From assembly GCA_964426185.1 (NCBI GenBank), contig CAYRPF010000084.1, forward strand, positions 1 through 12,791: a stretch of 12,791 nt of DNA, in the 5' to 3' direction. The stretch is from an uncultured archaeon. Lineage in GTDB: Archaea > Asgardarchaeota > Lokiarchaeia > Sigyniarchaeales > Promethearchaeaceae. Shown here one piece after another: positions 1 through 12,791 of this stretch (its first letter is position 1; the number at the start of each line of letters is the position of its first letter). The notes under the pieces were generated by a model. That model had not been told where the DNA came from. It searched no databases and saw nothing but the letters and a program-made list of their open reading frames with translations. The position numbers and the translations under genes were made by a program.

Positions 1-125
1 TCTTCGATTTCAAGCATGTGAGGGACGGTCTGGGGTGTTAGTTATTCCTTTCTGATAAAATAATATCAGATACTCAGATGACTGGGAAATGGAAAAAATA
101 ACGTCCTGACAAAGTGGTGATTATC

Positions 126-548
126 ATGAGTGAAGAAGCAACATATAAAATCAATATTTCTGCTGCAGGAAAAGATGCACCGGAAGAATTTAGAGGACAA
201 ACCAAAGTTCTCGTTTTAGAACCAGCTAAATTCGCCCCATTAGTGGGCAAAAAAATCGGCGAGACCTTTAATGGTGGGATTATTGGATTACCTGGTTATC
301 AACTAATGATTACCGGCGGAAGTGATGCAGGTGGTATTCCCATGCGTCGTGATGTTCACGGTCCTATCAAACGCCGAGTTCTTCTGAGTAAAGGTCCTTG
401 TTATCATCCTAAACATCGGGGAGAAAAGAAACGCAAAATAGTACGAGGTAATGAAATTACTGACGATATGGCGCAGATCAATACTATTGTAGTCAAATAT
501 GGTAAAGAAAAACTCTTTACTGCGAAAAAAGAGGAGGAATCTGAATAA
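126..548 (+). CDS. rps6e: 30S ribosomal protein S6e (eS6)
   Basis: Motifs GKKIGE, IGLPGYQLMITGGSDAGGIPMRRDVHG and GEKKRKIVRGNEI are typical of archaeal eS6. Start moved from GTG114 to ATG126 because GGTGA (116-120) is an SD just upstream of it. Confidence 0.96.
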   Translation: MSEEATYKINISAAGKDAPEEFRGQTKVLVLEPAKFAPLVGKKIGETFNGGIIGLPGYQLMITGGSDAGGIPMRRDVHGPIKRRVLLSKGPCYHPKHRGEKKRKIVRGNEITDDMAQINTIVVKYGKEKLFTAKKEEESE

Positions 549-596
549 TTTCGCCCCATGTTTGCGAAATTTTAAATCAAATTGGAGTGACATATC

Positions 597-779
597 ATGG
601 TAAAAATCTTAAAATGCTCATATTGTGGTAAAGAAATCCCCCCTGGTACAGGGATGACCTACGTGAAAAATGATGGTACAATTTATCAATTCTGCACAAA
701 GAAATGTAAAACAATGCGATTGAAATACCATAAACCGGCAAGAAAAGTGCGCTGGACTAACTTCTTTGGAGAAAAATAA
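597..779 (+). CDS. rpl24e: 50S ribosomal protein L24e (eL24), Zn-binding
   Basis: CSYCGKEIPPGTGMTYVKNDG..YQFCTKKC...PARKVRWT is the eL24 signature; SD GGAGTGA precedes ATG. Confidence 0.96.
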   Translation: MVKILKCSYCGKEIPPGTGMTYVKNDGTIYQFCTKKCKTMRLKYHKPARKVRWTNFFGEK

Positions 780-780
780 A

Positions 781-799
781 CTCTCTTCCTTCTTTTTTT
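781..799 (+). terminator. Pyrimidine/oligo-T tract, putative archaeal terminator of eS6-eL24
   Basis: CTCTCTTCCTTCTTTTTTT directly after the eL24 stop; oligo-T tracts are the usual archaeal intrinsic termination signal. Confidence 0.45.
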
Positions 800-882
800 A
801 AAATAATTAATAATTTTTCCAAGTATTTATTAGAATTTTTGTTAAAGGATGTAAATATATTTCTTAAGAATTTCCCAATATT

Positions 883-1572
883 GTGAACCAAATGAAGGAT
901 CCAGATCTAGAACAAGCATTGCTTGATGTAGATTTCCTATCAGTTCAGAGTATTTTACATTCTTGGGTTAAAGATAACCCAGATATTGATGAAATTTTAG
1001 AAAAAATCCAAGTAATTATGGAATCAATTGGAAAAAAATGGGAAAATAGTTCAATTGCACTTTCTCAAGTTTATATGGCGGGTAAACTGGTTGAACAAAA
1101 TCTGAATGAACTTTTTGAAGATTTCTCCCATTCTATTCAAAAAAATCAGCCTGAATCTCTTCAAAAAGACGTATATACAGGAGTATTCGAAGATTATCAT
1201 GCACTAGGCCAGATAATTTTGAATTCTTTTTTAAGATTAGCGGGCTATAATGTAATAAACTTGGGAATTGGGTTAACTAAAGGAGAATTATGTGAACAAG
1301 TCAAAAATCAACAAATTTCAATATTACTATTATCGACTTTAATGCTTTCTTCTGCCAAACATTTGGAAGAGACAATTAGAGATCTACGAAAGATTAAGCC
1401 TAACATAGTTATCTTCGTGGGAGGTGCCCCATTCAACTTTCAACAAGATCTGTGGGAACGGATAGGAGCAGATTATTATGGAGCTTCTCCAAATGCGATT
1501 TTACCGATATTAAATAATATTTTTAAGCAGTTCAATCCATCTAATGGACATTCCATGGAGGTATTCCAATGA
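883..1572 (+). CDS. Cobalamin (corrinoid)-binding protein, cap domain plus B12-binding Rossmann domain
   Basis: Cap-like IMESIGKKWE...LSQVYMAG, DxHxxG motif (EDYHALG; D-G at 1192-1209), SxL (LLSTLM) and GG (FVGGAPF) motifs of His-on corrinoid proteins. Start is GTG883 or ATG892. Confidence 0.9.
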   Translation: MNQMKDPDLEQALLDVDFLSVQSILHSWVKDNPDIDEILEKIQVIMESIGKKWENSSIALSQVYMAGKLVEQNLNELFEDFSHSIQKNQPESLQKDVYTGVFEDYHALGQIILNSFLRLAGYNVINLGIGLTKGELCEQVKNQQISILLLSTLMLSSAKHLEETIRDLRKIKPNIVIFVGGAPFNFQQDLWERIGADYYGASPNAILPILNNIFKQFNPSNGHSMEVFQ

Positions 1573-2579
1573 ATTCAATGGAACGTATTTTTGCTGCAGT
1601 CCAATGGCAGGAAGTTGATCGACTCCCGTTTATTTTGAATTTAACTCATCATGGAGCAAAAGTCTTAAATCTTTCCATTCGAGAATATTATTCCAAAGCA
1701 GAATACATGGTTGAAGGACAAATTAAATTATGGAAAAAATATCAAGATGATGTAGTGATAGGTATTTCCTATTTTGCTTCTGAGTTTAAAGCATGGGGGG
1801 GTGATGTCAAATTTTTCCTTGACGGCCCACCAAACTCAATGAGACCAAATCTTACAACACCCGAGGCAATTTTTGCAGCAAAACCACCTCAAATAGATGA
1901 TATTCCCGAATTTACTGAAACATTAAAAACTATTCGCCACTTAAAGGAATATTTCGGAGATAAAGTTCCAATAATTGGGGGGATCATATCTCCTTTTTCT
2001 TTTCCTATAATGCAGATGGGATTTAACAAATATATTGAACTCTTATATCAAGATCGAAATACATTTAACGAACTAATGAAAAAGAATATGGAACATGCTG
2101 TGAATTGGGCAAATCGGCAGTTAGAAGCTGGTGCAACAATGATAGTATATTTTGATCCGATGGGAAGTGCTGAAATGATTCCCCCTTCATTATATTTGGA
2201 AACCGGGTATCAAATCGCCAAGAGAACTGTGGCCCAAATAAAGGGTCCGGTTGTATATCACTTCGCTTCAAGTAGTTCACAGAAGAACTTACCAAAACTA
2301 ATTGAATTGCCAATTAAAGGTACAAGTATCTCAAACAAAGACAATATTACAGAGTGCTTGAAGATAATGGATAAAAAAGCGGCATTACTCGGAAATCTCA
2401 GCGGAATACAATTAATTCATGCAACACCAAATCAAGTAATCGATAAATTAAATAAAATTGTTAACAATGTTACTCCAAAAACAGGTTTTATTGTATCTGA
2501 TCATCACGGAGAGATTCCATATTTTGTGTCAGATGAAATTCTGACCATCATCTCTCAGTTTTTTCATAAAAAATTCTGA
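1569..2579 (+). CDS. Uroporphyrinogen decarboxylase / MtaA-CmuA family (methylcobamide methyltransferase-like) protein
   Basis: N-terminal MNSMERIFAA..EVDRLP, then VPIIGGIISPFS, QLEAGA..IVYFDP and LLGNL, matching the UroD/MtaA TIM barrel; ATGA overlap with the corrinoid gene implies coupling. Confidence 0.85.
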   Translation: MNSMERIFAAVQWQEVDRLPFILNLTHHGAKVLNLSIREYYSKAEYMVEGQIKLWKKYQDDVVIGISYFASEFKAWGGDVKFFLDGPPNSMRPNLTTPEAIFAAKPPQIDDIPEFTETLKTIRHLKEYFGDKVPIIGGIISPFSFPIMQMGFNKYIELLYQDRNTFNELMKKNMEHAVNWANRQLEAGATMIVYFDPMGSAEMIPPSLYLETGYQIAKRTVAQIKGPVVYHFASSSSQKNLPKLIELPIKGTSISNKDNITECLKIMDKKAALLGNLSGIQLIHATPNQVIDKLNKIVNNVTPKTGFIVSDHHGEIPYFVSDEILTIISQFFHKKF

Positions 2580-2609
2580 ACATACAGACTCAATTTTTTT
2601 TTAAAATAG

Positions 2610-2615
2610 AGGAGG
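2610..2615 (+). promoter_or_regulatory. Shine-Dalgarno AGGAGG upstream of in-frame ATA 2623
   Basis: AGGAGG lies 7 nt before ATA2623, which is in frame with the PAS gene, and 43 nt before ATG2659. Confidence 0.6.
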
Positions 2616-2622
2616 AATAAAC

Positions 2623-3552
2623 ATAAAAAGTATAGCAGATTTCACGTTTGCTTTAGAAATGATCAAAGAAATAGCCCAACTTCAAAATCGAAATGAAATT
2701 ATTCAAAAAGGAAAGGAAATAATTCACCTTCTCTTTGCACCGATTAGGGTTGAATTTAATGAAGAAATACCTGATTATATGGTTGAATTTAATGAAGAAG
2801 CGCTGATGAAATATAATTTTTCGTGGTCGACAGATGAAGAAGATCTTCTATTGAAAATAGCAAAGGGAGAAAAAAATTTCGGTTATATGCTGATTGAAAA
2901 ATTTACTTTTCCTGAATTTAAAAAACGATATATAACTCCAGCTCTATTAATAATGGATGTTTTGGCTTTATGCTTAGAAAATGCTGCAAATTTAGAAAAA
3001 ATCAAGCAGGAACAAGAAAAATTCCGTTTACTATTGGAATACACCGTAAATTGGGAATCTTTTTACCATCCTCAAAAAGGTTTTCTTTACATTTCACCTT
3101 CTTTTGAAAAAATAACGGGTTATTCATGTTTAGAAGCTTATAAAGACCCAAATATATTAGAAAAATTGATTTTTCCAGAAGATTTCCCACTTTTCGAGCA
3201 GTATTTTTCTTCTAAAAAGAAATCAGTGGAGCTTCGAATTCGGGGCAAAAAGGGAAATATTGTATGGATAAATTTTACTGCAACCAAAATTTTCTCTGAT
3301 ACGAAAGAATTTCTTGGGATTAGAGCAAGTTGTGCGGATATCACTGATAAGAAAAAGAAAGAATTTGAGTTGGATAAACTAAAAGGTATGATACCCATCT
3401 GTGCTAGTTGTAAACGAATTCGTACAGATGATGGCTATTGGAATCAAATTGAATCTTACATCGCTTCCATTTCCGACATCGAATTTACACATTCTTTATG
3501 CCCAGATTGTTTAAAAAAATATTTCCCTGAAAAAGAAAAGAAAAAGAAATAA
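2623..3552 (+). CDS. PAS/PAC sensor protein with N-terminal GAF-like segment and C-terminal Cys4 (CxxC...CxxC) Zn-ribbon; no histidine kinase domain
   Basis: PAS/PAC at about 3016-3345 (EKFRLLLE..YISPSFEKITGYS..LIFPED..ELRIRGKKGNIVWI..ADIT). C-terminal GMIPICASCKRIR..GYWNQIESYI..FTHSLCPDC at 3385-3510. Start is either ATG2659 (track) or ATA2623 (SD-supported). Confidence 0.82.
   Translation: MKSIADFTFALEMIKEIAQLQNRNEIIQKGKEIIHLLFAPIRVEFNEEIPDYMVEFNEEALMKYNFSWSTDEEDLLLKIAKGEKNFGYMLIEKFTFPEFKKRYITPALLIMDVLALCLENAANLEKIKQEQEKFRLLLEYTVNWESFYHPQKGFLYISPSFEKITGYSCLEAYKDPNILEKLIFPEDFPLFEQYFSSKKKSVELRIRGKKGNIVWINFTATKIFSDTKEFLGIRASCADITDKKKKEFELDKLKGMIPICASCKRIRTDDGYWNQIESYIASISDIEFTHSLCPDCLKKYFPEKEKKKK
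2748..2799 (+). repeat. Perfect 19-nt direct repeat (GGTTGAATTTAATGAAGAA x2, 33-nt period) inside the PAS gene
   Basis: Copies at 2748-2766 and 2781-2799, encoding VEFNEE-IPDYM-VEFNEE. Confidence 0.9.
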
Positions 3553-3563
3553 TTCTCTTAGAT

Positions 3564-4673
3564 TTAGCAAATTTGCCAATCCAAGAATGAACTCTTTAAT
3601 TTATTAATTGCTTCATTGTTTTTCTTTTTCTTTTTTTCATTATTTTTAATATTTGACCAACATTCAGAACACCAGTGAGTTTTTAAGGCAATTAGTTTAA
3701 TTTCTTTATGACCACAAGAATTACATAAAACTTTTCCACATGATTGACAGTAATTAAGATTTCTAAAATACTTAACAGATTTAGTGATTTTATGGCATTC
3801 TTGACAAAGAATAGTGGTTTTGTCTAATAAACTATCGATTTTATTTTGATTTAACACTTTAGACACTTTACCTTCATGTAACTGTAATTTAATATCGATA
3901 TCTTCTCCAATTTTACCTTTCATTTCAACTGATGACCCCCAATAAATAGATGAGAACTGAACATTAATCTCTGAAATATCCGCGGTGCAAACCATTCTAC
4001 GTTTTTGATTATTTTGATCCTTGAATTCTTTTTCGATAGTAGTGGTTTGTTGTATGATCTCTTTCACAGTTGATATTTCATTTTTTTTTGGGGCAGTATC
4101 AATTGAATATTTAAAACCCTCTTTTTCAATAATATCAGTTAATTGATCTAAATCCATCCATACAGTTTTTGGGCGATTTTCTACAATCAACCAGTTTTGG
4201 GTAGGATGATTTACTAATAAATGATTATCATATTTCATATCCCATACCCACGTCCTCGTTCTATTTGCAAATTGGTGCCAGAGATTAAATTGATAAAATT
4301 GAAAAGGTGTAAATTTTATTTTAGAGTAACTAATATCCGATAGAAACTTTGAAGGAGGGTTTGGATAACTAAATATTGCTCTATCAATAAATTCATGAAA
4401 CTCTAATTCTAAAGAGGTCTTATTTATCGGTCTGGTTAGCTTATCAAAGGGTGAAACACCTTTTGCATCCACTTCAGCTGTTCTCCCTGCTGAATCAAAA
4501 AAGGGATAATTTGGAATTTGCAATTGAATTTTTTTCTTATTGAAATGGAATAACTTATAAAAAATATATCCCAGAATTACTGCCAAAGTAAAAAAACTTG
4601 CATATAATACAAATGCAGTAGTTTCTGATTGGATGATGAACATTGGGAAGTATACAATCAGATATGATGCCAT
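3564..4673 (-). CDS. Hypothetical membrane-anchored protein with C-terminal Cys8 FYVE-like zinc finger
   Basis: Hydrophobic N-terminus (AFVLYASFFTLAVILGYIFY then K-rich); C-terminal CxxC-x15-CxxC-x4-CxxC-x14-CxxC. Confidence 0.75.
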   Translation of the reverse strand: MASYLIVYFPMFIIQSETTAFVLYASFFTLAVILGYIFYKLFHFNKKKIQLQIPNYPFFDSAGRTAEVDAKGVSPFDKLTRPINKTSLELEFHEFIDRAIFSYPNPPSKFLSDISYSKIKFTPFQFYQFNLWHQFANRTRTWVWDMKYDNHLLVNHPTQNWLIVENRPKTVWMDLDQLTDIIEKEGFKYSIDTAPKKNEISTVKEIIQQTTTIEKEFKDQNNQKRRMVCTADISEINVQFSSIYWGSSVEMKGKIGEDIDIKLQLHEGKVSKVLNQNKIDSLLDKTTILCQECHKITKSVKYFRNLNYCQSCGKVLCNSCGHKEIKLIALKTHWCSECWSNIKNNEKKKKKNNEAINKLKSSFLDWQIC

Positions 4674-4823
4674 ATTAATATCTCTATAAACTTAGTTAAA
4701 AAGATGTCGAATTAAATAATCGCTCACTTCTTTCACTATTTTTTTCCGCGATTTTTTCGAGTTGAAGCGCTTTTTCACGCAATATTTCCTCATAATCCTT
4801 TTCCATCGCATCCAGCAGAGAAC

Positions 4824-4843
4824 CGAAAAATTTTATTTTTATG
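4824..4843 (+). promoter_or_regulatory. Putative BRE/TATA promoter of the L7Ae-eS28 operon
   Basis: CGAAAAA followed by TTTTATTTTTAT about 105 nt upstream of the L7Ae ATG; pattern match only, in AT-rich DNA. Confidence 0.35.
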
Positions 4844-4907
4844 CCACTTTTGGATGATCATTGGTTAATGTTCTTAATGTTCTTAACCGATGAAATAATG
4901 ATAAGTA

Positions 4908-4937
4908 AACCCATGAGGGTTAACTTTGAATGAGGTT
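4908..4937 (+). promoter_or_regulatory. Putative kink-turn/K-loop in the L7Ae 5' UTR overlapping the SD
   Basis: C-stem AACC(4908-11)/GGTT(4934-37), 3-nt bulge CAT, tandem GA(4915-16)/GA(4932-33); GAGGT is the SD, 9 nt before ATG4946. Confidence 0.6.
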
Positions 4938-4945
4938 GACACAAT

Positions 4946-5314
4946 ATGTCTTACGTAGATATAGAAATTCCGGATGCTCTTAAAACCAAGATTTTAGACT
5001 TAGTCACTGCAACAGTGAACAAGCAAGGCAAGATCAAAAAAGGTATGAATGAAACCACCAAAGCCATTGAACGTGGAGTGGCTAAATTGGTTGTTATCGC
5101 AGGGGATATTACTCCTGCAGAAATTGTAATGCATTTACCCGCAATTTCCAAAGAAAAGAAAGTGCCATATGTTTTTGTAGATAGTCGCGCAGAATTAGGT
5201 AAAGCAGCTCAAATCAGTATTCCTTGCTCGGCTTTGGCTATAACTCAAGTCCCTAAAGATGTAGAGAGCGATTTAAAAGATATTGTAAAGAAAGCGGCCG
5301 CATTACGCAAGTAA
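4946..5314 (+). CDS. rpl7ae: 50S ribosomal protein L7Ae (eL8), K-turn binding protein
   Basis: [38 protein letters not shown]...[15 protein letters not shown] is the L7Ae signature. Confidence 0.97.
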
Positions 5315-5327
5315 GGAGGGGATTATT

Positions 5328-5567
5328 ATAGCAAAAAAAAATACCAGTGATAGTTCAACAAGATCTCCTGGAGAATGTAATGCGCAAGTAATACAAATAA
5401 TCGGTCGAACGGGTCTGACAGGTGAGATTCTGCAGTGTAAGGTTCGAGTTTTAGACGGTCGAGATAAAAATAGGATTATCACGCGAAATATTAAGGGCCC
5501 AGTGCGATTAAACGATGTGGTAATTCTGCGAGAGTCTGAGAGGGAAGCAAAACGCATCCGCAAATAA
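5328..5567 (+). CDS. rps28e: 30S ribosomal protein S28e (eS28), non-canonical ATA start; absent from the ORF track
   Basis: Manual translation: (M)[78 protein letters not shown]. Has the eS28 motifs [13 protein letters not shown] and LRESEREA, follows L7Ae as usual, and has GGAGG at 5315-5319. Confidence 0.95.
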
Positions 5568-5795
5568 ACTTTCGCAAAAAACCCAATACCCTACCACAAT
5601 TCATTATTCTATTTTTTTCCTTTTTACAACCTAAATTCTAAATCTGTTAATTTGTAGTAGTATTGAAAGGGATGCAATCATACCTACAATTCAACAAAAT
5701 GCAATTTTGATATATGCATTTTCTCTCCAGATATTTAGCAGGTGCTTTTCAAAAAATGCTCTATATTTTTATAGAATCGCGGTTTTCTGCTTATT

Positions 5796-6728
5796 ATGTT
5801 GCTGGTAGATTCTATTGTAACTCGTACAATAAATTTAGATTTTATTTATTTTGATCTTTTATTCTTAGCATTTTGGATTTTTTTCATGATGCGAAAAAAA
5901 TATTGGATTCCCATTTTGTGGGGAGTCATCGGTTGGGCTGTATATTTATTCGTGGATTATTTTCTCTGGTATAGAGTGATGCACTCTCGGCAATATGATG
6001 GTTCAATCAATTCCGATTTATTTTTCCTGTGGTTCTGCCTTTCTGCTGGGTTTGCGCAATTTTCCTACGTGGCTGTGATGTTAGAAAAGCGAAATTGGCG
6101 TGAAATCTTAATCTGGACTCTATTTTTTTACTTGGGATGGACAATGGTTGGAATTTTGTCCCAATGGCTATCGATCAATGATTCCTTAATTCGAGTTAGT
6201 CGTAATATGAACGCGTTGAAACAGCGTCTATCTTTCACATTAATGGCTGTGGGAAATTTCCTCATTGCTTTAGTATTGAAGGCACTAAAGAAGATAACTT
6301 GGCATGATGTTTTCTATCTATTTCTAGTGGGCACATTGGTAGAAATGAATTTAGAATTCTCTTTAGCGGTTTCGGGTATCAGATTAGAGCAAGGTGAGTG
6401 GAGCTTTCAGCTTTTTATCGTTAATACCCTTATCGAATTTAATATGGGAATTGTGTTGATGTTCTTACTCTGGAGCTTCACGGTCAAAGGTCCAAAGAGG
6501 ATGTTCGATCCTATGATTCAGTGGAAGGATAGGAAGAAAATTACTACCAACTTTAATCTTTTATATTATTTATCTACGATTTCAGAATCTGAAAGCGTTA
6601 AGGAAAGAAATGTGAGAAATATGCTGAAAAGATGGCTTTATCAACTTGATTCAAACCAAAAATTATATCCATCAGAGCAAATTCAAAAGGAAATAGAATA
6701 TGTCAACGTAAATAAAGAAAGTAAATAA
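5796..6728 (+). CDS. Hypothetical polytopic membrane protein
   Basis: 310-aa ORF with about 7 hydrophobic segments and a soluble C-terminal tail; no family recognised with confidence. Confidence 0.75.
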   Translation: MLLVDSIVTRTINLDFIYFDLLFLAFWIFFMMRKKYWIPILWGVIGWAVYLFVDYFLWYRVMHSRQYDGSINSDLFFLWFCLSAGFAQFSYVAVMLEKRNWREILIWTLFFYLGWTMVGILSQWLSINDSLIRVSRNMNALKQRLSFTLMAVGNFLIALVLKALKKITWHDVFYLFLVGTLVEMNLEFSLAVSGIRLEQGEWSFQLFIVNTLIEFNMGIVLMFLLWSFTVKGPKRMFDPMIQWKDRKKITTNFNLLYYLSTISESESVKERNVRNMLKRWLYQLDSNQKLYPSEQIQKEIEYVNVNKESK

Positions 6729-6887
6729 AACAAACAAACAAAAATAAAAATATTTTCCGATTTCGTGGAGAGACAAATGTAAGATTAAGAAGACCTGGTA
6801 GAATACTTGATTATATTCGTTAAAAATACAATATGAGAAGGAAAATAAAAAAATGTCACGAAAAATAATTATATAAGATAATTAAGG

Positions 6888-8477
6888 TTATATCTGCATT
6901 TTTTTACCCAAAAGGGCATGCCAAAGCATTGAGCTAATCGACATGCCTTCTTTATATGATTTTCCGCCCATTATAAGTGATTCCACCTTTAATTCTCCCA
7001 ATTTATTCGGCTCCATCTGAAGAGGATTTTTATTCAAAATGACCATATCCGCAATTTTTCCGACTTCCAGCGAACCGCGCTCGTTCTCTTCAAAACTCGT
7101 ATAAGCAATCTCATAAGTATACATTTTCAGGGCTTCTTGAATTGTCAAAGACTGGGAAGGATCATAGGGATGGTTGCAGGCTCCATATATTCCATCAATC
7201 GGATTGGGATGAGTTACAGGTCCGTCGGATCCGCCGCTCAGATGAACTCCGGAATCCACAATCCTTCGTAAAGGAGAACTGGTTTTTACCCGATCTCCCA
7301 AGATTTCGTTTAAATAACTTTCCGGTTCCAGCGGCGATACCAAAAATCCCGGCTGTAACGTGATTCCAATTCCCAATTTCTTGCATTTTTCGATATCTTC
7401 TGGCGATATTAAACAGGCATGAATTAAGGTATGGCGGTGATTTTCACGGGGAAAATCTTTAAGTGCCGCTTCCAGAGCGTGAATGGCTTGTTTTACTGCA
7501 GCATCTCCAATCACATGCATAGCAATCTGCAATCCCGCCCTGTTTGCAGCCTTTGTAAATTTAATTACTTCTTCATCAGAATGAAACAAAATCCCTTTGT
7601 TATTTGGGTCATTACTATAGGGTTTCGTGAGAGCTGCATCACATGCCCCGAAGCAACCATCCAAGGCCGTGGCAAAACACCCCCCTATTCGGGGAAGTTT
7701 ACGCTTTAGAACTTTATTTACCTCCATGGTTTGAAAAAACAAACGAGTTTGAATGTTATTTTTATGAGCCTGTGCCCGCCCTATCATCATGGCCAAGGTC
7801 ACATCCATATCTTTGGGGAACCCTATGCTTTCCACAGAATGAATCAATCCCACCCCGTATTTGGCAATTTTATCATAACCTTTAATTATGCATTTAACCA
7901 AAGTAAGGGGAGATATATAAGAAGTGGCAAAATCTAACCCTTCATAATAAGCTTCGTTGAAAAGATGTCCCACATCTTCCTTAAAACCTCGGCATTTTCG
8001 AACTTTCTCGGGAAAAATGTTCATCATAGCGGAATTAGCCACTAAACTATGTCCATCGTACCCAATAATAATTAGGGGCTTCTCTGAGAAGATTTTATCG
8101 AGTTCCTCACGAGTAATCAGACGTTTTTCGGCTAAGCTGTGTTTTGAAATACCAAAACCTGCAATAATTTTGAATTTTTTTGATTCTGGGATGAAGTTCT
8201 TAATTATTTTTCCGATATCTGCAAAATTTCTAGCCTCACGCACGTCGAAATAAGCAGAGGCAATTGTAGCCCAATTCGAATAATGAATATGCCCGTCACC
8301 GAAAGCCGGAAGTAAAGCTTTTTCACCTAACTCAATTACACTATTTTTTGATGCAGCAGAATATTCAAGGGGAATATCATTTCCTATATAAACAATTCGG
8401 CTTCCATCAGAAATCAGGTACGAAAAAACGTGATCGTGTTTATCACAGGTGATAATTGTTCCATGATAGATTTTCAT
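6888..8477 (-). CDS. Metal-dependent amidohydrolase (Amidohydro_3, YtcJ-like)
   Basis: LLPAFGDGHIH (HxH), DGHSLVANS, MHVIGDAA, LIHA, GGSDGP and ERGSLEVGKIADMVIL motifs. Confidence 0.9.
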   Translation of the reverse strand: MKIYHGTIITCDKHDHVFSYLISDGSRIVYIGNDIPLEYSAASKNSVIELGEKALLPAFGDGHIHYSNWATIASAYFDVREARNFADIGKIIKNFIPESKKFKIIAGFGISKHSLAEKRLITREELDKIFSEKPLIIIGYDGHSLVANSAMMNIFPEKVRKCRGFKEDVGHLFNEAYYEGLDFATSYISPLTLVKCIIKGYDKIAKYGVGLIHSVESIGFPKDMDVTLAMMIGRAQAHKNNIQTRLFFQTMEVNKVLKRKLPRIGGCFATALDGCFGACDAALTKPYSNDPNNKGILFHSDEEVIKFTKAANRAGLQIAMHVIGDAAVKQAIHALEAALKDFPRENHRHTLIHACLISPEDIEKCKKLGIGITLQPGFLVSPLEPESYLNEILGDRVKTSSPLRRIVDSGVHLSGGSDGPVTHPNPIDGIYGACNHPYDPSQSLTIQEALKMYTYEIAYTSFEENERGSLEVGKIADMVILNKNPLQMEPNKLGELKVESLIMGGKSYKEGMSISSMLWHALLGKKMQI

Positions 8478-8743
8478 GTTAAATATCTTTGCTGATAGCC
8501 CATAAAAAAATTCTCATTAAATCTGAAATGGTTGAAATAGTTAAAAATTTGAAAAAAGAGTTAGAAATTGAAATATCGTTGATTAGGCATTTTATAAACA
8601 TAACATTTGTATTTAAAATTTATATTCAAACGTTAGAATAATAATGAAAAATCGAAATGTATTTTCAGTTGGAACAATTAAAACAAAAATTTTTTGTTCG
8701 ATGCCGCTTTATTTGGTGATAAGTATTATAATATGTGATAAAA

Positions 8744-8944
8744 ATGATAATTCCCATGAGATGTTTCAGTTGTGGAAAGCCGATTGCTCATTTATATGAA
8801 CCTTATGAACAAATGCGCAAAGAAGGCATTCCTATCGAAGAGATTTGGAAAAAATTAGGAGTTACTCGATTTTGTTGTCAACGTATGCTTGTCAGCCACG
8901 TGAATATCATTGATGATTTATTAAATTTCAATCGTTTGCAATAA
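8744..8944 (+). CDS. rpoN: DNA-directed RNA polymerase subunit N (Rpo10/RPB10)
   Basis: MIIPMRCFSCGK...LGVTRFCCQRMLVSHV is the Rpo10 signature; ATG8744 gives the conserved MIIP N-terminus, with GTGAT upstream as a likely SD. Confidence 0.96.
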   Translation: MIIPMRCFSCGKPIAHLYEPYEQMRKEGIPIEEIWKKLGVTRFCCQRMLVSHVNIIDDLLNFNRLQ

Positions 8945-9098
8945 GTTAACTATAAGAAATATTTTTTACTTCACTACTTTTATTACCCAAAATTCTGATT
9001 CCTTCATTTTCATTTAGTTCAGTATGATTTAGGGACAATAAAGCGCTAACAAAATCCATAAATTTTTTGGTTTGTGGGGGAATAAATAATCGAATAAC

Positions 9099-10628
9099 AT
9101 GAACGAAATCTCAATCGTACCAGATGAACCGCTTGATGAAACGGAACAACATTTAATTTCACTAGTAGAGGAACATCGCCAAGAACTTATTACGCTCCTT
9201 AAAGATCTTATTAAATTTGACAGCCGGACCTATGAGTCTTCTCACTATAGCGATCTTCATCCAATAGCCAATTTTTGTGTGAAAAAACTGAATGAATGGG
9301 GGATTAACACCCAGGTGATAGAGTGCCCTCATAAAGGTCAATTACTAAACCAGACTTGGCCGAATCTTATTGCGTCCTTGAAAGGAAAAAATTGGAAAGA
9401 TCGGCGTTTGGGATTTATGGGACATTTAGATATCGTCCCTTTTAATCCCGATACTTGGACATCTATCTCGGACCCTTTACAGCCTGAAATCAAAGAAGGA
9501 AAACTCTACGGGCGCGGTGCCATCGATATGAAGAGCGGCGTGGCGGCACAAATGATGTCAATCTATTTGTTAAAGATATCAGGAATCGAAATCCACGGTG
9601 AACTGCAGTTAATCCTTACCCCTGACGAAGAAATCAGCGGAAAATATGGTGCGGACTTTTTAGCAACCCAATATCCAGAAATTGCTTCTGCCACTGCTCG
9701 AATTATAGCAGAACCCACTGGACAGCCACCGATTAAAAGTCCAGCAATTATAATTGGAGAAAAGGGTGCAAATTGGCTGAGATTGCATTTTCATGGAGCT
9801 TCAGGGCACGGATCTCAACCCAAACCCAAATCAAATGCAATTAATAAAGCTGCCCGTTTTATATATCTAGCCCAAAATCATTTGAAGTTTCGAGACCCAA
9901 AACCACCTTTCACCATAAAAGATCTGGTTACAGGCATGATCTCCCGCTTTGGATTGAAAAATCTGCTGGGATCAATACTAAAACCCGACTCAGAAAAAAA
10001 AAAACCAGATATTATTAAGCAGACCAAAACTACAAATAACAAAAATTCCAACCAAGATTACAACGAAGATGGAGTAAACTTCAACACATTCCTCCATACT
10101 AGCATAAGTTTCAATCAAATTCAAGCGGGAACCAAAACTAATATCATTCCAGATACTTGCACACTCGAAATTGATGTAAGGGCACTGCCTGGAATGACTT
10201 TAACTCAAATTTTACAAGATATTACAACTTATGCCAATAAATTAAATTATCGAGTGGAGTTAGACGAAAAACTTTCGAAAGATTATTCTATTAAGCAGAA
10301 GCAGAAGATTTTGAAAAGAAATCCTGATATCACAGTGAAAGTGCTGGTGCATAATGACGGCGGGAGTGAACCGATGGACGCCGAGCTGACAAGATTACTG
10401 GCAATTCAATTTGAAAAGATTTACCGAACCAGACATCTTTTCTTTCTCTCTCCAGGAATGACCGATGCCAGTCACTTTCGAAAACAAGGGATTAAAAATA
10501 TAGTTGTATTCGGTCCCAGCGGAGATAATGCACACAATGCCGATGAATTTGTATATCTTGAAGATTTAGTTCAATGCACTAAGGTTTATTTGACTACCGC
10601 CTATAAATTTTTAACCAAAGTGAATTAA
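9099..10628 (+). CDS. M20 family metallo-hydrolase (ArgE/DapE-like deacylase/peptidase)
   Basis: GHLDIVP, GKLYGRGAIDMKSG, PDEE, AEPT, GHGSQP, NIIPD.C, TDA and AHNADE motifs. Confidence 0.92.
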   Translation: MNEISIVPDEPLDETEQHLISLVEEHRQELITLLKDLIKFDSRTYESSHYSDLHPIANFCVKKLNEWGINTQVIECPHKGQLLNQTWPNLIASLKGKNWKDRRLGFMGHLDIVPFNPDTWTSISDPLQPEIKEGKLYGRGAIDMKSGVAAQMMSIYLLKISGIEIHGELQLILTPDEEISGKYGADFLATQYPEIASATARIIAEPTGQPPIKSPAIIIGEKGANWLRLHFHGASGHGSQPKPKSNAINKAARFIYLAQNHLKFRDPKPPFTIKDLVTGMISRFGLKNLLGSILKPDSEKKKPDIIKQTKTTNNKNSNQDYNEDGVNFNTFLHTSISFNQIQAGTKTNIIPDTCTLEIDVRALPGMTLTQILQDITTYANKLNYRVELDEKLSKDYSIKQKQKILKRNPDITVKVLVHNDGGSEPMDAELTRLLAIQFEKIYRTRHLFFLSPGMTDASHFRKQGIKNIVVFGPSGDNAHNADEFVYLEDLVQCTKVYLTTAYKFLTKVN

Positions 10629-10642
10629 AAAAATTAAAAAAA

Positions 10643-11377
10643 TTAAAAATCGAAAGTAAATTCATCTTTACTCTTTTTCTTCTTCTTCTTTTTTGCTCCT
10701 TTTCCAGCTACACGTGGTTCAGTTTCATAGGGAACATAACTGGCAAAAGCGGCACCAGTTTCAACTGAAAGAGAATCTTCTTCTTCATGACTCCAACCCA
10801 ACTCTTTCTTTGAAAAACTGAAAAATAAGGCTTGAATGGTCCAAAAGATGGTTAAAATACCATTTAGAATAAAATATACTTCGATAAATCCATTTTCGTC
10901 ATAACTCTGAACCATAAAACCAATACCAAATACTCCTTGCACTACCAAGATAACCAAAAAGAGAAAAATGCCCGTAATTAGAGTTATTTTATTGTGTTTC
11001 CTAAAACTAATACAACCAAGTAAGTAAAATATTGCCACAAATACGGAAACAGCATTAAAAATTAATAAAGTATTGGCATACATCAAATTAAACAGCCAAA
11101 AAGCCAATTCTGTTAGAAAAACCAAAATTTCTAAAATACTGGCTACCACCATCATACCAGTGCTTTTCACAAAACCAGAAAAGAACACTAACAACATTCC
11201 AAATATAAAAAGTCCATGTCCTATTATTATTAAGGCTACAGGTGTAGAAGTTAATACTGAAGAAGCTGCACGGAAGCTGGCCCAGAGACTCACAGAAGAT
11301 ACTCGAAAAAACATTGAAACTCTTAAAAATGCTCCGAGCGCAGCTATTATAAATCCAATTAAAGCCCCGATTTTCAT
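10643..11377 (-). CDS. Hypothetical membrane protein (about 6 TM) with charged C-terminal tail
   Basis: Highly hydrophobic first 190 aa; the tail has an acidic patch, a K7 run and ends DEFTFDF. Confidence 0.75.
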   Translation of the reverse strand: MKIGALIGFIIAALGAFLRVSMFFRVSSVSLWASFRAASSVLTSTPVALIIIGHGLFIFGMLLVFFSGFVKSTGMMVVASILEILVFLTELAFWLFNLMYANTLLIFNAVSVFVAIFYLLGCISFRKHNKITLITGIFLFLVILVVQGVFGIGFMVQSYDENGFIEVYFILNGILTIFWTIQALFFSFSKKELGWSHEEEDSLSVETGAAFASYVPYETEPRVAGKGAKKKKKKKSKDEFTFDF

Positions 11378-11506
11378 AATTCTTCACTTGAATAATCTTG
11401 TTTATGTAATCAATTTGGGAAAGTTAAAATGATATCCCCAGCTTGATGATTATGTTTATTATCATCGCGATAAACTAATAAGTCTTTTGCCTCTCATATT
11501 CATAAT

Positions 11507-12790
11507 TCATCCCGCTTTCGGCTTTTTACGAGATTTTTTATAAAGAGAAGGATTTTTACACGCACTTGAATCTCTTTTATTACCTTGTTTCGCTGCTGGT
11601 ACTTTAGGTAGTTCTTTTTTAAATTCATCGTGATGAGAAATTATTTCTGTTTTAGCCTTAAGTAAATCAGTGAAATCATGGGGAACTTGTGAGTTAATTT
11701 CCTTGGAACTTTCAGTTAAATCGGATTCAGTTCCCATGTCCGAACTTAATTCTTTCGTTTTCTTTGTAGTTTTCTTGGTTGTAATTTCTTTCGATTCTAT
11801 TAAGGGTTTATCTGGAGCAATTTGCTTCCTTTTCCGGAAAAGCTGAATAAAAGCATTTTTAGCTTTAAACGTAAATGTTCCAAGATGAATAAAAGGTTTC
11901 TTTAATTTGCTCATACTACTGTTTGAGGTGGTTTCTTTTCTAACTAAATCACCCTCAGTAGTATATTTTTCCTGAATTCCCTCTTTGAATTGAGTATCTG
12001 TGGTTTTTTGTAGTAAGTCTTGATAAGTTCCATAGTCTTTGGTTTTCTTACGATAATAAGTTAAAGCACCAATGGATCCGGCAAACATGATACCCAAAAT
12101 AATAATTACAATCCATAGATTTCGAATTTTTTTCCTAAAATCTTCTTCCATTTGATTTAATTGATTTATCCCTTCAGTGTCTTCAATAACCACTACTACC
12201 GTATCACTGATTGTTTCGCCTGTACTGGTAGTCAAAACACATTGAAATACATACTGCCCAGGTTTCAAGCCATTCAAAGGAAGGGTAATTGGCAAACCAC
12301 TAGACCATTCACCTTCATATACAACTTCTCCATTCTGGTAAATTACAACCGTATCTGCAAAAGGGGAATACCCAACCCAAGTTAAGGTTTGATTAGTGTC
12401 ACTTGAATTGAATTGAAGGTTATCAAGGGCTGTTAATACGGGATTGGGTTCCAATACTGTAAAAGAAACAACATCTGAAATAGATTTCCCAGTGGTTGAA
12501 TTCATTACGCATTCAAAAAAATGTACGCCTAAGCTGAAATTGTTAATTGAAAAAGTTATAGGAATATCCGACTGCCATACATTTTGATATACCAAAATGC
12601 CGTTCTCATATATTACGACAATATCGGGAGTTAAAGATTTCCCGATCCATGATATATTTACCGCACCAGGGACTAAAGTTGCGTTATAAAAAAGAATGAT
12701 ATCTTCAGGATGAGTAATATTCAAAGAAGGCTCTATCACGGCAATATGCACCAAATCAGAAATAAATTCGCCACTCGTCGCATTTAACCA
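11507..12790 (-). CDS. Single-pass cell-surface protein with tandem ~90-aa Ig-like repeats (5' end outside the window)
   Basis: The frame stays open beyond TTG12754 to the window edge (WLNATSGEFISDLVHIAV, matching the repeat ends). Two full repeats, many NxS/T sequons, TM LWIVIIILGIMFAGSIGALTYY followed by RKK, and a Lys-rich cytoplasmic tail. Confidence 0.85.
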   Translation of the reverse strand, partial: WLNATSGEFISDLVHIAVIEPSLNITHPEDIILFYNATLVPGAVNISWIGKSLTPDIVVIYENGILVYQNVWQSDIPITFSINNFSLGVHFFECVMNSTTGKSISDVVSFTVLEPNPVLTALDNLQFNSSDTNQTLTWVGYSPFADTVVIYQNGEVVYEGEWSSGLPITLPLNGLKPGQYVFQCVLTTSTGETISDTVVVVIEDTEGINQLNQMEEDFRKKIRNLWIVIIILGIMFAGSIGALTYYRKKTKDYGTYQDLLQKTTDTQFKEGIQEKYTTEGDLVRKETTSNSSMSKLKKPFIHLGTFTFKAKNAFIQLFRKRKQIAPDKPLIESKEITTKKTTKKTKELSSDMGTESDLTESSKEINSQVPHDFTDLLKAKTEIISHHDEFKKELPKVPAAKQGNKRDSSACKNPSLYKKSRKKPKAG

Positions 12791-12791
12791 A

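Follow-up and report, generated by a model that had tools for sequence, protein, structure and literature searches.

Does a gene for a corrinoid protein that overlaps one for a protein of the UroD/MtaA fold, and is followed by a gene for a PAS protein, belong to a methyl-transfer pathway or to a receptor that senses through its corrinoid? The question is raised by a contig of 12,791 nucleotides (CAYRPF010000084.1; hereafter the window, meaning the whole stretch analysed) from a Promethearchaeaceae archaeon, a Loki-type Asgard archaeon, in which three ORFs lie on the plus strand at 883-1572, 1569-2579 and 2659-3552. The initial annotation had read these as a compact unit of co-oriented genes that may have a signalling rather than a catabolic role. 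We refer to the corrinoid protein as COR, to the UroD/MtaA-fold protein as URO, to the third protein as the sensor and to the N-terminal domain of the latter as ND, and found the following features:

883-1572, plus strand: COR, a corrinoid (cobamide-binding) protein of 229 aa with a cap domain and a Rossmann B12-binding domain (Pfam, motif, NCBIfam)
1557-1572, plus strand: translational coupling signal read in the sequence, GGAGG at 1557-1561, then 7 nt and the URO ATG overlapping the COR TGA (ATGA, 1569-1572)
1569-2579, plus strand: URO, a UroD/MtaA-fold protein of 336 aa and of a distinct subfamily (PF01208, 1.3e-51; structure model; structure match)
2594-2602, plus strand: run of nine T in the URO-sensor intergenic spacer, read in the sequence (function inferred only)
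2611-2625, plus strand: probable start of the sensor gene at a non-canonical codon, GGAGG at 2611-2615, 7 nt, ATA at 2623
2623-2910, plus strand: ND, a GAF-fold domain specific to the cassette, residues 1-96 when numbered from ATA 2623 (structure model, VIA-align, our own HMM)
2911-3039, plus strand: long helix linking ND to PAS, residues 97-139 (assigned by DSSP in the structure model, H97-139)
3052-3342, plus strand: PAS domain, residues ~144-240 (PAS_3, 1.1e-09; PAS_9, 2.6e-08; TIGR00229, 2.1e-13)
3391-3552, plus strand: Cys4 zinc-ribbon module with the stop codon, residues 257-309 (invariant Cys; structure model)

The coordinates agree with the compact, co-oriented arrangement and the ATGA overlap described initially, and COR and URO are predicted to be translationally coupled. 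The COR start at GTG 883 is uncertain, ATG 892 being the alternative. The sensor gene follows URO after a spacer of 43 nt and has a Shine-Dalgarno sequence of its own. The nine-T run in this spacer is a possible archaeal transcription termination or attenuation signal and counts against a single cotranscribed unit, as transcription could terminate there. A scan for sigma-70 promoters and hairpin terminators, which is ill-suited to an archaeon, found sites no more numerous than in shuffled sequence. The window shares the order of the trio and its ribosomal-gene neighbourhood with Harpocratesius, a near-complete relative (4.36 Mb contig) whose three proteins are 59-70% identical to those of the window, and the order is also kept in a same-genus genome, which points towards purifying selection since these lineages split.

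COR matches the Pfam families B12-binding (PF02310, 8.8e-16) and B12-binding_2 (PF02607, 6.6e-06) and carries D104-x-H106-x-x-G109, followed after 41 residues by S151-x-L153 and after a further 26 by G180-G181, which is the canonical cobalamin-binding spacing. The DxHxxG motif initially reported as intact is therefore present, and D104xH106xxG109, S151xL153 and G180G181 are invariant in 42 cassette COR homologs. Taking a B12 Rossmann domain with helical cap and DxHxxG-x41-SxL-x26-28-GG as reference for MtaC/MtbC-type, methyltransferase-cognate corrinoid proteins, COR passes on fold and motif, and it fulfils all that His-on cobamide binding demands of the sequence. Its best-scoring models are those of methyltransferase-cognate corrinoid proteins (TIGR02370, 1.2e-19), but scores stay far below the NCBIfam cut-offs (70.5 versus 215.3 bits for TIGR02370, 60.4 versus 350 for MtbC and 36.7 versus 420 for MtaC). 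The CarH model matches weakly and over the B12 part only (5.6e-10; 38.9 bits versus a cut-off of 400). The cap motif of CarH-type proteins is W-x9-E-H; it is absent from the COR cap, which reads W-E-N-S-S-I-A-L-S-Q-V-Y (family consensus WExGxxALSQVYMSG), and COR has no fused MerR-type DNA-binding domain, thus failing the criterion for a CarH-type photoreceptor. C70, nearly invariant in COR elsewhere, is Val in the Asgard clade.

URO meets the criterion for the URO-D TIM-barrel fold by its PF01208 match and by Foldseek, as the best PDB match of its structure model (pLDDT 93.8) is MtaA (4ay7; TM 0.89, rmsd 2.3, E 4.4e-19). Its motifs are DGPPN, SPFSxPxxQxG, HxAS and D(N/H)HGEIP. The HxC...C zinc-binding site is missing: LHICGN of MtaA aligns to YHFASS, the 336 residues include just one Cys, and across 19 homologs no Cys position is invariant. 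URO also scores below the NCBIfam cut-offs (110.5 versus 235.4 for TIGR01463, 86.5 versus 400 for MtaA_Meth). Identity between the archaeal proteins and those of many bacterial phyla is 43-48%, mean column identity is 64%, and the invariant polar residues include H231, D311, H313 and E315. URO is the sole URO-D family gene in the genome assembly of the window.

The third gene had been taken to start at ATG 2659, and this start did not hold. Upstream of it lies an in-frame stop (2602-2604), with no ATG, GTG or TTG between the two, while the residues encoded upstream of 2659 match the family: the added IADFTFALEM fits the ND family consensus and, at the same offset, the annotated N-terminus of the Harpocratesius ortholog. 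Translation most likely begins at ATA 2623, a non-canonical codon. The description of the product as a PAS plus zinc-ribbon protein was right as to the PAS domain and the Cys4 C-terminus but incomplete, since it left the N-terminal GAF-fold ND unnamed. VIA-align superposed sensor residues 1-141 on the GAF domains of PDE6 (Z 13.2), KdpD (Z 12.8) and PDE2A (Z 12.3), the nearest clusters of ND in a feature search are GAF, and the ND model is mostly above pLDDT 90. No Pfam family, GAF included, matches ND, and an ND profile found nothing among PDB sequences (best E 0.68), so that ND is GAF by fold only. Foldseek with the full-length sensor model gave matches dominated by PAS/LOV, the GAF fold of ND being seen only in the wide VIA-align search. 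The ND HMM built here matches the window frame starting at 2605 at 1.4e-35, its one match in the genome; a near-invariant GF pair of ND is Leu-Leu in the Asgard clade. The PAS region matches PAS/LOV structures at Z 12-14, without the LOV-type NCRFL motif in its sequence. Consistent with the initial annotation, no HisKA, HATPase, REC or HTH match was found in the third protein with Pfam or NCBIfam.

This leaves the CxxC...CxxC zinc ribbon at the C-terminus as the only candidate output domain of the window's sensor. C248, C251, C281 and C284 (numbered from ATG 2659) are invariant in 11 sensors, as are the residues K, R, D, G, Y, W, E, Y, S, F and H; the confidence of the ribbon model is moderate (pLDDT 56-78), and no Pfam or NCBIfam family matched the module. 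The same module terminates PAS, GAF, REC, Cache, CHASE, MASE6 and VUPS proteins, and the kinase-less ribbon ending is a recurrent alternative output, bacteria included. We found no description of the module in the literature searched, which left out most subscription journals.

To place the trio among its relatives, we surveyed the neighbourhoods of related loci with our own ORF calling and defined the cassette operationally as COR, URO and then an ND-domain protein on one strand, an order that the window meets. A search with the URO patterns D[NH]HGEIPxxV and PFS[LFI]P[VI][MV]Q[ML]G, both present in the window's URO, found relatives in no fewer than 570 species genomes. Among the 71 loci with a called URO, the gene immediately upstream is COR in 60, and an ND-bearing sensor comes directly after URO in 55 of the 59 loci informative for it, that is, with enough downstream DNA (in 2 of the 55 with a separate DUF1638 gene in between). 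A search with ND gives 1608 cluster representatives (E<=1e-3), and the domain occurs exactly once per genome, within ~50-650 nt of URO, in five of five genomes of 3.7-8.2 Mb. Sensors are fused DUF1638+ND proteins in 43 of the 59 loci, split into DUF1638 and then an ND sensor in 2, and have ND without DUF1638 in 10; DUF1638, which 45 of 59 loci have and which occurs in 122 when the 150 best ND representatives are taken, is thus common but not universal. A tie between ribbon output and DUF1638 loss, suggested by the ribbon ending 8 of 10 DUF1638-less sensors in URO-sampled loci, was rejected, as among the 150 best ND representatives the ribbon occurs in 9 with and 4 without DUF1638.

The 53 complete sensors carry HATPase_c (32), HisKA (23), GGDEF (8), REC (6) and EAL (1), so that the outputs are interchangeable signalling domains, and the earlier statement that similar pairs adjoin histidine kinases is borne out. 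Further out, neighbours on both flanks are mostly REC, histidine kinase and PAS proteins (80 loci), and MtaB, MttB, pterin-binding methyltransferases and RACo are not among the 25 commonest neighbour families on either side. The initial annotation would have been refuted had homologous pairs mostly sat with catabolic methyltransferases; they adjoin signalling genes instead, and this comparative evidence, with ND sensors after URO, supports its signalling role. Zoogloea, Accumulibacter, Thiocapsa and cable bacteria are among the carriers. Asgard archaea have the cassette only patchily, with 6 positive genomes in a search of 201, and in our tree the Asgard clade is a long branch within a mostly bacterial polytomy. 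No description of the cassette was found in the searched literature, most subscription journals being outside the search.

The absence of substrate-specific methyltransferases and of a RamA/RACo activator, asserted earlier for the window, agrees with its Pfam and NCBIfam matches and extends to the 92%-complete assembly, in which RACo_C_ter (PF14574), MTTB (PF06253) and MtaB (PF12176) have no match; the search for MT1 covered PF12176 and PF06253 only, and pterin-binding methyltransferases exist elsewhere in this genome. DUF1638 is likewise absent from the genome (neither PF07796 nor a cassette-derived HMM matched), and Harpocratesius lacks DUF1638 and RACo (PF14574). With DUF1638 and RamA/RACo missing from both genomes, the minimal core of the cassette is COR, URO and ND.

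On these grounds we consider it reasonably probable, in the absence of any experiment or expression data, that the three genes represent, in Promethearchaeaceae, a widespread signalling cassette based on a corrinoid, in which COR and URO act as the sensor. URO would dock on COR, a contact that is inferred, and change its cobalt state, most likely through methyl transfer between Co(I)/CH3-Co(III) and a non-thiol metabolite of unknown identity; ND would sense the state of either COR alone or the COR-URO complex, and the change would travel along the 43-residue helix via PAS to the Cys4 ribbon, which would act on an unknown target without phosphotransfer. Since near-invariant residues are lost (C70 of COR to Val, GF of ND to Leu-Leu), the relay may be altered or decayed in the Asgard lineage, and sustaining a catalytic Co(I) cycle would be hard with no reductive activase. 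A further proposal, which we put forward tentatively and with somewhat less than even confidence, is that COR, a zinc-less MtaA-like URO and a GAF-fold ND constitute an undescribed class of cytoplasmic receptor, here without DUF1638, activase or phosphotransfer and signalling via a widespread, uncharacterised Cys4 ribbon.

The alternative that survives best, though we think it unlikely, is that COR and URO serve a methyl-transfer pathway as its corrinoid protein and its MT2 (or MT1), with the third protein as a regulator of transcription or activity that responds to another signal via its PAS domain and controls their expression; gene adjacency is equally expected if it merely regulates the pair. 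Candidate pathways would be O-demethylation, the use of methyl sulfides or methylamines, or a step that supplies the Wood-Ljungdahl pathway. The closeness of the URO fold to MtaA, the top scores of COR with methyltransferase-cognate models, the enzyme-like conservation of URO and the pterin-binding methyltransferases elsewhere in the genome all fit such a pathway, but both proteins score far under every NCBIfam equivalog cut-off, URO lacks the Zn-thiolate site on which MT2 enzymes that methylate thiols depend, and MtaB, MTTB and RACo were found neither in the genome nor among common neighbours in the 80 loci. GGDEF/EAL and hybrid-kinase outputs are, moreover, unlike those of dedicated operon regulators, ND occurs solely beside URO in the five large genomes, and some carriers, Zoogloea, Accumulibacter, Thiocapsa and cable bacteria among them, are not known to be corrinoid methylotrophs. 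On the other side, the Geobacter homologs GSU2386/2387 are regarded in a proteomics paper, without data, as possible parts of the acetyl-CoA pathway (PMC7894505).

It is also rather unlikely that COR and URO form an enzyme system making or consuming a diffusible small molecule that ND binds, with no protein-protein relay. GAF folds usually bind small ligands, as in cNMP-binding GAF domains, and the fold of ND, the many invariant polar residues kept in URO (H231, D311, H313 and E315 among them) and the occurrence of the cassette with or without DUF1638 are all in keeping with such a ligand. Yet a diffusible ligand would not demand strict one-to-one adjacency in single copy, and ND is a shortened GAF of ~96 residues plus helix whose pocket is possibly too small. 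DUF1638 is, in addition, fused to the sensor in most bacteria, and its genetic link to the corrinoid protein in Phaeobacter (bioRxiv 10.1101/192971) suggests direct contact between DUF1638 and COR.

We hold it improbable that COR senses redox state, oxygen, light or cobamide availability (through Co(I)/Co(II), CarH-like photolysis of the upper ligand, or holo versus apo forms), with URO as a non-catalytic cap or chaperone. Without a reductive activase in the lineage (window genome and Harpocratesius) the cobalt state would track ambient redox potential, COR weakly matches the B12 part of CarH, and phototrophs such as Thiocapsa are among the carriers; however, the strong enzyme-like conservation of URO speaks against a passive cap, the cap helix of COR is without the CarH-type motif, and many carriers come from dark anoxic sediments. 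That the cassette is a decaying remnant of a bacterial import, no longer working as a unit in the archaeon, is hardly credible: patchiness, the long Asgard branch, the lost COR and ND residues and the missing canonical start codon would suit it, but the three reading frames are intact and order and neighbourhood have been kept.

If the preferred reading of the trio as a corrinoid-based receptor is true, B12 chemistry serves sensing, beyond catalysis, riboswitches and light reception, and does so in at least several hundred species, from many bacterial phyla to methanogens and Asgard archaea. The window copy is useful as a minimal one: as its lineage runs the cassette without DUF1638 and a RamA-type activase, the search for the contact surface narrows to the ~96-residue GAF-fold domain, and a fast catalytic Co(I) cycle is disfavoured. 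The locus also highlights a Cys4 module that ends many kinds of sensor without a family name or known target, and labels such as 'uroporphyrinogen decarboxylase' or 'MtbA' for cassette genes invite false reconstructions of methylotrophy or the acetyl-CoA pathway.

Among known systems, the methylotrophic three-component corrinoid methyltransferase systems (MtaABC, MtbA/MtbC, MttBC, MtsA and bacterial O-demethylases) resemble the cassette in a corrinoid protein of ~220 aa that combines a cap and a Rossmann B12 domain and carries DxHxxG...SxL...GG, in a UroD-fold partner nearest MtaA (TM 0.89) and in translationally coupled genes. They differ in that the window's URO has no HxC...C zinc site, that MT1 (MtaB and MTTB families) and RamA/RACo were not found in locus or assembly, that scores are far under the equivalog cut-offs and that the conserved third gene encodes a signalling protein, with signalling neighbours in 80 loci. 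In Phaeobacter inhibens a DUF1638 protein is genetically required for a split B12-dependent methionine synthase (Price et al., bioRxiv 10.1101/192971). That system likewise combines a stand-alone corrinoid protein with separate partners, and DUF1638 is the usual N-terminal domain of cassette sensors; it is, however, biosynthetic and has a RamA-like activase, whereas cassette and genome of the window lack both DUF1638 and RamA. CarH/LitR and AerR/PpaA are single-protein B12-dependent regulators, CarH being a MerR fusion that responds to light through AdoCbl. They too use a B12-binding domain for regulation rather than catalysis, but COR has no DNA-binding domain and no W-x9-EH cap motif, and has an obligatory MtaA-like partner. 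In Methanosarcina, MsmS/RdmS-type kinases adjoin the MtsD/F/H corrinoid methyltransferase fusions, and haem-GAF sensing regulates catabolic methyltransferases; these, too, are archaeal signalling proteins encoded beside corrinoid methyltransferase genes, but here the corrinoid pair is seemingly the input, a kinase is lacking, and the GAF fold is that of a separate, cassette-specific domain family. In H-NOX/HahK, H-NOX/diguanylate cyclase and NosP/NahK, finally, a soluble haem protein is encoded directly upstream of a cytoplasmic signalling partner and outputs vary across species. The cassette shares with them a gene for a cofactor-binding protein upstream of a kinase, cyclase or other interchangeable output, but its cofactor is a cobamide rather than haem, it has two accessory proteins rather than one, and its receiver has dedicated input domains (DUF1638 and/or ND), with a zinc ribbon as the output in the window.

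With the start of the third gene corrected and a domain added to it, the reported trio of co-oriented genes was confirmed: COR (a corrinoid protein gene), URO (a gene of the UroD/MtaA fold) and a third gene, hereafter the sensor. At 12.8 kb the window makes up the whole of contig C84, which belongs to a Loki-type Asgard genome of 3.26 Mb (92% complete); its nearest relative in the collections searched is Candidatus Harpocratesius (Promethearchaeaceae). The trio and its surroundings are laid out as follows:

114-548, left of the trio: S6e-like ORF, whose Harpocratesius counterpart is Pfam Ribosomal_S6e
597-779, left of the trio: small L24e-like ORF, read by eye
883-1572, + strand: COR, corrinoid protein of 229 aa, Pfam B12-binding and B12-binding_2
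1569-2579, + strand: URO, URO-D fold (Pfam)
2659-3552 as first placed, + strand: sensor
3564-4673, - strand: convergent gene with a FYVE-like zinc finger, closing off the three co-oriented genes
4946-5314, right of the trio: L7Ae

The initial annotation had the frame of the sensor right, its start probably wrong, and missed a GAF-fold domain. Upstream, the reading frame stays open as far as a stop at 2602-2604, ATG, GTG and TTG are all absent between this stop and 2659, and a GGAGG at 2611-2615 is followed 7 nt further on by an ATA at 2623. The twelve residues thereby added (…IADFTFALEM…) fit the family consensus LADYAMxxDLL and align, at equal offset, with the first residues of the Harpocratesius ortholog, whose start codon is TTG. 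Since no ATG, GTG or TTG is available and the upstream residues are conserved at a matching offset, ATA 2623 is the likely start, inferred from sequence alone. Gene callers shorten the sensor to 297 or 257 aa; protein P0124, the database version, has 257 aa. An AlphaFold model of the sensor (38 sequences, pLDDT 88.4) comprises:

residues 1-96: ND, the N-terminal compact alpha/beta domain
between ND and PAS: a long helix of 43 residues
residues 144-240: PAS domain
residues 257-309: C-terminal Cys4 ribbon, modelled at lower confidence

No Pfam family covers ND, which superposes on the GAF domains of PDE6, KdpD and PDE2A (Z 12-13); a feature search likewise led to GAF. At about 2836-2841 of the window the Asgard clade has Leu-Leu, versus a nearly invariant Gly-Phe in ND domains. 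In the sensor, Pfam and NCBIfam searches detected the PAS domain but neither a kinase nor a receiver nor a DNA-binding domain, which agrees with its original description as a PAS protein lacking kinase, receiver and HTH domains.

Relatives of URO number in the hundreds (41-48% identity) in very diverse bacteria, with a few in Asgard archaea and methanogens, and with one genome scanned for each species at least 570 URO loci came to light. Orthologs of the three proteins occur, among others, in Geobacter sulfurreducens (GSU2384-2387), Zoogloea oleivorans and Desulfonema magnum. ORFs were called in the best 80 of the loci, and the three window proteins and custom HMMs served as queries against them; in 60 of 71 loci COR immediately precedes URO. 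In 55 of the 59 loci with enough downstream DNA, URO is followed by an ND sensor: directly, with ND fused behind DUF1638, the usual N-terminal domain of this cassette's sensors (43 loci); after an intervening stand-alone DUF1638 gene (2); or in a form without DUF1638 (10). The outputs in 53 complete sensors are HATPase_c (32), HisKA (23), GGDEF (8), REC (6) and EAL (1), plus extra PAS domains, and the further genes flanking the loci on both sides again mostly encode REC, kinase and PAS proteins. MtaB, MttB, a pterin-binding methyltransferase and RACo are absent from the 25 commonest neighbour families of the best 80 loci. The ND profile gave exactly one match per genome, some 50-650 nt from URO, in five genomes of 3.7-8.2 Mb, and one match in this genome; among 1.84 billion cluster representatives it recovered 1608 proteins (E<=1e-3), the best 150 of which have DUF1638 before ND in 122 cases and ND first in 28. 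ND is thus specific to the cassette (COR, URO and an ND-bearing signalling protein), and the outputs are interchangeable.

Because of this gene order, the outputs, the neighbours and the single ND near URO, the pattern fits a dedicated input module whose outputs can be exchanged and not a catabolic enzyme pair, insofar as comparative genomics can tell. The strongest rival, a metabolic COR-URO pair with a local regulator, is considered unlikely. The initial annotation had favoured signalling, and the survey of homologous neighbourhoods sides with it: corrinoid/MtaA-like pairs sit with signalling genes, with no catabolic methyltransferase among the top families. A signalling role for the cassette is therefore supported by comparative genomics, with no biochemical data.

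COR carries D104-x-H106-x-x-G109, S151-x-L153 after 41 residues and G180-G181 after a further 26, bearing out the intact DxHxxG noted earlier; all B12-motif positions are invariant in 42 homologs, and COR meets every sequence requirement for the predicted His-on cobamide binding. Residue 70 (window 1090-1092) is Val in the Asgard clade and Cys in at least 90% of cassette corrinoid proteins (consensus RICEE). NCBIfam scores of both COR and URO fall well short of the cut-offs set for the named enzymes of methanogens and acetogens. URO overlaps COR by ATGA, as had been described, and a GGAGG lies 7 nt ahead of the URO ATG. Its predicted structure is confident (pLDDT 93.8) and closest to Methanosarcina MtaA (TM 0.89), true uroporphyrinogen decarboxylases ranking behind. 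In the alignment the MtaA zinc ligands H-I-C become H-F-A; URO has one Cys, and no Cys is invariant across the subfamily. URO is, then, a strongly constrained MtaA-fold protein without the thiol-activating zinc site, and the assembly contains no other gene of the URO-D family. One 8.2-Mb bacterial genome (G203) has three URO-family genes (including C1:4378209-4379249 and C1:1772633-1773670) versus one ND domain, and some URO paralogs therefore have another partner or none.

The window sensor belongs to the minority class that is ND-first and lacks DUF1638, and the locus is a minimal, kinase-less archaeal variant of the cassette. Its ribbon spans ~55 residues with an invariant C-x2-C-K…R-x-D-x-G-Y-W…E-x-Y…S…F-x-H…C-x2-C; a fuller pattern is PIC-x2-CKKIRDD-x-GYW…HS…FSH-x-ICP-x-C (window 3391-3549; proteins P0136-P0243). 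Desulfatiglandales share the ND, PAS and ribbon architecture, Desulfobacteraceae and Thermodesulfovibrio have shorter ND-plus-ribbon proteins after COR-URO pairs, and some DUF1638-containing sensors also terminate in the ribbon. Neither Pfam nor NCBIfam has a model for this module, which terminates proteins (mainly of Thermodesulfobacteriota and Acidobacteriota) with PAS, GAF, REC, Cache-HAMP, CHASE, MASE6, VUPS and DUF3365 inputs; its occurrence behind so many different input domains suggests a general module for output or interaction, widespread and unnamed. A second protein of this genome (contig C28:30743-31768, - strand) ends in a Cys4 ribbon, so that at least two different sensors of this archaeon carry it; the N-terminal ~270 aa of the C28 protein resemble, by eye, a multi-pass membrane domain.

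Neither the Pfam model nor a cassette-derived HMM found DUF1638 in this 92%-complete assembly, in which RACo/RamA, MTTB and MtaB were not found either; DUF1638 and RACo were likewise not found in the 4.36-Mb contig of Harpocratesius repetitus. Bacteria with DUF1638-less cassettes have one DUF1638 gene elsewhere in the genome, and help in trans therefore remains possible for them; for this archaeal lineage it is largely excluded. Seven proteins with B12-binding domains, one of them MetH-like, are encoded in this genome, and the organism thus uses cobamides.

Ribosomal protein genes flank the trio on both sides in the window, and the Harpocratesius trio (L007:5482-9549) is likewise placed between S6e and L7Ae. 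This shared position indicates that the trio is inherited vertically within the family. In Harpocratesius L7Ae directly follows the sensor gene, and the FYVE-like gene hence appears to be an extra insertion in the window. S28e also lies downstream, with L7Ae (4946-5567). Further along, an M20 peptidase (ArgE/DapE family, 9099-10628) aligns ~166 residues to the M20_dimer model, which has 107 positions, and this suggests a putative insertion in its dimerisation domain; ORFs 5796-6728, 10643-11377 and 11507-12754 (310, 244 and 415 aa) match no Pfam family above cut-off, the last having a sole, borderline match to a chitinase A N-terminal domain.

URO relatives occur in 6 of the 201 Asgard genomes searched. 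A quick maximum-likelihood tree groups the window with Harpocratesius and a same-genus genome in one well-supported clade (SH-aLRT 99) on a long branch within an unresolved, mostly bacterial radiation; a second Asgard group branches apart, and the canonical DUF1638-ND sensor is present in another Loki family. Transfer of the cassette from bacteria is plausible; it is not demonstrated, because the tree lacks a root and its resolution is poor.

We infer that URO would act on the cobalt of COR, most likely by moving a methyl group between it and a non-thiol metabolite, with the invariant H231, D311, H313 and E315 as possible participants, that ND would read the state in which this leaves COR, alone or complexed with URO, and that the signal would pass through the long helix to PAS and ribbon without phosphorylation. 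We consider this mechanism moderately probable; within it, the reading of a methyl state leads the other versions but is unproven. Much less probably, ND, given its GAF fold, might bind a diffusible enzyme product. A sensor of redox, light or cobamide availability is a further, similarly unlikely possibility, and would leave the strongly constrained URO as a passive cap. Tight coupling in the window copy has points against it, namely a 9-T run in the URO-sensor spacer and the loss of the COR Cys and the ND Gly-Phe (Val70 and Leu-Leu being Asgard lineage-specific changes at otherwise fixed positions); that the locus is a decaying remnant is the weakest reading.

The literature searched describes neither the cassette as a sensor nor the ribbon module, and the whole cassette appears undescribed. 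A Geobacter proteomics paper names GSU2386/2387 as a corrinoid enzyme and methyltransferase that might belong to the acetyl-CoA pathway, undetected there (PMC7894505). DUF1638 is genetically required, with no assigned mechanism, in the split B12 methionine synthase of Phaeobacter (bioRxiv 10.1101/192971), and is found at higher abundance in Ruegeria growing on glycine betaine (PMC12478193).

Follow-up and report, generated by a model that had tools for sequence, protein, structure and literature searches.

Archaeal genes have been reviewed as starting at AUG, GUG and UUG only (PMC7531240), and the locus considered here raises the question of how a conserved ribosomal protein gene that offers none of these codons could be translated. 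The gene, rps28e, follows rpl7ae on contig C84, whose full 12,791 bp constitute the window analysed here and which belongs to a 155-contig metagenome-assembled genome (MAG) of 3.26 Mb and 34% G+C that is 92% complete. In a first-pass annotation it had been proposed that the eS28 protein is initiated at an AUA codon behind a Shine-Dalgarno (SD) sequence, that initiation of this kind may be used throughout the lineage, and that it would hide or truncate genes in automated annotation. The reading favoured here is that rps28e is an intact, functional and single-copy gene in which an ancestral ATG has changed into ATA, and that initiation would still take place at AUA 5328, in keeping with a lineage-wide tolerance of near-cognate codons; judging from sequence comparison, we give this reading a probability of about 0.6. 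The features on which the argument turns are collected in Table 1.

Table 1. Positions and initiation signals of the features discussed (positions without a contig name refer to the window; "here" is the genome of the window and G001 its sister genome; spacers in nt).
Feature	Position	Strand	Start codon, signals and remarks
S6e	114-548		
60-aa ORF, probably L24e	597-779		synteny with locus L203
AGGAGG Shine-Dalgarno of PAS-domain gene	2610-2615	+	6-nt match, spacer 7
PAS-domain protein gene, probable extent	2623-3552	+	PAS_3/PAS_9; ATA 2623-2625 in frame with called ATG 2659
rpl7ae (L7Ae), upstream cistron	4946-5314	+	ATG start, TAA stop 5312-5314; PF01248, 92.9 bits
In-frame TAA closing the eS28 frame upstream	5286-5288	+	
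AGGAGG Shine-Dalgarno of rps28e (GGAGG = 5315-5319)	5314-5319	+	6-nt match to 16S 3' end, spacer 8
GG, then ATT ATT	5322-5327	+	alternative near-cognate starts, spacers 2 and 5
ATA, most likely initiation codon of rps28e	5328-5330	+	ancestral ATG position, from alignments and spacing; ATA here where G001 has ATG
rps28e (eS28) coding sequence	5328-5567	+	79 codons plus TAA (5565-5567)
A9 run	5333-5341	+	codons 2-5 (A-K-K-N)
TFE			ATT in both species; AGGTGA, spacer 9; first canonical codon +53 / +93
DRG GTPase			ATC here, ATT in G001; GGAGG, spacer 10
RNA polymerase A'			ATC; AGGTG, spacer 9
RHH regulator			ATT in both species; AGGAGG, spacer 8; stop two codons upstream in G001
eS19			ATT in both species
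Zinc-finger protein			ATA in both species; from GGAGG scan, not orthology screen; outside the 14 genes
Gene C7:4345	C7:4345	+	ACG in both species behind GGAGG; TTG five codons 5' here, inside the SD
MutL			ATT here where G001 has ATG
C67			ATC here where G001 has ATG
C27	C27:5892	+	CTG here where G001 has ATG
C116	C116:1495	+	ACG behind GGAGGTGA here where G001 has ATG
aIF1 (SUI1)	C16:47744-48085	+	TTG behind GGAGTGA; weak but canonical

All the coordinates that the first-pass annotation had given for the junction (the closing TAA, GGAGG, ATT5322, ATT5325 and ATA5328) are correct. It had also claimed that no in-frame ATG, GTG or TTG precedes the GTG of a G-P-V motif, and this is borne out: the first such codon of the eS28 frame is the GTG at 5502, 58 codons past the ATA and within the conserved domain. 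The SD and the L7Ae stop codon overlap by one base, the A at 5314. The eS28 product scores 96.4 bits with the Pfam family PF01200 (Ribosomal_S28e), for which the cut-off is 25, its residues 18-77 falling on profile positions 5-64, while the L7Ae product is 88% identical to its ortholog in G001. An Rfam scan of the window (E up to 0.1) returned no match, and no terminator was found in a scan of 4600-5900.

An assembly error, a pseudogene and a second gene copy are all unlikely explanations for the missing start codon. If base 5330 were a sequencing, assembly or consensus error, the organism would truly carry ATG; the fragmented state of the MAG and the fact that only one G-to-A change sets it apart from its closest relative at this point could be taken to favor this view. 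However, the same ATA is present in an NCBI contig of GCA_054388175.1, which matches positions 4735-8567 of the window at 99.84% identity (6 mismatches in 3833 nt). This makes a one-off assembly error unlikely, although the independence of this second assembly, from the same species, can be judged by the six mismatches alone and both assemblies may share one study. In addition, non-canonical starts recur at conserved positions both here and in the closed 4.36-Mb sister genome, and an error at 5330 is in our view extremely unlikely. An exact-pattern scan of metagenome contigs gave no match.

A recently inactivated pseudogene would also account for the missing start, provided that eS28 is dispensable or supplied by an unassembled copy, and in a genome that is 92% complete such a copy could be missing. 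Against this, the frame is intact, and over the 59 codons that precede the first canonical one, most differences from G001 affect third positions (11/8/37 by codon position). Two of the six mismatches between the assemblies of this species lie within rps28e, at 5472 and 5486, and both are synonymous changes of Arg codons. A genome-wide profile search found a single eS28 match in the 3.26 Mb (95.9 bits), in its conserved place beside L7Ae, which stands directly 5' of eS28 in two other assemblies as well, and exactly one match was present per genome in 41 out of 41 genomes searched. A second, canonical rps28e copy, named beforehand as something that would speak against AUA initiation, was thus not found, the gene being single-copy in this genome, and we regard inactivation as highly unlikely. 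That a ribosomal protein gene which is conserved, present in one copy and subject to purifying selection should lack a canonical start, and do so identically in a second assembly, is more than chance.

The frame could also be entered from elsewhere, either through a +1 frameshift from L7Ae that would produce a fusion protein or from a different start by slippage along the A9 run; the L7Ae stop is 13 nt 5' of the ATA, and the run lies just after it. Nevertheless, ATG, GTG and TTG are absent from every frame between 5312 and 5346, so that slippage on A9 cannot supply a start, and the reading frame on both sides of the run agrees with the A-K-K of relatives, which indicates that there is no indel at this point. 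A shift out of L7Ae would be confined to 5289-5311, where no slippery motif is seen, and relatives have separate genes, each with its own start at the aligned codon. The probability that we attach to these two routes is negligible.

The intact gene would most likely be started at one of three near-cognate codons, and the initiation signals of the genome bear on the choice among them. SD sites have been called rare in Lokiarchaea (PMC7531240, PMC12993045). In the present genome, the 3' end of the 16S rRNA (contig C13) reads …GGATCACCTCCT, from which the full SD is deduced to be GGAGGTGA. SD 5-mers are 5-7 times enriched 5' of confident ATG starts, and the spacer between the end of the GGAGG equivalent and the start codon peaks at 7-9 nt among confident starts.

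ATA5328 had been singled out as the likely start of eS28, a choice that both alignment and spacing uphold. The comparison of rps28e starts in related genomes, suggested at the outset, places ATG, TTG or GTG at the aligned codon in 28 of 29 same-order relatives (in the 29th, G009, it is not resolved), followed within the family by A-K-K or a variant thereof, and the spacer of 8 nt falls within the optimum. In G001 the arrangement is GGAGG-N8-ATG. The closest relative, a Logan contig of ERR15087787 whose eS28 protein is 89% identical, reads GGAGGGTATTATT-ATG-GCA-AAA where the window has GGAGGGGATTATT-ATA-GCA-AAA, a single G-to-A transition, and the ATT ATT of this relative merely separates the SD from ATG.

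The main competitor is near-cognate initiation at ATT5325 (or ATT5322), to give a product beginning M-I-A-K-K…, the ribosome having taken the neighbouring AUU after the change of ATG to ATA. Most of the near-cognate starts shared by the two species are indeed ATT or ATC, AUU is commoner than AUA as a start in this genome, and ATT5325 lies just one codon upstream of the ATA; moreover, the GCA_054388175.1 record gives eS28 as a protein of 80 aa that starts M-I-A-K-K…, that is, called from ATT5325. On the other hand, its spacer of 5 nt is about 4.5 times rarer than one of 8 nt among confident starts, and the 2 nt of ATT5322 are nearly unused, compared with 7-10 nt at the other measured non-canonical starts. 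The same ATT ATT is mere spacer in the closest relative, and ATA starts do exist elsewhere in the genus, one of them kept in both species. Initiation at an ATT is a credible reading, albeit one that we hold to be unlikely. ATA5328 is favoured over both ATT codons by the alignment, by the spacer of the closest relative and by the SD spacing, and we infer that AUA rather than AUU is the codon used and that methionine is inserted there.

The same combination of SD and ATA had been pointed out at 2610-2625, and it is indeed present in front of the PAS-domain gene as AGGAGG, 7 nt and ATA. The called ATG at 2659 lies 12 codons 3' of ATA 2623, and the differences in the 13 codons 5' of this ATG are distributed 4/2/10 by codon position. 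The codon aligned with ATA 2623 is TTG in G001, where it is the first canonical one, and an ACG behind GGTGA in the Logan relative, in which the ATG at 2659 is replaced by ATT. To judge from these alignments the PAS gene probably starts at ATA 2623, a start at ATG 2659 being possible.

Whether such starts are a habit of the lineage was addressed by comparison with G001, of which 2.8 Mb (64%) were compared. The stop-to-stop ORFs of both genomes were matched by blastp, and 1362 ortholog pairs were aligned after removal of the shadow (antisense) ORFs that had inflated the first counts. Genes were sought in which conserved coding sequence, with mostly third-position differences, extends at least about 15 codons 5' of the first ATG, GTG or TTG, and the SD was not used in the search. 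Shorter upstream "extensions" mostly represent conserved 5'UTR or SD DNA in front of a normal ATG, and were left uncounted. By this measure, at least 14 of the 1362 pairs (1.0%, a lower bound for this genome from one pair) lack a canonical start before the conserved coding sequence: C67, EngB, eS28, C17, TFE, MutL, DRG, C27, RHH, C116, C99, RpoA', C9 and eS19. An SD of at least 5 nt stands in front of 10 of these 14 starts, compared with 22% of 469 confirmed ATG starts. The suggestion of use across the lineage is accordingly supported and also broadened, in that ATT and ATC are commoner than ATA and that ACG and CTG occur too.

A near-cognate start is common to both species in six genes (TFE, DRG, RpoA', RHH, eS19 and the zinc-finger protein gene). 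In G001, a stop codon lies five codons upstream of the ACG of gene C7:4345. ACG in C116 and CTG in C27 occupy, as do the ATH codons, the SD-optimal spacing where G001 has ATG. The EngB-like GTPase probably has an ATA start corresponding to an ATG in G001, but the two codons were not paired by global alignment. Reverse cases, non-canonical in G001 and ATG or TTG here, comprise at least two ATA and one ATT. When 618 ATG starts of G001 are aligned with the present genome, they fall on ATG 540 times, TTG 12, GTG 10, ATA 6 and ATT 4, and on ATC, ACG and CTG twice each.

The example of eS19 extends beyond the genus. Its start is ATT in G000 and G001 and ATA in G002, and ATT again in three genomes of another genus, where a stop lies two codons 5', and in two genomes of another family; ATT or ATA is thus found across three genera of two families, other relatives having ATG or TTG. 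A genome-wide count of ATA behind GGAGG, which had been put forward as a further check, is suggestive, as ATA makes up 10 of about 60 non-canonical codons at spacers of 7-8 nt. It falls short of being decisive, because ATA already accounts for about 6% in the AT-rich spacer context. A list of "orphan SD" sites based on 5-mers was dropped as too noisy in favor of orthology.

An unusual initiator tRNA as the cause of this tolerance was rejected, since the anticodon stem-loop is standard (GGGCTCATAACCC). The simplest model is accordingly that Met-tRNAi pairs imperfectly with the start codon and that a strong SD compensates for the mismatch. In this model, AUA 5328 would be decoded by the usual initiator Met-tRNA (anticodon CAU), with a mismatch at the third position, while the strong duplex between anti-SD and AGGAGG, 8 nt upstream, would keep the 30S subunit in register. 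Ribosomes terminating on L7Ae, 13 nt upstream, may also pass on to eS28 by coupling. In this Lokiarchaeial genus and its relatives, AUU, AUC and AUA, and also ACG and CUG, would all be tolerated behind a strong SD. The mismatch model is biochemically plausible, since in E. coli extracts AUA does as well as AUG once the initiation region of the mRNA has been optimised (PMC5499595). Translational coupling was discarded as a general requirement, since an upstream same-strand ORF ends within 30 nt in two cases only, eS28 (13 nt) and an EngB-like gene (28 nt).

The initiator tRNA gene itself, at C13:33380 (+) and at (-) 2048628 in G001, has a clear 3' half and a 5' part unlike a normal D-arm and acceptor stem. 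ARAGORN called no tRNA-Met and found only 26-36 tRNAs; the missing tRNA-Met is probably due to introns, and the pattern suggests non-canonical introns or split tRNA genes. Its genome-wide calls include a tRNA-SeC (TCA) and an intron-containing tRNA-Ile (TAT).

AUU, AUC and AUA figure as alternative initiators in NCBI table 11. The AUU starts of bacterial infC and pcnB are the closest established analogue: in E. coli, as here, an AUH codon (AUU, AUC or AUA) is directed by an SD and presumably read by the initiator tRNA. However, such starts are occasional in bacteria, whereas here they occur in at least 1% of the compared genes, core information-processing genes among them; the codons here extend to ACG and CUG, and the initiation factors are archaeal and eukaryote-like (aIF1, aIF1A and aIF2). 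In infC, moreover, the near-cognate start serves the autoregulation of IF3. Here the gene of the proofreading factor aIF1 starts at TTG, and infC-like feedback is thus not evident.

In the literature on Asgard archaea, one published case of a non-canonical start was found, the AtubA tubulin gene of a Kariarchaeaceae MAG, described as having a single "rare ATT start codon" (PMC13394414). The likeness is close, as the annotated N-terminus of AtubA is too short and the conserved one is regained by starting from an ATT further 5', plausibly spaced from a ribosome binding site. AtubA was, however, one rare case met during cloning, while the present starts emerge from a genome-wide comparison and include an ATA in a ribosomal protein gene. 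Ribosome profiling in Haloferax has classed about 30% of putative alternative initiation sites as near-cognate (PMC7261190). The mRNAs of Haloferax and of the archaea reviewed are likewise leadered and SD-containing, but the near-cognate sites of Haloferax were discounted as potential false positives and are not primary starts of conserved genes (PMC7261190). Eukaryotes initiate at CUG, ACG, AUU and AUA, so that ACG and CUG are usable in both systems, and their eIF1, eIF1A and eIF2 are homologous to the initiation factors here (PMC6412873, PMC7531240). In contrast, eukaryotes rely on scanning and Kozak context where an SD duplex sets the position here, and their near-cognate codons give rise to alternative isoforms, whereas those described here are the only start of ordinary genes.

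A weak start may be of use to the cell in its own right. The rps28e start is TTG or GTG in about 18 of 29 relatives, which are not independent samples, compared with 17% of confirmed starts genome-wide, and this excess of weak codons suggests that a weak start could tune the output of eS28 relative to L7Ae. L7Ae also serves sRNPs, and hence a lower ratio of eS28 to L7Ae would make sense. With less than even confidence, we propose that relaxed start-codon stringency is heritable in Lokiarchaeia, and perhaps in Asgard archaea widely, where it would set protein dosage, as in a low level of eS28 relative to the multi-purpose L7Ae.

The warning about hidden and truncated genes applies directly to this locus, where a caller limited to ATG, GTG and TTG is left with a 21-codon remnant of eS28. 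Callers of this kind would lose eS28, a marker family used in completeness estimates, together with the N-termini of MutL, TFE, DRG and RNA polymerase A' and a GTPase P-loop, which distorts annotation, completeness scores and the inference of gene loss in Asgard MAGs. Routine use of AUH, ACG and CUG as the sole start of core genes would imply a proofreading of start codons unlike that of bacterial and euryarchaeal models, and would do so in the archaea most closely related to eukaryotes, in which near-cognate starts are frequent. Should the conserved ATT and ATC starts extend to cultured Lokiarchaeia, these would offer a direct test ground.

Some other features of the window deserve mention. 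Genes for corrinoid-binding (B12-binding), URO-D-type methyltransferase and PAS proteins (883-3552) separate S6e and the 60-aa ORF from the L7Ae-eS28 pair, and the order from S6e to L7Ae-eS28 is the same in two related assemblies. An ORF of 369 aa on the opposite strand (3564-4673, -) has a sub-threshold match to the FYVE zinc finger (21.8 bits, cut-off 27.8) and may, from its sequence, encode a domain of eukaryote-signature type. Finally, the roughly 115 bp at 6751-6865, between the ORF at 5796-6728 and an amidohydrolase gene, are repeated at 94-99% identity on at least eight other contigs (C107, C30, C16, C11, C137, C63, C93 and C6), in several of them at the contig end, and have the look of a dispersed, MITE-like repeat at which the assembly breaks.
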